Part shown: positions 1-64,000 of the stretch, in pieces
Layout of the letters: each line of letters starts with the position of its first letter
Numbering within the stretch: position 1 is the first letter of the stretch
Sequence record: NC_054905.1
Length of the DNA stretch: 64,000 nucleotides
Strand: one strand, 5' to 3'
Source of the DNA: Enterobacteria phage Kha5h
The notes under the pieces: model-generated
The model's database searches: none
What the model was told of the DNA's origin: nothing
The model's input: only the letters and a program-made list of their open reading frames with translations
Translations under genes and position numbers: made by a program

Positions 1-116
1 TATCCCAATTTTTGAGCAGCATCTACTGCTTCAAGCAAAGTATCATGAGCCCATCCAATTTGACAACCTGGCTTTTCAGATGGATTAGCCTGATAATCCG
101 CATACACTTTATACAT
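1..116 (-). CDS. hypothetical protein, partial (N-terminal 38 codons; continues beyond window start)
   Basis: ATG at 114-116 (minus) preceded by AAGGTGA; open reading frame runs to position 1 (MYKVYADYQANPSEKPGCQIGW...). Confidence 0.4.
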   Translation of the reverse strand, partial: MYKVYADYQANPSEKPGCQIGWAHDTLLEAVDAAQKLG

Positions 117-117
117 T

Positions 118-303
118 CTATTCACCTTTAGAAATTTTATCCATAACGATAGCAATTAAACCAATTAAAAATGCTACTACAAGTGAAAACACATTTTCTG
201 CTGTAGTTAATAATCCACATATAAATCCAACAAACATTGAAAAACTAAAAGCAGAAGCAGAAATTGCAATAGCAACATTTCGAATTAATTCACAACGTTT
301 CAT
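118..303 (-). CDS. small membrane protein (61 aa, two predicted TM helices)
   Basis: Track ORF; GAGGAG Shine-Dalgarno before ATG; hydrophobic segments AIAISASAFSFSMFVGFICGLL and VVAFLIGLIAIV. Confidence 0.5.
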   Translation of the reverse strand: MKRCELIRNVAIAISASAFSFSMFVGFICGLLTTAENVFSLVVAFLIGLIAIVMDKISKGE

Positions 304-331
304 TTTATTCTCCTCGGTAGTTGATAGGGTA

Positions 332-360
332 ATAGTATCACAACTAAAACCCTATGTAAA
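332..360 (-). promoter_or_regulatory. early-promoter-like element (TTTACA -17- TACTAT) upstream of the 61-aa membrane protein gene
   Basis: Minus strand GTTTACA then 17 nt then TACTAT; same family as 698-726. Confidence 0.45.
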
Positions 361-379
361 CAACTTTGTGAAATATTTA

Positions 380-667
380 TTACAAAAGATTTTTAGCAAT
401 AATCTTGAGATGTGCCGCAGAAATGTGTTTAGCTTTAAACAACGCAGTTTCTTCAGCAGGAGAGATAACGATTGTAGCACCATCCTTTTTAGCAGACCAC
501 CCATCACCTAGGTAAACAGTACCTTTGATTTCTTCGCCATCAACCAAACTAATCATTGGTTTACCTTCTCGTCCTTTATTTGCTTTAATAACTTCAGAAG
601 TAAGAGTAGCTTCAGTAATAGTAGAAACCGGGGTAGTTGTAGAAGTAAATTCTTTGAAAGTTTTCAT
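380..667 (-). CDS. ipI: internal head protein I-like (IPI precursor, 95 aa)
   Basis: 95 aa; N-terminal MKTFKEF resembles the capsid-targeting leader of T4 internal proteins (MKTYQEF...); sits beside 57B as in T4. Confidence 0.6.
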   Translation of the reverse strand: MKTFKEFTSTTTPVSTITEATLTSEVIKANKGREGKPMISLVDGEEIKGTVYLGDGWSAKKDGATIVISPAEETALFKAKHISAAHLKIIAKNLL

Positions 668-697
668 TTTATTTTCCTAATTAATTTTGATGAGATA

Positions 698-726
698 ATA
701 GTATCACTACCTCATCAACGTGTAAA
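698..726 (-). promoter_or_regulatory. early-promoter-like element upstream of ipI
   Basis: Minus strand AAAGTTGTTTACA then 17 nt then TACTAT, about 30 nt upstream of the ipI ATG. Confidence 0.45.
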
Positions 727-739
727 CAACTTTGTGAAA

Positions 740-1436
<697 letters not shown>

Positions 1437-1437
<1 letters not shown>

Positions 1438-2150
1438 TATAGTACCTTTAGTGTATTTTTAATTTTAGAAAAAAGTTCTTCAAGAGAACCATCGTTTGTA
1501 ATTACTAAATCGCCATCACGAATTGGCAATCCAGCTTCTGTAATATGAGTATCATTGGATTTTTGACCAGGACGAACTACATGAATTACTGTAGCACCCA
1601 TCGCCCTAGCCGCATCCATTTCATGATCTTGACGAGTATCAGGAACGATATAATAATCATAACCTGAGTTAAATTTATCAAGATAATCTAAAGCAAATAA
1701 TTTTACCCAATACATGCGGTCGAAGTTATTAACAATCAAATCCGTACCTAGGGCTTGCATCAGACGACGGACTGACCATTGATCTTCAATATTATTTATA
1801 ACGTCAGCAATCTTATTAAATGCTACGAAATTAACTGCGTCATCAAAAACAAACACACCTTTAATTGGGCTTTTACTATTAAGATAGCAAAATGCTTGTT
1901 CCATAATCGTGATTACTTCTAATTTAGTCAGATTTAAATTAGTCTCACGATCATAGTCAATTCCTTCAAACTCTTTACGAGTTAAACAAGGATAGTCAGT
2001 GTTTGCTGCAAATACACCCCATGCATAAGCCAATGCATCCTTAATAGGACCAGCAAGTTGATATTTAACTGCAGAATAATTATTCATAATAAAATCTGCA
2101 GTAGTATCTTTTCCACTACGCTTTACACCACTTAAAAAGATTAGTTTCAT
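1437..2150 (-). CDS. 1: gp1 deoxynucleoside monophosphate kinase
   Basis: P-loop GVKRSGKDT; track ORF trimmed to ATG (MKLIFLSG...) preceded by GAGGAG; upstream track start is TTG. Confidence 0.9.
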
Positions 2151-2175
2151 ATGTTTCTCCTCAAATTTAATTAAG

Positions 2176-2199
2176 ATTATAACACACAAAACTGAAGCA
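2176..2199 (-). promoter_or_regulatory. candidate MotA-type middle promoter for gene 1
   Basis: Minus strand reads TGCTTCA, 11 nt, TATAAT, then GAGGAG and ATG; spacing slightly short. Confidence 0.3.
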
Positions 2200-2730
2200 T
2201 TAAACTTCTGCTATAATTTTTCCATCTTTTTCTACTTGAAAATACGTATAAGGAATCGTTGCTGTACATACTAAAGCTGGGTCTGAATCTTCAGTGTAGC
2301 TAAATTCTACTTCAGACAGGTCAGAAACCCAAGGCTTATAAAAGTTTATTGACATCACGATTTCAGTTTTACTGTTATCTAAAATGTAAAGCGTAATGTA
2401 TTCAGGACCTGTTTTTTGGGCAGTATTTTCGCCTGTAAGATAGTTACTAGTTCCTAACATCCATTCATACATTCCTATCCACGACTTAAGTTCTTCATCA
2501 ACTATAAATCTCACAATGAGTGGATCATACTCAAATGTAACACCTGGACGTTGTGCTCGGCCCAGTCCAAACGGCCCAGTCACGGTATCAGTAACAGGTA
2601 TTCTAATTCCTGGAATAGGAACTGACTGAGCATTTAAAGTAAAAGCAGATGTAGTATTACTATGTGGTATTGATACTACAAAGTTAGTTGTATTTGCTTG
2701 GTTAAAAATTTGTTGCAGAGCTTGCGACAT
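2200..2730 (-). CDS. 3: gp3 tail completion / sheath stabiliser
   Basis: Track ORF trimmed to internal ATG (MSQALQQ..., 176 aa) preceded by GAGGAA; T4 order 1-3-2-4. Confidence 0.85.
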   Translation of the reverse strand: MSQALQQIFNQANTTNFVVSIPHSNTTSAFTLNAQSVPIPGIRIPVTDTVTGPFGLGRAQRPGVTFEYDPLIVRFIVDEELKSWIGMYEWMLGTSNYLTGENTAQKTGPEYITLYILDNSKTEIVMSINFYKPWVSDLSEVEFSYTEDSDPALVCTATIPYTYFQVEKDGKIIAEV

Positions 2731-2836
2731 ATATTCCTCATAATGCTTTATAACTGTTGGTGGTATAATGGGTCTAAGTCCCTTCCATTCAATTCCATTT
2801 AGAACAAACAACAGAAAAGAATGGAAGATAATAGAA

Positions 2837-3661
2837 TTAGATATTTGACCAGACTTTGTTTGCAGAGAAACGTTTTCCTTTTGAAACGAACTGCTGAAGT
2901 GGCATCAACACAACGTTCGCCCAGTCTTTCGGGGCGATTTCAACAAGGCTACCCATAATATTACCGGGTATATATGCCTTAATCATTTGGTCTGCACCCC
3001 TAAATCCTTTCACTTGACTCCAATCAATTTTTAATTTCGTTTTATTAGTAATAGTAGGTGTATTTGAATATTGCTTTAAAAGCTCTTCTAGAAATTGCTG
3101 ACGAGCTTTAGGTGGAATATAGTGCAAGTTCAATCCGTACATTAAATTATGTTTACCTAAACCGAGGTAAATTATCAAAGGAAATTTATCCCAATAAGGA
3201 AGAGTTTCTTTGTGTTTAGCATCGTAAGCAAAAGCATATATTCGTCCCGGCTGAGGGCGAACAACTTTATGTCCTTTTACCTGCTTAATAGTTTCAGCAA
3301 ACCACTTTCTGGTTTTATTATTAATTGCTGCACCTTCATTACGAATTTTATCACGCAATGTTTGCCTGAATGAATTTATCATAAGCAGTTGTCTTTCTTG
3401 CTTATTGAGTTTATTCATTGGTTTTGATTCAAGCTTTTGAATCTTTTCAGCCGTTTTAATTCCTGAAGCATATTTTGACATTGCCGAAGTAAACGTAGAG
3501 TATTTGATTCCTCTTTCTTCAGCAAATTGCTTTCCTGTCATTCCTTTTGCTTTGGCCTTTTTGTATTCAAGACCTATCTGAATCCATTTCTTTTCGTTTA
3601 ATGATTGCTTAACCTTTGGAACTTGGGGAGTGCTTTCATTAATTATTTGAAAAATAGCCAT
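2837..3661 (-). CDS. 2: gp2 DNA end protector protein
   Basis: 274 aa, same length as T4 gp2; position in T4 order. Confidence 0.88.
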
Positions 3662-4113
3662 TATGCCCCCTTAAAGCCAAGAGCTCGTAATCCATCTTCT
3701 GTTAAAATTCTAAATTTTATTCCACGCTTTTCAGCTAAAGCTTGAGCTGCTTTCCATTTGTCAGTATTAACTGAATATGTATAAATTTCATTCATAAATC
3801 TTTTCTTCGCTGCGGTTGTTAGATGTGCTGGTTTAACTGGTGGTTGTGTTTCTTTTTTAGGCTTTATTTCAATAAAAAATTCTTGTCCAGAAGAATCTTT
3901 CATCCAAATATCCATGAAGTATCTACGTTTTTTCCCTTCTGCATTACAAAAATAAGGAATTACTGCTGTTTCACTACCCCATGCAATAATTTCTGGATTT
4001 TTATCTAACCATTCAAAAAAGAATTTTTCCCAATTTGATCTATACGTAATTTTTTTAGGGTCACCTCTATATTTTGATATATTTTTAGGAACCCATTTTC
4101 CAGAATATGCCAT
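3661..4113 (-). CDS. 4: gp4 head completion protein
   Basis: 150 aa; AAGGAG Shine-Dalgarno; stop overlaps gene 2 start. Confidence 0.88.
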
Positions 4114-4124
4114 TGGATTCTCCT

Positions 4125-4132
4125 TATAAATA
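4125..4132 (+). promoter_or_regulatory. late promoter box TATAAATA for gene 53
   Basis: Exact TATAAATA 29 nt before the gene 53 ATG in the 4/53 divergent region. Confidence 0.65.
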
Positions 4133-4139
4133 GATAATA

Positions 4140-4147
4140 TATTTATA
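4140..4147 (-). promoter_or_regulatory. late promoter box TATAAATA (minus strand) for gene 4
   Basis: Plus-strand TATTTATA 27 nt upstream of the gene 4 start. Confidence 0.6.
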
Positions 4148-4160
4148 AACAGGAGGGCCC

Positions 4161-4751
4161 ATGCTCTTTACATTTTTTGATCCGATTGAATATGCGGCCA
4201 AAACGGTGAATAAAAACGCGCCGACTATTCCTATGACAGATATTTTTAGAAACTATAAAGACTATTTCAAACGCGCTCTTGCGGGATATCGCTTACGTAC
4301 TTATTATATTAAAGGTTCACCACGCCCGGAAGAATTAGCAAATGCTATATATGGAAATCCGCAGTTGTATTGGGTTTTATTGATGTGTAATGATAATTAC
4401 GATCCGTATTATGGATGGATTACTTCGCAGGAAGCTGCTTATCAAGCATCTATACAAAAATACAAAAATGTAGGTGGAGACCAAATAGTATATCACGTGA
4501 ATGAGAACGGTGAAAAATTTTATAATTTAATATCATACGATGATAATCCATATGTTTGGTATGATAAAGGCGATAAAGCTAGAAAATATCCTCAATATGA
4601 AGGAGCGCTTGCTGCGGTCGATACGTATGAAGCGGCTGTTCTTGAAAATGAAAAACTTCGTCAAATAAAAATAATAGCAAAATCAGACATCAATTCATTT
4701 ATGAACGACCTTATACGTATAATGGAGAAATCTTATGGAAATGATAAGTAA
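4161..4751 (+). CDS. 53: gp53 baseplate wedge subunit
   Basis: 196 aa; AGGAGG Shine-Dalgarno; late promoter upstream; precedes gene 5. Confidence 0.9.
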   Translation: MLFTFFDPIEYAAKTVNKNAPTIPMTDIFRNYKDYFKRALAGYRLRTYYIKGSPRPEELANAIYGNPQLYWVLLMCNDNYDPYYGWITSQEAAYQASIQKYKNVGGDQIVYHVNENGEKFYNLISYDDNPYVWYDKGDKARKYPQYEGALAAVDTYEAAVLENEKLRQIKIIAKSDINSFMNDLIRIMEKSYGNDK

Positions 4752-6462
4752 TAACCTTAATTGGTTTGTTGGTGTTGTTGAAGATAGAATGGACCCATTA
4801 AAATTAGGTCGTGTTCGTGTTCGTGTGGTTGGTCTGCATCCACCTCAAAGAGCACAAGGTGATGTAATGGGTATTCCAACTGAAAAATTACCATGGATGT
4901 CAGTTATTCAACCTATAACTTCTGCAGCAATGTCAGGAATTGGAGGTTCTGTTACTGGACCGGTAGAAGGAACTAGAGTTTATGGTCATTTTTTAGACAA
5001 ATGGAAAACTAACGGAATTGTCCTTGGCACGTATGGTGGAATAGTTCGCGAAAAACCGAATAGACTTGAAGGATTTTCTGACCCAACTGGGCAATATCCT
5101 AGACGTTTAGGAAATGATACTAACGTATTAAACCAAGGCGGAGAAGTAGGATATGATTCCTCTTCTAACGTTATTCAAGATAGTAACTTAGACACTGCAA
5201 TAAATCCCGATGATAGACCACTATCAGAGATTCCAACCGATGATAATCCAAATATGTCAATGGCTGAAATGCTTCGCCGTGATGAAGGATTAAGACTAAA
5301 AGTTTATTGGGATACCGAAGGATATCCGACAATTGGTATTGGTCATCTTATCATGAAGCAGCCAGTTCGTGATATGGCTCAAATTAATAAAGTTTTATCA
5401 AAACAAGTTGGTCGTGAAATTACAGGAAATCCAGGTTCTATTACAATGGAAGAAGCGACAGCTTTATTTGAGCGTGATTTGGCTGATATGCAACGTGACA
5501 TTAAATCACATTCTAAAGTAGGACCAGTCTGGCAAGCTGTCAACCGTTCTCGTCAAATGGCATTAGAAAATATGGCATTTCAAATGGGTGTTGGCGGTGT
5601 AGCTAAATTTAACACTATGTTAACTGCTATGTTAGCAGGAGATTGGGAAAAAGCATATAAAGCCGGTCGTGATTCATTGTGGTATCAACAAACAAAAGGC
5701 CGTGCATCCCGTGTTACTATGATTATTCTTACGGGGAATTTGGAATCATATGGTGTTGAAGTGAAAACCCCAGCTAGGTCTCTATCAGCAATGGCTGCTA
5801 CTGTAGCTAAATCTTCTGACCCTGCTGATCCTCCTATTCCAAATGACTCGAGAATTTTATTCAAAGAACCAGTTTCTTCATATAAAGGTGAGTATCCTTA
5901 TGTGCATACGATGGAAACTGAAAGTGGACATATCCAAGAATTTGATGATACCCCTGGGCAAGAACGATACAGATTAGTTCATCCAACTGGAACTTATGAA
6001 GAAGTATCACCGTCAGGAAGAAGAACAAGAAAAACTGTTGATAATTTGTATGATATAACAAATGCTGATGGTAATTTTTTGGTAGCCGGTGATAAAAAGA
6101 CTAACGTCGGTGGATCAGAAATTTATTACAACATGGATAATCGTTTACATCAAATCGATGGAAGCAATACAATATTTGTACGTGGCGATGAAACTAAGAC
6201 GGTTGAAGGTAATGGAACTATCCTAGTTAAAGGTAATGTTACTATTGTAGTTGAAGGTAATGCTGACATTACAGTTAAAGGAGATGCTACCACTTTAGTT
6301 GAAGGTAATCAAACTAATACAGTAAATGGAAATCTTTCTTGGAAAGTTGCTGGGACAGTTGATTGGGACGTTGGTGGTGATTGGACAGAAAAAATGGCAT
6401 CTATGAGTTCTATTTCATCTGGTCAATACACAATTGATGGATCGAGGATTGACATTGGCTAA
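4735..6462 (+). CDS. 5: gp5 baseplate hub subunit and tail lysozyme
   Basis: 575 aa; N-terminal OB domain, central T4-lysozyme-like domain, C-terminal VxGxxxxx beta-helix repeats (VEGNGTILVKGNVTIVVEGNADITVKGD...). Confidence 0.95.
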   Translation: MEMISNNLNWFVGVVEDRMDPLKLGRVRVRVVGLHPPQRAQGDVMGIPTEKLPWMSVIQPITSAAMSGIGGSVTGPVEGTRVYGHFLDKWKTNGIVLGTYGGIVREKPNRLEGFSDPTGQYPRRLGNDTNVLNQGGEVGYDSSSNVIQDSNLDTAINPDDRPLSEIPTDDNPNMSMAEMLRRDEGLRLKVYWDTEGYPTIGIGHLIMKQPVRDMAQINKVLSKQVGREITGNPGSITMEEATALFERDLADMQRDIKSHSKVGPVWQAVNRSRQMALENMAFQMGVGGVAKFNTMLTAMLAGDWEKAYKAGRDSLWYQQTKGRASRVTMIILTGNLESYGVEVKTPARSLSAMAATVAKSSDPADPPIPNDSRILFKEPVSSYKGEYPYVHTMETESGHIQEFDDTPGQERYRLVHPTGTYEEVSPSGRRTRKTVDNLYDITNADGNFLVAGDKKTNVGGSEIYYNMDNRLHQIDGSNTIFVRGDETKTVEGNGTILVKGNVTIVVEGNADITVKGDATTLVEGNQTNTVNGNLSWKVAGTVDWDVGGDWTEKMASMSSISSGQYTIDGSRIDIG

Positions 6463-6496
6463 TATACTTCCAATGAGCGCTGATTTAGGAGAATCC

Positions 6497-6991
6497 ATGG
6501 AAGGTTCTTCTATCGACGTCACCTTTACCGCTCAATTAGAAACAGGTGAAACGTTAGTATCTATAAATATAACTAGTTACGAAGAAACTCCTGGGGTTTT
6601 AGTAGAAGAAAATCGCTTATACGGAACATATGAATCTGTATTTGGTTTTGGAAATGACGCGTTGAAATATCGTTTAAGTGATGAATTTAAAACTGCTGCT
6701 TCATGGGAAGAACTTCCTACTGATTCTGACACTCAGTTGTATTTGTGGAAAGCTCCTAAAAACCTCCAGAAGACATTTACTTACGAAGTAACATTAATAT
6801 ATGACTACCAAGAACAAAGTGAATCTGGAGGTTCTGGCAGTAATTCTAGGTCATCTTCTGATACTACTGAACCAACGGATCCTCCTGCTCCAGTAAGAAA
6901 AACTCTCGTTAAAAATTATACTAAAACTATAGTTGGAAATTGGAGTCGTTGGGCTAATAAATTGAGAAGCTATGTATATGAGAGGCCATAA
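6497..6991 (+). CDS. hypothetical protein between genes 5 and 5.4 (gp5.1-like)
   Basis: Track ORF 6434-6991 trimmed to ATG at 6497 with AGGAG 5 nt upstream; the upstream part overlaps the gene 5 end. Confidence 0.5.
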   Translation: MEGSSIDVTFTAQLETGETLVSINITSYEETPGVLVEENRLYGTYESVFGFGNDALKYRLSDEFKTAASWEELPTDSDTQLYLWKAPKNLQKTFTYEVTLIYDYQEQSESGGSGSNSRSSSDTTEPTDPPAPVRKTLVKNYTKTIVGNWSRWANKLRSYVYERP

Positions 6992-7285
6992 ATGTCAGGA
7001 TTAAGTTATGATAAGTGTGTTACTGCTGGCCATGAAGCGTGGCCTCCAACAGTTGTGAATGCTACACAAAGTAAAGTATTCACTGGAGGAATTGCTGTTC
7101 TAATAGCAGGCGATCCAATTACAGAACATACAGAAATTAAAAAGCCATATGAAACACATGGCGGAGTGACACAACCTAGAACATCTAAGGTATATGTCAC
7201 GGGAAAGAAAGCTGTTCAAATGGCTGATCCAATATCATGCGGTGATACTGTGGCTCAGGCATCATCTAAAGTATTCATTAAATAG
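6992..7285 (+). CDS. 5.4: gp5.4 PAAR-repeat spike tip protein
   Basis: 97 aa, [22 protein letters not shown]...; small PAAR-like protein directly after the gene 5 spike. Confidence 0.8.
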
Positions 7286-7293
7286 GATTTAAA

Positions 7294-9276
7294 ATGGCAA
7301 ATACCCCTGTAAATTATCAATTAACAAGAACAGCAAATGCTATTCCCGAGATATTCGTCGGGGGTACGTTTGCTGAAATAAAACAAAACCTCATTGAATG
7401 GCTTAATGGCCAAAATGAATTTTTGGATTATGATTTTGAAGGCTCAAGATTAAACGTTCTGTGTGACCTTTTGGCTTATAATACATTGTACATTCAGCAA
7501 TTTGGTAATGCTGCTGTGTATGAAAGCTTTATGCGTACTGCTAACTTACGAAGTTCAGTTGTTCAAGCTGCACAAGATAACGGATATTTACCTACTTCAA
7601 AATCAGCTGCTCAAACTGAAATTATGCTAACTTGCACAGACGCATTGAATAGAAATTACATTACTATTCCTCGTGGTACTCGCTTTTTAGCATATGCAAA
7701 AGATACTTCTGTTAATCCATATAACTTCGTTTCTACCGAAGACGTTATTGCTATTCGTGATAAAAATAACCAATATTTTCCACGTTTAAAATTGGCCCAG
7801 GGACGTATAGTAAGAACTGAAATCATTTATGATAAATTAACACCTATTATCATTTATGATAAAAATATTGATAGAAACCAGGTTAAATTATATGTTGATG
7901 GAGCGGAATGGATTAACTGGACGAGAAAGTCAATGGTTCATGCTGGTTCAACATCAACGATTTACTATATGCGTGAAACTATTGATGGAAACACTGAATT
8001 CTATTTTGGCGAAGGTGAAATTTCTGTTAATGCTTCTGAAGGAGCTTTGACCGCTAATTATATCGGAGGTCTTAAACCTACCCAGAACTCTACGATTGTT
8101 ATTGAGTACATCAGTACTAACGGTGCAGATGCGAATGGCGCAGTCGGATTTTCATATGCAGATACATTAACAAATATAACTGTCATCAATATTAATGAAA
8201 ATCCAAACGACGACCCAGATTTTGTCGGAGCAGATGGCGGCGGTGATCCAGAAGATATTGAACGTATTCGTGAATTGGGTACTATTAAGCGTGAAACTCA
8301 GCAGCGATGTGTAACTGCGACAGATTATGATACATTTGTCTCAGAAAGATTTGGTTCTATTATTCAAGCCGTTCAGACTTTCACTGATTCTACTAAACCT
8401 GGTTATGCATTTATTGCTGCTAAACCCAAATCAGGATTGTATTTAACTACTGTGCAGCGTGAAGATATTAAAAATTATCTCAAAGATTATAATTTAGCAC
8501 CTATTACACCATCAATTATTTCTCCTAATTATCTTTTCATTAAGACTAATTTAAAAGTCACATATGCTTTAAATAAGCTGCAAGAATCTGAACAGTGGCT
8601 TGAAGGTCAAATAATTGATAAAATTGATCGTTATTATACCGAAGATGTAGAAATTTTTAACTCGTCTTTTGCCAAGTCTAAGATGTTGACATATGTAGAT
8701 GATGCAGATCATTCTATCATTGGTTCATCAGCGACAATTCAAATTGTTCGTGAAGTACAAAACTTCTATAAAACGCCTGAAGCAGGTATTAAATACAATA
8801 ATCAAATAAAAGATCGTTCTATGGAATCTAATACGTTTTCATTTAATTCTGGACGAAAGGTTGTAAATCCTGATACTGGTTTAGAAGAAGATGTATTATA
8901 TGACGTTCGTATAGTATCAACAGACCGAGATTCTAAAGGAATTGGTAAAGTTATTATTGGTCCATTTGCTTCTGGCGATGTTACAGAAAATGAAAACATT
9001 CAGCCGTATACAGGCAACGATTTTAACAAATTAGCAAATTCTGATGGACGCGACAAATATTATGTTATCGGTGAAATAAATTATCCAGCTGACATGATTT
9101 ATTGGAATATCGCTAAAATTAATTTAACATCTGAAAAATTTGAAGTTCAGACTATTGAATTATATTCTGACCCAACCGATGATGTTATCTTTACTCGCGA
9201 TGGTTCACTGATTGTATTTGAAAATGACTTACGTCCACAATACTTAACTATCGATTTGGAGCCTATATCACAATGA
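7294..9276 (+). CDS. 6: gp6 baseplate wedge subunit
   Basis: 660 aa; T4 order and length. Confidence 0.93.
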   Translation: MANTPVNYQLTRTANAIPEIFVGGTFAEIKQNLIEWLNGQNEFLDYDFEGSRLNVLCDLLAYNTLYIQQFGNAAVYESFMRTANLRSSVVQAAQDNGYLPTSKSAAQTEIMLTCTDALNRNYITIPRGTRFLAYAKDTSVNPYNFVSTEDVIAIRDKNNQYFPRLKLAQGRIVRTEIIYDKLTPIIIYDKNIDRNQVKLYVDGAEWINWTRKSMVHAGSTSTIYYMRETIDGNTEFYFGEGEISVNASEGALTANYIGGLKPTQNSTIVIEYISTNGADANGAVGFSYADTLTNITVININENPNDDPDFVGADGGGDPEDIERIRELGTIKRETQQRCVTATDYDTFVSERFGSIIQAVQTFTDSTKPGYAFIAAKPKSGLYLTTVQREDIKNYLKDYNLAPITPSIISPNYLFIKTNLKVTYALNKLQESEQWLEGQIIDKIDRYYTEDVEIFNSSFAKSKMLTYVDDADHSIIGSSATIQIVREVQNFYKTPEAGIKYNNQIKDRSMESNTFSFNSGRKVVNPDTGLEEDVLYDVRIVSTDRDSKGIGKVIIGPFASGDVTENENIQPYTGNDFNKLANSDGRDKYYVIGEINYPADMIYWNIAKINLTSEKFEVQTIELYSDPTDDVIFTRDGSLIVFENDLRPQYLTIDLEPISQ

Positions 9277-12200
9277 CAGTAAAAGCACCTTCAGTCACTA
9301 GTCTCAGAATTTCCAAGTTATCCGCAAATCAGGTGCAAGTACGCTGGGATGACGTTGGTGCTAATTTCTACTATTTTGTAGAAATCGCTGAGACAAAAAC
9401 AGACTCGGGGGAAAAACTCCCGAGTAATCAATACAGATGGATTAATTTAGGATATACAGCAAATAATAGTTTCTTTTTTGATGATGCTGATCCATTAACA
9501 ACATACATTATTAGAGTAGCCACAGCTGCGCAAGATTTTGAGCAGTCTGATTGGATTTATACCGAAGAGTTTGAAACTTTTGCTACAAATGCTTATACAT
9601 TTCAAAACATGATTGAAATGCAATTAGCCAATAAATTCATTCAGGAAAAATTTACTCTTAATAATTCTGATTATGTTAATTTTAATAATGACACTATAAT
9701 GGCTGCATTGATGAATGAATCATTTCAATTCAGCCCATCATATGTTGATGTTTCATCAATAAGTAATTTTATTATTGGTGAAAATGAGTATCATGAAATA
9801 CAGGGCTCTATTCAGCAGGTATGTAAGGATATTAACCGAGTTTATTTGATGGAATCAGAAGGGATTCTATATCTTTTTGAGCGTTATCAACCTGTAGTTA
9901 AAGTATCCAATGATAAAGGACAAACCTGGAAAGCTGTAAAGCTCTTCAATGACCGCGTAGGATATCCTTTATCTAAGACAGTATATTACCAATCTGCGAA
10001 CACAACATACGTTCTAGGATACGACAAGATTTTCTATGGCCGCAAATCTACTGATGTTAGATGGTCAGCTGACGATGTCAGATTTAGTTCTCAGGATATA
10101 ACATTTGCTAAACTTGGCGACCAATTACATTTAGGATTTGATGTAGAAATTTTTGCCACTTACGCGACTTTACCAGCGAATGTATATCGCATTGCAGAAG
10201 CTATTACTTGCACCGATGATTACATTTACGTTGTCGCCAGAGACAAAGTTAGATACATAAAAACGAGCAATGCACCTATAGATTCTGATCCATTATCTCC
10301 AACATATTCGGAAAGGCTTTTTGAACCTGATACAATGACTATAACCGGAAATCCTAAAGCAGTATGCTATAAAATGGATTCTATCGGTGATAAAGTTTTT
10401 GCTCTTATTATTGGTGAAGTTGAAACATTAAATGCTAATCCTAGAACATCAAAAATAATTGATTCTGCTGATAAAGGAATATATGTTTTAAATCACGACA
10501 CAAAAACGTGGAAAAGAGTTTTTGGCAACACTGAAGAAGAAAGAAGACGTATTCAACCGGGGTATGCGAATATGTCAACTGATGGTAAATTAGTTTCTCT
10601 ATCATCGAGTAATTTTAAATTTTTAAGTGATAATGTTGTTAATGACCCTGAAACTGCCGCAAAATATCAGTTAATCGGTGCTGTTAAATATGAATTTCCT
10701 CGTGAATGGTTAGCTGATAAGCATTATCATATGATGGCATTTATAGCAGATGAAAAGTCTGATTGGGAAACTTTTACTCCTCAGCCGATGAAATACTACG
10801 CAGAACCGTTCTTTAACTGGTCTAAAAAATCTAACACACGTTGTTGGATAAACAACTCTGATAGGGTTGTAGTAGTTTATGCTGATTTAAAATACACCAA
10901 GGTTATAGAAAATATTCCTGAAACATCACCAGATAGATTAGTTCATGAATACTGGGATGATGGCGATTGTACTATAGTAATGCCAAATGTTAAATTCACT
11001 GGATTTAAAAAATATGCATCTGGGATGCTTTTCTATAAAGCTTCTGGTGAAATAATTTCTTACTATGATTTTAACTATCGTGTTAGAGACACTGTCGAAA
11101 TTATTTGGAAGCCAACTGAAGTATTTTTAAAAGCATTTTTACAAAACCAAGAGCATGAAACTCCTTGGTCGCCTGAAGAAGAGCGTGGATTAGCTGACCC
11201 TGATTTAAGACCATTGATTGGCACAATGATGCCTGATTCTTATTTGTTACAGGATTCTAATTTTGAGGCATTTTGCGAAGCATATATTCAGTATCTTTCT
11301 GATGGATATGGAACTCAGTATAACAATTTACGAAATTTAATTCGTAACAAATATCCACGAGAAGAGCATGCATGGGAATATTTGTGGTCAGAGATATATA
11401 AAAGAAACATTTATTTAAATGCTGACAAACGTGATGCTGTTACAAGATTTTTTGAATCACGTAGCTATGATTTTTATTCTACTAAAGGAATTGAAGCATC
11501 ATACAAATTTCTTTTTAAAGTTCTTTATAATGAAGAGGTTGAAATTGAAATTGAATCTGGGGCTGGTACTGAATATGATATAATCGTTCAATCTGATTCT
11601 TTGACTGAAGACTTAGTAGGACAAACGATTTATACAGCCACAGGAAGATGTAATGTTACTTATATAGAAAGAAGCTATTCTAATGGTAAATTGCAATGGA
11701 CCGTAACTATTCATAATCTTTTGGGAAGATTGATTGCCGGTCAAGAAGTTAAAGCAGAAAGACTTCCTAGTTTTGAAGGCGAAATTATTCGTGGAGTTAA
11801 AGGGAAGGATTTGCTTCAAAATAATATAGACTATATTAATAGAAGTCGGTCATATTATGTAATGAAAATTAAATCCAATTTGCCTTCTTCCCGCTGGAAA
11901 TCTGACGTTATTCGTTTTGTTCATCCAGTAGGATTTGGATTTATAGCAATTACCCTTTTAACAATGTTTATTAATGTTGGTTTAACTCTTAAACACACAG
12001 AGACTATAATTAATAAATACAAAAACTATAAATGGGATTCTGGATTGCCTACTGAATATGCTGATAGAGTAGCTAAATTAACTCCAACCGGTGAAATTGA
12101 GCATGATTCAGTAACAGGCGAAGCAATTTATGAGCCTGGCCCAATGGCTGGCGTAGAATATCCTCTTCCTGATGACTATAATGCTGAAAATAACAATTCA

Positions 12201-12371
12201 ATATTTCAAGGTCAATTGCCGTCTGAACGACGCAAATTAATGAGTCCTTTATTTGATGCATCTGGAACAACATTTGCGCAATTTAGGGATTTAGTTAATA
12301 AACGTCTAAAAGATAATATAGGAAATCCAAGAGACCCTGAAAATCCAACACAGGTTAAAATAGATGAATGA
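9273..12371 (+). CDS. 7: gp7 baseplate wedge initiator
   Basis: 1032 aa; T4 order and length. Confidence 0.93.
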   Translation: MTVKAPSVTSLRISKLSANQVQVRWDDVGANFYYFVEIAETKTDSGEKLPSNQYRWINLGYTANNSFFFDDADPLTTYIIRVATAAQDFEQSDWIYTEEFETFATNAYTFQNMIEMQLANKFIQEKFTLNNSDYVNFNNDTIMAALMNESFQFSPSYVDVSSISNFIIGENEYHEIQGSIQQVCKDINRVYLMESEGILYLFERYQPVVKVSNDKGQTWKAVKLFNDRVGYPLSKTVYYQSANTTYVLGYDKIFYGRKSTDVRWSADDVRFSSQDITFAKLGDQLHLGFDVEIFATYATLPANVYRIAEAITCTDDYIYVVARDKVRYIKTSNAPIDSDPLSPTYSERLFEPDTMTITGNPKAVCYKMDSIGDKVFALIIGEVETLNANPRTSKIIDSADKGIYVLNHDTKTWKRVFGNTEEERRRIQPGYANMSTDGKLVSLSSSNFKFLSDNVVNDPETAAKYQLIGAVKYEFPREWLADKHYHMMAFIADEKSDWETFTPQPMKYYAEPFFNWSKKSNTRCWINNSDRVVVVYADLKYTKVIENIPETSPDRLVHEYWDDGDCTIVMPNVKFTGFKKYASGMLFYKASGEIISYYDFNYRVRDTVEIIWKPTEVFLKAFLQNQEHETPWSPEEERGLADPDLRPLIGTMMPDSYLLQDSNFEAFCEAYIQYLSDGYGTQYNNLRNLIRNKYPREEHAWEYLWSEIYKRNIYLNADKRDAVTRFFESRSYDFYSTKGIEASYKFLFKVLYNEEVEIEIESGAGTEYDIIVQSDSLTEDLVGQTIYTATGRCNVTYIERSYSNGKLQWTVTIHNLLGRLIAGQEVKAERLPSFEGEIIRGVKGKDLLQNNIDYINRSRSYYVMKIKSNLPSSRWKSDVIRFVHPVGFGFIAITLLTMFINVGLTLKHTETIINKYKNYKWDSGLPTEYADRVAKLTPTGEIEHDSVTGEAIYEPGPMAGVEYPLPDDYNAENNNSIFQGQLPSERRKLMSPLFDASGTTFAQFRDLVNKRLKDNIGNPRDPENPTQVKIDE

Positions 12372-13368
12372 TTCAAGTGTTATCTATCGTGCGATAGTTA
12401 CTTCAAAATTTAGAACAGAAAAAATGTTGAATTTTTATAATTCAATTGGAAGTGGTCCGGATAAAAACACTATCTTTATCACATTTGGAAGATCAGAACC
12501 GTGGTCATCAAATGAAAATGAGGTGGGCTTTGCTCCACCTTATCCAACTGATTCTGTATTAGGCGTAACTGACATGTGGACGCATATGATGGGAACCGTA
12601 AAGGTTCTTCCATCTATGCTTGATGCAGTTATTCCTCGTAGAGATTGGGGAGATACTAGATATCCGGATCCATATACATTTAGAATTAACGATATTGTAG
12701 TGTGTAACTCAGCTCCTTACAATGCTACTGAATCAGGCGCAGGCTGGTTAGTATATCGCTGTTTAGATGTTCCTGACACAGGAATGTGTTCAATTGAGTC
12801 TTTAACTAATAAGGATGAATGCCTTAAGTTAGGTGGAAAATGGACTCCTTCTGTTAGGTCAATGACTCCTCCTGAAGGTCGAGGAGACGCGGAAGGAACA
12901 ATCGAACCAGGAGACGGATATGTTTGGGAATATCTTTTTGAGATTCCGCCTGATGTATCTATAAATAGATGCACGAATGAATATATCGTGGTTCCTTGGC
13001 CTGAGGAATTAAAAGAAGACCCGGCTAGATGGGGGTATGAAGATAATCTCACCTGGCAACAAGATGATTTTGGATTAATTTACCGTGTTAAGGCAAATAC
13101 TATCCGTTTTAAAGCATATTTAGATTCAGTTTATTTTCCAGAAGCTGCATTGCCGGGAAATAAAGGATTTAGACAAATATCAATAATCACGAATCCTCTT
13201 GAAGCTAAAGCTCATCCAAATGACCCAAACGTTAAAGCTGAAAAGGATTATTATGATCCGGAAGATTTAATGAGGCATTCGGGCGAAATGATTTATATGG
13301 AAAATAGGCCACCTATTATCATGGCAATGGATCAAACAGAAGAAATCAATATTCTGTTTACATTTTAA
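12364..13368 (+). CDS. 8: gp8 baseplate wedge subunit
   Basis: 334 aa; T4 order and length. Confidence 0.93.
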   Translation: MNDSSVIYRAIVTSKFRTEKMLNFYNSIGSGPDKNTIFITFGRSEPWSSNENEVGFAPPYPTDSVLGVTDMWTHMMGTVKVLPSMLDAVIPRRDWGDTRYPDPYTFRINDIVVCNSAPYNATESGAGWLVYRCLDVPDTGMCSIESLTNKDECLKLGGKWTPSVRSMTPPEGRGDAEGTIEPGDGYVWEYLFEIPPDVSINRCTNEYIVVPWPEELKEDPARWGYEDNLTWQQDDFGLIYRVKANTIRFKAYLDSVYFPEAALPGNKGFRQISIITNPLEAKAHPNDPNVKAEKDYYDPEDLMRHSGEMIYMENRPPIIMAMDQTEEINILFTF

Positions 13369-13373
13369 CTTAA

Positions 13374-13400
13374 GGGAGCCCATGGGCTCCCTTTTTCTTT
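13374..13400 (+). terminator. intrinsic terminator after gene 8
   Basis: GGGAGCC-CATG-GGCTCCC hairpin followed by TTTTTCTTT. Confidence 0.7.
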
Positions 13401-13407
13401 ATAAATA
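13400..13407 (+). promoter_or_regulatory. late promoter box for gene 9
   Basis: TATAAATA 24 nt before the gene 9 ATG, just after the gene 8 terminator. Confidence 0.65.
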
Positions 13408-13431
13408 CTATAAACTCATAAGGAAACCGCT

Positions 13432-14298
13432 ATGTTCATTCAAGAACCAAAGAAATTGATTGATACCGGCGAAATTGGTAACGCTTCTACTGGTGATATC
13501 TTATTCGACGGTGGTAATAAAATTAATAGTGATTTTAACGCAATTTATAATGCGTTTGGCGATCAACGTAAAATGGCAGTAGCAAATGGAACTGGAGCAG
13601 ATGGCCAAATTATCCATGCTACCGGATATTATCAAAAACACTCTATTGCAGAGTACGCAACTCCAGTAAAAGTTGGCACTAGGCATGATATTGATACCTC
13701 TACTGTAGGTGTTAAAGTTATCATTGAAAGAGGCGAACTTGGCGACTGCGTTGAATTTATTAACTCAAATGGATCTATATCAGTTACTAATCCTTTAACA
13801 ATTCAAGCCATTGATTCAATTAAAGGTGTTTCGGGTAATTTAGTAGTAACTAGCCCATATAGTAAAGTTACTTTACGCTGTATTTCATCTGATAATTCTA
13901 CGTCGGTTTGGAATTATTCTATTGAAAGTATGTTTGGACAAAAGGAATCACCAGCTGAAGGTACATGGAATATTTCTACATCTGGATCAGTTGATATTCC
14001 ACTATTTCATCGCACTGAATACAATATGGCTAAATTACTAGTTACATGCCAATCGGTAGATGGAAGAAAAATTAAAACAGCAGAAATAAATATTCTTGTG
14101 GATACTGTCAATTCAGAGGTAATTTCTTCTGAATATGCTGTCATGCGAGTTGGGAATGAAACCGAAGAAGACGAAATCGCTAATATTGCATTTAGTATTA
14201 AAGAAAATTACGTAACGGCGACTATAAGTTCTTCAACTGTCGGTATGAGAGCAGCAGTTAAAGTTATCGCTACGCAGAAAATCGGGGTGGCTCAATAA
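13432..14298 (+). CDS. 9: gp9 baseplate wedge, long-tail-fibre socket
   Basis: 288 aa; own late promoter and upstream terminator. Confidence 0.93.
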   Translation: MFIQEPKKLIDTGEIGNASTGDILFDGGNKINSDFNAIYNAFGDQRKMAVANGTGADGQIIHATGYYQKHSIAEYATPVKVGTRHDIDTSTVGVKVIIERGELGDCVEFINSNGSISVTNPLTIQAIDSIKGVSGNLVVTSPYSKVTLRCISSDNSTSVWNYSIESMFGQKESPAEGTWNISTSGSVDIPLFHRTEYNMAKLLVTCQSVDGRKIKTAEINILVDTVNSEVISSEYAVMRVGNETEEDEIANIAFSIKENYVTATISSSTVGMRAAVKVIATQKIGVAQ

Positions 14299-16106
14299 TG
14301 AAACAAAATATTAATATCGGTAATGTTGTAGATGATGGTACCGGTGACTACCTGCGTAAAGGTGGTATAAAAATAAATGAAAACTTTGATGAGCTTTATT
14401 ATGAACTCGGTGATGGTGATGTTCCATATTCAGCCGGTGCCTGGAAAACTTATAATGCTTCATCAGGACAAACATTAACAGCAGAATGGGGAAAATCGTA
14501 CGCTATTAATACATCTTCTGGAAGAGTGACTATAAATCTTCCAAAGGGCACAGTTAATGATTACAACAAGGTAATTAGAGCTAGAGACGTATTTGCTACA
14601 TGGAACGTCAACCCAGTTACACTAGTAGCTGCTTCCGGCGATACGATTAAAGGGTCTGCAGTACCAGTTGAAATTAATGTTCAATTCAGCGATTTAGAAC
14701 TAGTGTATTGTGCCCCAGGACGTTGGGAATATGTCAAAAATAAACAAATTGACAAAATTACCAGTTCAGACATTAGTAATGTAGCTCGTAAAGAATTTTT
14801 AGTTGAAGTTCAAGGACAAACGGACTTTTTAGATGTTTTCCGTGGAACTAGTTATAATGTAAATAACATCAGAGTAAAACATCGTGGTAACGAATTATAT
14901 TACGGCGATGTGTTTAGCGAAAACAGTGATTTTGGCTCTCCAGGCGAAAATGAAGGAGAACTGGTTCCTCTTGATGGATTTAATATTCGATTAAGACAGC
15001 CTTGTAATATTGGTGACACTGTTCAAATTGAAACATTTATGGATGGTGTATCGCAGTGGAGAAGTTCATATACAAGACGTCAAATTAGATTGTTAGATTC
15101 AAAATTAACGTCAAAAACTTCTCTAGAAGGAAGTATTTACGTTACTGATTTATCAACAATGAAATCAATTCCATTTTCTGCTTTTGGATTAATTCCAGGA
15201 GAACCTATTAATCCTAACTCTCTTGAGGTTCGTTTTAATGGGATTTTGCAGGAATTGGCTGGCACAGTTGGAATGCCATTATTTCATTGTGTTGGTGCCG
15301 ATTCAGACGATGAAGTAGAATGCTCTGTTTTAGGTGGAACTTGGGAACAATCTCATACCGATTATTCAGTTGAAACTGATGAAAACGGCATACCGGAAAT
15401 TTTACATTTCGATAGAGTATTTGAGCATGGTGACATTATCAATATCACCTGGTTTAATAATGATTTGGGTACATTATTAACAAAAGATGAGATTATTGAT
15501 GAAACTGATAATCTTTATGTATCGCAAGGACCAGGGGTAGATATTTCCGGTGATGTAAATTTAACAGACTTCGATAAAATTGGTTGGCCAAATGTAGAAG
15601 CAGTTCAATCTTATCAACGCGAATTTAATGCTGTTTCAAATATCTTTGATACGATTTATCCTATTGGAACTATATATGAAAACGCTGTTAATCCAAACAA
15701 CCCTGTTACATATATGGGATTCGGCTCATGGAAATTATTTGGGCAAGGAAAAGTTTTAGTTGGATGGAATGAAGATATTTCGGATCCGAATTTTGCTCTA
15801 AATAACAATGATTTAGATTCTGGCGGAAATCCTTCGCATACTGCAGGTGGAACAGGTGGTTCTACTTCTGTTACATTGGAAAATGCTAATCTTCCTGCAA
15901 CTGAAACAGATGAAGAAGTTCTAATAGTTGATGAAAATGGATCAGTCATTGTTGGTGGGTGTCAATACGATCCAGATGAATCCGGTCCAATCTACACTAA
16001 ATACCGTGAAGCTAAAGCATCTACTAACTCTACTCACACTCCGCCAACATCAATAACTAACATTCAACCATATATTACAGTTTATCGTTGGATAAGGATT
16101 GCATAA
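14298..16106 (+). CDS. 10: gp10 baseplate wedge and pin
   Basis: 602 aa. Confidence 0.93.
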
Positions 16107-16765
16107 TGAGTTTACTTAATAATAAAGCGGGAGTTATTTCCCGCTTAGCCGATTTTCTTGGTTTTAGACCTAAAGCTGGTAATATAGATGTAATGAATCG
16201 TCAATCAGTTGGGTCAGTGACAATTTCTCAATTAGCGAAAGGATTTTATGAACCAAACGTAGAATCAGCTATTAATGACGTTCATAATTTTTCTATAAAA
16301 GACGTTGGTACAATTATTACTAATAAAACTGGTGTTTCGCCTGAGGGTGTTTCTCAAACTGATTATTGGGCATTTTCGGGAACGGTAACAGACGATTCGC
16401 TTCCTCCTGGTTCTCCTGTTACTGTATTAGTATTTGGTCTTCCAGTTTCAGCAACTACTGGAATGACGGCAATTGAGTTTGTTGCAAAAGTTCGTGTTGC
16501 CCTTCAAGAAGCTATTGCGTCATTTACTGCTATCAACTCATATAAAGACCATCCAACAGATGGTAGTAAATTAGAAGTTACTTATTTAGATAATCAAAAA
16601 CATGTATTAAGCACATATTCTACATATGGAATAACTATTTCACAGGAAATTATTTCTGAGTCTAAACCTGGCTACGGTACATGGAATTTATTAGGCGCAC
16701 AAACTGTAACTTTAGATAATCAGCAGACTCCTACAGTATTTTATCATTTTGAGAGAACAGCATGA
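16106..16765 (+). CDS. 11: gp11 baseplate wedge and pin (short-tail-fibre attachment)
   Basis: Track ORF trimmed to ATG ([17 protein letters not shown]..., 219 aa); TAATG overlap with gene 10 stop. Confidence 0.9.
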
Positions 16766-18345
16766 GTAATAATACATATCAACACGTTTCTAATGAATCT
16801 CGTTATGTAAAATTTGATCCTACCGATACGAATTTTCCACCAGAGATTACTGATGTTCAGGCTGCTATAGCAGCCATTTCTCCTGCTGGCGTAAATGGAG
16901 TTCCTGATGCATCGTCAACAACAAAGGGAATTTTATTTCTTGCCACTGAACAGGAAGTTATAGATGGAACTAATAATACCAAAGCAGTTACACCAGCAAC
17001 GTTGGCAACAAGATTATCTTATCCAAACGCAACTGAAACTGTTTACGGATTAACAAGATATTCAACCAATGATGAAGCCATTGCCGGAGTTAATAATGAA
17101 TCTTCTATAACTCCAGCTAAATTTACTGTTGCTCTTAATAATGCGTTTGAAACTCGTGTTTCAACTGAATCCTCGAATGGTGTTATTAAAATTTCATCTC
17201 TACCGCAAGCATTAGCTGGTGCAGATGATACTACTGCAATGACTCCATTAAAAACACAGCAGTTAGCTATTAAATTAATTGCGCAAATTGCTCCTTCTGA
17301 AACCACAGCTACAGAGTCTGACCAGGGTGTTGTTCAATTAGCAACAGTAGCACAGGTTCGTCAGGGAACTTTAAGAGAAGGCTATGCAATTTCTCCTTAT
17401 ACGTTTATGAATTCATCTGCTACTGAAGAATATAAAGGCGTAATTAAATTAGGAACACAATCAGAAGTTAACTCGAATAATGCTTCTGTTGCGGTTACTG
17501 GCGCAACTCTTAATGGTCGCGGTTCTACAACGTCAATGAGAGGAGTTGTTAGATTAACAACAACGGCCGGTTCACAAAGCGGAGGCGATGCTTCATCAGC
17601 ACTAGCTTGGAATGCTGACGTTATCCACCAAAGAGGCGGTCAAACTATTAATGGAACACTCCGCATTAATAACACGCTCACGATAGCTTCAGGTGGAGCA
17701 AATATTACCGGAACAGTTAACATGACCGGTGGTTATATTCAAGGTAAGCGTGTCGTAACACAAAATGAAATTGATAGAACTATTCCTGTCGGAGCTATTA
17801 TGATGTGGGCCGCTGATAGTCTTCCTAGTGATGCTTGGCGTTTTTGCCACGGTGGAACTGTTTCAGCATCAGATTGTCCATTATATGCTTCTAGAATTGG
17901 AACAAGATACGGCGGAAGTTCATCAAATCCTGGATTACCTGATATGCGTGGTCTTTTTGTTCGCGGCTCTGGTCGTGGCTCTCACTTAACAAATCCAAAT
18001 GTTAATGGTAATGACCAGTTTGGTAAGCCTAGATTAGGTGTAGGTTGTACTGGTGGATATGTTGGTGAAGTACAGAAACAACAGATGTCTTATCATAAAC
18101 ATGCTGGCGGATTTGGTGAGCATGATGATTCTGGAGCATTCGGTAATACCCGTAGATCAAATTTTGTTGGTACACGTAAAGGACTTGACTGGGATAACCG
18201 TTCATACTTCACCAATGACGGATATGAAATTGACCCGGCATCACAACGAAATTCCAAATATACATTAAATCGTCCTGAATTAATTGGAAATGAAACACGT
18301 CCATGGAACATTTCTTTAAACTACATAATTAAGGTAAAAGAATGA
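16762..18345 (+). CDS. 12: gp12 short tail fibre
   Basis: 527 aa. Confidence 0.93.
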
Positions 18346-19805
18346 CAGATATTGTACTGAATGACTTACCATTCGTTGACGGCCCTCCTGCAGAGGGCCA
18401 GAGCCGCATTTCCTGGATTAAAAACGGCGAAGAAATATTAGGAGCTGACACACAGTATGGAAGCGAAGGTTCAATGAATAGACCTACAGTTTCTGTACTA
18501 AGAAATGTTGAAGTTCTTGATAAAAACATTGGAATACTTAAAACATCTTTAGAAACCGCAAATAGTGATATTAAAACCATCCAGGGCATCTTAGATGTAT
18601 CTGGTGATATTGAAGCTTTAGCGCAAATAAGTATCAATAAAAAGGATATTTCTGACCTCAAAACGCTAACCAGTGAACATACAGAAATATTAAATGGAAC
18701 TAATAGTACTGTTGACAACATTCTTGCTGATATTGGTCCATTTAACTCCGAGGCCAACTCTGTATACAGAACAATCAGAAATGATTTACTGTGGATAAAG
18801 CGTGAACTTGGACAATACACTGGTCAAGATATTAATGGTCTTCCTGTTGTAGGAAATCCTAGTAGTGGAATGAAGCATCGCATTATTAATAATACTGATG
18901 TCATTACTTCACAGGGAATACGTTTAAGTGAATTAGAAACAAAATTTATTGAATCTGATGTAGGTTCTTTGACCATTGAAGTTGGTAATCTTCGCGAAGA
19001 GCTTGGACCGAAACCGCCGTCTTTTTCACAAACTGTTTATAGTCGTTTAAATGAAATTGACACTAAACAGACAACAGTTGAGTCTGACATTAGTGCTATT
19101 AAGACCTCAATAGGATATCCAGGAAATAATTCGATTATTACGAGTGTTAATACAAACACTGATAATATTGCATCTATTAATTTAGAGCTAAATCAAAGTG
19201 GAGGTATTAAACAGCGTTTAACCGTTATTGAAACTTCTATTGGTTCAGATGATATTCCTTCGAGTATTAAAGGCCAAATCAAAGATAATACAACTTCAAT
19301 CGAATCTTTAAATGGAATCGTCGGTGAAAACACTTCATCTGGTTTAAGAGCGAATGTTTCGTGGTTAAACCAAATTGTTGGAACTGATTCTAGCGGTGGA
19401 CAACCTTCTCCTCCTGGGTCTCTTTTAAACCGAGTTTCTACAATTGAAACTTCTGTTTCAGGCTTGAATAACGATGTTCAAAACCTACAAGTAGAGATTG
19501 GTAATAACAGCACAGGAATTAAAGGACAAGTTGTAGCGTTAAATACTTTAGTAAATGGAACTAATCCAAACGGTTCAACTGTTGAAGAACGCGGATTAAC
19601 CAATTCAATAAAAGCTAACGAAACTAACATTGCATCAGTTACACAAGAAGTGAATACAGCTAAAGGCAATATATCTTCTTTACAAGACGATGTTCAAGCT
19701 CTCCAAGAAGCCGGTTATATTCCTGAAGCTCCAAAAGATGGCCAAGCTTACATTCGTAAAGACGGCGAATGGGTATTACTTTCTACCTTTTTATCACCAG
19801 CATAA
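18342..19805 (+). CDS. wac: fibritin (whisker/neck fibre)
   Basis: 487 aa; coiled-coil heptads; C-terminal foldon [27 protein letters not shown]. Confidence 0.95.
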
Positions 19806-19808
19806 CAT

Positions 19809-19824
19809 GGGGCCGCAAGGCCCC
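19809..19824 (+). terminator. GC-rich tetraloop hairpin between wac and gene 13 (no U-run)
   Basis: GGGGCC-GCAA-GGCCCC; likely an RNA stability or attenuator element rather than a full terminator. Confidence 0.4.
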
Positions 19825-19836
19825 AAAGGATTTTAA

Positions 19837-21538
<1,702 letters not shown>

Positions 21539-21579
21539 TAAATATTATAAACTAATTAAAGCCCAGATTAGGAGAAATC

Positions 21580-24720
<3,141 letters not shown>

Positions 24721-24748
24721 TATTAAAGCATATTAAAGAGGATTAAAA

Positions 24749-26728
24749 ATGACTTTATTATCTCCGGGCATTGAGCTCAAAGAAACTACGGTTCAAAGCA
24801 CCGTGGTTAATAACTCTACTGGTACAGCAGCTTTGGCCGGTAAATTCCAGTGGGGTCCTGCTTTTCAGATTAAACAGGTTACAAATGAAGTAGATTTAGT
24901 TAATACTTTTGGTCAACCAACCGCTGAAACTGCTGACTATTTTATGTCTGCGATGAATTTCTTGCAGTACGGAAATGACTTACGAGTAGTTCGTGCTGTT
25001 GATAGAGATACCGCTAAAAACTCATCTCCGATTGCTGGTAATATTGAATACACAATTTCTACCCCAGGTAGTAACTATGCAGTTGGAGATAAAATCACGG
25101 TCAAATATGTTTCAGATGATATTGAAACTGAAGGTAAAATTACTGAAGTAGACGCAGATGGAAAAATCAAGAAAATTAATATTCCTACTGCAAAAATTAT
25201 CGCTAAAGCGAAAGAAGTCGGTGAATATCCAACACTAGGTTCTAACTGGACTGCGGAAATTTCTTCATCTTCCTCTGGTTTAGCTGCAGTAATAACTCTC
25301 GGAAAAATTATTACTGATTCTGGTATTTTATTAGCTGAAATTGAAAATGCTGAAGCTGCTATGACAGCGGTTGACTTTCAAGCAAATCTCGAAAAATATG
25401 GAATTCCAGGAGTAGTAGCTCTTTATCCAGGCGAATTAGGCGATAAAATTGAAATTGAAATCGTATCTAAAGCTGACTATGCAAAAGGAGCTTCTGCATT
25501 ACTCCCAATTTATCCAGGTGGTGGTACTCGTGCATCTACTGCCAAGGCAGTGTTTGGATATGGACCGCAGACTGACTCACAGTACGCAATTATAGTTCGT
25601 CGAAATGATGCTATTGTTCAAAGCATTGTTCTTTCAACTAAGCGCGGTGAAAAAGATATTTACGATAGTAACATCTATATCGATGACTTTTTCGCAAAAG
25701 GTGGTTCAGAATATATTTTTGCAACTGCACAAAACTGGCCAGAAGGCTTCTCTGGAATTTTAACTCTGTCTGGTGGATTATCATCAAATGCTGAAGTAAC
25801 AGCAGGAGATTTGATGGAAGCTTGGGACTTCTTTGCTGACCGCGAATCTGTTGACGTTCAACTGTTTATTGCGGGTTCTTGTGCCGGTGAATCTTTAGAA
25901 ACAGCATCTACTGTCCAAAAACACGTCGTTTCAATTGGGGATGCTCGTCAAGATTGCTTAGTATTGTGCTCACCACCACGTGAAACTGTAGTTGGAATTC
26001 CTGTAACTCGTGCTGTTGATAACTTAGTCAATTGGAGAACTGCAGCAGGTTCATACACTGATAATAACTTTAATATCAGTTCAACCTATGCAGCAATCGA
26101 TGGCAACTACAAATATCAGTATGACAAATATAATGATGTGAATCGTTGGGTTCCATTAGCAGCTGATATTGCTGGTTTATGCGCGAGAACCGATAACGTT
26201 TCTCAGACTTGGATGTCTCCAGCTGGTTATAATCGTGGCCAGATTCTTAACGTTATTAAACTTGCTATTGAAACTCGCCAGGCTCAGCGCGACCGTTTAT
26301 ACCAAGAAGCTATCAACCCGGTAACTGGTACAGGTGGTGATGGTTACGTATTGTATGGTGATAAAACAGCTACTTCTGTTCCTTCTCCGTTTGATCGTAT
26401 TAACGTTCGTCGTCTGTTTAATATGTTGAAAACGAATATCGGACGTAGTTCAAAATATCGTTTGTTCGAATTAAACAACGCGTTTACTCGTTCATCATTC
26501 CGCACAGAAACTGCCCAGTACTTACAGGGAATTAAAGCTCTCGGTGGAATTTATGAATATCGTGTAGTTTGCGATACAACAAATAACACTCCGTCAGTAA
26601 TTGATAGAAATGAGTTTGTTGCAACATTCTACATCCAACCGGCTAGAAGCATTAACTACATTACCTTAAACTTCGTAGCAACTGCTACCGGTGCAGATTT
26701 CGATGAGTTAACTGGTCTTGCAGGTTAA
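24749..26728 (+). CDS. 18: gp18 tail sheath protein
   Basis: 659 aa; late promoter overlapping the gene 17 stop. Confidence 0.95.
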   Translation: MTLLSPGIELKETTVQSTVVNNSTGTAALAGKFQWGPAFQIKQVTNEVDLVNTFGQPTAETADYFMSAMNFLQYGNDLRVVRAVDRDTAKNSSPIAGNIEYTISTPGSNYAVGDKITVKYVSDDIETEGKITEVDADGKIKKINIPTAKIIAKAKEVGEYPTLGSNWTAEISSSSSGLAAVITLGKIITDSGILLAEIENAEAAMTAVDFQANLEKYGIPGVVALYPGELGDKIEIEIVSKADYAKGASALLPIYPGGGTRASTAKAVFGYGPQTDSQYAIIVRRNDAIVQSIVLSTKRGEKDIYDSNIYIDDFFAKGGSEYIFATAQNWPEGFSGILTLSGGLSSNAEVTAGDLMEAWDFFADRESVDVQLFIAGSCAGESLETASTVQKHVVSIGDARQDCLVLCSPPRETVVGIPVTRAVDNLVNWRTAAGSYTDNNFNISSTYAAIDGNYKYQYDKYNDVNRWVPLAADIAGLCARTDNVSQTWMSPAGYNRGQILNVIKLAIETRQAQRDRLYQEAINPVTGTGGDGYVLYGDKTATSVPSPFDRINVRRLFNMLKTNIGRSSKYRLFELNNAFTRSSFRTETAQYLQGIKALGGIYEYRVVCDTTNNTPSVIDRNEFVATFYIQPARSINYITLNFVATATGADFDELTGLAG

Positions 26729-26744
26729 TACGGTGCATTCTAAA

Positions 26745-26762
26745 GGCCTGTTTCGGCAGGCC
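26745..26762 (+). terminator. hairpin after gene 18
   Basis: GGCCTG-TTTCGG-CAGGCC directly followed by the distal late promoter box. Confidence 0.4.
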
Positions 26763-26763
26763 A

Positions 26764-26771
26764 TATAAATA
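26764..26771 (+). promoter_or_regulatory. late promoter box (distal) for gene 19
   Basis: TATAAATA in the 18/19 intergenic region. Confidence 0.55.
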
Positions 26772-26822
26772 CACTATATCCTTAATTCTTTAATTCTATA
26801 TGCCCTAGGTTAAACATAGGGA

Positions 26823-26830
26823 TATAAATA
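26823..26830 (+). promoter_or_regulatory. late promoter box (proximal) for gene 19
   Basis: TATAAATA 14 nt before the gene 19 ATG. Confidence 0.6.
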
Positions 26831-26844
26831 CTACAGAGGCTAAT

Positions 26845-27336
26845 ATGTTTGTAGATGATGTAACACGAGCGTTTGAATCTGGTGATTTTGCTCGACCTAA
26901 CTTATTCCAAGTAGAAATTTCTTATCTTGGACAAAATTTTACGTTCCAATGTAAAGCCACTGCTTTACCAGCTGGTATTGTAGAAAAAATTCCAGTCGGA
27001 TTTATGAACCGTAAAATTAACGTGGCAGGCGATCGTACATTCGATGACTGGACTGTTACAGTAATGAACGATGAAGCTCATGATGCTCGCCAGAAGTTTG
27101 TTGATTGGCAAAGCATTGCCGCAGGACAAGGAAACGAAATTACTGGTGGAAAACCTGCAGAGTATAAAAAGAGCGCTATCGTTCGTCAATATGCTCGTGA
27201 CGCTAAAACAGTAACAAAAGAAATTGAAATTAAAGGTCTGTGGCCTACTAACGTGGGTGAACTTCAATTAGATTGGGATTCAAACAATGAAATCCAAACC
27301 TTTGAAGTAACTCTTGCTCTCGATTATTGGGAATAA
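26845..27336 (+). CDS. 19: gp19 tail tube protein
   Basis: 163 aa; two late promoter boxes upstream. Confidence 0.95.
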   Translation: MFVDDVTRAFESGDFARPNLFQVEISYLGQNFTFQCKATALPAGIVEKIPVGFMNRKINVAGDRTFDDWTVTVMNDEAHDARQKFVDWQSIAAGQGNEITGGKPAEYKKSAIVRQYARDAKTVTKEIEIKGLWPTNVGELQLDWDSNNEIQTFEVTLALDYWE

Positions 27337-27343
27337 AATGAAT

Positions 27344-27357
27344 GGGGAGAAATCCCC
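27344..27357 (+). terminator. hairpin after gene 19 (GAAA tetraloop)
   Basis: GGGGA-GAAA-TCCCC; a second short stem CTGC-TTAAA-GCAG follows. Confidence 0.35.
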
Positions 27358-27368
27358 ATCCTGCTTAA

Positions 27369-28993
<1,625 letters not shown>

Positions 28994-28994
<1 letters not shown>

Positions 28995-29251
28995 TGGAAG
29001 GTTTAATTGAAGCTATTAAATCAAACGACCTCGTAGCCGCTCGTAAATTCTTTGCTGAAGCCATGGCTGCAAGAACGATTGATTTAATTAAAGAAGAAAA
29101 AATCGCTATCGCTCGCAATTTCTTAATCGAAGGTGAAGAACCTGATGAAGATGACGAAGACGAAGACGAGGATGATGAAGATAGCGATGATAAAGACGAC
29201 AAAAAAGACAAAGACTCTGATGAAGATGACGAAGACGAGGATGATGAATAA
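28994..29251 (+). CDS. 67: gp67 prohead core protein (acidic C-terminus)
   Basis: 85 aa; D/E-rich tail; T4 order 20-67-68-21. Confidence 0.85.
29144..29248 (+). repeat. GA-rich direct repeats encoding the acidic tail of gp67
   Basis: GATGAAGATGACGAAGACGA(AGACGA)GGATGATGAAG occurs twice (about 29144-29181 and 29219-29248), giving [13 protein letters not shown]... tracts. Confidence 0.6.
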
Positions 29252-29676
29252 TGCTTCTGATCCCTGAAACTCATGAATTAGTTCTCGAGAATGTCGAAGC
29301 ACTTATTCCTGAAGCACAGGGTCGCTTTGACGAATTGTCTTCTGCTTTAAATAAAGACGATATAAATACAATTATCGAGAATATGCTTGATGATGAAACT
29401 GATTTAGCAATTGCATTAGCTTCTATTAATGAAGATATGCCGCTAAATGAATTCATCGTTAAACATGTTTCAGCTCGTGGTGAAATTACGCGTACTAAAG
29501 ACCGCAAGACGCGTGAACGTAATGCATTTCAAACCACCGGGCTGTCTAAAGCAAAACGTAGACAAATTGCTCGCAAAGCTACCAAAACGAAGATTGCCAA
29601 TCCAGCAGGTCAATCTCGTGCTCAGCGTAAGCGTAAAAAAGCTCTTAAACGCCGTAAAGCATTAGGATTAAGCTAA
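29251..29676 (+). CDS. 68: gp68 prohead core protein
   Basis: 141 aa. Confidence 0.85.
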
Positions 29677-30314
29677 TGAATGAACCCCAATTACTAATTG
29701 AAACTTGGGGTCAACCTGGCGAAATTATTGATGGTGTGCCAATGCTTGAATCCCACGATGGAAAAGACTTAGGTTTAAAACCTGGTTTATACATCGAAGG
29801 AATATTCATGCAAGCGGAAGTCGTCAATAGAAATAAACGTCTTTATCCAAAACGCATATTAGAAAAAGCGGTAAAAGACTATATCAATGAGCAAGTTTTA
29901 ACTAAACAAGCTCTCGGAGAATTAAATCATCCTCCACGCGCTAATGTTGACCCGATGCAAGCCGCTATCATTATAGAAGATATGTGGTGGAAAGGAAATG
30001 ACGTATACGGACGAGCTCGTGTTATTGAAGGTGACCATGGTCCTGGAGATAAATTAGCAGCTAATATTCGTGCCGGATGGATTCCAGGAGTTTCTTCTCG
30101 TGGATTAGGTTCATTGACTGACACAAATAAAGGTTATCGTATCGTAAACGAAGGATTCAAATTAACTGTAGGTGTTGATGCAGTATGGGGTCCAAGTGCT
30201 CCAGATGCATGGGTAACTCCTAAGGAAATTACCGAATCACAGACGGCGGAAGCCGATACAAGTGCCGATGACGCCTATATGGCTCTCGCAGAGGCCATGA
30301 AAAAAGCGTTATAA
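29676..30314 (+). CDS. 21: gp21 prohead core scaffold protein and protease
   Basis: 212 aa. Confidence 0.93.
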   Translation: MNEPQLLIETWGQPGEIIDGVPMLESHDGKDLGLKPGLYIEGIFMQAEVVNRNKRLYPKRILEKAVKDYINEQVLTKQALGELNHPPRANVDPMQAAIIIEDMWWKGNDVYGRARVIEGDHGPGDKLAANIRAGWIPGVSSRGLGSLTDTNKGYRIVNEGFKLTVGVDAVWGPSAPDAWVTPKEITESQTAEADTSADDAYMALAEAMKKAL

Positions 30315-30344
30315 ATATTATTATCTAAACAACAGGACTACAAA

Positions 30345-31154
30345 ATGCTTAAAGAACAACTGATTGCCGAAGCGCAGAAAATTGATGCTTCCGTTGCTCT
30401 TGATAGTATTTTCGAATCAGTTAATATTTCTCCGGAAGCAAAAGAAACTTTCGGCACTGTATTCGAAGCTACCGTCAAGCAGCACGCCGTTAAATTAGCT
30501 GAATCTCATATCGCTAAAATTGCTGAAAAAGCAGAAGAAGAAGTAGAAAAAAATAAAGAAGAAGCCGAAGAAAAAGCTGAGAAGAAAATCGCTGAGCAAG
30601 CTTCTAAATTCATTGACCATCTTGCGAAAGAATGGCTCGCTGAAAATAAATTAGCAGTTGATAAAGGCATCAAAGCCGAACTGTTTGAATCCATGCTTGG
30701 TGGATTAAAAGAGCTCTTTGTTGAACACAACGTTGTTGTTCCAGAAGAATCAGTTGATGTTGTAGCTGAAATGGAAGAAGAGCTGCAAGAACATAAAGAA
30801 GAATCAGCTCGTCTGTTCGAAGAACTCAATAAGCGTGACGCATATATCAATTATGTGCAGCGTGAAGTGGCATTGAGCGAAAGTACTAAAGATCTGACTG
30901 AGTCTCAAAAAGAAAAAGTCTCTGCTCTGGTCGAAGGTATGGATTATTCAGATGAATTCTCAAGTAAATTGAGTGCCATCGTAGAAATGGTGAAGAAGTC
31001 TAATAAAGATGAAAGCACTATTACTGAGGGTATAAATACTCCTGATACTGAAGCAGCCGGACTGAATTTCGTCACTGAAGCTGTAGAAGATAAAGCTGCA
31101 CCTGGTGCAGAAGATATTGTAAGTGTATATGCGAAAGTCGCATCTCGTTTCTAA
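30345..31154 (+). CDS. 22: gp22 prohead core scaffold protein
   Basis: 269 aa; acidic coiled-coil; carries the gene 23 late promoter inside its 3' end. Confidence 0.93.
   Translation: MLKEQLIAEAQKIDASVALDSIFESVNISPEAKETFGTVFEATVKQHAVKLAESHIAKIAEKAEEEVEKNKEEAEEKAEKKIAEQASKFIDHLAKEWLAENKLAVDKGIKAELFESMLGGLKELFVEHNVVVPEESVDVVAEMEEELQEHKEESARLFEELNKRDAYINYVQREVALSESTKDLTESQKEKVSALVEGMDYSDEFSSKLSAIVEMVKKSNKDESTITEGINTPDTEAAGLNFVTEAVEDKAAPGAEDIVSVYAKVASRF
31031..31038 (+). promoter_or_regulatory. late promoter box for gene 23, inside the 3' end of gene 22
   Basis: TATAAATA within codons G-I-N-T of gp22, about 135 nt before the gene 23 ATG. Confidence 0.6.
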
Positions 31155-31172
31155 TTTTAAAGGTTAACACAA

Positions 31173-32738
31173 ATGACTATCAAAACTAAAGCTGAACTTT
31201 TGAACAAATGGAAACCATTACTGGAAGGTGAAGGTTTACCGGAAATTGCTAATAGCAAACAAGCGATTATCGCTAAAATCTTTGAAAACCAGGAAAAAGA
31301 TTTCCAGACAGCTCCGGAATATAAAGACGAAAAAATTGCTCAGGCATTCGGTTCTTTCTTAACAGAAGCTGAAATCGGTGGTGACCACGGTTACAATGCT
31401 ACCAACATCGCTGCAGGTCAGACTTCTGGCGCAGTAACTCAGATTGGCCCGGCTGTTATGGGTATGGTACGTCGTGCTATTCCTAACCTGATTGCTTTCG
31501 ATATTTGCGGTGTTCAACCGATGAGCAGCCCAACCGGTCAGGTATTCGCACTCCGCGCGGTATATGGTAAAGATCCGATCGCTGCCGGTGCTAAAGAAGC
31601 ATTCCACCCAATGTATGGTCCAGATGCAATGTTCTCTGGTCAGGGTGCTGCTAAGAAATTCCCAGCTCTGGCTGCTAGCACAGAAACTGTTGTAGGTGAC
31701 ATCTATACTCACTTCTTCCAGGAAACTGGTACTGTGTATCTGCAAGCTTCCGCTGTAGTAACAATCGATGCTAGTGCTAACGATGCAACTAAACTGGATG
31801 CTGAAATTAAGAAACAAATGGAAGCTGGTGTACTGGTAGAAATCGCTGAAGGTATGGCTACTTCTATCGCTGAACTCCAGGAAGGTTTCAATGGTTCTAC
31901 CGATAACCCGTGGAATGAAATGGGCTTCCGTATCGATAAACAAGTTATCGAAGCTAAATCTCGTCAGCTGAAAGCTGCTTACTCTATCGAATTAGCACAA
32001 GACCTCCGCGCTGTTCACGGTATGGATGCTGATGCTGAACTGTCTGGTATTCTGGCTACCGAAATCATGCTGGAAATCAACCGCGAAGTTGTTGATTGGA
32101 TTAACTACTCAGCTCAGGTTGGTAAATCTGGTATGACCCTGACTCCGGGTTCTAAAGCTGGTGTATTTGACTTCCAGGACCCAATCGATATTCGTGGTGC
32201 TCGCTGGGCAGGTGAATCCTTTAAAGCTCTGTTGTTCCAGATTGACAAAGAAGCAGTTGAAATTGCTCGTCAGACCGGTCGTGGTGAAGGTAACTTCATT
32301 ATCGCTTCCCGTAACGTAGTTAACGTTCTGGCTTCAGTTGATACTGGCATTTCTTATGCTGCACAGGGTCTGGCTACCGGCTTTAACACTGATACTACCA
32401 AGTCAGTATTTGCTGGTGTTCTGGGTGGTAAATACCGTGTATATATCGACCAGTATGCTAAACAGGATTATTTCACTGTAGGTTATAAAGGTCCGAACGA
32501 AATGGATGCTGGTATTTACTATGCTCCATATGTAGCTCTGACTCCGCTGCGTGGTTCCGATCCGAAGAACTTCCAACCAGTAATGGGATTCAAAACTCGT
32601 TACGGTATCGGTATCAACCCATTTGCAGAATCCGCTGCTCAGGCTCCGGCTTCTCGCATCCAGAGCGGTATGCCTTCTATTCTGAATAGCCTTGGTAAAA
32701 ACGCTTACTTCCGCCGTGTATATGTTAAAGGTATCTAA
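31173..32738 (+). CDS. 23: gp23 major capsid protein
   Basis: 521 aa; high-expression codon usage visible in the sequence. Confidence 0.97.
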   Translation: MTIKTKAELLNKWKPLLEGEGLPEIANSKQAIIAKIFENQEKDFQTAPEYKDEKIAQAFGSFLTEAEIGGDHGYNATNIAAGQTSGAVTQIGPAVMGMVRRAIPNLIAFDICGVQPMSSPTGQVFALRAVYGKDPIAAGAKEAFHPMYGPDAMFSGQGAAKKFPALAASTETVVGDIYTHFFQETGTVYLQASAVVTIDASANDATKLDAEIKKQMEAGVLVEIAEGMATSIAELQEGFNGSTDNPWNEMGFRIDKQVIEAKSRQLKAAYSIELAQDLRAVHGMDADAELSGILATEIMLEINREVVDWINYSAQVGKSGMTLTPGSKAGVFDFQDPIDIRGARWAGESFKALLFQIDKEAVEIARQTGRGEGNFIIASRNVVNVLASVDTGISYAAQGLATGFNTDTTKSVFAGVLGGKYRVYIDQYAKQDYFTVGYKGPNEMDAGIYYAPYVALTPLRGSDPKNFQPVMGFKTRYGIGINPFAESAAQAPASRIQSGMPSILNSLGKNAYFRRVYVKGI

Positions 32739-32753
32739 TCTTTGACGATTTAA

Positions 32754-32783
32754 GGGACCTTCGGGTCCCTTTAGTTGTTTTTA
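32754..32783 (+). terminator. intrinsic terminator after gene 23
   Basis: GGGACC-TTCG-GGTCCC hairpin followed by TTTAGTTGTTTTTA. Confidence 0.7.
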
Positions 32784-32786
32784 TGG

Positions 32787-32794
32787 TATAAATA
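32787..32794 (+). promoter_or_regulatory. late promoter box for gene 24
   Basis: TATAAATA 27 nt before the gene 24 ATG, downstream of the gene 23 terminator. Confidence 0.65.
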
Positions 32795-32821
32795 AATCAT
32801 ATAAACCAAAAGGAAAGCGCA

Positions 32822-34105
32822 ATGGCTAAAATCAACGAACTTCTGCGCGAATCAACCACAACGAATAGCAACTCAATCGGTCGCCCAAATCTCGTTGCTT
32901 TGACTCGCGCTACCACTAAATTAATATATTCTGACATTGTAGCAACGCAAAGAACTAATCAACCTGTTGCTGCTTTTTATGGTATCAAATACCTTAACCC
33001 AGACAATGAATTTACATTTAAAACTGGTGCTACTTATGCTGGCGAAGCTGGATATGTAGACCGAGAACAAATCACAGAATTAACAGAAGAGTCTAAATTA
33101 ACTCTCAATAAAGGCGATTTATTCAAATATAATAATATCGTTTATAAAGTATTAGAAGATACACCATTTGCTGATATTGAAGAAAGTGATTTAGAATTAG
33201 CTCTTCAGATTGCAATTGTTCTTTTAAAGGTTCGTCTATTTTCTGACGCAGCGTCAACAAGCAAATTTGAAAGCTCTGATAGTGAAATTGCGGATGCTAG
33301 ATTCCAGATTAATAAATGGCAAACCGCAGTTAAATCTCGTAAACTTAAAACTGGCATCACAGTTGAATTAGCGCAAGATTTAGAAGCAAATGGATTCGAT
33401 GCTCCTAATTTCTTGGAAGATTTGCTTGCAACTGAAATGGCAGATGAAATCAATAAAGATATTCTGCAATCTTTGATTACAGTATCAAAACGCTATAAAG
33501 TTACAGGAATTACTGATACTGGATTCATTGATTTGAGTTATGCATCTGCACCTGAAGCTGGTCGTTCATTATACCGAATGGTGTGTGAAATGGTTTCGCA
33601 TATCCAAAAAGAATCAACTTATACTGCAACGTTCTGTGTTGCTTCAGCTCGTGCCGCTGCGATTCTTGCTGCATCAGGTTGGTTAAAACATAAACCAGAA
33701 GATGACAAATATCTTTCACAAAATGCCTACGGGTTCTTAGCTAATGGTTTACCGCTTTATTGTGATACCAACAGCCCATTAGATTATGTAATCGTTGGCG
33801 TAGTAGAAAATATCGGTGAAAAAGAAATTGTTGGATCAATTTTCTATGCTCCGTATACAGAAGGTCTCGACTTAGATGACCCTGAACATGTAGGTGCATT
33901 TAAAGTTGTAGTTGATCCAGAAAGCTTACAGCCGTCTATCGGTTTATTAGTTAGATATGCTTTATCAGCAAATCCTTATACCGTAGCAAAAGATGAAAAA
34001 GAAGCAAGAATAATTGACGGTGGAGACATGGATAAAATGGCGGGTCGTTCAGATTTGTCTGTTTTATTAGGTGTTAAATTACCAAAAATTATTATTGATG
34101 AATAA
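32822..34105 (+). CDS. 24: gp24 head vertex protein
   Basis: 427 aa; gp23 paralog position. Confidence 0.95.
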   Translation: MAKINELLRESTTTNSNSIGRPNLVALTRATTKLIYSDIVATQRTNQPVAAFYGIKYLNPDNEFTFKTGATYAGEAGYVDREQITELTEESKLTLNKGDLFKYNNIVYKVLEDTPFADIEESDLELALQIAIVLLKVRLFSDAASTSKFESSDSEIADARFQINKWQTAVKSRKLKTGITVELAQDLEANGFDAPNFLEDLLATEMADEINKDILQSLITVSKRYKVTGITDTGFIDLSYASAPEAGRSLYRMVCEMVSHIQKESTYTATFCVASARAAAILAASGWLKHKPEDDKYLSQNAYGFLANGLPLYCDTNSPLDYVIVGVVENIGEKEIVGSIFYAPYTEGLDLDDPEHVGAFKVVVDPESLQPSIGLLVRYALSANPYTVAKDEKEARIIDGGDMDKMAGRSDLSVLLGVKLPKIIIDE

Positions 34106-34111
34106 AACAAA

Positions 34112-34133
34112 GGGACCTTTCGGTCCCTTTTTA
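34112..34133. terminator. bidirectional terminator between gene 24 (plus) and rnlB (minus)
   Basis: GGGACC-TTTC-GGTCCC hairpin flanked by AACAAA upstream and TTTTTAT downstream. Confidence 0.7.
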
Positions 34134-34134
34134 T

Positions 34135-35139
34135 TTAGCTCACCAACTCAATCCAAGCTGGACGAAGTACATCTTGCACCATTTTAACTAATTCCTTTTT
34201 AATCAAAGAAGGATTATCTGCTTGAGTTAAAGTAATACCTTCACGAGAAGTTTCTTCCAAAATATCTTGAACAGTTAGCCCCATCACCTTTCCAAAATCC
34301 TTTGGACCAATTTCACCAATTTTAGAAATAACGTTATTTACTCGGTTTAGTGTAACGTAACAAGCTAAAATCCCCACCAATTTGTTATCAGCTTCTGACA
34401 GTTCAACTTTAGCTTTAATAGGCTTATCAGACTTTTTCTTTTCACTAAATTTAGAATTCTTACATTTGATGGCTACACGATTGCGATTAGGCAGCCAAGA
34501 AGGATAACAAGGTTTCAATACATATCCTTCAGCGGTAAATACTTCGCCTTTGGCTTCAGCTTTCCAAACACATTTGTTAGCGTCAATTAAACCTGCATTA
34601 TCTACGGTAAAATTATAAGACGGAACAACAGAATCCAAATCATTTGGAAGTTTAATAAGATCTTCAAATTTACCACGACCCAAAAGTGGAGCGATTTTAA
34701 ACCCAAATGAATTACAAAACGATTCCATCATGTAATCATCAACATAAGTTACATCGCCACTTTCTGTAGTGACAATAATGTCAAATACATAAAAATCTTT
34801 ATCGCCATAATCAACATTCTTCTGAATGCCAGGTCCAGCGAATTCGCCAAAGACTTGATAAGATACAACCGCTGAGGTTTCCATAATATCTTGTACTGCT
34901 TTAATGGAATCAGCATAATTCTTTAAAATAATTTCATACCCAAAGAAATCTTCAGCAGGAAGAATAGGACCAGTACGTTTAGCGCAAGTTACTTTATCAC
35001 GCTCAATAATCAATGAGAAATTTGTGCCGTGAATCTTTTCACGAGCTACCCATTCGCCGCCAGTCAATCCCAGGCTATAAAGTTTTTCAATAAATTTAGA
35101 GTTGTAATGATTTTCAAGACTGCTATACTTTTTAAACAT
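34135..35139 (-). CDS. rnlB: RNA ligase 2 (Rnl2)
   Basis: 334 aa; nucleotidyltransferase lysine motif EKIHGTN near the N-terminus. Confidence 0.9.
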
Positions 35140-35148
35140 AATTAATCC

Positions 35149-35427
35149 TCAAAATGTAATTTCTAACCAATCACCATCACGCTGATCACTATTGACTTTA
35201 AAATTAAATCCTTCTTTTCTCAGCCAATCACCAATTTCTTCAGTAATCAATTTATCGCGAGCAGTACAATAATAACTAAAATATGTTTTACCTTGTTCAG
35301 CTGCTTTATTAGCAAGTTCTGAAAAATCTTTAATAAAACACTCTAGCTTAAACTGTTTACTTTTGAATGCTTTTTCGCGTAATTGATTAGCAAAAGATTC
35401 ATTTTCATAAAGATCATACTGTTCCAT
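35149..35427 (-). CDS. hypothetical protein (position of T4 24.2)
   Basis: 92 aa track ORF between rnlB and hoc. Confidence 0.5.
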   Translation of the reverse strand: MEQYDLYENESFANQLREKAFKSKQFKLECFIKDFSELANKAAEQGKTYFSYYCTARDKLITEEIGDWLRKEGFNFKVNSDQRDGDWLEITF

Positions 35428-35629
35428 TTTTCACCTTTTTATTGATATGTCTTTTTCTATAGACAACTTTTTCTCGAGTTTCAAATTTATTCTTAGCAGT
35501 CATAGCTCGAGCCCATAATACAGCCACTTCTTTCGCCTGTAAATTTAATTCACGAGCAATTTCAATGAATGACTTTCCAGACTCATGAAGAGTAAACACC
35601 ACAACCTCAGTTCTCATAATTAATCTCAT
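35414..35629 (-). CDS. small helix-turn-helix protein (position of T4 24.3)
   Basis: 71 aa; HTH-like segment GKSFIEIARELNLQAKEVAVLWARA; basic C-terminus. Confidence 0.5.
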   Translation of the reverse strand: MRLIMRTEVVVFTLHESGKSFIEIARELNLQAKEVAVLWARAMTAKNKFETREKVVYRKRHINKKVKNGTV

Positions 35630-35696
35630 GTTATCGAGTTGGTGCCATTATATACATCATTTTCTGATTGTGTTTTGTGTGCTTTCAAAATGAAGA

Positions 35697-35712
35697 AAGG
35701 GGCCGAAGCCCC
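35697..35712 (-). terminator. hairpin downstream of hoc
   Basis: AGGGGC-CGAA-GCCCCT read on plus; on the minus strand it is followed by a U-rich UCUUCAUUUUG. Confidence 0.5.
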
Positions 35713-35717
35713 TACGA

Positions 35718-36848
35718 TTATGGATAGGTATAGATGATACCAGTTTCTAAAGCAGTTTTGTGAATGATGTATCCATTACGCGATTCTTGGACATCAACTT
35801 CTGGATAATCTTTCATCATCTTCTGAAGAGTGTAACGATGCAGGTAGTATTTACTATCTGGATCTTCAGTTTTCCAATCTTTACCTTCTTCAGTCATTTT
35901 TTGAATTTCATCCATAACCCACCAACCGCACCAGATGTAAGCTGAGCTACGGTGTGGAAGAGGATGAACATAAGGTAATTCACCTTCTGGTTCCGGAGCA
36001 ACTTTATCAGTTACCTGAACTTGACCTTCTGCTGTAATAGTTTTGCTATCATAGTCATCTGCAGTAACGACGGCAGTCACTTCAATAGTTTGACTTCCAA
36101 CAGATGAAGTATCAACGGTATATACATTAGTTGACCCTTCTACAGGAGAAGAATCTTTCTTCCATGAATACGCAATTTGCGCTTCTTCTGGAGCATCAGT
36201 GACATTAGCGGTAAATGTAGCCGAAGCATCTTGTTGAACGTTAATAGAAGGAGGAGTCAATGTAACCTGCGGATTCATTGTCTTCTTATTAACTGTTAAT
36301 GATACTTCATTAGAAGTAACTTCCTTTGCATCATAATCTGTCGCGGTTACTTGAGCCACACACTTAATTGTTTTAACTCCGCTTGTGGTAGGAGTGTAAT
36401 TGAATGTAGTAGAAGTTGCTTCGCCTACAGGAGAACCGTCAACGTGCCATTGATACGTAGCAGATGCGCCTGGTGGTTGAGAAGCTAAGGCAGCAGTAAA
36501 TTGAACTGGGGTTCCAATTACTCCAGCTGAAGGACTATCGGGAGTTACTGCCAAGGTAGTCGTCTGTGTCTTATTTTGAACTGTGATAGTTGTAGTAGCT
36601 TCTGCTGTTTCAGCTTCAGCTTCTGGAACTGTATTTGTTGCAACTACTTTAATAGTCTTTTGACCGGCAGGTCCCTTTAGTACATAACTAAAAGTTGCTT
36701 CAGCTCCATCTTGTGGAACATCATCTACAGTCCAAGCATATGTAATAGGTCCATCTCCAGTTTGACCACTGGGTGTAGCAGTAAACTGCTGAGTCTGATC
36801 TATAACTCCAGTAGGTGTTTTAGGAGTTATATCAACTGTAAAAGCCAT
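35718..36848 (-). CDS. hoc: Hoc, highly immunogenic outer capsid protein (Ig-like domains)
   Basis: 376 aa; repeated T/V-rich beta-sandwich segments; terminator hairpin downstream. Confidence 0.92.
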   Translation of the reverse strand: MAFTVDITPKTPTGVIDQTQQFTATPSGQTGDGPITYAWTVDDVPQDGAEATFSYVLKGPAGQKTIKVVATNTVPEAEAETAEATTTITVQNKTQTTTLAVTPDSPSAGVIGTPVQFTAALASQPPGASATYQWHVDGSPVGEATSTTFNYTPTTSGVKTIKCVAQVTATDYDAKEVTSNEVSLTVNKKTMNPQVTLTPPSINVQQDASATFTANVTDAPEEAQIAYSWKKDSSPVEGSTNVYTVDTSSVGSQTIEVTAVVTADDYDSKTITAEGQVQVTDKVAPEPEGELPYVHPLPHRSSAYIWCGWWVMDEIQKMTEEGKDWKTEDPDSKYYLHRYTLQKMMKDYPEVDVQESRNGYIIHKTALETGIIYTYP

Positions 36849-36857
36849 AAGTTATCC

Positions 36858-37538
36858 TTATTTTAATGTTACGAAAGAAGAATTGCGTGTTTCACGAATT
36901 AAAACTGATCCGTCACGGTTAATGTAATAAATTAAGCTAAATAAAGTTTGGTGTGCTGATGCATGCTCAAAACTAGTTGGGTGAGATTTCCAATCCGGAG
37001 TTTCAGCAATCCATTGATAAATCCACCAAGGAACAGTGCAGAATCCTGGATTTTTTCCAATCAGCTGAAGATTTGGGCTAAAGTTTTCCGGAAGAGTAAA
37101 TACAGACGGCTTTTCAGATTCAATAATCTCAGCTACAGCCTGTTCAAATTTTTCTTCAACAAAAGGAGTATCTTCAATCAAAACATCGGTATTTTCAGGA
37201 ATTTTATCCTTTTCTACTACTTCAATTTTAATGTCAGATTTAACCGGAGAATCAATCAGAAGTGCTGCTTCTGGATTGACTTCTTCATCGTCATATTTTA
37301 ATCCCTCTGCGGCATCAGCAGCATCAATTAAGTCTTTAATAGATAACCCATCAGTCTCTGGCATAGGTTCACTAGCAAGCTTCTGGAGGGCTTCTTCAAT
37401 ATCAACAACGATATTATCAAAAGATTTATTCTTTTTGACCTTTATACCAAACTGTTCAGCATATTCAGCTAATTTAGCTTTAGCTTCTTTATTATCATCA
37501 AGAGCCTTCAGCTCTGCAATATAATCTTTATCTATCAT
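36858..37538 (-). CDS. inh: Inh, inhibitor of prohead protease gp21
   Basis: 226 aa; T4 order hoc-inh-segE. Confidence 0.85.
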   Translation of the reverse strand: MIDKDYIAELKALDDNKEAKAKLAEYAEQFGIKVKKNKSFDNIVVDIEEALQKLASEPMPETDGLSIKDLIDAADAAEGLKYDDEEVNPEAALLIDSPVKSDIKIEVVEKDKIPENTDVLIEDTPFVEEKFEQAVAEIIESEKPSVFTLPENFSPNLQLIGKNPGFCTVPWWIYQWIAETPDWKSHPTSFEHASAHQTLFSLIYYINRDGSVLIRETRNSSFVTLK

Positions 37539-37551
37539 AATATTTCCTCAG

Positions 37552-37559
37552 TATAAATA
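37552..37559 (+). promoter_or_regulatory. late promoter box upstream of segE
   Basis: TATAAATA 28 nt before the segE ATG in the inh/segE divergent region. Confidence 0.5.
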
Positions 37560-37587
37560 TAGATATATTTATTACTCGGAAAATAGT

Positions 37588-38205
37588 ATGTACCACTTTG
37601 TATATGAAACAACAAATCTAATAAATGGTAAAAAGTATATAGGAAAACACTCTACTGATGACTTGAATGATGGTTACCTTGGTTCCGGTAAGGCAATTCA
37701 GCAGGCTATAAAGAAATATGGTGAAAACAATTTCTCTAGAACAATACTAAAAGAGTTTAAAACTTCCGAAGAAGCGTACATGTATGAAGAAGAAATTATA
37801 ACTCCTGAACTAATAAAAAGCAAAAATTATTATAATATGAAACCTGGTGGAATTGGTGGAATTGTTATGACTACAGAGGTTATAGCAAAGATGAAAGAAT
37901 CTTCCGCTAAAAGATTTGAAAACTCACCAGGCACGGTATTAGGTAAAACTTGTTACACTAATGGAACTAAAAATATTTTTATTAAACCTGGAGAACTTGT
38001 TCCAGAAGGATTTGTAAAAGGGATGGTTCATCCTAATAGAAAGTCCAGAAAAGGATGTAAAGTCAAACCGACTACCACAGGAACTTTTTGGGTCAATAAT
38101 GGTGCAATAAATAAATTAATACAACCAGACGGTATTATTCCCGACGGATTTATTAAAGGTCGTCTCATGAAAAGAGATTCTAAAGGCAAATTTAGTAAGG
38201 CATAA
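37588..38205 (+). CDS. segE: SegE GIY-YIG homing endonuclease
   Basis: 205 aa; GIY-YIG motif FVYETTNLINGKKYIGKH; free-standing between inh and uvsW. Confidence 0.88.
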   Translation: MYHFVYETTNLINGKKYIGKHSTDDLNDGYLGSGKAIQQAIKKYGENNFSRTILKEFKTSEEAYMYEEEIITPELIKSKNYYNMKPGGIGGIVMTTEVIAKMKESSAKRFENSPGTVLGKTCYTNGTKNIFIKPGELVPEGFVKGMVHPNRKSRKGCKVKPTTTGTFWVNNGAINKLIQPDGIIPDGFIKGRLMKRDSKGKFSKA

Positions 38206-38207
38206 TT

Positions 38208-39716
38208 ATGGATATTAAAGTACATTTTCACGACTTCAGTCATGTACGCATCGATTGTGAAGAGAGCACGTTCCACGAATTAAGAGATTTCTTTTCGTTT
38301 GAAGCTGATGGGTATAGATTTAACCCTCGCTTCAGATATGGCAACTGGGATGGACGAATCCGTCTTTTAGATTATAATCGTCTTCTTCCATTCGGCTTAG
38401 TCGGGCAAATTAAAAAGTTCTGTGATAACTTTGGCTATAAAGCCTGGATTGACCCGCAAATTAACGAAAAAGAAGAATTATCAAGAAAAGATTTTGATGA
38501 ATGGCTTTCTAAATTAGAAATCTATTCAGGAAATAAAAGAATTGAACCGCACTGGTATCAAAAAGATGCAGTGTTCGAAGGATTAGTTAATCGTCGTAGA
38601 ATTCTTAATCTTCCAACATCCGCTGGTAAATCGTTAATTCAAGCTTTGCTTGCGCGATATTATTTGGAAAATTATGAAGGTAAAATTCTTATCATTGTTC
38701 CAACAACTGCTCTGACAACTCAGATGGCTGATGACTTCGTTGACTATCGTTTATTCAGTCATGCAATGATAAAGAAAATTGGTGGCGGAGCATCAAAAGA
38801 TGATAAATATAAAAATGATGCACCAGTCGTTGTTGGTACATGGCAAACTGTAGTTAAACAACCGAAAGAATGGTTCTCACAGTTTGGAATGATGATGAAT
38901 GATGAATGCCATCTTGCTACAGGAAAAAGTATTTCATCTATCATATCAGGTTTAAATAACTGCATGTTCAAATTCGGTTTGTCCGGTTCATTACGTGATG
39001 GCAAAGCTAATATCATGCAGTATGTTGGAATGTTTGGTGAAATATTTAAGCCAGTAACGACTTCTAAATTAATGGAAGATGGGCAAGTAACTGAGCTAAA
39101 AATTAATAGTATTTTTCTTCGCTATCCCGATGAGTTCACTACTAAATTAAAGGGAAAAACTTACCAAGAAGAAATAAAAATTATTACTGGGCTTAGTAAA
39201 AGAAATAAATGGATCGCTAAATTAGCTATTAAGCTTGCGCAAAAAGATGAAAACGCTTTTGTCATGTTTAAACATGTATCACATGGTAAAGCTATTTTCG
39301 ATTTAATTAAAAATGAATACGATAAAGTTTATTACGTATCAGGGGAAGTTGATACCGAAACCCGCAATATAATGAAAACCTTAGCTGAAAATGGTAAAGG
39401 AATAATTATAGTAGCGAGTTATGGTGTATTTTCTACTGGTATTTCAGTTAAAAATCTGCATCACGTTGTTTTAGCGCATGGTGTTAAATCTAAAATTATT
39501 GTATTGCAAACAATCGGTCGTGTATTACGTAAGCATGGTTCTAAGACAATAGCAACCGTTTGGGACCTCATAGATGATTGTGGCGTTAAGCCAAAATCTG
39601 CTAATACGAAAAAGAAATATGTTCATTTGAACTATCTTTTAAAACACGGCATTGATCGTATTCAGCGCTACGCAGATGAAAAATTTAATTACGTAATGAA
39701 AACAGTTAATTTATAA
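38208..39716 (+). CDS. uvsW: UvsW RNA-DNA and DNA-DNA helicase (SF2)
   Basis: 502 aa; Walker A PTSAGKS, DECH box. Confidence 0.93.
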   Translation: MDIKVHFHDFSHVRIDCEESTFHELRDFFSFEADGYRFNPRFRYGNWDGRIRLLDYNRLLPFGLVGQIKKFCDNFGYKAWIDPQINEKEELSRKDFDEWLSKLEIYSGNKRIEPHWYQKDAVFEGLVNRRRILNLPTSAGKSLIQALLARYYLENYEGKILIIVPTTALTTQMADDFVDYRLFSHAMIKKIGGGASKDDKYKNDAPVVVGTWQTVVKQPKEWFSQFGMMMNDECHLATGKSISSIISGLNNCMFKFGLSGSLRDGKANIMQYVGMFGEIFKPVTTSKLMEDGQVTELKINSIFLRYPDEFTTKLKGKTYQEEIKIITGLSKRNKWIAKLAIKLAQKDENAFVMFKHVSHGKAIFDLIKNEYDKVYYVSGEVDTETRNIMKTLAENGKGIIIVASYGVFSTGISVKNLHHVVLAHGVKSKIIVLQTIGRVLRKHGSKTIATVWDLIDDCGVKPKSANTKKKYVHLNYLLKHGIDRIQRYADEKFNYVMKTVNL

Positions 39717-39728
39717 GGGCTTCGGCCC
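39717..39728 (+). terminator. short hairpin between uvsW and uvsW.1
   Basis: GGGC-TTCG-GCCC followed by TTT and a GGAG Shine-Dalgarno. Confidence 0.35.
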
Positions 39729-39741
39729 TTTGGAGAAAAAG

Positions 39742-39972
39742 ATGTTACTAGAATTTAAACAATTTCTTTATGAAGCTTCTATTGATGAATTTATGGGTAA
39801 AATTGCCTCTTGTCAAACATTAGAAGGTTTAGAAGAACTTGAAGCTTATTATAAGAAAAGAGTCAAAGAAACTGAATTAAAAGATACTGATGACATCTCT
39901 GTGAGAGATGCTTTGGCAGGAAAAAGAGCTGAATTAGAAGATTCAGACGATGAAGTAGAAGAAAGCTTTTAA
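39742..39972 (+). CDS. uvsW.1: UvsW.1 small acidic protein
   Basis: Track ORF (TTG start) trimmed to ATG MLLEFKQF... (76 aa) with GGAG Shine-Dalgarno. Confidence 0.8.
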   Translation: MLLEFKQFLYEASIDEFMGKIASCQTLEGLEELEAYYKKRVKETELKDTDDISVRDALAGKRAELEDSDDEVEESF

Positions 39973-40027
39973 ATTAAAAAAGGCCCAACCAAAAAGGAAG
40001 GGCCAAAACTATAGACTAAAGGTCACA

Positions 40028-40195
40028 CTATAGCAAAAGTTGTGTTTCATTTAATTGTTCTTCCGAACTTTCTGAAACTGGTAGTTCTTTAATGTAATTA
40101 TAGCAAGGCCCAGGATGTACAGGACCTTTGTCTGTTTCAACAACCAATGCAGAATCGATTGGAGTTTTACAGACAACACAAATCTTATCTGACAT
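40028..40195 (-). CDS. small Cys-containing protein, 55 aa (position of T4 uvsY.-2); not in the supplied ORF track
   Basis: Hand-translated: MSDKICVVCKTPIDSALVVETDKGPVHPGPCYNYIKELPVSESSEEQLNETQLLL; GAGGAG Shine-Dalgarno; late-promoter box 26 nt upstream. Confidence 0.6.
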   Translation of the reverse strand: MSDKICVVCKTPIDSALVVETDKGPVHPGPCYNYIKELPVSESSEEQLNETQLLL

Positions 40196-40220
40196 GATTG
40201 TCTCCTCTGAATTATATATC

Positions 40221-40228
40221 TATTTATA
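40221..40228 (-). promoter_or_regulatory. late promoter box (minus strand) upstream of the 55-aa ORF
   Basis: Plus-strand TATTTATA overlapping the stop of the 74-aa ORF, 26 nt upstream of the ATG at 40195. Confidence 0.5.
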
Positions 40229-40448
40229 CAACTCTCATATGCATATCAATGCCCATATCTTTAGAATAAAAATATTCATCAAGATATCCGGCAAATTTTC
40301 CTTTAATATAAAGGACATCTTCACCACACGGGTGGTCGGCCAGGATACGAATATCCTGACGCTTAAGATTATGCTTTTTCATTAAGAATTGAATCTCAGT
40401 TTCAAATTCTTCTTCATAATTAAAAGCATCATCAATGCTATATCTCAT
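40224..40448 (-). CDS. UvsY.-1-like hypothetical protein
   Basis: 74 aa; start overlaps the uvsY stop. Confidence 0.6.
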   Translation of the reverse strand: MRYSIDDAFNYEEEFETEIQFLMKKHNLKRQDIRILADHPCGEDVLYIKGKFAGYLDEYFYSKDMGIDMHMRVV

Positions 40449-40861
40449 TATTTTCCAGCCTCAAATGCTCGCATGTCTTGAATATGCTTAATAGCAAATC
40501 CGCGTGATTTGATAGCATCAAGAGCTCCGCTACAGAAATCCAATAAAATCCCCCAATACTGTAACGAGGTATCAACCTTTAAAACATCCTTATCCGCTGA
40601 TAGAACTGTCTTCATTTCTGATTTCTCGTAACGATCCATACTAAATTCATCACCATCTCCTCGTCCCGAGTAGTAGTCTAATTTAGCTTTAAGAGCAACT
40701 TTTTTCTGTGCATCAATTCTAAGCATTTCCTTTTTAATACTTGAATGCTTATTAAGCCATTTACTATATAACATCACATTATTAGCTGCTTCATACTGTA
40801 ATTTAGTCGAATCTATAAACACATCTTTCTTCAATTCTTCTTGAAGATCTTCTAATCTCAT
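40448..40861 (-). CDS. uvsY: UvsY recombination mediator protein
   Basis: 137 aa MRLEDLQEELKKDVFIDSTKLQYEAANN... Confidence 0.93.
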   Translation of the reverse strand: MRLEDLQEELKKDVFIDSTKLQYEAANNVMLYSKWLNKHSSIKKEMLRIDAQKKVALKAKLDYYSGRGDGDEFSMDRYEKSEMKTVLSADKDVLKVDTSLQYWGILLDFCSGALDAIKSRGFAIKHIQDMRAFEAGK

Positions 40862-40901
40862 ATTGTTCTCTATTCAATTGTTATTGGATGGACTTAGATT
40901 C

Positions 40902-40927
40902 ATTATACCACGTTTATACGTGAAGCA
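40902..40927 (-). promoter_or_regulatory. candidate MotA-type middle promoter for uvsY
   Basis: Minus strand reads TGCTTCA, 13 nt, TATAAT, about 40 nt upstream of the uvsY ATG. Confidence 0.45.
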
Positions 40928-41326
40928 TTATACTCTGTTACTGGAAGCCAGTTGTAGTTTTATCTGCTCAATATCATCAGGGTTATCGATGACTGAAAAG
41001 CGTATTTCTACTATCAGAGTATAATCATCATAAACTGGTATTACATTAACTGCTAATTTATCAATACGTGGCTCGTAGTTTCTTACTGCGCTTTCAATGT
41101 TACGCTCAACAGTATCAGCAGTAAGAGGAGTCATATTCTCAAAAAGCTGATCAGATAAATCGCATCCAAACTCTGGGTCAAATGGCCTTGACCCTTTCCT
41201 GGTTGTAATAATTCCTAAAAGGCTATTTTTAATTGACCTTAATCCAAGAGATCTGGAAACGTCTTTGTCCCAATCCATTTTCATTTCTGGGTCAATGTCA
41301 GAATAAAGCTTATTAATATTTGCCAT
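40928..41326 (-). CDS. 25: gp25 baseplate wedge subunit
   Basis: 132 aa. Confidence 0.92.
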   Translation of the reverse strand: MANINKLYSDIDPEMKMDWDKDVSRSLGLRSIKNSLLGIITTRKGSRPFDPEFGCDLSDQLFENMTPLTADTVERNIESAVRNYEPRIDKLAVNVIPVYDDYTLIVEIRFSVIDNPDDIEQIKLQLASSNRV

Positions 41327-41952
41327 TACAATAGCTCAAAGAATTCTTTGAGTCCTCTTATTACATGAGCGTGAGTTTTTCCACACTCTGGACACTTAAT
41401 TGGAACAGCCAAATAAACAGTAGGCTTTAAAAGCATATCTTTTATAGCTACAATATCTGACTCTGTGATGATAGAATATAAATCTTCCAACTCTTTTTCA
41501 TTTAAGTCTTCAATTGGAATGCTTTCACCGTTAGCATGAATTGTTTCTATACATGATACTATCATGTGGGCTATGTTTTTATCATCAAAAATTTTAGGGT
41601 AATGGAACTTAATTTTAATGTCGCCCAGTGTATACCAGAGGTCTTCTGGTGCATCTATTTGTGTATGTAATAGATTTATATGGGTTGGTATTTCAGTTCC
41701 ACAGGTGCACTTCCAGGAGTTTTCGTGATTAACTTCTCCAAGAGAATGCGCCCATAAATGAATCAGCAGTAGTTCTGATTCTTGGCGGTTTAAATCTTTT
41801 GCATTTGTGCATTCTTTGATTAGCTTTTTAACGATCTCTTCTACTGAACCGTTCTTTTTAGCAGTAATAAGTTCTAGATATTCTTTAAGAGTAAATGCGC
41901 GACAGTTGATTATTTTAGAACCAACTCTCACATCAAATTTGTATTCATACAT
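41326..41952 (-). CDS. 26: gp26 baseplate hub subunit
   Basis: 208 aa; AAGGAG Shine-Dalgarno; late promoter upstream. Confidence 0.9.
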
Positions 41953-41973
41953 ATTTAGCTCCTTTATTTATCA

Positions 41974-41985
41974 TATTTATAAATA
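41974..41985. promoter_or_regulatory. palindromic divergent late promoter TATTTATAAATA for genes 26 (minus) and 51 (plus)
   Basis: 12-nt perfect palindrome carrying TATAAATA on both strands, flanked symmetrically by AAGGAG Shine-Dalgarno sites. Confidence 0.6.
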
Positions 41986-42002
41986 GAATAAAAGGAGCAT
42001 CT

Positions 42003-42752
42003 ATGGCAAACATTATTCGTTGTAAATTACCAGATGGTGTTCATCGTTTTAAACCATTTACGGTAGAAGATTATCGAGATTTTTTGTTAGTTCGAAACGA
42101 TATAGAACATCGGTCACCACAAGAACAAAAAGAAATAATTGCTGATTTAATTGCCGATTATTTTGGAGACTATCCGAAGACTTGGCAACCATTTATATTT
42201 TTGCAGGTATTTGTAGGGTCAATAGGTAAAACTAAAGTACCGGTCACATTTGTATGTCCAAAATGTAAAAAAGAAAAGACAGTTCCATTTGAAATATATC
42301 AAAAAGAATTAAAGGAACCTGTTTTTGATGTAGCTAATGTTAAAATTAAATTAAAGTTTCCTTCTGAGTTTTATGAAAACAAAGCAAAGATGATTACTGA
42401 AAATATTCATTCCGTTCAAGTAGATGAAATGTGGTATGATTGGAATGAAATTAGCGAATCAAGTCAAATAGAACTTGTTGATGCCATCGAGATAGAAACA
42501 TTAGAAAAAATTCTCGATGCAATGAATCCTATTAATTTAACATTGCATATGTCATGCTGTAATAAGTATGTAAAAAAATACACTGATATAGTAGATGTGT
42601 TTAAGCTATTAGTTAACCCAGATGAAATATTTACTTTTTATCAAATCAATCACACGCTTGTAAAAAGTAATTATAGCTTAAATTCAATAATGAAAATGAT
42701 TCCTGCTGAGCGCGGATTCGTATTAAAACTGATTGAGAAGGATAAACAATAA
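42003..42752 (+). CDS. 51: gp51 baseplate hub assembly catalyst
   Basis: 249 aa; AAGGAG Shine-Dalgarno; late promoter upstream. Confidence 0.9.
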
Positions 42753-43927
42753 TGAGTATGCTGCAACGCCCTGGATATCCAAATCTCAGCGTTAAATTAT
42801 TTGATAGCTACGACGCTTGGAGTAATAATAGATTTGTTGAATTAGCTGCTACTATTACCACATTAACTATGCGGGATTCTCTTTATGGCCGAAATGAAGG
42901 AATGCTGCAGTTTTATGATTCTAAAAATATCCATACAAAAATGGATGGAAATGAAATAATTCAGATTTCTGTAGCTAATGCAAATGATATTAATAATGTT
43001 AAAACACGAATTTATGGATGTAAGCATTTTTCAGTGTCAGTAGATTCAAAGGGTGATAACATCATTGCTATTGAATTGGGAACTATTCATTCTATAGAAA
43101 ATCTTAAATTTGGCAGACCGTTTTTCTCTGATGCAGGTGAATCTATAAAAGAAATGCTTGGTGTCATTTATCAGGATCGCACGTTATTAACTCCAGCAAT
43201 AAATGCTATAAATGCTTATGTTCCTGATATTCCATGGACTAGCACATTTGAAAACTATTTGTCGTATGTCAGGGAAGTTGCTCTAGCTGTAGGAAGTGAC
43301 AAATTTGTATTTGTGTGGCAAGACATCATGGGAGTTAACATGATGGACTATGATATGATGATAAATCAAGAACCGTATCCAATGATTGTCGGTGAGCCAT
43401 CTTTAATAGGTCAATTCATCCAAGAATTAAAATATCCATTAGCATATGATTTCGTTTGGTTGACTAAATCGAATCCTCATAAACGTGACCCAATGAAAAA
43501 CGCTACTATCTATGCGCATTCATTTTTGGATTCTTCATTGCCAATGATTACTACAGGAAAGGGAGAAAACTCTATTGTAGTGTCAAGGTCAGGTGCTTAT
43601 TCTGAAATGACTTATAGGAATGGATATGAAGAAGCTATTCGTCTTCAAACTATGGCACAATACGATGGTTATGCTAAATGTTCTACTGTCGGTAATTTTA
43701 ACTTGACTCCTGGCGTTAAAATTATTTTTAATGATAGTAAAAACCAATTTAAAACAGAATTTTACGTTGATGAAGTTATCCACGAATTATCCAATAATAA
43801 TTCAGTAACTCATCTATATATGTTCACTAATGCAACGAAACTGGAAACAATAGACCCAGTTAAGGTTAAAAATGAATTTAAATCTGATACTACCACTGAA
43901 GAAAGTAGTTCTTCCAATAAGCAATAA
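42752..43927 (+). CDS. 27: gp27 baseplate hub subunit
   Basis: 391 aa. Confidence 0.93.
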
Positions 43928-44405
43928 AGAAGTTTCTATTCCTAAAATGGGTCTTAAACATTATAACATTTTAAAAGATGTTAAAGGTCCTGATGAAAAT
44001 TTAAAACTTCTTATTGATTCTATTTGTCCGAATTTATCACCAGCAGAAGTTGATTTCGTTTCCATTCATTTATTGGAATTTAATGGAAAGATTAAATCTC
44101 GTAAAGAAATAGATGGTTATACTTATGACATTAATGATGTTTATGTATGCCAAAGATTGGAATTTCAATACCAAGGAAATACATTTTATTTTAGACCGCC
44201 TGGAAAATTTGAACAATTTTTAACTGTGAGCGATATGTTATCCAAATGCTTGCTTAAGGTCAATGATGAAGTTAAAGAAATTAATTTTCTTGAGATGCCA
44301 GCATTCGTTTTAAAATGGGCAAATGATATTTTTACAACTTTAGCAATTCCTGGCCCTAATGGTCCAATAACTGGAATTGGTAATATTATTGGATTATTTG
44401 AATGA
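43872..44405 (+). CDS. 28: gp28 baseplate hub distal subunit
   Basis: 177 aa; 56-nt overlap with gene 27. Confidence 0.88.
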
Positions 44406-46174
44406 AAAAGCCACAAGAAATGCAAACGATGCGTAGAAAAGTTATTTCAGATAATAAACCAACACAGGAAGCGGCTAAATCCGCTTCTAACACTTTATCT
44501 GGACTTAACGATATATCTACGAAATTGGATGATGCTCAAGCTGCTTCTGAATTAATTGCTCAAACTGTTGAAGAAAAATCGAATGAAATAATTGGAGCAA
44601 TTGACAATGTAGAAAGCGCAGTGAGTGATACTACTGCTGGTTCTGAGTTAATTGCTGAAACTGTCGAAATTGGCAATAATATTAATAAAGAAATCGGTGA
44701 ATCGCTCGGGAGCAAATTAGATAAATTAACAAGTTTACTGGAGCAAAAAATTCAGACAGCTGGAATTCAACAAACAGGAACTAGTTTAGCCACGGTTGAA
44801 AGCGCTATTCCTGTTAAAGTTGTTGAGGACGATACAGCTGAATCTGTGGGTCCTTTATTACCGGCTCCTGAAGCAGTTAATAATGATCCTGATGCTGATT
44901 TTTTCCCTACCCCTCAGCCAGTTGAACCTAAACAAGAATCGCCAGAAGAAAAACAGAAAAAAGACGCATTTAACTTAAAATTATCTCAAGCTTTAGATAA
45001 ATTAACAAAGACTGTTGATTTCGGATTTAAGAAATCTATTTCAATTACTGATAAAATATCAAGCATGCTATTTAAGTATACCGTCAGTGCTGCTATTGAA
45101 GCTGCTAAAATGACTGCAATGATATTGGCTGTTGTTGTTGGAATAGATCTGCTGATGGTTCACTTTAAATATTGGTCAGATAAATTTTCACAGGCATGGG
45201 ATTTATTTAGTACAGACTTTACTAAATTCTCTAGTGAAACAGGAACATGGGGTCCTTTATTACAGAGCATCTTTAGTTCTATTGATGAAATTAAAAAATT
45301 CTGGGAAGAGGGAGATTGGGGCGGTTTGACGGTAGCTATTGTAGAAGGGCTTGGAAAGGTTCTTTATAATTTAGGAGAACTTATTCAGCTTGGAATGGCT
45401 AAATTATCTGCTGCAATTCTTCGAGTCATTCCTGGCATGAAGGATACCGCTGATGAAGTAGAAGGAAGAGCACTAGAAAATTTCCAAAATTCTACTGGAG
45501 CATCTCTCAATAAAGAAGACCAGGAAAAAGTTGCAAATTATCAAGATAAACGAATGAACGGAGACCTTGGTCCGATAGCAAAAGGATTAGATAAAATTGC
45601 TAATTGGAAAACTCGTGCATCTAACTGGATTCGTGGCGTTGATAATAAAGAAGCACTAACTACCGACGAAGAACGCGCAGCAGAAGAAGAAAAATTAAAG
45701 CAACTTTCACCTGAAGAAAGAAAAAATGCTTTAATGAAGGCTAATGAAGCCCGTGCCGCGATGATTCGTTTTGAAAAATATGCTGATTCAGCTGATATGA
45801 GTAAAGACTCAACGGTTAAATCAGTTGAAGCTGCCTATGAAGACCTTAAAAAACGGATGGATGACCCGGATTTAAATAATTCACCGGCAGTTAAAAAAGA
45901 ACTTGCTGCTAGATTTTCTAAAATTGATGCTACTTATCAAGAGCTCAAGAAAAATCAGCCTAATGCCAAACCTGAAACTTCTGCTAAATCGCCAGAAGCA
46001 AAACAAGTCCAGGTAATAGAAAAGAACAAAGCACAGCAAGCTCCTGTTCAACAAGCATCTCCTTCGATCAATAATACTAATAATGTTATTAAGAAAAATA
46101 CTGTCGTTCATAATATGACACCCGTAACGAGCACGACTGCTCCTGGTGTATTTGATGCGACTGGAGTTAATTAA
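44402..46174 (+). CDS. 29: gp29 baseplate hub / tail length determinator (tape measure)
   Basis: 590 aa. Confidence 0.93.
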   Translation: MKKPQEMQTMRRKVISDNKPTQEAAKSASNTLSGLNDISTKLDDAQAASELIAQTVEEKSNEIIGAIDNVESAVSDTTAGSELIAETVEIGNNINKEIGESLGSKLDKLTSLLEQKIQTAGIQQTGTSLATVESAIPVKVVEDDTAESVGPLLPAPEAVNNDPDADFFPTPQPVEPKQESPEEKQKKDAFNLKLSQALDKLTKTVDFGFKKSISITDKISSMLFKYTVSAAIEAAKMTAMILAVVVGIDLLMVHFKYWSDKFSQAWDLFSTDFTKFSSETGTWGPLLQSIFSSIDEIKKFWEEGDWGGLTVAIVEGLGKVLYNLGELIQLGMAKLSAAILRVIPGMKDTADEVEGRALENFQNSTGASLNKEDQEKVANYQDKRMNGDLGPIAKGLDKIANWKTRASNWIRGVDNKEALTTDEERAAEEEKLKQLSPEERKNALMKANEARAAMIRFEKYADSADMSKDSTVKSVEAAYEDLKKRMDDPDLNNSPAVKKELAARFSKIDATYQELKKNQPNAKPETSAKSPEAKQVQVIEKNKAQQAPVQQASPSINNTNNVIKKNTVVHNMTPVTSTTAPGVFDATGVN

Positions 46175-46182
46175 GGAATAAT

Positions 46183-47277
46183 ATGGCAATTGTTAAAGAA
46201 ATAACTGCTGATTTAATTAAAAAGTCCGGTGAGAAAATTTCAGCCGGACAGAGTACTAAATCAGAAGTAGCAACTAAAACATACACTGCCCAGTTTCCAA
46301 CTGGGCGTGCTAGTGGTAATGACACTACAGGGGACTTCCAGGTAACAGATCTATATAAGAATGGATTATTATTTACTGCATACAATATGTCATCTAGGGA
46401 TTCTGGAAGTCTTAGATCGATGAGATCTAACTACTCTTCTTCATCTTCGAGTATTTTAAGTACAGCTAGAAACACTATTAGTAGTACAGTATCAAAACTA
46501 TCAAATGGATTAATATCAAACAATAATTCAGGAACAATAAGTAAAGCTCCTGTCGCAAACATTCTTTTACCGAGATCTAAATCTGACGTTGATACATCAT
46601 CACATAGATTTAATGATGTTCAAGAAAGTCTTATCAGCAGAGGCGGAGGTACTGCTACTGGTGTGTTAAGTAATATTGCTTCAACTGCAGTATTTGGGGC
46701 ACTGGAAAGTATAACACAAGGTATAATGGCTGATAATAATGAACAGATTTATACGACAGCCAGAAGTATGTATGGTGGTGCTGAGAATAGAACTAAAGTG
46801 TTTACATGGGATTTGACTCCACGTTCAACAGAAGATTTGATGGCTATTATCAATATCTATCAATATTTTAACTATTTTTCTTATGGTGAAACGGGCAAAT
46901 CTCAATATGCTGCTGAAATAAAGGGGTATTTGGATGATTGGTATCGTTCTACGTTAATTGAACCTTTATCTCCGGAAGACGCAGCTAAAAATAAAACACT
47001 ATTTGAGAAAATGACATCGAGCTTAACTAACGTTCTAGTAGTTTCAAACCCGACAATTTGGATGGTGAAAAACTTTGGTGCAACATCTAAGTTTGATGGA
47101 AAAACGGAAATATTTGGTCCATGTCAAATACAGAGCATTAGATTTGATAAAACACCTAATGGTAACTTTAACGGATTAGCTATTGCTCCAAACCTCCCTA
47201 GTACATTTACTCTCGAGATTACTATGAGAGAAATTATCACGTTAAACCGTGCTTCTTTATATGCGGGGACTTTTTAA
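46183..47277 (+). CDS. 48: gp48 baseplate tail tube cap
   Basis: 364 aa. Confidence 0.93.
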   Translation: MAIVKEITADLIKKSGEKISAGQSTKSEVATKTYTAQFPTGRASGNDTTGDFQVTDLYKNGLLFTAYNMSSRDSGSLRSMRSNYSSSSSSILSTARNTISSTVSKLSNGLISNNNSGTISKAPVANILLPRSKSDVDTSSHRFNDVQESLISRGGGTATGVLSNIASTAVFGALESITQGIMADNNEQIYTTARSMYGGAENRTKVFTWDLTPRSTEDLMAIINIYQYFNYFSYGETGKSQYAAEIKGYLDDWYRSTLIEPLSPEDAAKNKTLFEKMTSSLTNVLVVSNPTIWMVKNFGATSKFDGKTEIFGPCQIQSIRFDKTPNGNFNGLAIAPNLPSTFTLEITMREIITLNRASLYAGTF

Positions 47278-48242
47278 TGTATTCTTTAGAGGAATTTAAT
47301 AATCAAGCAATAAACGCAGATTTCCAACGTAATAATATGTTTAGCTGCGTTTTTGCAACAACTCCATCAACTAAAAGCTCTTCGTTGATAAGTTCAATTA
47401 GCAACTTTTCTTATAATAACTTGGGCCTAAATTCAGATTGGTTAGGATTAACTCAAGGTGATATTAATCAGGGAATTACTACGCTAATTACAGCTGGCAC
47501 ACAAAAACTGATAAGAAAATCAGGGGTTAGTAAATATCTTATTGGTGCCATGAGTCAACGTACAGTTCAAAGTTTATTAGGCTCATTTACAGTTGGTACA
47601 TATTTAATTGACTTCTTTAACATGGCATATAACTCATCTGGATTGATGATATATTCTGTAAAAATGCCAGAGAATAGATTATCCTATGAAACTGACTGGA
47701 ACTATAATTCTCCTAATATTCGTATAACTGGGAGAGAATTAGACCCTTTGGTTATTTCATTTAGAATGGATTCAGAAGCTTGTAACTATCGTGCAATGCA
47801 AGACTGGGTTAACTCCGTTCAAGACCCAGTAACTGGATTACGTGCTTTGCCACAAGATGTCGAGGCAGATATTCAGGTTAATCTTCATTCTCGCAATGGA
47901 TTACCTCATACTGCGGTGATGTTCACTGGATGCATTCCAGTGTCAGTGAGCGCTCCTGAGTTATCATATGATGGAGATAACCAAATAACTACATTTGATG
48001 TTACTTTTGCGTATAGAGTCATGCAGGCTGGAGCGGTTGATAGACAAGCTGCGCTTGAATGGCTTGAATCTGCTGCTATAAATGGTATTCAAAGCGTTCT
48101 CGGAAATAGTGGAGGTGTTACTGGACTATCTAATTCGCTTTCACGACTTAGTAGATTAGGGGGAACTGCTGGAAGCATTTCAAACATTAATACTATGACG
48201 GGAATTGTCAATTCGCAAAGTAAAATATTAGGAGCAATATAA
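47277..48242 (+). CDS. 54: gp54 baseplate tail tube initiator
   Basis: 321 aa; terminator hairpin downstream. Confidence 0.93.
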   Translation: MYSLEEFNNQAINADFQRNNMFSCVFATTPSTKSSSLISSISNFSYNNLGLNSDWLGLTQGDINQGITTLITAGTQKLIRKSGVSKYLIGAMSQRTVQSLLGSFTVGTYLIDFFNMAYNSSGLMIYSVKMPENRLSYETDWNYNSPNIRITGRELDPLVISFRMDSEACNYRAMQDWVNSVQDPVTGLRALPQDVEADIQVNLHSRNGLPHTAVMFTGCIPVSVSAPELSYDGDNQITTFDVTFAYRVMQAGAVDRQAALEWLESAAINGIQSVLGNSGGVTGLSNSLSRLSRLGGTAGSISNINTMTGIVNSQSKILGAI

Positions 48243-48246
48243 CAAT

Positions 48247-48264
48247 GGGGACCTTTTGGTCCCC
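48247..48264. terminator. terminator between gene 54 (plus) and the convergent minus-strand block
   Basis: GGGGACC-TTTT-GGTCCCC followed by ATATTTTTATTT. Confidence 0.65.
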
Positions 48265-48270
48265 ATATTT

Positions 48271-48561
48271 TTATTTACGGAATGAAATAAAAGCAGCAAC
48301 TGAAGCAACTAAACTGTCTTCAATATAAACTTCAATTTTTACCGGAGCTTCTGACTCAAATTTACCTGTTACTACACCTTGGAAAATGCTTTCAGTCTGT
48401 TCTGGCTTTGAAAAATTTTCAGAAGGAAAAATTCCGAACTTTTTATCTGTTCCAAAAATTTTGATAAATTCATCATAAACTGCTTCATTAAAAGCGTTAT
48501 CAGCAGGAATAACGCCTTCAACTACAAGTTCTTGACCTAAAAAGCGTAAAGAAGATTTCAT
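48271..48561 (-). CDS. hypothetical protein (position of T4 alt.-3)
   Basis: 96 aa; early-promoter-like repeat cassette directly upstream. Confidence 0.55.
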   Translation of the reverse strand: MKSSLRFLGQELVVEGVIPADNAFNEAVYDEFIKIFGTDKKFGIFPSENFSKPEQTESIFQGVVTGKFESEAPVKIEVYIEDSLVASVAAFISFRK

Positions 48562-48568
48562 TTTGTGT

Positions 48569-48622
48569 TCCTCATGTTATGTCAGTAAGATTACTATAAC
48601 ACAACACGAGGGACTTGTAAAC
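48569..48622 (-). repeat. 54-bp repeat copy A (promoter-leader-RBS cassette)
   Basis: 53 of 54 nt identical to 63869-63922; ends 8 nt upstream of the 96-aa ORF ATG. Confidence 0.75.
48593..48621 (-). promoter_or_regulatory. early-promoter-like element within repeat copy A
   Basis: Minus strand GTTTACA then 17 nt then TATAGT, followed by a conserved leader and GAGG. Confidence 0.45.
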
Positions 48623-50679
48623 TACATCTTGAACTTTTTAGACATTCCGTTGATGTTAACCAAAGAAGCCAAGATTTGAGAAACTTCGTTTTCCTCTTCT
48701 TTTGATTCTTCTACAAGGAATTGATTAAACCCAGCCATTGGACGAACTTCACCAGTTTCCATTAGATGATCGCCATCATATACCGATTCTTCTAATTGTT
48801 CAGAAGGAGGAACGATTGTGCCTTCGATTAGATACTTGTTATAAGCAGTTTCTTTCATCATGTACGTGCTTACTTTATTAATCTTCAACAAAATTCCACG
48901 CGGTAGAATAACTTCAGCTTCTGATGGAAATCCTGATAAATGACCTGGAACGATAACTTTGATTCGTTCAGCCCCTTTAATTACCATACCTACGCTAGTT
49001 TCAGCATCTTCATTAGCATATGTAGAATGACTACCCATATGCATCAAATCTTCTGCATCAACGGAACCTTCTCCTTCACCAGAAAATACTGCGCCGGAAT
49101 CATCTAGAGCCATATAGTTTTTACCATGCTCACCGAAGATATTTGGTTTAAGCGATGTGGATACGAAGTTCTTGAAATAGAACATTTTATTTTCAATATT
49201 ATGACGTAAAGTTTTAAAGGTAACTTCTTGTCCGCGATAAAGCGTAGTTCCTGGAGGAAGAACTGAACCTTTAGCAAATGCAGAATCCAACGTCTCGATG
49301 TGCTTAATAGCTCGTTCCATATATTCTTCACGGGTAGAATCTGGTTTACCCAAAAGGAACGAGTTCATTTCAACATATGAATCTGCACAATAATCTTCAA
49401 TTACATCAGATTCAGCTTGAGTTAATCCTTTTGGAGTTACTTCAGTGCTTGCGTATTCATATGCCTGGGCAGCAGATTCATTAATCAATTTATAAATGCC
49501 ATTCATTACAAATTGAATAATAGCTGTCTTTTCATCTGGCGTAGCTTTAGAACCTTTAACTAAATCATTGATAATTTTCTTAATAACATCAAAGCTATTA
49601 GAAATATTAATATCAGCAAGATCGCTTAAAATTTTATCAGTTTTATAATCAAAGAATTCTTTATTCTTTAAATATTCTTGAGAACCTTGATATGTTATAT
49701 CGCTCTGCAACTTGATAGATGGATCACGTAAACGTGCATGGGCCAATGCAATATGATTTCGGAAGCTTTCTAGTTCATAATCGTTAGATTTAAAACTAGA
49801 AGCACTTCTCATACCACCGATAGCTCCTTTGCCGAAGTTGGAACCAATCTGAATAACGCCAGAGTTCATTGGTCCTTCTGCTTTATATACCGGAACTTTA
49901 GATTCAAACTCTTGATATTTCTTAGCGGCGAAGCTATCGCCCTGGAGTGAGGCATCGACAGTAGAATATTGAGCTTGCGCTGCTAATCGACGACTAATTT
50001 TAGTTTTCTGAATAACAGCTTGATCCGTGCGCTTATCATTTTCTAAAGCAATAGAAGCAGCAACAGCAACAGCTTTAGGAACAGCATTACCTGTTTTAAC
50101 ATCTACATAAACATCACCAACCTTTGATTCAACTTTTGTGAATAACTCAGTTGAAATAGGAGGTACACCTGGAATGTCTTCTAAATTGGCATTTTTACGG
50201 TAAACCATAATATATGCGTACTTTTTATCATAGTCCCAGATTTCCTTTAAAAGAACATATCGACCTGCTCCTTTAGTACGTACTAAACGGTCAGCAATAA
50301 CTTGCATTTGACGAGCTGCGCCATTTGTTTTACTCTTTAGTACGCGGAATAGGCATGCGTCGATTTTATACTGCTTCATTGTTTGAAGAGCAGTATCAAA
50401 AACAGCATTAATGACGCCAATTGGATTTCCACCCAAGTTTCTAAGCTTAACCAGCGATAATTTCTCGTTGACACCTATCATTACGATATGCATCATTTTA
50501 TCGCCTGGCTTAACGTTTTTATTCGTATCACCACCAGAGGTGTATGTACAAAATCTAAATCCAGGAAGCACGCTTTCTTCGCCGGCTTGAATAGCAAAAA
50601 TTTGTGGTATTTTATGCTTAGGATTTAAGTTAACAACCGGCGCCGAAGCGCCGTCAAATAATTCTGTAATAAGTTCCAT
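48622..50679 (-). CDS. Alt-family ADP-ribosyltransferase paralog (685 aa)
   Basis: Shares the MELITELFD N-terminus and C-terminal motifs (YRG..., FVSTSL, EAEVILPRG) with the adjacent 698-aa protein; 3-nt gap from the upstream paralog. Confidence 0.8.
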   Translation of the reverse strand: MELITELFDGASAPVVNLNPKHKIPQIFAIQAGEESVLPGFRFCTYTSGGDTNKNVKPGDKMMHIVMIGVNEKLSLVKLRNLGGNPIGVINAVFDTALQTMKQYKIDACLFRVLKSKTNGAARQMQVIADRLVRTKGAGRYVLLKEIWDYDKKYAYIMVYRKNANLEDIPGVPPISTELFTKVESKVGDVYVDVKTGNAVPKAVAVAASIALENDKRTDQAVIQKTKISRRLAAQAQYSTVDASLQGDSFAAKKYQEFESKVPVYKAEGPMNSGVIQIGSNFGKGAIGGMRSASSFKSNDYELESFRNHIALAHARLRDPSIKLQSDITYQGSQEYLKNKEFFDYKTDKILSDLADINISNSFDVIKKIINDLVKGSKATPDEKTAIIQFVMNGIYKLINESAAQAYEYASTEVTPKGLTQAESDVIEDYCADSYVEMNSFLLGKPDSTREEYMERAIKHIETLDSAFAKGSVLPPGTTLYRGQEVTFKTLRHNIENKMFYFKNFVSTSLKPNIFGEHGKNYMALDDSGAVFSGEGEGSVDAEDLMHMGSHSTYANEDAETSVGMVIKGAERIKVIVPGHLSGFPSEAEVILPRGILLKINKVSTYMMKETAYNKYLIEGTIVPPSEQLEESVYDGDHLMETGEVRPMAGFNQFLVEESKEEENEVSQILASLVNINGMSKKFKM

Positions 50680-50682
50680 GAT

Positions 50683-52779
50683 TTATCCTTGAACGAACTT
50701 GTAAGGCATGTTTGTAATATCTATGCAAGACGCAATAATTCCAAGAGATGATTCGACTTTCTGTTTAACATTTGATGAAACAAATGATGCAAAATCAACT
50801 CTGTCTTCTATTTCAATATCACCTGTCATTGCAACTACTTCGCCGGTTTCCATTAAACGGTCTCCGTCATAGATTACCGATTCGGTGAGCTCTTCCGTGG
50901 TCATAACTTCAGCTTGAATGAGTTTTGTATTATTAGATGTTGTTCCGTCATTATTAGAAGCATCAGTTATTTTATTAACTTTGACCATCAATCCACGCGG
51001 TAGAATAACTTCAGCTTCTGTTGCTATTCCGAGACTTCCTGGATATACAACATTAACTTTATGAGCTCCATCAATTGCCCATCCTATTTGAACTTTAACG
51101 TATTCAGGATTTTCTTTATACGCTCTTATTTCGTTTGGATTAATAGTTATTCCTTCTTCATTTTTATCAACTGTTAATTCATTGCGAGCTTCTGGTTCTA
51201 AAAGACCAATACCAGCATGTGTAATTCCAAAACGTCCAAAAATGATAGGAGTTAAAGAAGTAGATACAAAATTTCTGAAGTAGAACACTTTATTTTTAAC
51301 TAACGCTTCATATATAGGAGCAGTCATACTTTGAGCACGATAAACTGTAATGCCTTCTGGTATACGGTCACCATTTTCAAAAGCTGAATCTAAGTTATTT
51401 ATAGCAGATTCAATTTCTTTTTCACTCATTACATCATATCGTTCTGGATTGTAACGACCTAAAAGAAGATTATTGATGTCAGTATATCCTGAACCGCAAT
51501 ATTCTCTAATGCCACGCTTTTGTGATGGAGTATATTTAGAACCATCGCGGGCAATAGTAATATCAATCATTGGACCAGCACCAATTCCAGAAAAACTGTA
51601 AATCATTCGTTTGAGGAATTTAGTTTTTGCTGCGTTCCAGAAATTTTTAGTTATTTCTTCCCAGACTTCATCTGGTTGTCCTTTACGATTTTTATTATGA
51701 TTAGCAAGCCATTTATCTTTATAATCTTCAAAGAATTGATTTACAGCTGCTGCGTATTTCTCTAAACATTTTATTGAAGTAGTTGGTTCATTTTTAATTG
51801 CATTAAAAATTACTTCTTTAATTTTTTCTGAAACTTCACCGACTTGACTCATTGGAAAGAATTTATAATCATAGTGAAGTTCATCTGCCGTTCCTTCAGC
51901 AATAATTTTTGCTGCCTTTGTTTTAGAAGCTAATGAATTAATTCCAATTTTCATTTCTTCTGCTTCGGGAATTAAAGGTGCAGTAGCTGGTTTATTAAAA
52001 TTAGCTGCTGTAGATTCATACTTCTGGAATAATTCACTTTCAAATCTAGAAGATTCCAATGACTGACTTTGTGCAATTGCTCTACGTGAAATTTTAACTT
52101 TAACGATTACAGCTTGGTCAGAACGTTTATCATTTTCTTGCGCAATAGATGCTGCAATTGCCTCATTTTTAGTTACTTGAGCTCCAGTATCTTTATTGAT
52201 ATAAACATCGCCGACTTTCGATTCAACTTTAGTAAAGAGCTCGGTACTAATTTCCGGAACTCCTGGAATGTCTTCTAGTGATACATTTTTGCGATGTATA
52301 AGAATATATGCATACTTTTTATCATAATCCCAGAGTTCCTTAAGAAGGACGTATCTGCCACCTGAACGACTACGGATAAGTCTATCAGCAATAACTTGAA
52401 TTTGTCGAGCTTGACCAGCGGTTTTAGACTTAAGAATACGGAGCATACAGGCATCAATTTTATACTGACGCATTGTTTGCATTGCAACAGTAAAAACTGA
52501 ATTGATATAATTAATTGGGCTTGGACCAAGACCTTTTAATTTAGCAATTGAACCTTTAGCAGTTAATGTAAAAGGAACAATATGCATCATTTTATCGCCC
52601 ATCTTTAAATCGCGATTAGTATCACCTCCAGATGTATAGGTACATAAACGAAAGCCTGGCTGTTCAATTGCATCATCAACGTGAACTGAAAAAATTTGCG
52701 GTATTTTCTTCTTTGGATTTAAGTTTGTAATCGGAAGAGTAGTATCTTCGTCAAATAATTCTGTAATAAGTTCCATCAT
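50683..52779 (-). CDS. alt: Alt ADP-ribosyltransferase (head-packaged, injected)
   Basis: 698 aa; motifs VYRAQS, FVSTSL, TEAEVILPRG; TATAAATA 21 nt upstream; adjacent to gene 30 as in T4. Confidence 0.8.
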   Translation of the reverse strand: MMELITELFDEDTTLPITNLNPKKKIPQIFSVHVDDAIEQPGFRLCTYTSGGDTNRDLKMGDKMMHIVPFTLTAKGSIAKLKGLGPSPINYINSVFTVAMQTMRQYKIDACMLRILKSKTAGQARQIQVIADRLIRSRSGGRYVLLKELWDYDKKYAYILIHRKNVSLEDIPGVPEISTELFTKVESKVGDVYINKDTGAQVTKNEAIAASIAQENDKRSDQAVIVKVKISRRAIAQSQSLESSRFESELFQKYESTAANFNKPATAPLIPEAEEMKIGINSLASKTKAAKIIAEGTADELHYDYKFFPMSQVGEVSEKIKEVIFNAIKNEPTTSIKCLEKYAAAVNQFFEDYKDKWLANHNKNRKGQPDEVWEEITKNFWNAAKTKFLKRMIYSFSGIGAGPMIDITIARDGSKYTPSQKRGIREYCGSGYTDINNLLLGRYNPERYDVMSEKEIESAINNLDSAFENGDRIPEGITVYRAQSMTAPIYEALVKNKVFYFRNFVSTSLTPIIFGRFGITHAGIGLLEPEARNELTVDKNEEGITINPNEIRAYKENPEYVKVQIGWAIDGAHKVNVVYPGSLGIATEAEVILPRGLMVKVNKITDASNNDGTTSNNTKLIQAEVMTTEELTESVIYDGDRLMETGEVVAMTGDIEIEDRVDFASFVSSNVKQKVESSLGIIASCIDITNMPYKFVQG

Positions 52780-52799
52780 AGCCTCTCTAGTGTTTATTC

Positions 52800-52807
52800 T
52801 ATTTATA
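52800..52807 (-). promoter_or_regulatory. late promoter box (minus strand) for alt
   Basis: Plus-strand TATTTATA 21 nt upstream of the 698-aa Alt start. Confidence 0.6.
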
Positions 52808-52812
52808 AAATT

Positions 52813-52830
52813 AAAGGCCCGAAGGCCTTT
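52813..52830 (-). terminator. hairpin between the 62-aa ORF and alt
   Basis: AAAGGCC-CGAA-GGCCTTT; on the minus strand it is followed by AAUUUUAUAAAUA, which contains the alt late promoter box. Confidence 0.5.
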
Positions 52831-53017
52831 AGTAATCTAGTGGTAAGAGAGTACGATATATTTCAAACTTTGGTCCTTTTTCATAGGCATCAAATGTTTC
52901 TGTAAATTTATTATAAGCGTATGCATCTACAAATTCGAGAATGACTTGTGATACAGAAGTAGAAACATCTCCACCTTCTTTTTGAGCAATGACAATTGTT
53001 TCTAAGTAAGCTTTCAT
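52829..53017 (-). CDS. hypothetical small protein
   Basis: 62 aa; start overlaps the gene 30 stop by 4 nt; terminator hairpin at its 3' end. Confidence 0.45.
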   Translation of the reverse strand: MKAYLETIVIAQKEGGDVSTSVSQVILEFVDAYAYNKFTETFDAYEKGPKFEIYRTLLPLDY

Positions 53018-54477
53018 AGACCAGTTACCTCATGAAAATCACCAAATACATCCTCGAATGTATTAGCTTTAGTTTTATCTTCACGTAAACGAATCGCAAT
53101 CGGAAGAAATAATTTAACGTAATCAGTGCGGCCATCAGATTTTAACCAACCGTTGCATTCGCACTCTAGAATTTTTCCAATATAATAATTTTGGTTTTCC
53201 ATAATGCGAGTACGGTCAAGCTCATGTGATTTTACGCCGGCTTTATCTTTTAAGCCTGAACCAGCATTTACTTTAATTTTTCCACATTCTGATTCAAGAA
53301 TAAATCCACCCGCTTTAGTAGGGTCTTTACGGTGAGGATAAATTCCTACAATTTTTAAATCAACATCAATTACTTCTTTAAATTTATAAAGATTTTTTGA
53401 ACGAGCATTTTCCCATAATCCATCGATATTTTTGAGAATAATACCTTCAAGACCTTGGTCAATATACTTTTTGTAAATTACCTTAGCTTCATCTAGGTTA
53501 TTTACTACTTGGTTTTCAATTAAAATTACTTTATCATAGCCTGATGTCATTTGTTCTAGTTTAGAAAAACGTACATCATATTTTAAACGAAACGCTGGAA
53601 GACCATATATTTCTACTAATGGAACATAGTCCCAGACCTGAAACTTCATGCATTGAGCTTCTTTTTCAGAAATGGTTCCTTTTAAGGATTTATTGGCGAT
53701 TCCATTAGAAGTAGTACGAGATTCCGCTACTTCGGCGAATTCTTTAGCTTTACTAATTTTAGGATAAGCATCAAAAAGAAAATCTAGGCCTTCTGGTTCC
53801 TTTTTAACTTGCTCATGGTATACCAATTCGCCATCAATTAACACACCTTCTGGATGAATCTGGCGAGCTTCTGCAGTCATTTTGATTAACTCTTCCTTGA
53901 GAAGATCTAATCCTAGATATTCATTACCAGCTCGTGATAAAAGACGAACATCATCTAATTCATCACCTCTGACTTCAGCAAAGCACCGAGCTCCATCAGC
54001 TTTTAATTGGGCAAAGGCTGGAAATTTGATATTCTTATTAATGCCTTTTTCATCATAAGAACTTGCCAGCATTTGAGGTTGTTCAGGAATTAAACCTGGC
54101 CAAACTTTGTTTGCAATAGATACTGATGCACCACATTCAAGGTCTCGCATCATCACCCGACGCAAAACTTCAACATCATCTTTTTTACCGTCAGCAATAT
54201 ATCCAGTTAATTCCTCAATTGCCGCATTTCCTGTCAATTTCCGAGTAGCTAACGTGAATTCAATGAAGTCAAGCATATCGGTAAGAGTCAACATTCCAAA
54301 ACTCTGGGTAGCAATACCCGGTTTAGGCCATTTCTTGATATAATACTGTAACCCACGAGAATAAGTCAGACGATATACTCGTTTAAGCAATTCATTATCT
54401 TTATTCTTTTCAAGAATTGCTTGCTTCTGCTTAGTTGAACCAATAGATGCTATTTCGTTCAGAATTTTAAGAATCAT
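53014..54477 (-). CDS. 30: gp30 ATP-dependent DNA ligase
   Basis: 487 aa; adenylation motif KADGAR. Confidence 0.95.
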   Translation of the reverse strand: MILKILNEIASIGSTKQKQAILEKNKDNELLKRVYRLTYSRGLQYYIKKWPKPGIATQSFGMLTLTDMLDFIEFTLATRKLTGNAAIEELTGYIADGKKDDVEVLRRVMMRDLECGASVSIANKVWPGLIPEQPQMLASSYDEKGINKNIKFPAFAQLKADGARCFAEVRGDELDDVRLLSRAGNEYLGLDLLKEELIKMTAEARQIHPEGVLIDGELVYHEQVKKEPEGLDFLFDAYPKISKAKEFAEVAESRTTSNGIANKSLKGTISEKEAQCMKFQVWDYVPLVEIYGLPAFRLKYDVRFSKLEQMTSGYDKVILIENQVVNNLDEAKVIYKKYIDQGLEGIILKNIDGLWENARSKNLYKFKEVIDVDLKIVGIYPHRKDPTKAGGFILESECGKIKVNAGSGLKDKAGVKSHELDRTRIMENQNYYIGKILECECNGWLKSDGRTDYVKLFLPIAIRLREDKTKANTFEDVFGDFHEVTGL

Positions 54478-54743
54478 TGTTCATCCTTTAGAGTTTGGTT
54501 TACAGCTCTATTATAAATCAATTCATCATTAAGCTCAGTCAAAGACCTGTGGTACGTGGTTCTAACTTTATTTCCTTGCATCCAGTGCTTGACGTAAATG
54601 AAACCTTGCTCTACACATTTTTTAAAAATTCGTTCGTCTTTTTGAGCTCGGAATTCTGGATTGCATCTAAAAAATTGATTTACGTGACCGTAATCACGTG
54701 TAGTATTACCTTCATTTTCATAAATAGTGTGAACGACAAACAT
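54474..54743 (-). CDS. hypothetical protein (position of T4 30.1)
   Basis: 89 aa track ORF. Confidence 0.5.
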   Translation of the reverse strand: MFVVHTIYENEGNTTRDYGHVNQFFRCNPEFRAQKDERIFKKCVEQGFIYVKHWMQGNKVRTTYHRSLTELNDELIYNRAVNQTLKDEQ

Positions 54744-55579
54744 TAGAATGCTCCTTGGAAAATATTATCACCACTAGTAGGTCTATTATACAAATACTCT
54801 ATGCCACCGGGTTTAATATAGTTCCATGTCTGAAACGGATGCGTCTGATATGGATGATATGGATTATAAGGATTAAACCCAGGAGTTCTCCAGGTAGTGT
54901 TCCAAGGAAAAGAATCGTTTTTGATCATCTTCTCAATTACATCTTTTATAGCTTTTTCACGATCAAAACTTTCTTTAATTTCCTTCGATGGAAAAAGCTT
55001 ATTCTCGACATCATTCCATGTATAAACTCGCTGTGCAGTTTTTGGAATACTGTCACGCTCTCCTCGAGCCATCCAATAAACAGGAACATTTAATATTTCA
55101 CTCGCGTGATCGCAGTGGTGAGCGAGATCGTCAATATAACAAATTACGTTATATTTTTCTTTTGCTTTTTTGAACAGCTCTTCTTTTGAAGAATCATGAC
55201 TACACATCAGTACTTCTGAGAAGGCACCAGGAAAAAGAGCATTCAAATTAAATTGACGATTCAGCAGAGCGTCAATAGAATCACCCAATGCTGTAACAGC
55301 TACAAAATTATAATCTTCTTTTAATTTGTTAATTACACACAGGGCATCTTTATATGGAGACAAGTAACGAATAAAATCTGAACGATTATATTTTTCAATT
55401 AACTTGACACCAAGTTCTTCATCACAGTTAAAGAGTTTACCTGGAGAAATAAATTTTTCGTCTTGAATCATTTTTAAAATATGTTCTAATGGAAGATTAT
55501 ATTTTTGGGCAAAATAAGGAAGGCCTGATTGCCAGCTTAAACATACTCCATCAATATCAGTTAAAATAGTAGGCTTCAT
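54743..55579 (-). CDS. HAD-superfamily phosphatase-like protein (position of T4 30.2)
   Basis: 278 aa; N-terminal DxDG motif ILTDIDGV and later YIDD. Confidence 0.65.
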   Translation of the reverse strand: MKPTILTDIDGVCLSWQSGLPYFAQKYNLPLEHILKMIQDEKFISPGKLFNCDEELGVKLIEKYNRSDFIRYLSPYKDALCVINKLKEDYNFVAVTALGDSIDALLNRQFNLNALFPGAFSEVLMCSHDSSKEELFKKAKEKYNVICYIDDLAHHCDHASEILNVPVYWMARGERDSIPKTAQRVYTWNDVENKLFPSKEIKESFDREKAIKDVIEKMIKNDSFPWNTTWRTPGFNPYNPYHPYQTHPFQTWNYIKPGGIEYLYNRPTSGDNIFQGAF

Positions 55580-56040
55580 AGAGAGTCTCTTAATAGGTTT
55601 AACACATCAATAAATTCAGCTTCGGTTAGTATTGTATCATCTTTTGTTAGACCACTAGCCATGCTGTGCTTCAAAACTTTTCCTTTCGAGGCTTGTAATG
55701 CATCACGAAAGCCCTTGTTTTGAATCGCTGCTTCAAAATATGCATTTGTGTATAATTCTTTCCACGCCGGGGAGTATCTTGAAAACGGAACTCCAAGCCA
55801 GAAGAGGGTCCCACGGTCCTGAGCTCTAGCATAAGACCTTCCAGCTTGTTGAGCGGCAAGCCCGGATAACCCAAATATACGACGTTGTTGTTCAACGTTT
55901 TTCACCTTGCATCCTTGGAGGAATCCTTCAAGACCTCCAAATTGAATACCATCCATGACGAAAGGCCATTGGGCGAAATTACTTAATGCACATGATGGCC
56001 ACCTAAAATTGCTTCTAATCTCTAACTCAGACATTTTCAA
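55576..56040 (-). CDS. NADAR (YbiA/DUF1768)-like protein, predicted ADP-ribose processing (position of T4 30.3)
   Basis: 154 aa; LSNFAQWPFVMDGIQFGGLEGFLQGCK resembles the NADAR core recalled from E. coli YbiA. Confidence 0.6.
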   Translation of the reverse strand: MKMSELEIRSNFRWPSCALSNFAQWPFVMDGIQFGGLEGFLQGCKVKNVEQQRRIFGLSGLAAQQAGRSYARAQDRGTLFWLGVPFSRYSPAWKELYTNAYFEAAIQNKGFRDALQASKGKVLKHSMASGLTKDDTILTEAEFIDVLNLLRDSL

Positions 56041-56233
56041 TGCTTATAATCTCAACATCAGCCCAATGACCATAGCAAGGAAGACGAAATTCAACTGGCC
56101 AGTTAGGATCCTTTTCTAATATAATAGACTTAACTTGTGGTTCTTCATGTTCATCAGTATATGGATTTTTATCTGTTACTTTATATGTGACCTTAATGTA
56201 CTGAATTCCAAAAATCTTATTAATTATATTCAT
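56027..56233 (-). CDS. hypothetical small protein
   Basis: 68 aa track ORF in the early cluster. Confidence 0.45.
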   Translation of the reverse strand: MNIINKIFGIQYIKVTYKVTDKNPYTDEHEEPQVKSIILEKDPNWPVEFRLPCYGHWADVEIISIENV

Positions 56234-56427
56234 ACTAATTCCTTTAATCCGTAAATAGGAGATAATTCATCACCCATGCGAAGGTCTTCATTTCCATCTA
56301 CCCAGGAAACAATATAAGCCTCTTTTATTTGAATACCACTCCATTTAAATGGAGGTAGAACCTTAGAAATTAATCCAGGTATACCAACTCCCTTTAATTC
56401 AACAGTTTGACCTAAAAAGAATTTCAT
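56230..56427 (-). CDS. hypothetical small protein
   Basis: 65 aa track ORF. Confidence 0.45.
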   Translation of the reverse strand: MKFFLGQTVELKGVGIPGLISKVLPPFKWSGIQIKEAYIVSWVDGNEDLRMGDELSPIYGLKELV

Positions 56428-56714
56428 TAGAACCTCATCTGAAAACCGTGCGATTTAACATTACCGCCACCAATATCAGAGATATTAATTTCGCGCGCAA
56501 TTGAAGGGTCAATGTCAATTTCACGATTGAGTTTAGTGATAGCTAAAGTATCGCGCCCATTTACAGTACGAAACTCTAAAGGACAAACCACATCAACGTA
56601 GTTTTTAATCGATTCACTGGTAGGCTGCAAATGAGCAGGAAGGTCTTTAGGCGCCTTTGAGAAAACAACTTCGCAGAAGTTTTTACGGGTATCAAAATAA
56701 GTAGTCATAAACAT
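56427..56714 (-). CDS. hypothetical protein
   Basis: Track ORF 56427-56750 trimmed to ATG MFMTTYFD... with GAGGAAAA Shine-Dalgarno; the extended N-terminus runs through an intergenic hairpin. Confidence 0.5.
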   Translation of the reverse strand: MFMTTYFDTRKNFCEVVFSKAPKDLPAHLQPTSESIKNYVDVVCPLEFRTVNGRDTLAITKLNREIDIDPSIAREINISDIGGGNVKSHGFQMRF

Positions 56715-56731
56715 AATATTTTCCTCAGTAA

Positions 56732-56745
56732 GGGGCCGAAGCCCC
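56732..56745 (-). terminator. intercistronic UUCG-tetraloop hairpin
   Basis: GGGGC-CGAA-GCCCC between the 121-aa ORF stop and the Shine-Dalgarno of the next ORF; no U-run. Confidence 0.35.
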
Positions 56746-56755
56746 CTCATTTATT

Positions 56756-57121
56756 TTAAATATCAAATTCATTAAGAACTACATCAAAGATTGCTTCAAG
56801 ATGCTCAGGTTTAGCTCTGTTACTCAGAATATGACGAATCCAAGTTTTAACCAGAAGCTTGCGATTAGCACCATTCCAGCAAGGATGAGCCCCTAAATCG
56901 CGTTGACGGAAATCATCATCCAGAGCAATTTTGAAGTTGGAACCTTCCATTGTGATTGAAACCGTGATACCGTTTTCAAATCGCATATAAACGTAATTAG
57001 GAGTCATATACTGCTCAATTTCGCATACTGATCCATTTTGATGTTTCCAAAGGCAAATAGTATCAATAGAACCTGCAATACCATTAGAAACATATTTACG
57101 TTCAAAGTTGATGTAGTTCAT
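56756..57121 (-). CDS. hypothetical protein
   Basis: 121 aa; GGAG Shine-Dalgarno; early-promoter-like element upstream. Confidence 0.5.
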   Translation of the reverse strand: MNYINFERKYVSNGIAGSIDTICLWKHQNGSVCEIEQYMTPNYVYMRFENGITVSITMEGSNFKIALDDDFRQRDLGAHPCWNGANRKLLVKTWIRHILSNRAKPEHLEAIFDVVLNEFDI

Positions 57122-57158
57122 TTTTATTCTCCAAGATGTTTAATTGCGGTACAGGTAT

Positions 57159-57187
57159 ATAATATCATATCCTGTACCAAAGTAAAC
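57159..57187 (-). promoter_or_regulatory. early-promoter-like element upstream of the 121-aa ORF, -10 enclosed by an inverted repeat
   Basis: Minus strand GTTTAC then 17 nt then TATTAT; 8-bp inverted repeat GGTACAGG/CCTGTACC (57148-57155, 57171-57178) flanks the -10. Confidence 0.45.
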
Positions 57188-57189
57188 AA

Positions 57190-57522
57190 TTATTTTACTA
57201 CTTTCCAGTGCTTCATGTCAAGTTTACCGACTTTTTTCATCTTCTCAATTAAGCGTTCTGCACGTTGGCGAGCTGTAACATAATGCCATTCACCTAATTC
57301 ATTTTGTTCAATTTTTCCAACGATTACTGTATTCAATTCATAAATCCAACCAGTAAAGAAATTATGAACTTGAATTGTAAAGGTGAAATCTGTTCCCATA
57401 CCTTCTGTTGTTTCTACTTCAATAATATCACCTTCAACTGCCATTAAGAACCACATAGTTTCATCATATTTACCATTGAAGCATTTAGTTTTAACTGCAG
57501 CGTTCAGATTAATCGTTTTCAT
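57190..57522 (-). CDS. hypothetical protein
   Basis: 110 aa; AAGGAG Shine-Dalgarno; early-promoter-like element upstream. Confidence 0.5.
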   Translation of the reverse strand: MKTINLNAAVKTKCFNGKYDETMWFLMAVEGDIIEVETTEGMGTDFTFTIQVHNFFTGWIYELNTVIVGKIEQNELGEWHYVTARQRAERLIEKMKKVGKLDMKHWKVVK

Positions 57523-57549
57523 TTTATTCTCCTTTGTTTGTGTAAGATA

Positions 57550-57579
57550 ATACTATCACAAAGGAGCTATACTGTAAAC
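57550..57579 (-). promoter_or_regulatory. early-promoter-like element upstream of the 110-aa ORF
   Basis: Minus strand GTTTACA then 17 nt then TAGTAT, directly after the 57610-57627 terminator. Confidence 0.4.
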
Positions 57580-57603
57580 AACTTTATGCAATCTTTGGAA
57601 AAT

Positions 57604-57627
57604 AAAAAAGGACTCCCGAAGGAGTCC
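57604..57627 (-). terminator. intrinsic terminator downstream of the basic-protein ORF
   Basis: GGACUCC-UUCG-GGAGUCC hairpin followed on the minus strand by UUUUUUAUU. Confidence 0.7.
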
Positions 57628-57632
57628 TCAAC

Positions 57633-57809
57633 TTATGCTTTCTGCTTACCAAAACGAGAAGCATCATCTCGAAGAACCGCACGTGCTCGGCGCATGATCT
57701 TCTCAACAGTTTGATTGATACGAGAGTTCGACCCACGCTTGTAGCCAGCGCGTTTAGAATCACCAACTTTCTTTTCAACTGCTTTCTTTGCTTTAACTTG
57801 TTTTGCCAT
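57633..57809 (-). CDS. small highly basic protein (position of T4 30.9)
   Basis: Track ORF trimmed to ATG MAKQVKAKKAVEKKVGDSKRAGYKRG...; strong terminator 5 nt downstream. Confidence 0.5.
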   Translation of the reverse strand: MAKQVKAKKAVEKKVGDSKRAGYKRGSNSRINQTVEKIMRRARAVLRDDASRFGKQKA

Positions 57810-58054
57810 TATAAATTCTCTTTTAAATGAAAATGCAGGACTTATTGGCATTGCCTGCGCAAGCCCTCAAGGGGAACATAGGTTTTTGGATATTTAACGA
57901 CCAGGATAACCATAAACCCGTCATCATTCACATTCAAGAGGTACACCGTAAAACTGCCGGGGTCTTAAAACTATAATGATTCGCAAATCATTAATCAGAC
58001 AGTTCGACGGCTCCTCGATTTTAGCTCGCACTAAGGCAGTGAATCTCCAATAAA

Positions 58055-58303
58055 TTACTTCAGTGTTACCACAAAGTGACGAACTGCTTTTCGTGCAGCA
58101 GAAGCCAGAGGCTTAGCATATTTAAGTTCATCTTTTTCCTGAAGCTCAGCAGCTAATGCAGTTTGAGCAGGATTCAGATGTTTGAAATAACGCAGGATTT
58201 CAAGAGCTTCGGCTTCAACATCAATAGATGCGCCATAGTTTTCGTGACCATTATTCCATGCGTTTCGTTGCAGTTCAAGAGCGTGTTGTAATTGTTTAAT
58301 CAT
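58055..58303 (-). CDS. rIII: RIII lysis-inhibition accessory protein
   Basis: 82 aa MIKQLQHALELQRNAWNNGHENYG... Confidence 0.85.
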   Translation of the reverse strand: MIKQLQHALELQRNAWNNGHENYGASIDVEAEALEILRYFKHLNPAQTALAAELQEKDELKYAKPLASAARKAVRHFVVTLK

Positions 58304-58442
58304 TTAAAAATTCTCGTTAGAGATTAAAACTCGGTAGTCACGTTCTTCTGAATTTCATCTTCTTTCGACAGATCTCTCAGTTGTAGACTACCACATAGAA
58401 TTGTTCGGTTAACTTATTATTCCGACACCCAATTCATATTAT

Positions 58443-58450
58443 TATTTATA
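58443..58450 (-). promoter_or_regulatory. late promoter box (minus strand) downstream of gene 31, upstream of rIII
   Basis: Plus-strand TATTTATA immediately 3' of the gene 31 stop, about 140 nt upstream of the rIII ATG. Confidence 0.4.
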
Positions 58451-58786
58451 TCACTTATAAAGACACGGAATAGCTTTATAGTGACAGGTAACGAATTTTT
58501 GCTTAATTTCTTTTGGCTGCTTAAGACCCAGAGCTACAAAAGGATGTGGAACGTTTCGAATTTGACCAACTGGAAGAGAAGTCAAATCACCAACTTCGCA
58601 GAAACCTTCAGGAACATCAGGACCGACAGAGTGAACTACACACAGTTCAGGAACTTCACCTTGAACACGTTTACCGATGATAAGTCCTGATTCTGTAACT
58701 TCTTCATCACCGGCTTGTGCAGGTTCAGAAACTAAAATAACATATTCACCGACAGCACGAATTGGTAGCTGTTGTACTTCAGACAT
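58451..58786 (-). CDS. 31: gp31 co-chaperonin (GroES analogue for capsid folding)
   Basis: 111 aa [29 protein letters not shown]... Confidence 0.93.
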
Positions 58787-58816
58787 CGTTTTTCCTTTTT
58801 GTTAACAGATGAATTA

Positions 58817-58841
58817 ATAATAACAAATAATTCTTAAAGCA
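58817..58841 (-). promoter_or_regulatory. candidate MotA-type middle promoter for gene 31
   Basis: Minus strand reads ATGCTTTAA, 12 nt, TATTAT, upstream of AAGGAAA and the gene 31 ATG. Confidence 0.35.
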
Positions 58842-58842
58842 T

Positions 58843-59151
58843 TTATTTACCAATAAATTGGAGTAAATGCTCAACTTTCATACCATTAACAGAAATCAAT
58901 TTGTCAATAGAAAAACCTCGCCATGCACCAAGCTCAACATCAAATACTGGAATCATGTCAGTAGATTCTTTCCGAGTAGATTCAGTCAATTTACCAGTTT
59001 GCATGGTTGGCATAAAGTCTGCATCACGAGTACCTTTCATAGTACGAATAGTACCATCAGACTTTTCAAAAACTACGTTTGAAACACCCATGGACAATTT
59101 AGTTTTCAAAATTTCACGAATTGCTACTTTCTGCTCAGTTGTCAGTTTCAT
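58843..59151 (-). CDS. hypothetical protein (position of T4 31.1)
   Basis: 102 aa track ORF. Confidence 0.5.
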   Translation of the reverse strand: MKLTTEQKVAIREILKTKLSMGVSNVVFEKSDGTIRTMKGTRDADFMPTMQTGKLTESTRKESTDMIPVFDVELGAWRGFSIDKLISVNGMKVEHLLQFIGK

Positions 59152-59388
59152 TTATTTACCTATTACAGTTTTAATATGAGTTGTTCCACGTTCTTTAAGG
59201 GTGGAAAGTAATTTTTGGCATTTTTCTAAATCAGATTTCCAACTATATGGTCTATCAATACTAGTCCAATCAGTTTTATAATACTGTTTCCATTTAGAGA
59301 AAAAATATTTCTTATACTCTACAGCAAATGAGATGTTCTCATTAGAATAAGAACTAATTGCTGTGAGCTTTACCAAACGAAATTTCAT
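59152..59388 (-). CDS. hypothetical protein (position of T4 31.2)
   Basis: 78 aa track ORF. Confidence 0.45.
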   Translation of the reverse strand: MKFRLVKLTAISSYSNENISFAVEYKKYFFSKWKQYYKTDWTSIDRPYSWKSDLEKCQKLLSTLKERGTTHIKTVIGK

Positions 59389-59969
59389 TATTCACCACAG
59401 AATTCGTTGATATTTTCCCAGTTTAACTTATTCAAGTTTTTCTTAGGAACATTAAACACTTCAATACCTGCATTTCGCAGAATATCATCCCAACCAGGTT
59501 TATTTTTATCGTATGTTTCACAATAAACTAGCTTTTTAATACCAGATTGAGCTATCGCTTTTGCGCAATCCGGACAAGGAGAAAGTGTTACATACATAGT
59601 AGCACCTTCAATAGAAGAACCATTTCGTGCAGCAAACAAAATTGCATTTAGTTCAGCATGAATTTCATTTTTAGATGACCATTCCGAGTGAGCACTACGA
59701 TGTTCTTTCGCCAAGACAAAACGATCAGTTGAACCAAACGATACACATTCAGGCTTATGACCTTGAATGATAGTATGTTTAGGTTTATTCAACAACCAAC
59801 CTTGCTCAGCAGCATAATCACAGCAGTTCACACCACCAGCAGGTGAACCATTATATCCGGTAGAAATAATACGTCCATTCTTTTCAATTACTGCTCCTAC
59901 TTTCCAGGAGCAACATTTTGATTCTTGTGATACTAAATATGCAATTTGAAGTACTGTACTCGCTTTCAT
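59388..59969 (-). CDS. cd: dCMP deaminase
   Basis: 193 aa; zinc-binding deaminase motifs HAELNAI and SPCPDCAKAI. Confidence 0.93.
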   Translation of the reverse strand: MKASTVLQIAYLVSQESKCCSWKVGAVIEKNGRIISTGYNGSPAGGVNCCDYAAEQGWLLNKPKHTIIQGHKPECVSFGSTDRFVLAKEHRSAHSEWSSKNEIHAELNAILFAARNGSSIEGATMYVTLSPCPDCAKAIAQSGIKKLVYCETYDKNKPGWDDILRNAGIEVFNVPKKNLNKLNWENINEFCGE

Positions 59970-60304
59970 TTCATAATCACCAGATAAGCAGATTTAGCAG
60001 TTTCAACACGATAAATTTCGTGACGAAGTTTAGTTATACTTTTAATAACAGAACTAATTATATTCTGCCCATCTTTAAAGCGGTTTTTCTTATCAATAAA
60101 AATTGCACCAGCCATCTTTTTGTGAAGCTCAACTGGATACTTCGTCACAATAATAGCATCATACACAGAAGGATGAATACTATTCACTAGAGTATCATTC
60201 ATTAAAGTTATTCTAATGAACTGTGCTGTTTCAGAATCAAGCGCTCTATGATCGCCAGTATCATTTTCAAGACAATTATCAATTATATCAGTTAAATTCA
60301 TCAT
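59966..60304 (-). CDS. hypothetical protein (cd.1 position)
   Basis: 112 aa track ORF. Confidence 0.45.
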   Translation of the reverse strand: MMNLTDIIDNCLENDTGDHRALDSETAQFIRITLMNDTLVNSIHPSVYDAIIVTKYPVELHKKMAGAIFIDKKNRFKDGQNIISSVIKSITKLRHEIYRVETAKSAYLVIMK

Positions 60305-60537
60305 AGTACGCCATACACCCTTTGTGCTTCAACTAATCCATCAAAATCCAGTTTAAGATGTGTTATTTGATCACCATCACCTGGATTCACAATTACTAAT
60401 ACTGAACGAGGAGTTTCGGTAATAACACGAACCGATGTTTCTGGAAATCGTTCAGAAACCTTATTTACCAATTCCTGAGCAAATAGTTTAACTTTTTCTT
60501 GGAATTCTTTAACAGTAATTGGTTTTTCACTTAGCAT
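60301..60537 (-). CDS. hypothetical protein (cd.2 position)
   Basis: 78 aa; GAGGAAAA Shine-Dalgarno; early-promoter-like element upstream. Confidence 0.5.
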   Translation of the reverse strand: MLSEKPITVKEFQEKVKLFAQELVNKVSERFPETSVRVITETPRSVLVIVNPGDGDQITHLKLDFDGLVEAQRVYGVL

Positions 60538-60567
60538 TTTGTTTTCCTCATTTGTTTTGGTAGAGCT

Positions 60568-60597
60568 ATAATATCACAACTCTACCGTAAAGTAAAC
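60568..60597 (-). promoter_or_regulatory. early-promoter-like element upstream of the cd.2-position ORF, -10 enclosed by an inverted repeat
   Basis: Minus strand GTTTACT then 17 nt then TATTAT; 7-bp inverted repeat GGTAGAG/CTCTACC (60559-60565, 60580-60586). Confidence 0.45.
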
Positions 60598-60599
60598 TG

Positions 60600-60881
60600 T
60601 TAAATTGCCTTGAATTCTGATGTCTGTGATTCAAAACGAATATCGCCTTTGATGACTAGCTCAGCATCAAGACCAAATACGACAATGATATGCGCGGAAC
60701 CCGGATACAGCGTAATTGCAATAGAATCCACCTGGTCTGGAAGCAAAGTGTTCAATACATGAGTCACTTGAGCATGAATTCGAAGCTCGGCTGCGTTATC
60801 AAGCTTTTCAAACATATTATTAGCGATAATTTGACTAAACACTACTTCTACGATTTTAGAATAAGTCGGAAACATATTCAC
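60600..60881 (-). CDS. hypothetical protein (cd.3 position)
   Basis: 93 aa track ORF. Confidence 0.45.
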   Translation of the reverse strand: MNMFPTYSKIVEVVFSQIIANNMFEKLDNAAELRIHAQVTHVLNTLLPDQVDSIAITLYPGSAHIIVVFGLDAELVIKGDIRFESQTSEFKAI

Positions 60882-61078
60882 CTCACATAATTTTCTTCAA
60901 GCCAATCAATAACATCCAACGCATTATCAAAAGTTGAACCATCTACTTTGTCTTCTGTTTCATAATCAAGAACATCTAAGCCTACTCTTCCATCAACAAT
61001 AGGCCATAAACAAAATAGATATTTCTTTTCTTTTTCAATTTTATCACAAAGACGATAAATCTTTTCTATATTATTCAT
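60878..61078 (-). CDS. hypothetical protein (cd.4 position)
   Basis: 66 aa track ORF. Confidence 0.4.
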   Translation of the reverse strand: MNNIEKIYRLCDKIEKEKKYLFCLWPIVDGRVGLDVLDYETEDKVDGSTFDNALDVIDWLEENYVR

Positions 61079-61267
61079 AAGTTTTCCATGGTAAAGGCAG
61101 TTTAGTTTTCTTTACTGTTAGTTCAATATCAGGATTCTTTTCTCTTAATTTAAGGCATTCCTCCCAAGCTCTGATTTCACTAGTGAATACACAAAATTGC
61201 CCATTACTAGTACCAACTAAACCACTATTTACAATAACAATAGACCAAGTTTCATGATGCCACGCCA

Positions 61268-61268
<1 letters not shown>
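61071..61268 (-). CDS. hypothetical protein (cd.5 position)
   Basis: Track ORF trimmed to ATG MAWHHETW... that overlaps the pseT stop in a TAATG arrangement. Confidence 0.4.
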
Positions 61269-62493
<1,225 letters not shown>

Positions 62494-62496
62494 TTA

Positions 62497-62727
62497 TTAT
62501 TTCTCAACCAATGATTGAATATAATCATGCAGGTCTTTAGATGCTTTACCCCACTTATTTTGGTATTCATTTTTAAGATTAGCCCGAGATTGAGCTAATA
62601 AAACATCATTAGTTGGAGGTAAAGATTCTAACCGTTGAATCTGGCGTCCATAAATCATTGCAGCCATCTCGGATTCATAAATCAATCCTTTGAGATGTTC
62701 AAATTGATGCCATGAAATCATTTGCAT
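62497..62727 (-). CDS. hypothetical protein
   Basis: 76 aa track ORF. Confidence 0.45.
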   Translation of the reverse strand: MQMISWHQFEHLKGLIYESEMAAMIYGRQIQRLESLPPTNDVLLAQSRANLKNEYQNKWGKASKDLHDYIQSLVEK

Positions 62728-63017
62728 TTATCCTCTTTTAACTCTTGACGATAATAACATATCATAGTTTTCTGATCATGTACATATCGTTTTACATCAT
62801 TAAGCCAAATGCGAAATTCCTGGGAATCTTCAAATGGCATACCGACCCAAGCTTTACCATCAATAACTTTAACTTGCCAGGATAGTTTAGCTTCATCGTA
62901 TGACTTTATTTGTACTGGCCAATTAGGATGAACTGTTTCTTTCTTTACTTCTAGAGGCTTTGTCGAACAACCAACTAGAAGACCAATAGATAATATTACT
63001 GCTGATAGTCTAATCAT
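62718..63017 (-). CDS. pseT.2: outer-membrane lipoprotein, o-spanin
   Basis: 99 aa; signal peptide with lipobox LLVGC; 4-nt overlap with the upstream TM/coiled-coil gene. Confidence 0.65.
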   Translation of the reverse strand: MIRLSAVILSIGLLVGCSTKPLEVKKETVHPNWPVQIKSYDEAKLSWQVKVIDGKAWVGMPFEDSQEFRIWLNDVKRYVHDQKTMICYYRQELKEDKCK

Positions 63018-63367
63018 TTAGAAAGGTCCTGGATGTCTTCTGCGAACTTGTTGAAGGAGTTGTTGATTTGTTTTTCAACCAATCCTGGCTTATGAGCCAC
63101 CACATCCGCCTTCTTTGCGTCTTTGCGCAGTTTTTCATTTTCACGCTCAATAGCAGCAATTGCCTCACGATTTTTATTATTCATCGCATCAATATAATTA
63201 TACTGAATTCGCAAATTATTTAATGCTAAAGCGTTTTCATTGGCCGTTTTTGTAATTTCTACAACAGACGTTTCTAATCTTTCAATTTTATTTTTTAAAA
63301 TTAAAGAAGTTCCGCCCAATGCAATTACAATTAATAGCAAGCCTGCTGTCGTATTACTTAATTGCAT
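63014..63367 (-). CDS. pseT.3: inner-membrane i-spanin (N-terminal TM helix plus coiled coil)
   Basis: 117 aa; TM segment GLLLIVIALGGTSLIL followed by a charged coiled-coil region. Confidence 0.65.
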   Translation of the reverse strand: MQLSNTTAGLLLIVIALGGTSLILKNKIERLETSVVEITKTANENALALNNLRIQYNYIDAMNNKNREAIAAIERENEKLRKDAKKADVVAHKPGLVEKQINNSFNKFAEDIQDLSK

Positions 63368-63861
63368 AAAGTTTTAATAACCTCTATAATATCGTCTTGA
63401 GAAAGACCGTTAATTAAAATATGATGTTCAGCCGGAGATTTAGAAATTTTAAAGCATGCCTCAACATCTTCTGCCATATCCGATGCGCTACGATTTGGAT
63501 TACTAATTCCAAGACGATGTTTTCCCGTTAAAGGATTAACGATGATATAGCATTTACAGTTGTTAATATGAACATTAGGTTGAGTCTGATTAATGAACAC
63601 ATCACAATCATATTTCGCAAGCTGATTTTCTAAAAAGACTTTCATCTCCTCAACCGCATCAGGAAGCATATCACGGGCTTGCTCAAGACGACGATTTCGG
63701 TATTCTTTAATGGTCGTTTTCCGCTTGACTTGCTTAGCTAAATCTTTCTTAAGATCGGTGATATATCCAACTCGACGATTTCCTTTGAATACAGAAATCC
63801 CATCTGTAGTATCACCGTATGCTTCAACGACCATTTCAGTAGTAATAAGCTGCAAATCCAT
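63358..63861 (-). CDS. alc: Alc, inhibitor of host transcription elongation
   Basis: MDLQLITTEMVVEAYGDTTDGISVFKG... (167 aa from the second ATG); early-promoter-like cassette upstream. Confidence 0.85.
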   Translation of the reverse strand: MDLQLITTEMVVEAYGDTTDGISVFKGNRRVGYITDLKKDLAKQVKRKTTIKEYRNRRLEQARDMLPDAVEEMKVFLENQLAKYDCDVFINQTQPNVHINNCKCYIIVNPLTGKHRLGISNPNRSASDMAEDVEACFKISKSPAEHHILINGLSQDDIIEVIKTLCN

Positions 63862-63868
63862 CATAAAG

Positions 63869-63922
63869 TCCTCATGTTATGTCAGTAAGACTACTATAAC
63901 ACAACACGAGGGACTTGTAAAC
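63869..63922 (-). repeat. 54-bp repeat copy B (promoter-leader-RBS cassette)
   Basis: 53 of 54 nt identical to 48569-48622; immediately upstream of alc. Confidence 0.75.
63893..63921 (-). promoter_or_regulatory. early-promoter-like element within repeat copy B, upstream of alc
   Basis: Same sequence as 48593-48621 apart from one mismatch in the leader. Confidence 0.45.
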
Positions 63923-64000
63923 AGCTTAGTATCCTTCTGGGATAAATTTTTTATAATTTTTCAAAAAATTCTGTTCGATTTCACACATGACCTTTTCTTG

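Follow-up and report, generated by a model that had tools for sequence, protein, structure and literature searches.

Two tandem Alt-family ADP-ribosyltransferase genes make up the common complete alt locus in the Tequatrovirus Kha5h

Enterobacteria phage Kha5h carries the common complete form of the Tequatrovirus alt locus, which consists of two tandem paralogues, alt (encoding Alt1) and alt2 (encoding Alt2). The locus was analyzed within a window of 64,000 nucleotides of the phage genome (NC_054905.1), and its features are collected in Table 1. On the sequence and by analogy with T4, both proteins would very probably be made late from one promoter, packaged in the head, trimmed, and injected, and would modify different host proteins. 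The tandem pair itself is already known; it is annotated in hundreds of records, was discussed in 2006 and 2026, and has been noted in print (PMC1524935, PMC13600099).

The open reading frames lie on the minus strand at 50683..52779 (698 aa) and 48622..50679 (685 aa), and only three nucleotides (ATC) run from the alt TAA to the alt2 ATG, confirming the arrangement of two adjacent genes described in a first-pass annotation. They sit between DNA ligase/alt.1 and alt.-3/gp54, which matches the position of the T4 Alt family. In other records alt2 goes by the name alt.-2 (RB14) or "Alt-like" (RefSeq). The start of alt is likely the second ATG (MELITE...), because a Shine–Dalgarno GAGG at 52785..52782 is 5 nt from this codon and 2 nt from the first, and because RefSeq annotates RB18 and RB14 in the same way. 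The junction between the genes, CAAGGATAAATCATG, is 100% conserved in seven Tequatrovirus loci, including T4 alt/alt.-1, and in QL01 both alt junctions read CAAGGGTAAATAATG. Translation of alt2 would begin from the AAGGA Shine–Dalgarno sequence inside the last alt codons, and the two genes are probably translationally coupled.

Table 1. Features of the alt locus of Kha5h, in window coordinates
Feature	Position	Strand	Description
Terminator-like hairpin	52812..52831	-	AAAGGCCTTCGGGCCTTT plus T run; ends the upstream ligase/alt.1 transcription unit
T4-type late promoter box of alt	52807..52800	-	TATAAATA; overlaps the terminator T run
alt (Alt1)	50683..52776	-	697 aa from the second ATG (likely start); ORF list, Pfam, PHROG
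Variable effector cassette of Alt1	50881..52038	-	aa 247-632; helical region and ADP-ribosyltransferase (ART) domain
Second exact TATAAATA	51403..51396	-	Lies within the alt reading frame, where it encodes A-I-N-N
Junction AAGGA-TAA-ATC	50680..50690	-	alt2 Shine–Dalgarno in the last alt codons, alt stop, 3-nt spacer
alt2 (Alt2)	48622..50679	-	685 aa; second Alt-family ADP-ribosyltransferase (predicted)
alt2 N-terminal alpha/beta domain	49969..50679	-	aa 1-237; starts with a propeptide of 6 aa (MELITE)
alt2 central helical region	49435..49968	-	aa 238-415; predicted all-helical
alt2 ADP-ribosyltransferase domain	48787..49434	-	aa 416-631; R482, S507-T-S509, E587-x-E589
alt2 predicted C-terminal propeptide	48625..48786	-	aa 632-685, after the LEE-631 motif
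Stretch missing from T4	48641..50340	-	1.7 kb between 9-nt direct repeats
Intergenic region after alt2	48570..48621	-	Early-type promoter and hairpin
Early-type promoter for alt.-3	48621..48593	-	TTTACA-17-TATAGT
Hairpin before alt.-3	48611..48570	-	Pairs CCUC with the alt.-3 Shine–Dalgarno GAGG; MFE -26 kcal/mol, z = -4.4

A search for TATAAATA bears out the earlier observation that a late promoter stands directly upstream of the first gene only. The box precedes the first ATG by 20 nt and the second by 23 nt, and it is identical in seven Tequatrovirus loci. The hairpin that closes the ligase/alt.1 unit is conserved in T4, RB18, RB14, AR1, Sf23, and slur07 and takes a variant form in QL01 and SP18. 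In T4, alt is a late gene (transcript t7, protein t8; PMC9697503). By the proposed route, gp55-directed RNA polymerase would start at TATAAATA late in infection, just behind the alt.1 terminator, and would transcribe alt and alt2 as one message. We infer this co-transcription because a terminator scan of the same locus found none between the two genes and because their 3-nt junction is conserved. A second exact TATAAATA lies within alt, 716 nt upstream of the alt2 ATG. It is found only in the T2/T6-type alt cassette and is absent in T4 and AR1. AR1 keeps alt2 all the same. The internal box is probably a coding coincidence and not a required promoter; in the T2/T6-type allele it could give alt2 a separate late transcript.

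Alt1 is the orthologue of T4 Alt (NP_049811, gpAlt), a head-packaged NAD+–arginine ADP-ribosyltransferase, and the two share the locus, late promoter, terminator, three-part build, catalytic residues, and gp21 sites. Unlike T4, Kha5h has a T2/T6-type cassette in Alt1 and a second protein, Alt2, that is 42% identical to T4 Alt end to end (E = 5e-157) with an unrelated center. Alt1 and Alt2 are themselves 41% identical by BLASTP (E = 2e-158). Both match the PF03496 ADPrib_exo_Tox family well above its curated cut-off of 23.4 bits (Alt1, 127.5 bits, E = 5e-37; Alt2, 72.6 bits, E = 4e-20), and both belong to PHROG 802 (E = 1e-272 and 3.6e-256, respectively). All homologues carry precomputed PF26846 and PF03496 matches. 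The first-pass annotation had assigned both genes to the Alt family with shared YRA/YRG, FVSTSL, and EAEVILPRG motifs, and these are present in both proteins (YRAQ-479, FVSTSL-503, and EAEVILPRG-587 in Alt1; YRGQ-481, FVSTSL-505, and EAEVILPRG-587 in Alt2). Its concern that the 685-aa protein might lack an intact R-S-E triad can be set aside, as the triad is intact in Alt2, and R482, S507, S509, E587, and E589 are invariant in two alignments of 17 and 20 family members.

Confidence in the full-length structural model is only moderate (pLDDT 73), and the predicted fold of the catalytic domain matches those of Vis, C3, Certhrax, and VIP2. An ARTT motif with E-x-E rather than Q-x-E predicts arginine specificity. 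Alt1 and Alt2 are therefore predicted to be Alt-family, arginine-specific mono-ADP-ribosyltransferases. Related enzymes differ from the pair in other respects. The bacterial toxins Vis, C3bot, Certhrax, CDTa, iota, and VIP2 are only 14-23% identical, lack the Alt N-terminal domain, and are delivered by secretion or as binary toxins, not from a phage head. T4 ModA and ModB also belong to the R-S-E clade and target host proteins involved in transcription and translation (PMC3014915, PMC9503650), but these small early proteins are synthesized once infection has begun, are unpackaged, and have neither the N-terminal domain nor propeptides.

Alt1 and Alt2 appear to have the same kind of N-terminal alpha/beta domain and a propeptide at each end. 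The resemblance of the N termini that was first noticed by eye extends over residues 1-237 (67-68% identity), and the first nine residues of Alt2 are those of Alt. Modeled alone, the alt2 N-terminal domain is predicted with AlphaFold pLDDT 84 and pTM 0.83. Its family is narrow, with 69 representative clusters among 1.84 billion proteins, and the domain is always N-terminal. In T4 Alt, mass spectrometry placed the gp21 cleavage sites at ITE-6 and LTE-619, with 63 residues removed to give a 68.2-kDa protein (PMC5694885), and the mass computed here for the trimmed T4 protein is the same as published. Aligned with these sites are gp21 motifs at ITE-6 and LTE-632 in Alt1 and at ITE-6 and LEE-631 in Alt2, as judged by motif presence only. 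E631 is invariant across the family and aligns with LTE-619 of T4 Alt, and the Alt2 tail that follows is disordered in the model (pLDDT < 50). Trimming by gp21 after these motifs would leave proteins of ~70 and 69 kDa. Each T4 head contains ~40 copies of Alt (PMC9026906). Given that Alt2 keeps both gp21 motifs, co-packaging and co-injection of the two proteins is plausible. The T4 internal proteins IPI–IPIII are similar in joining a gp21-removed head-delivery signal to varied injected effectors (PMC3012670, PMC9026906), but their signal is a propeptide of ~10 residues, whereas that of Alt is a folded domain of ~230 residues in a protein cut at both ends.

Alt2 might instead stay out of the head and act late in the producing cell on host or phage proteins, with an N-terminal domain that does not serve head targeting. 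This fits with the structure comparison, which found no convincing structural relative of the N-terminal domain, and with a literature search that found no proteomic or biochemical study of Alt2 (virion presence, cleavage, injection, or activity) and thus no published demonstration of its packaging. It is very unlikely, however, since both gp21 motifs are retained in exact alignment, the start of the protein is identical to that of Alt, and alt2 lies within the late unit of a known head protein.

The first-pass annotation left open whether the duplication exists in reference T4 or is specific to Kha5h. Genome and BLASTP comparison settles the question: Most of the genus carries the pair, and an intact second copy is missing from reference T4. 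Intact alt2 is found in ~400 phage records, including T6, at 95-99% DNA identity, with the protein mostly >95% identical and recovered as a single tblastn piece. What T4 holds in its place is alt.-1 and alt.-2 (NP_049810, NP_049809), which follow the same alt junction, correspond to the 5' 350 nt of alt2 at ~95% identity, and include a 1-nt frameshift. The missing 1.7 kb is bounded by the direct repeats CTAAAGAGT (50340..50332) and CTAAAAAGT (48641..48633). The T4-type deletion junction occurs in 91 records, wild isolates included. The T4 annotation treats alt.-1/alt.-2 as an old partial duplication of alt ("duplication of the first part of alt"), but the better reading is that a full-length paralogue, still carried by most relatives, gave rise to them by deletion.

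Across six intact orthologues the dN/dS of alt2 is 0.03-0.06, and the gene is under strong purifying selection. Its loss from T4 and from 90 other records shows that its function is conditionally dispensable, and dispensable in the laboratory. One could take the deleted, frameshifted remnants to mean that alt2 is a duplicate in decay, heading for the T4 state, but this idea has next to no probability. All six orthologues examined are intact with low dN/dS, full-length copies exist in ~400 records, the Alt2 catalytic residues are intact, and the same 161-nt deletion junction recurs in the remnants checked. The common junction points to a single event that spread, not to repeated decay, and loss of alt2 in T4 and ~18% of sequenced relatives comes down to one microhomology-flanked 1.7-kb deletion.

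While alt2 is nearly invariant, alt swaps cassettes, which suggests that the two genes are under different selective regimes. Alt1 is 70% identical to T4 Alt overall and ~100% identical over residues 1-246, and the difference is concentrated in the effector cassette (middle, 30% identity; ART domain, 66%; dS > 1) between flanks of 94-100%. The genus has two deep cassette alleles, the T2/T6-type found in Kha5h (329 records) and the T4 allele (175 records). The type of alt cassette and the presence or deletion of alt2 occur in all four combinations.

The same modular nature is seen across genera. QL01, SP18 (Gaprivervirus; alta, altb), 44RR (ORF187c/188c), and RB49 (ORF183c) have the same locus, tight junctions, and architecture (PMC1524935), and the tandem arrays of other Tevenvirinae differ from the Kha5h pair in holding from one to three copies. 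Dhakavirus QL01 has three tandem alt copies and SP18 has two. The first QL01 copy is of the Alt1 type and the last of the Alt2 type: The Alt1 ART part is 94% identical in amino acids (89% in nucleotides) to the first copy, and the alt2 center is 45% identical to the third. N-terminal domains follow genus (41-48% identity between genera), whereas central and catalytic parts follow type, with at least three types found across genera. Comparison of the sequences thus marks alt2 as an old paralogue, not a recent duplicate, with an effector part nearest to the third Dhakavirus alt copy.

The expectation that the centers of Alt1 and Alt2 diverge was partly upheld. Residues 238-415 are dissimilar (21-22% identity), and a profile–profile check detected no similarity between the centers (hhalign probability 0.4%). 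The divergence reaches beyond residues 230-470, however, as the catalytic domains are only 36% identical, most strongly diverged between STS and ExE; the C-terminal tails are 42-43% identical. Upon injection with the DNA, both proteins would ADP-ribosylate host proteins on arginine before phage gene expression. With centers that lack detectable similarity and a differing substrate-facing part of the catalytic domain, Alt1 and Alt2 would most likely differ in the host proteins that they modify, and it is this divergence that suggests a substrate specificity of its own for Alt2. T4 Alt modifies ~27 proteins in vitro (PMC3014915), so overlap between the two target sets is possible.

At the far end of such overlap, Alt2 would be a redundant or dosage copy that is packaged, injected, and modifies the same secondary targets as Alt along with the key target, RNA polymerase alpha at Arg265; the pair would then do no more than increase or safeguard the activity that is injected. 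ADP-ribosylation of this residue is a biochemical property of T4 Alt. The common catalytic residues and E-x-E arginine-type motif, the shared N-terminal domain and propeptides, and the growth of T4 without alt2 would all be accounted for. Redundancy is nonetheless decidedly unlikely when identity across the effector parts is only 21-36%, when the centers show no detectable similarity, and when Alt1 exchanges cassettes while Alt2 stays nearly constant. The paralogue also predates the split of Tequatrovirus and Dhakavirus, and its low dN/dS would be unusual for pure redundancy.

Distinct targets need not lie in transcription. Alt2 could be an injected counter-defense effector that disarms an immunity or toxin–antitoxin protein, with its presence or absence tracking hosts. 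Delivery before gene expression fits with such a role, MazF is a reported substrate of T4 Alt (Alawneh et al. 2016, as cited in PMC9697503), and the neighboring alt.-3 can mutate to block the CmdTAC defense (PMC11618068). The locus is also polymorphic, with ~400 intact and 91 deleted records and every combination with the alt cassettes. However, the high DNA identity among alt2 copies is atypical for an arms-race effector, and this role seems somewhat unlikely.

The broader reading, that the alt locus is a modular effector array, is offered tentatively, with the balance somewhat against it. A genus-specific N-terminal module, with two removable propeptides, would serve head delivery, central and ART cassettes of at least three ancient types would be exchanged between genera behind it, and the arrays would hold one to three copies. 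The most conserved member of the array, Alt2, would act on a host target of its own, perhaps a defense or stress protein. Such a target would have escaped notice for 50 years because T4, the model phage, deleted the gene.

Almost all knowledge of injected phage ADP-ribosyltransferases comes from T4, which has a minority genotype with no intact alt2 and the rarer alt cassette. In most T-even relatives, including T6 and many therapeutic isolates, infection probably starts with the injection of two different ADP-ribosyltransferases. Should Alt2 act on targets of its own, T4-based models of host takeover would be incomplete for most of the genus. Phages with or without alt2, and with either alt cassette, provide a clean natural experiment.

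The tandem pair consists of alt, the orthologue of T4 alt, and a downstream paralogue, alt2, which encode Alt1 and Alt2. The first-pass annotation had described two adjacent minus-strand Alt-family ADP-ribosyltransferase (ART) genes of 698 and 685 aa separated by 3 nt, and the ORF list and the sequence (TAA-ATC-ATG at the gap) bear this out, except that the first protein is more likely 697 aa long. Its probable start is the second ATG, as judged from Shine–Dalgarno spacing and from where RefSeq begins the gene in RB18 and RB14. The neighboring genes fix the identity of the locus, with DNA ligase gp30 and alt.1 upstream and, downstream, alt.-3 and then baseplate genes 54 and 48 in convergent orientation. 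Alt1 and Alt2 align over their full length at 41% identity (BLASTP, E = 2e-158), which rules out chance as the source of their likeness. Both match PF03496 (ADP-ribosyltransferase exoenzyme) far over the Pfam threshold and belong to PHROG 802, "Alt-like RNA polymerase ADP-ribosyltransferase"; no NCBIfam model was found for the pair, and no Rfam RNA family within 48000..53300. The transferase motifs quoted in the first-pass annotation are all present in both proteins: the arginine motif (YRAQ-479 in Alt1, YRGQ-481 in Alt2), the STS motif (FVSTSL-503 and FVSTSL-505), and EAEVILPRG-587 in both alike. Alignments of 17 and 20 family members show no variation at the Arg, at either Ser, or at either Glu, and the catalytic R-S-E residues are intact in the 685-aa protein. 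Plus-strand ORFs of 54–59 aa within the two genes were taken as chance ORFs.

Coordinates of the alt–alt2 locus and its flanking elements
Feature	Position	Strand	Details
alt, from first ATG	50683..52779	minus	698 aa
alt, from probable start (second ATG, 52776)	50683..52776	minus	697 aa
alt2	48622..50679	minus	685 aa
alt effector cassette	50881..52038	minus	T2/T6 type
Terminator-like hairpin	52831..52812	minus	upstream of late box
Late promoter box TATAAATA	52807..52800	minus	directly after terminator-like hairpin
Second exact TATAAATA	51403..51396	minus	inside alt
DNA absent from T4, as searched	48700..50300		
9-nt direct repeat CTAAAGAGT	50340..50332		flanks T4 skip
9-nt direct repeat CTAAAAAGT	48641..48633		flanks T4 skip
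Early-type promoter and strong hairpin	within 48570..48621	minus	TTTACA-17-TATAGT; −26 kcal/mol, z = −4.4
alt.-3	48271..48561	minus	96 aa; Pfam DUF5498; PHROG 1739
Hairpin, perfect 9-bp stem	48245..48266		between convergent 54 (+) and alt.-3 (−)
alt.1	52829..53017	minus	62 aa; Pfam "Phage blade protein" PF24647, E = 2e-29

The possibility that both are ordinary T4 genes does not hold, as T4 keeps only alt and a remnant. In T4 (NC_000866), two small ORFs, alt.-1 and alt.-2, come after alt (682 aa); the T4 annotation takes them for an old duplicate of the start of alt. Alignment of T4 with the window identifies them as the first ~350 nt of alt2, at ~95% identity, with the frame of the remnant split by a 1-nt deletion (AATAAAAACG to AAT-AAAACG). 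From there the T4 sequence skips to the last ~20 nt of alt2, and the skip is flanked by 9-nt direct repeats. This jump between repeats leaves T4 without 1.7 kb of a formerly full-length gene. The intact gene carries the name alt.-2 in RB14.

The DNA absent from T4 is found in 404 phage records, 400 of them nearly full length, at 95–99% identity. At the protein level, Alt2 is found at an identity of at least 90% in ~400 records (tblastn), as a single unbroken piece in 20 of 20 such records among the matches listed. The T4-type deletion junction is covered in full in 91 records, and its carriers include the wild isolates ACG-C40, HY03, slur03/14, SG1, RB55, and RB59. These counts make the tandem pair the majority state of the genus, by roughly 4:1, and the T4 state is one deletion circulating in nature. 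Phage T6 has the same layout as the window (697 and 685 aa).

Most T4 relatives carry the pair as a regular, annotated part of their gene set. In RefSeq both genes go by the name "Alt-like RNA polymerase ADP-ribosyltransferase," and the Sf23 record sets the second one apart as "distinct from ... T4 Alt." Nolan et al. in 2006 gave alt paralogues for T4, RB49, and 44RR (PMC1524935). A 2026 paper pointed out that a Tequatrovirus has two Alt-like paralogues, 43% identical, and speculated that such a pair may expand the target range (PMC13600099). That Alt1 and Alt2 may have different targets, as also proposed from their divergent middles in the first-pass annotation, is a reasonable idea. Literature searches turned up no proteomic study of virions and no biochemical study that covered the second Alt. 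The present analysis adds the exact relation to T4 alt.-1 and alt.-2, the population frequencies, a selection signal, conserved processing sites, and a modular cassette pattern.

A decaying duplicate would be one explanation for a second copy that T4 has lost. Across six alt2 orthologues (window, RB18, RB14, AR1, Sf23, and slur07), the gene is intact in all six, and pairwise dN/dS is 0.03–0.06 at dS of 0.09–0.22. Constraint extends to every segment, the ratio being lowest in the N-terminal domain (0.012) and highest in the center (0.098), and decay is thereby ruled out.

In T4, alt is a late gene (PMC9697503). The order of terminator hairpin, TATAAATA (the T4-type late promoter box), GAGG, and alt is kept in seven Tequatrovirus loci. 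The late box reported upstream of the first gene only is indeed there, with a second exact copy inside that gene. A separate late promoter for alt2 at this internal box was considered; the box is confined to the window-type alt allele and is missing from AR1, which carries alt2, so alt2 expression does not require it. On the coding strand, no terminator-like site lies between or within the two genes. The junction CAAGGATAAATCATG, which puts the AAGGA Shine–Dalgarno sequence of alt2 into the last alt codons, is 100% identical in seven of seven Tequatrovirus loci, T4 among them, and Dhakavirus QL01 has a near-identical junction twice. Given the absence of a terminator and the conserved junction, the simplest reading is that alt and alt2 are probably cotranscribed from the alt late promoter with coupled translation.

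Directly past the alt2 stop codon lie an early-type promoter and a strong hairpin, nearly identical in T4. The −10 box sits in the 5' arm of the hairpin (CCUC...), which pairs with the alt.-3 Shine–Dalgarno sequence GAGG. Transcripts from the early-type promoter would lack this arm and leave the alt.-3 ribosome site free, late read-through from alt and alt2 would sequester it, and the net effect would be to confine alt.-3 translation to early times. Mutants of T4 alt.-3 with a C-terminal extension escape the CmdTAC defense, blocking CmdA degradation (PMC11618068). Farther downstream, the 9-bp-stem hairpin has a T run on the plus strand only and thus appears well suited to terminating the late baseplate transcript and ill suited to terminating the one from the alt side. 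At the other end, there is a 4-nt overlap between alt.1 and the ligase stop codon, and the terminator hairpin comes shortly after the end of alt.1.

In an AlphaFold model (mean pLDDT 73), Alt2 has an N-terminal alpha/beta domain (residues 1–225), a poorly modeled linker (227–240), a helical region (about 240–470), an ART core (470–625), and a disordered tail (629–685); a sequence search found no solved Alt structure. The N-terminal domain is shared by few proteins, with only 69 matching clusters among 1.84 billion representative proteins. Full-length matches carry it at residues ~1–240 of proteins of roughly 600–710 aa, and the others are shorter fragments. Ten remote homologues gave no evidence for fusion to non-ART effectors: PF03496 is above cut-off in six and just under it in a 461-aa fragment, and the ART domain is C-terminal in most of them. 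The remaining three (P0183, 485 aa; P0184, 541 aa; P0185, 221 aa; 23–27% identity to the N-terminal domain) have no Pfam hit, and their C-terminal parts could hold either highly diverged ARTs or effectors of another kind. The final 97 residues of Alt2 also have a 100% identical match in a 32-kb record of a Staphylococcus phage (SAJK-IND, MG010123.1, 31880..32170), right at its end, most likely through contamination or chimeric assembly of that record.

About 40 copies of T4 Alt reside in the prohead core (PMC9026906). By mass spectrometry, the prohead protease gp21 cuts after ITE-6, taking off six residues, and after LTE-619, taking off 63, to give a 68.2-kDa product (PMC5694885), a mass reproduced by calculation for residues 7–619. 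The corresponding sites are ITE-6 and LTE-632 in Alt1 (predicted mature mass 70.2 kDa) and ITE-6 and LEE-631 in Alt2 (69.1 kDa). The Glu of the C-terminal site does not vary within the family (17- and 20-member alignments), and residues 1–9 are identical in Alt1 and Alt2. Mainly on the strength of these shared signals, Alt2 is predicted to be packaged, trimmed, and injected as Alt is.

Alt1 and T4 Alt share about 100% amino acid identity in the N-terminal domain (1–246), 30% in the central region (247–415), 66% in the ART domain (416–632; dS saturated), and 94% in the C-terminal propeptide (633–697). The alt gene thus exists as two deep alleles of an effector cassette, the central helical region plus ART domain, in otherwise near-identical flanks. 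The window-type cassette is found in 329 records, including T2 and T6, and the T4 type in 175. All four combinations with the state of alt2 occur: the T2/T6 type with alt2 (window) or the deletion (slur14), and the T4 type with alt2 (AR1) or the deletion (T4).

The same locus holds three tandem alt copies in Dhakavirus QL01, two in Gaprivervirus SP18, and one plus a short ART gene in Krischvirus MIZ2. The N-terminal domain groups by genus (67% identity between Alt1 and Alt2, 67–89% among the QL01 copies, just 41–48% between genera), whereas the effector part groups by type across genera. Alt2 and QL01 copy 3 share 45% in the center and 60% in the ART domain; QL01 copy 2 and SP18 altb share 83% and 77%. 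Between Alt1 and QL01 copy 1 the ART domains are 94% identical in amino acids and 89% in nucleotides, and the N-terminal domains only 48%, which suggests cross-genus exchange of the effector part. Profile–profile comparison (hhalign) gave no similarity between the Alt2-type center and those of other types; homology of the Alt1 and Alt2 centers was set aside at an hhalign probability of 0.4%, with small, shallow profiles (Neff 2.7) that very remote homology could escape.

The domain pattern may have arisen by gene conversion of N-terminal domains or by horizontal transfer of cassettes. It fits a delivery module specific to the phage's own head and linked to exchangeable effector parts. A tentative proposal, which we put forward without favoring it, is that the locus is a modular cross-genus effector array, with the target of its most conserved member overlooked because T4 lost it.

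Follow-up and report, generated by a model that had tools for sequence, protein, structure and literature searches.

Promoter-early stem-loop (PeSL) cassettes have been described in T4-type phages as small, repeated intergenic modules in which an early promoter is overlapped by a stem-loop and followed on the 3′ side by a Shine-Dalgarno sequence and a start codon (Arbiol et al. 2010, PMC2839356; Comeau et al. 2014, PMC4122927). At the T4 genes e, soc, 49 and I-TevI, long transcripts that begin upstream fold so that the Shine-Dalgarno sequence and/or the AUG is held in a helix, and a promoter located in the DNA of the 5′ strand of that helix gives rise to a shorter RNA that lacks this strand and is translated (Uzan and Miller 2010, PMC3014915). 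The early promoters of T4 have themselves been described as having the order UP/−35/TGn/−10 (Hinton 2010, PMC2988021). Here we consider a 54-nt repeat in a 64,000-nt stretch of DNA from Enterobacteria phage Kha5h (NC_054905.1; ‘the window’ in what follows). We propose, with a probability of about 0.72, that each of its two copies is a complete intergenic module of the T4 type, consisting of a strong sigma-70 early promoter, a ribosome-binding site and an RNA hairpin predicted to mask that site in read-through RNA.

The window is a Tequatrovirus (T4-like) genome: approximately 500 phage records match the region around copy 1 at 90–100%, and phage KFS-EC3 is 100% identical to it over 601 bases. 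A few records that carry other host names match as well. The 32-kb record MG010123.1, ‘Staphylococcus phage SAJK-IND’, is 99.5% identical to the T4-like sequence of the window, and a few ‘Pseudomonas’ and ‘Serratia’ phage records likewise match it; these are probably mislabelled or contaminated entries, or entries with loosely recorded hosts. The preliminary description of this DNA had drawn attention to a near-identical 54-bp element repeated some 15.3 kb apart, each copy directly upstream of the start of a minus-strand gene, and this description proved accurate (Table 1). The repeat, which is family D9 in a repeat scan of the window, is exact at the first site and has one mismatch at the second (53/54 identical), and it found no match in 100 dinucleotide-preserving shuffles of the window. 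The single difference is T/C at plus-strand position 23, inside the tetraloop of the hairpin discussed below. Read on the minus strand, both copies contain GTTTACA, 17 nt, TATAGT, a leader and GAGG, as had been noted, with a TG adjoining the −10 hexamer; GAGG stands 8 nt before the ATG of alt.-3 and 5 nt before that of alc (the T4 annotation starts alc at the second ATG). On this strand the first base of the repeat is the G of GTTTACA and its last is the A that follows GAGG, and these edges are sharp because the flanks are unrelated on both sides of both copies. It had been allowed that the copies themselves might turn out to be unrelated once their flanks were properly aligned; the flanks are indeed unrelated, yet the 54-nt core is not. 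At both sites the cassette makes up essentially all of the intergenic space: copy 1 shares the G of its GTTTACA with the end of the alt stop codon, TAG (48624-48622), and the T4 cassette at alc follows the stop codon of rnlA at a distance of 3 nt.

Table 1. Positions in the window of the two cassettes, their parts and the neighbouring features.
Feature	Position	Strand	Basis or remark
Cassette copy 1	48569..48622	-	entire alt/alt.-3 junction
Cassette copy 2	63869..63922	-	rnlA/alc junction
−35 hexamer TTTACA	copy 1 48616..48621; copy 2 63916-63921	-	promoter scan
−10 hexamer TATAGT after TG, at top of predicted hairpin	copy 1 48593..48598; copy 2 63893-63898	-	
Predicted transcription start, A 7 nt after −10	copy 1 48586; copy 2 63886	-	promoter geometry; in T4 about 123057 and 136300
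Predicted hairpin 5′ arm (CCUCGUGUUGUGUU, AU bulge, AGUA): spacer and −10	copy 1 48592..48611; copy 2 63892-63911	-	
Predicted hairpin 3′ arm (UACU GACAUAACAUGAGG): leader	copy 1 48570..48587; copy 2 63870-63887	-	
Shine-Dalgarno GAGG in 3′ arm	copy 1 48570-48573; copy 2 63870-63873	-	
alt.-3, 96 aa, gene after copy 1	48271..48561	-	ORF list and T4 synteny
alc, 168 aa from first ATG, gene after copy 2	63358..63864	-	ORF list and T4 synteny
Late-promoter motif TATAAATA, upstream of the two alt paralogs	52800..52807	-	motif search; T4 alt has the same
Two-way terminator-like hairpin between convergent gene 54 and alt.-3	48245..48266	.	first downstream of alt on minus strand

The bare 54-mer is found at 995 places in 498 phage records, two per complete genome, and in Tequatrovirus only. 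An apparent third copy in phage G28 was discarded, as the flanks of a longer query had matched there and the bare cassette gives two places. The tetraloop difference is not specific to a locus: other Tequatrovirus genomes have G at both sites, and some pairs of copies are identical (54/54). Across five genomes that were compared, paralogous copies differed at 0–4 of the 54 positions, no more than orthologous copies within Tequatrovirus, and no variant common to both copies of one genome was seen. Upstream of copy 1 the window holds two full-length alt paralogs in tandem on the minus strand (48622-50679 and 50683-52779; 685 and 698 aa), which account for the repeat families D3, D8 and D15 at a spacing of about 2.1 kb. 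T4 has a single alt and the short remnants alt.-1 and alt.-2, which its annotation terms an old partial duplication, and it appears that T4 has lost most of a second alt copy.

On its motifs, each copy is a predicted sigma-70 early promoter of the T4 type. Both have TTTACA and TATAGT separated by 17 nt, within the 17 ± 1 nt spacing of −35 and −10 boxes, with 10/12 matches to the consensus, and in both TG stands before TATAGT (TGT-TATAGT), which gives an extended −10 (TGn). The −35 box, TGn and −10 box of T4 early promoters are therefore all present, with an A-rich stretch upstream; the cassettes differ from the published pattern in that the −10 box is TATAGT, not TATAAT, and that the upstream region is outside the repeat (PMC2988021). 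The A-runs upstream of the copies (CTAAAAAG... and AAAAAATTTATC...), where an UP element may or may not be represented, are within the coding ends of alt and rnlA and differ between the copies. In the RefSeq record of phage Lutter the same 30 nt are annotated as a promoter. Omics data for T4 place alt.-3 and alc early at both RNA and protein level, alt late, and rnlA early as RNA and late as protein; a DksA/T4 RNA-seq paper does not mention alt.-3 and alc. The reading of the hexamers as a promoter in the preliminary description is thus borne out by the T4 early-promoter pattern in both copies, the Lutter annotation and the early expression of alt.-3 and alc in T4.

The sense RNA of the cassette is predicted to fold as a single long hairpin of 18 bp (22 bp at alc). 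In this fold, cassette positions 12–25, which belong to the promoter spacer, pair with positions 40–53, the part of the leader that includes the Shine-Dalgarno sequence; in the middle of the stem GUUGUGUU lies opposite ACAUAAC, and the top is formed by a 4-bp extension (AGUA/UACU) and a tetraloop, where both the −10 hexamer and the predicted start (A, position 37) are situated. By geometry this start is 3′ of the entire 5′ arm (positions 12–31), an arm that is present only in RNA begun upstream. Opening the stretch that runs from the Shine-Dalgarno sequence to the AUG is predicted to cost 13–18 kcal/mol in read-through RNA, compared with 2–4 kcal/mol in RNA from the predicted +1. The sense 54-mer has a folding energy of −22 kcal/mol (z −5.8 and −5.4) and none of 200 shuffles folded as well, whilst the opposite strand reaches just −12.8 kcal/mol (z −2.3) because four G·U pairs turn into A·C. 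This specificity of the predicted hairpin for the sense strand suggests that selection has acted on the sense RNA and not on the DNA. Variants of the stem within Tequatrovirus mostly preserve pairing (G·U to A-U, C-G to U·G, U·G to U-A), the exception being one copy with two changes that break terminal and upper-stem pairs. The conservation of the leader had initially been attributed to a shared regulatory or RNA-processing signal, which was right in spirit and incomplete: the leader would owe its conservation to forming the 3′ arm of a hairpin that has the spacer as its 5′ arm and buries the Shine-Dalgarno sequence.

With the models of Rfam 15, no part of the window reached the gathering score, and the surroundings of copy 1 gave nothing at E <= 1. 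Cleavage by RegB was ruled out, as the cassette is without GGAG. An operator for a DNA-binding repressor was also ruled out, since the inverted repeat is imperfect as DNA (A·C mismatches) and pairing is kept although the stems of different genera, and of different T4 promoters, have different sequences. At both sites a mini-ORF of 4–5 codons (48559-48575 and 63859-63875, minus strand) runs from the AUG inside AUGAGGA to a UGA that overlaps the gene start (AUGA), in spite of the unrelated sequence after GAGGA; Dhaka-, Winkler-, Kanagawa- and Gaprivervirus, as well as an Acinetobacter phage, have the same arrangement before alc or alt.-3. Chance (Shine-Dalgarno spacing together with A-rich second codons) may account for it, or it may be a start-stop element.

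For the hairpin to form, RNA has to reach the cassette from upstream. The late-promoter motif at 52807-52800 is the likely source of late read-through RNA entering copy 1. The terminator scan gave no terminator-like site on the minus strand between this motif and alt.-3, nor at the end of rnlA, so that both late alt mRNA and RNA reading through from rnlA would be expected to run into the cassettes. Beyond copy 1, the terminator-like hairpin at the end of alt.-3 is a perfect, G+C-rich stem of 9 bp (AUGGGGACC UUUU GGUCCCCAU), and related GACC...GGUC hairpins occur at 32756, 34114 and 36662 (family D7). Under the proposed mechanism, RNA from the cassette promoter would begin at about the A 7 nt after TATAGT, within the 3′ side of the hairpin, so that the early transcript would lack the 5′ arm and its ribosome site would be free. 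RNA from upstream, whether late alt mRNA that enters copy 1 or read-through from rnlA that enters copy 2, would carry both arms and fold, and would be poorly translated for alt.-3 or alc. As masking would occur in read-through RNA only, translation of alt.-3 and alc would be tied to their own early promoter.

Relatives of alc and alt.-3 were found by tblastn on a phage collection (IMG/VR searches with Alc and Alt.-3 returned close relatives only), and the rnlA-alc junction was compared in 15 other phages from 14 genus-level lineages. The masking design was found upstream of alc in eight other genera sampled, among them Gelderlandvirus, Karamvirus, Moonvirus, Jiaodavirus, Dhakavirus (two phages), Winklervirus and Bragavirus. 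In these genera TTTACA is followed after 16–17 nt by TAnnnT, and the spacer opens with an anti-Shine-Dalgarno and continues as the complement of its own leader. The stem sequences vary by genus (CCAUUUGGUU/AACCAAAUGG, CCUCAUCAG/CUGAUGAGG, CCUCUCAUUUUU/GAAAAUGAGAGG), as does stem length, from 9 to 17 pairs. Masking is not obligatory at alc, since the ribosome site is predicted to be free in Mosigvirus, where the promoter has a small hairpin confined to the spacer, and in Kanagawavirus and an Acinetobacter phage, where a hairpin surrounds the −10. Neither the masking design nor a hairpin was found at the rnlA-alc junction of Aeromonas and Cronobacter phages, and that of Gaprivervirus is interrupted by an alc fragment. 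In the Gaprivervirus phages RZ and VR20 this fragment is an additional, shortened ORF resembling alc (locus positions 124-390 and 2520-2753) that separates rnlA from alc; a G+C-rich hairpin and a −10-like box lie in front of it, and the full alc is without an early promoter of its own.

Across these genera the two predicted hairpin arms co-vary. The energy of the duplex between spacer and leader has a mean of −19.9 kcal/mol when both are taken from the same genome and −10.85 kcal/mol when they are combined across genera, and none of 20000 permutations reached the observed value, a test in which independence is overstated because the genera are related, though the difference is a large one. The cross-genus energies of around −11 kcal/mol come from the shared pyrimidine-rich part: a pyrimidine-rich run just after the −35 box is common among T4 early promoters, and it may also serve promoter strength and so inflate the apparent anti-Shine-Dalgarno complementarity. 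In six sequences in the same register, RNAalifold gave 16 pairs, four of them changed on both sides. The Tequatrovirus anti-Shine-Dalgarno is 3 nt further from the −35 box than in the other genera, and both an alignment of all 13 cassettes and a model-based alignment put the Tequatrovirus stem in the wrong register; covariation was therefore judged by the comparison of duplexes within genomes and across genera.

Cassettes of similar design were sought in T4 itself, where positions 1-100000 and 117000-168903 were scanned for early-promoter-like sites followed by a gene start. Among the 35 candidates, ten (dexA, modB, nrdC.8, regB, denV, e.8, alt.-3, 30.8, alc and ndd.4) had a difference in opening energy between the long and the short RNA of at least 8.6 kcal/mol, the largest being that of alc (17.1 kcal/mol), and the other 25 did not exceed 5.2 kcal/mol. 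At T4 dmd, mobD.2, ipI, ipII, 30.7 and motB, among other sites, the hairpin predicted around the −10 stops short of the ribosome site. When a covariance model was made from the alc cassettes of six non-Tequatrovirus phages only, it matched the T4 denV, regB, dexA and 30.8 promoters at E < 1e-3 and both copies in the window at E of about 0.013. Conservation of the leader is usual for this class of promoter, since leaders are also shared within families of other T4 early promoters (including family D4). These results suggest a tentative generalisation, to which we give somewhat less than even odds: the nesting of early promoters in hairpins of this masking kind may be a general, so far undescribed layer of T4 timing control, with such genes translated only from their own immediate-early transcripts and silenced on middle and late read-through RNA.

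Further cassettes of this class were seen in passing. The window has three other early-promoter cassettes on the minus strand (321-374, 687-740 and 57539-57592), with ATTTCACAAAGTTGTTTACA upstream of all three. Those at 321-374 (T4 trna.4) and 687-740 (ipI) have −10 hairpins with compensating stems (UAGGGU/ACCCUA vs UGAUGAGG/CCUCAUCA), and in that at 57539-57592 (T4 30.8) the ribosome site is predicted to be masked. In T4, the cassettes at 20611 (dmd) and 57989 (mobD.2) are a pair about 80% alike in which the ribosome site is free; they share a 15-bp stem around the −10 with compensating changes (GCUGACAAGACUAU/AUAGUCUUGUCGGU vs GUUGACAAGAUUAU/AUAAUCUUGUCAAC).

The hairpin could instead act mainly as a transcription terminator or attenuator for alt or rnlA RNA, the burial of the ribosome site being incidental. 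The helix is long and stable, and the PeSL stem-loops of RB49/phi1 cut lacZ expression like a strong terminator (PMC2839356, PMC4122927). We nevertheless consider this unlikely: the stem is not followed by a U-run, as copy 1 continues ACACAAAAUG (ACACAAAA) and copy 2 CUUUAUGAUGG (CUUUAUGA), neither copy is among the 17 terminator-like sites of the scan, and in nine genera the end of the 3′ arm coincides exactly with the Shine-Dalgarno sequence, which termination would not need. The same regularity bears on a role in RNA processing or stability, whether as a site for RNase III or as a hairpin that protects the 3′ end of the upstream mRNA and separates it from the next cistron. A near-continuous helix of 18–22 bp, about two turns, at a cistron border would suit such an element; however, stems of down to 9 pairs in other genera are short for RNase III, and pairing of the Shine-Dalgarno sequence is the constant feature, which makes this reading very unlikely.

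It is more improbable still that the copies merely reflect recent copying of a strong promoter, the leaders being alike from youth and the hairpin having no function. The low paralog divergence, no greater than that between orthologs in the genus, would fit such an event, but the presence of two copies per complete genome among the 498 records places the copying before the radiation of the genus, and neither the spacer-leader covariation across genera nor the strand-specific structure would be expected from it. The preliminary description had also raised the possibility that the direct repeats mediate deletion of the interval between them, and they could equally be regarded as recombination sites for its duplication or circularisation. 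The copies are in the same orientation and 54 bp long. Singer et al. 1982 reportedly put approximately 54 bp near the shortest homology with which T4 recombines efficiently. Pairs of PeSL cassettes do form circles in RB49/phi1 (PMC2839356, PMC4122927). Deletion is thus physically possible, but as a heritable event it is irrelevant here: the 15.3-kb interval holds gene 30 (DNA ligase), gene 31, rIII, cd, pseT and alc, so that its loss should be inviable, a 15-kb duplication would be expected to exceed the headful, and the 995 places in 498 records keep to two per complete genome with no variant found. Recombination across the interval as the function of the repeat is accordingly scarcely credible, and the combination of early promoter and masking hairpin is the reading that we retain.

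How the promoter-hairpin module came to be present twice can be approached from the alt.-3 locus of other genera. In Gaprivervirus VR20, Karamvirus AS6 and Mosigvirus-like NHEP10, alt.-3 has a different early promoter with a small spacer hairpin (of the GCACAAGGAAGUGC type), which in VR20 and AS6 adjoins the alt stop codon, and the end of its leader in all three, ACATGAGGAAAACAAAATGAAA, equals the Tequatrovirus alt.-3 leader from the 3′ edge of the repeat onward. The Tequatrovirus alc cassette aligns closely with that of Dhakavirus. As the other genera have a different promoter at alt.-3, the Tequatrovirus alt.-3 copy was probably derived from the alc cassette. The hairpin design would then be ancestral at alc, and in the Tequatrovirus ancestor the alc cassette would have replaced the resident early promoter of alt.-3, with exchange points in motifs already common to both sites, GTTTACA and ACATGAGGA. 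Nearly every base of the cassette would be constrained by promoter, stem or ribosome site, and this constraint could account for the identity of the copies; ongoing conversion would not be needed. A separate instance is seen in the Mosigvirus-like phages NHEP10 and PhAPEC2, in which alc and alt.-3 both have the spacer-hairpin promoter, with the leader ATCAACAACA(C/T)GAGGA. The two cassettes of NHEP10 are similar, not identical, and have compensating changes in the spacer hairpin; the presence of one cassette type at both loci suggests swapping. If the proposed gating is correct, the transfer from alc to alt.-3 would amount to gates moving as units, bringing unrelated genes under the same control. 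The pair of copies would provide a dated case in which one entire promoter-leader module took the place of another at a fixed junction, and it is to this process that gene shuffling in T4-like phages has been proposed to be due. In annotation, such repeats would best be read as units of promoter plus RNA structure, not as bare promoters or deletion hot spots.

In structure the cassettes resemble the PeSL: each is a compact unit of a promoter and a predicted stable stem-loop that ends with a Shine-Dalgarno sequence and start codon, the unit is present in two copies that agree at 53/54 positions, and related cassettes are found elsewhere in T4. The type of cassette at alt.-3 and alc varies by genus between syntenic flanking genes, and PeSL too are proposed to move between loci by recombination in their conserved parts (PMC2839356, PMC4122927); the breakpoint of the T4 alt.-1/alt.-2 difference beside copy 1 is outside the cassette. 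They differ from PeSL in several respects. The PeSL stem-loop has been treated as a terminator or attenuator, with masking of the ribosome site unmentioned (PMC2839356, PMC4122927), whereas the stem here ends on the Shine-Dalgarno sequence without a U-run; PeSL stems of PST/T4 lie just upstream of the promoter, whereas this stem encloses the −10 and the predicted start; and PeSL flank a small dispensable ORF, whereas the present copies are 15.3 kb apart across essential genes. The cassette type may thus be regarded as already known (PeSL-type, with masking as at e, soc and 49), and its generalisation across T4 early promoters may be the new part.

The likeness to e, soc, 49 and I-TevI lies in the fate of two RNAs as predicted here from sequence: in RNA begun upstream the Shine-Dalgarno sequence is predicted to be paired, in a helix that covariation supports, and RNA from the nested promoter is predicted to be free. 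At those genes the nested promoter is late and early translation is blocked, whereas here it is early, and it is translation from late and read-through RNA that would be blocked; no late-promoter motif TATAAATA is present within or adjoining either copy. If the masking works as proposed, it would explain how an early gene, alt.-3, can lie directly behind the late gene alt with no terminator between them and be expressed only early. Beside the textbook ‘late-only’ hairpins of T4 there would then be an ‘early-only’ counterpart, the mirror image of the arrangement at e, soc, 49 and I-TevI.

Follow-up and report, generated by a model that had tools for sequence, protein, structure and literature searches.

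Genes 30.9 to 30.4 in a T4-type phage: an early gene cluster preceded by a conserved, putatively structured leader RNA

The window analyzed here is a stretch of 64,000 nucleotides from Enterobacteria phage Kha5h (sequence record NC_054905.1), and all features described below lie on its minus strand. The region belongs to a T4-type phage, with 97.9–98.9% nucleotide identity to T4T and its relatives and with matching gene annotation; the closest isolate is vB_EcoM-S1P5QW (98.9%). A first-pass annotation had placed six tightly packed ORFs of 58–121 amino acid residues in this region, and the ORF list and the sequence were found to agree with it: beginning at the rIII side, the genes are separated by gaps of 110, 68 and 41 nt and then overlap by 1 nt, 4 nt and 8 nt, the last overlap being with gene 30.3. 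The description of these ORFs as uncharacterized and devoid of a recognized domain did not stand. Based on the identity of their proteins to those of T4T (98–100%; record HM137666), the six ORFs were identified as the T4 genes 30.9, 30.8, 30.7, 30.6, 30.5 and 30.4, and two of them have Pfam families named after them. The genes, their order, strand, overlaps and signals are all shared with phage T4 (HM137666), from which the window differs as another isolate with few substitutions.

Gene 30.9 (57633–57809) encodes a very basic protein of 58 residues (pI 11.4) with the invariant core SKRAGYKR..N.RI; its dN/dS is 0.22–0.46, and it was found in 997 phage records. Gene 30.8 (57190–57522; 110 residues) matches Pfam PF06019 (Phage_30_8) with 194.4 bits (cut-off 25) over profile positions 1–124 of 124, and gene 30.7 (56756–57121; 121 residues) matches PF06919 (Phage_T4_Gp30_7) with 176.4 bits (cut-off 27) over positions 1–118 of 118. 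Conservation among the six is highest in the 30.7 protein, in which H27, D69, R74, H79, W82, K92 and D113 are invariant. A strikingly invariant polar loop was also seen in it.

Gene 30.6 (56427–56714; 95 residues; 803 records) shows a dN/dS of 0.04–0.13 against phages of related genera and 0.31 against one distant phage. An exhaustive HMMER search of 1.84 billion proteins returned only five cluster representatives for 30.6, all of them T4-like. A form of 107 residues was rejected, because the extension is not conserved and the start of the 95-residue form is. Gene 30.5 (56230–56427; 65 residues), whose start overlaps the stop codon of 30.6 by 1 nt (TAATG), carries the invariant motif GIPG...Y.V.W.DG. 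Gene 30.4 (56027–56233; 68 residues; dN/dS 0.15–0.29; 719 records) overlaps the stop codon of 30.5 by 4 nt (ATGA), and its end overlaps the start of 30.3 by 8 nt. As for this neighbor, a NADAR label given to 30.3 found no counterpart at the sequence level: no NADAR family was matched in Pfam at E ≤ 10 and no sequence in the PDB, and the sole Pfam match was PF08010 (Phage_30_3).

All six genes are under purifying selection, with dN/dS values of 0.04–0.3 (up to 0.46 for 30.9) against diverged orthologues, well below 1, which argues that the ORFs are more than chance reading frames. They were found in 719–1040 of 50,697 phage records, all T-even-like, and their synteny is kept among relatives with gains and losses; 30.9, 30.6, 30.5 and 30.4 keep the T4T synteny between rIII and 30.3. 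Across genera, the six ORFs keep their starts and ribosome sites. The six proteins match PHROGs 1427, 1507, 1582, 2153, 1690 and 2042, all families of unknown function; the profile matches of 30.9, 30.6, 30.5 and 30.4 to PHROGs 1427, 2153, 1690 and 2042 are full-length, with E values of 7e-37, 5e-51, 1e-33 and 2e-35, respectively.

Putative early promoters precede two of the ORFs, as had been claimed. The site of 30.8 (57550–57579) consists of GTTTACA, 17 nt and TG-n-TAGTAT, and that of 30.7 (57159–57187) of GTTTACT, 16 nt and TG-n-TATTAT. T4-type early promoters were defined by a −35 element GTTTAC(A/T), a spacer of 16–18 nt, a −10 element TAnnAT and an upstream TG, all of which are present at both sites, and both fit the early-promoter consensus TTTACW-N17-TAYWAT given for T4/PST (PMC4122927). 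A raw scan of the region for sigma-70-like sites was not above chance (12 found, 13.3 expected). Relatives from other genera nevertheless retain the two sites, and for 30.7 the GTTTAC and the −10 element are kept in all genera examined. No promoter of its own was detected for 30.9, and this gene is probably co-transcribed with rIII.

An intrinsic terminator follows 30.9 (57599–57629; GAGGACUCC-UUCG-GGAGUCC and U6). Its 9-bp stem, UUCG loop and U6 tract have a folding energy of −16.4 kcal/mol (z = −4.0); the element is kept across genera, and compensatory changes were observed in relatives. The terminator is real, and the earlier claim of a strong terminator behind the basic ORF of 58 residues stands for the hairpin and the U-tract, but not for the distance, which is 3 nt past the stop codon instead of 5. 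A sub-threshold Rfam match to Atu_C8 proved to be just this hairpin.

Further hairpins were predicted at the following ribosome sites. Between the spacer of the 30.8 promoter (CUCCUUUGUG) and the 30.8 ribosome site (CAAAcAAAGGAG), a hairpin (57529–57566; −15.9 kcal/mol, z −3.3) is possible only in read-through RNA from upstream, in which the ribosome site is predicted to be paired. The inverted repeat GGUACAGG...CCUGUACC (57148–57178; −20.1 kcal/mol, z −5.05) encloses the −10 element of the 30.7 promoter; in other genera an inverted repeat is also found at this promoter, with different sequences, some of which pair with the GGAG site. Based on folding and covariation, each promoter would lie inside an inverted repeat that, in read-through RNA, covers the ribosome site or folds beside it, and translation should then occur mainly from promoter-proximal transcripts. 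A hairpin without a U-tract (GGGGGCUUCGGCCCC; 56732–56746) precedes UUACUGAGGAAAAUAUUAUG, the ribosome site and start of 30.6; it has the compensatory variants GGAGGC/GCCUCC and GGGGCGAAAGCCCC, and the hairpin module is reused before unrelated ORFs.

The PeSL (promoter-early stem-loop) cassettes of the hyperplastic regions of T4-type phages (Arbiol 2010, PMC2839356; Comeau 2014, PMC4122927) consist of a stem-loop or terminator followed by an early promoter, TTTACW-N17-TAYWAT. Judged by sequence layout, the 30.9 terminator and the 30.8 promoter form a cassette of this type. The setting is likewise a variable region whose flanking genes are gained, lost or swapped among relatives, and junctions were found at the terminator and promoter sites, where relatives lack 30.8 or 30.7 or carry extra inserted ORFs. 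The canonical order is seen only in the 30.9-terminator/30.8-promoter pair, whereas at 30.7 an inverted repeat encloses the promoter.

Transcription and RegB processing of the T4 genes 30.4–30.9 were reportedly the subject of a 2006 study. In the window, the ribosome sites of 30.8 (57522–57532) and 30.7 (57122–57132) both read GGAGAAUAAAA, a perfect match to the RegB/S1 consensus, and the 30.8 site is conserved across genera; four sites of this type are present in the window against 0.1 expected. The RegB/S1 target, as given by Durand 2006 (PMC1702504), is the 11-nt sequence GGAGRAYARAA in the ribosome-binding region, and T4 30.7 mRNA is a published RegB/S1 cleavage substrate (PMC9409239). The 30.8 and 30.7 sites thus resemble those of motA, motB and other early mRNAs of T4 under RegB control (Durand 2006) and match the consensus exactly, whereas the sites of 30.6 and 30.5 (GAGG), 30.4 (AGGA) and 30.9 (AAGAG) depart from it. 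Good Shine–Dalgarno sites had been claimed for all six ORFs; this is true of 30.8 and 30.7, which are strong (GGAG), and of 30.6, 30.5 and 30.4, which are good, but the site of 30.9 is weak.

The expression data come from T4 and, like RegB cleavage and the protein binding described below, were carried over to Kha5h at 98–100% protein identity. In the time-resolved omics of T4 (PMC9697503, Table S2), all six transcripts are early, and the proteins of 30.4–30.8 were detected and are early as well. The earlier suggestion of early genes is in line with these classes (RNA and protein for 30.4–30.8, RNA for 30.9), and translation is borne out by proteomics for five of the six products, the exception being 30.9, whose protein was undetected. 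According to the genome-wide CRISPRi-ART and HIDEN-SEQ screens, all six genes are non-essential in the laboratory. A HIDEN-SEQ signal for 30.8 in the comparison with an rnlA deletion (log2FC 3.2) was set aside as not significant (adjusted p = 1).

Taken together, the cluster is very probably the 30.9–30.4 part of an early region, variable (‘hyperplastic’) in T4-type phages, that lies between rIII and the DNA ligase gene, with the following layout, control and action. Transcripts of 30.8 and 30.7 would each start at their early promoter, made immediately upon infection by the sigma-70 RNA polymerase of the host. Gene 30.9 would be read through from rIII across a structured leader of 245 nt, after which the strong terminator would stop transcription. 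The genes 30.6, 30.5 and 30.4, which have no promoter, would be carried on the 30.7 mRNA downstream of 30.7, the translation of 30.5 and 30.4 being coupled to the preceding gene by the overlapping stop and start codons, and transcription would continue into 30.3, 30.2 and the ligase gene. Because the RegB/S1 target is reproduced exactly at the ribosome sites of 30.8 and 30.7, RegB would cut both and end translation of the two genes within minutes, as cutting has been shown for 30.7 of T4. The ORFs, promoters, terminator and RegB control are already known as textbook-level T4 annotation, and the layout has been described earlier for T4; confirming the six genes and their signals therefore adds little, these being ordinary T4 accessory genes.

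Previous work bears on the action of one of the six proteins. T4 30.5 was reported to bind the host polyphosphate kinase (Ppk) and to trigger the defense protein bNACHT11, whose SNaCT domain it was reported to bind too (bioRxiv 10.1101/2024.12.17.629029). The Kha5h protein is 100% identical to T4T 30.5, and the assayed T4 protein is NP_049819. The bNACHT11 activators of this preprint are small early proteins of T-even phages, each binding a host kinase (T2 gp6-CoaA, T2 gp57-GlpK and T4 30.5-Ppk), and are described there as unrelated proteins, so that they form a class by behavior and not a family; the 30.5 of the window is identical to that of T4, whereas the other five ORFs share the size class, early timing and dispensability, the link to a kinase and bNACHT11 being that of 30.5 only. 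As this report indicates, proteins of this kind can interfere with host metabolism and at the same time give the phage away to immunity, which makes the neighbors of 30.5 reasonable candidates for similar screens. On the basis of this one preprint, the other five may be small accessory proteins whose partners are proteins of the host. The idea of host takeover raised in the first-pass annotation thus fits 30.5, the only one of the six with a reported host partner. From its many invariant polar residues, 30.7 could be an enzyme rather than a binder.

An anti-defense function had also been suggested, and no evidence for it was obtained. It is unlikely that any of the five proteins left unassigned serves specifically to inhibit a bacterial immune system. 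Early timing, dispensability on laboratory K-12, patchy distribution and allele swapping in the hyperplastic region count for this possibility, since they are typical of counter-defense genes. However, the sole reported defense link in the cluster is the opposite one, bNACHT11 being activated and not inhibited by 30.5; the main text of both screen papers (CRISPRi-ART and HIDEN-SEQ) mentions none of the six genes; and the proteins have no similarity to any characterized protein. For the six proteins, searches of Pfam, NCBIfam and PADLOC brought up only the two Pfam families that carry the names of the genes, with no match to the defense proteins of PADLOC, and PDB sequence and profile searches with 30.8, 30.7, 30.9 and 30.5 gave no match. 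AlphaFold (AF2) models of 30.7 and 30.8, the alignments for which were built from database matches, were confident and gave no convincing structural relative; in BFVD, 30.7 matched only members of its own family.

The leader assigned above to the 30.9 transcript is the spacer of 245 nt that separates rIII from 30.9 (57810–58054), which directly precedes 30.9 and lies outside the coordinates of the first-pass annotation. Based on alignments, it was divided into the modules A (58023–58050), B (57934–58018), D (57880–57922), E1 (57864–57874) and E2 (57834–57860). It is conserved across relatives with compensatory base pairs and would be made up of hairpins that fold independently, one of them probably a pseudoknot. 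In other genera the leader includes a nearly invariant module of 141 nt with seven helices. Indels of 1 nt inside the conserved blocks argue against coding, and Rfam gave no family for the window region or for four related loci. The possibility that the C2 RNA module is a mobile element present in repeated copies was rejected, given its single copy per phage genome and its absence from bacterial genomes. The structured spacer may be new. Expression of 30.9, with which the cluster begins, could be controlled by it as a cis-regulatory leader or a processed non-coding RNA, perhaps with the help of a bound protein. A joint reading, that the region is no plain spacer but a modular, structured RNA not described before and that, separately, 30.7 and 30.8 are new folds targeting host factors as 30.5 targets Ppk, is proposed tentatively, as something slightly short of an even chance. 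If functional, the leader would bring an RNA element into a region believed to be completely annotated, and would also correct the 72-residue annotation of 30.9.

The protein bound by the leader might be 30.9 itself, that is, a small RNA-binding protein acting on the structured RNA upstream, either to autoregulate its own translation or to form a ribonucleoprotein. The extreme basicity of 30.9 and its invariant SKRAGYKR core would suit such a role, as would its constant position directly behind the conserved leader and ahead of the terminator; moreover, leader loops such as AUGCCAAUAAG are kept while the stems covary, which suggests a bound factor. Nevertheless, basic composition by itself is weak evidence, the protein was not detected in T4, and no similarity to known RNA-binding families was found in Pfam and PDB searches. 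The idea that the leader serves the 30.9 protein is further weakened by one relative, L034, which keeps the leader with the body of 30.9 replaced by an unrelated ORF, and an RNA-binding 30.9 is accordingly held to be quite improbable.

That some of the six are chance reading frames or decaying remnants, as might be supposed from their short length, lack of known domains, individual dispensability, the undetected T4 30.9 protein and a truncated 30.6 of 55 residues in the relative L007, is highly improbable and already largely refuted by the low dN/dS of all six, the starts and ribosome sites kept across genera, the hundreds of genomes that carry the ORFs, the five proteins detected during T4 infection and the confident models of 30.7 and 30.8. 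The annotation of 30.9 in the T4T record as a protein of 72 residues would be corrected: its longer part is not backed by conservation, and the start of the 58-residue form is conserved.

The region 55500-58400 was found to share 98.9% identity with Escherichia phage vB_EcoM-S1P5QW and 97.9% with the T4 record HM137666 (T4T), and 957 phage records were matched in all. In T4T, these ORFs carry the gene names 30.9, 30.8, 30.7, 30.6, 30.5 and 30.4 and are located between rIII and 30.3, with 30.2, 30.1 and the DNA ligase gene 30 further downstream. The six-ORF feature is already known; its remaining value lies in proteins without an assigned function and in a structured leader. The genes, all on the minus strand, are located at 57633-57809 (30.9, 58 aa, pI 11.4), 57190-57522 (30.8, 110 aa), 56756-57121 (30.7, 121 aa), 56427-56714 (30.6, 95 aa), 56230-56427 (30.5, 65 aa) and 56027-56233 (30.4, 68 aa), and the ORF list and the sequence bore out the coordinates and sizes of the first-pass annotation. 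The proteins share 98-100% identity with their T4T counterparts, 30.5 being identical. T4T also annotates 30.3', an internal out-of-frame ORF (55671-55895) within 30.3 (55576-56040). The NADAR-like label that the first-pass annotation gave to 30.3 could not be confirmed on sequence: in searches with 30.3, PF08010 was the sole match, and neither a NADAR profile nor the PDB gave a hit.

For the comparison, 37 related phage loci were fetched. Against diverged orthologues, dN/dS was 0.22-0.46 for 30.9, 0.08-0.31 for 30.8 and 0.15-0.29 for 30.4. Against related genera, it was 0.04-0.11 for 30.7, 0.04-0.13 for 30.6 (up to 0.22 and 0.31, respectively, against more distant phages) and 0.17-0.22 for 30.5 (0.47 against one distant phage). 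The ribosome sites and start codons are kept across genera. When 50,697 phage records were searched with tblastn, 30.9 was found in 997, 30.8 in 1040, 30.7 in 993, 30.6 in 803, 30.5 in 851 and 30.4 in 719. Every match was a T-even-like enterobacterial phage, apart from additional Aeromonas phages for 30.8 and 30.6.

The early assignment proposed for these ORFs agrees with time-resolved T4 transcriptome and proteome data, in which 30.4-30.8 are of the early class in RNA and protein, and 30.9 is early in RNA with its protein undetected (PMC9697503, Table S2); translation was thus seen for five of the six. By CRISPRi-ART, 30.4, 30.5, 30.7, 30.8 and 30.9 were scored 'Not Fit' and 30.6 'Semi-Fit' (PMC11879866), and transposon mapping classed 30.1-30.9 as non-essential (bioRxiv 10.1101/2025.11.20.689424).

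The spacer between rIII and 30.9 (57810-58054, minus strand, 245 nt) is more conserved at the DNA level than the neighbouring ORFs, and it is not coding, because 1-nt indels fall within its conserved blocks. Its hairpin modules are retained, lost or reordered among phages, and G-U pairs assign the structure to the gene strand. Judged by comparative sequence analysis, hairpins B, D, E1 and E2 make up a conserved and modular structured RNA in this spacer. Module B (57934-58018, minus strand) is a long hairpin of 26 pairs, five with compensatory change, and 98% of its cells are paired, versus 29-67% with the partners slid. Module D (57880-57922, minus strand) has a covarying stem, and its loop-to-tail complementarity, which persists though the sequence differs between genera, suggests a putative pseudoknot. 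The stem of module E2 (57834-57860, minus strand) varies (GCAGG/CCUGC, GGGAGC/GCUCCC, GAACUGG/CCAGUUC), and its loop AUGCCAAUAAG is retained where the hairpin stays short.

Many relatives carry in the same spacer an additional 141-nt module, C2, which is absent from the window (L012:2887-3285; also L011, L016-L022, L026, L028-L033 and L036). Column identity of C2 across genera is 94%, and its seven helices comprise 43 pairs (11 compensatory), with 99.4% of cells paired versus 25-42% with the partners slid. A conserved C2 27-mer has a single copy per genome in 15 T4-like viral contigs and is absent from all of about 186,000 bacterial genomes searched. Rfam gave zero matches for the spacer RNA of the window region and four related loci, and a limited literature search found no earlier description of it. 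In one related locus (L034:1486-3064), the leader is retained and a 214-aa ORF takes the place of the 30.9 body; this ORF and 30.9 have only the first ~13 residues (MKLSKAKAKTAVKE) in common, and more unrelated ORFs lie between it and 30.8. Since this locus keeps the leader with another ORF, the spacer RNA appears to be a leader for expression or regulation and not a dedicated partner of the 30.9 protein.

The structured spacer is also evidence against the 72-aa form of 30.9 annotated in T4T. Conservation favours the 58-aa start, because the upstream ATG at 57851 is ACG in close relatives and sits in the loop of a conserved RNA hairpin; the T4 annotation in the omics supplement likewise gives the 177-nt (58-aa) form. 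For 30.6, conservation favours the 95-aa start, and the 107-aa extension passes through a hairpin. In L007 (4413-4577), another related locus, 30.6 is truncated to 55 aa by a frameshift after residue ~38, which is consistent with dispensability of the gene.

Early-promoter-like elements had been proposed before two of the ORFs, and both are upheld: 57579-57550 for 30.8 (GTTTACA-17-TAGTAT) and 57187-57159 for 30.7 (GTTTACT-16-TATTAT), both on the minus strand with TG before the -10. A simple promoter scan gave no enrichment over shuffles; both sites are kept in every genus examined and match TTTACW-N17-TAYWAT, the early-promoter form given for T4/PST (PMC4122927). The strong terminator proposed after 30.9 was also found (57599-57629, minus strand; 9-bp stem, UUCG loop, U6; -16.4 kcal/mol, z -4.0), with a stem that varies among relatives and retains complementarity, although it begins 3 nt past the stop codon and not 5 nt. 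No promoter precedes 30.6, 30.5 or 30.4; overlaps are found between 30.6 and 30.5 (TAATG), 30.5 and 30.4 (ATGA), and the end of 30.4 and the start of 30.3 (8 nt).

30.8 and 30.7 have one and the same ribosome-site sequence, GGAGAAUAAAA, which is identical to the optimal target reported for the phage nuclease RegB with S1 (PMC1702504). This sequence precedes both genes in all genera and occurs four times in the window versus 0.1 expected. Other perfect RegB/S1 consensus sites (GGAGAATAAAA) are located at 303-313 (minus strand) and 27410-27420 (plus strand). Truncaite et al. 2006 reportedly dealt with how the genes ahead of gene 30 are transcribed and their RNAs processed; the abstract is said to describe two strong early promoters together with a terminator, a stem-loop and RegB sites that are conserved across 16 phages. 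A later source names T4 30.7 mRNA as a known RegB substrate, crediting that study (PMC9409239).

An inverted repeat surrounds each promoter. At 30.8, its paired arms are the promoter spacer CUCCUUUGUG and CAAAcAAAGGAG in the ribosome site (-15.9 kcal/mol, z -3.3); at 30.7, GGUACAGG/CCUGUACC encloses the -10 (-20.1 kcal/mol, z -5.05), and the repeat is retained in other genera with altered sequence, several of these variants pairing with GGAG. In read-through RNA, the ribosome site would by inference be hidden or flanked, and in promoter-proximal RNA it would not.

The terminator (57599-57629) and the 30.8 promoter have the layout of a promoter-early stem-loop (PeSL) cassette; such cassettes have been proposed as mediators of gene shuffling in the hyperplastic regions of T4-type phages (PMC4122927). 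The hairpin after 30.7, GGGGGCUUCGGCCCC, has compensatory variants and no U-tract, and is followed by UUGAGGAAA...AUG. Such a junction, with a G+C hairpin (UUCG, GAAA or UACG loop), UUGAGGAAA and AUG, was located at 56712-56746 and in L017, L018, L020, L026, L030 and L032; it recurs before unrelated ORFs in different genera and looks like a portable, promoter-less counterpart of PeSL cassettes. Gene content in this region is plastic: JS10 lacks 30.8 and 30.7; in Karamvirus, Jiaodavirus and other genera, 30.6, 30.4 or 30.3 is missing, and additional ORFs flank 30.7 on both sides, in the interval that follows 30.8 and after 30.7 itself. Among otherwise close phages, two types of 30.8 allele (~80% and ~39% identity to the window protein) separate L008 and L012-L015 from L007, L009-L011 and L016, all phages whose 30.7 is 88-93% identical. 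Two 30.8 alleles amid similar 30.7 genes indicate probable cassette exchange at the promoters flanking 30.8.

Pfam returned self-named families only, for 30.8 and 30.7; all six PHROGs families are labelled 'unknown function', NCBIfam and PADLOC gave zero matches for the six proteins, and PDB sequence and profile searches with 30.8, 30.7, 30.9 and 30.5 were empty. For 30.6, only five cluster representatives were found among 1.84 billion proteins. Confident AlphaFold2 models, based on alignments of 43 (30.7) and 91 (30.8) sequences, comprised seven strands and two C-terminal helices for 30.7 (pLDDT 92) and a mainly beta fold with one helix for 30.8 (pLDDT 95.7). Because seven residues of 30.7 (H27, D69, R74, H79, W82, K92 and D113) are invariant in the 43 sequences, the protein may carry a site for catalysis or tight binding. 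The core SKRAGYKR..N.RI of 30.9 is invariant, and GIPG and Y.V.W.DG are conserved in 30.5.

Host-takeover or anti-defence functions had been suggested for these ORFs, a reading that is partly supported. Binding of a host enzyme is supported for 30.5 by a 2024-2026 preprint, in which host polyphosphate kinase co-purifies with T4 30.5; anti-defence roles, though possible, gained no support, and the preprint reports direct activation of bNACHT11, an NLR-like defence protein, by 30.5, with T4 escaping when 30.5 and two other activator genes are deleted (bioRxiv 10.1101/2024.12.17.629029). The genes 30.9-30.4 most likely form an early cassette of accessory genes, driven in the first minutes by two early promoters; 30.9 would instead be transcribed by read-through from rIII, and RegB would turn off 30.8 and 30.7. 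The products are small and dispensable in the laboratory, with at least one (30.5) binding a host enzyme; by analogy, the other five may likewise act by binding host proteins.

In some GenBank records (OL964745, MK524178, MZ170040, NC_054933, OK272473), 30.9 is named '1,4-alpha-glucan branching enzyme, GH-13-type', and 30.7 or its neighbours 'baseplate hub subunit'; judging by how large the proteins are and by their sequences, the labels look like annotation errors.
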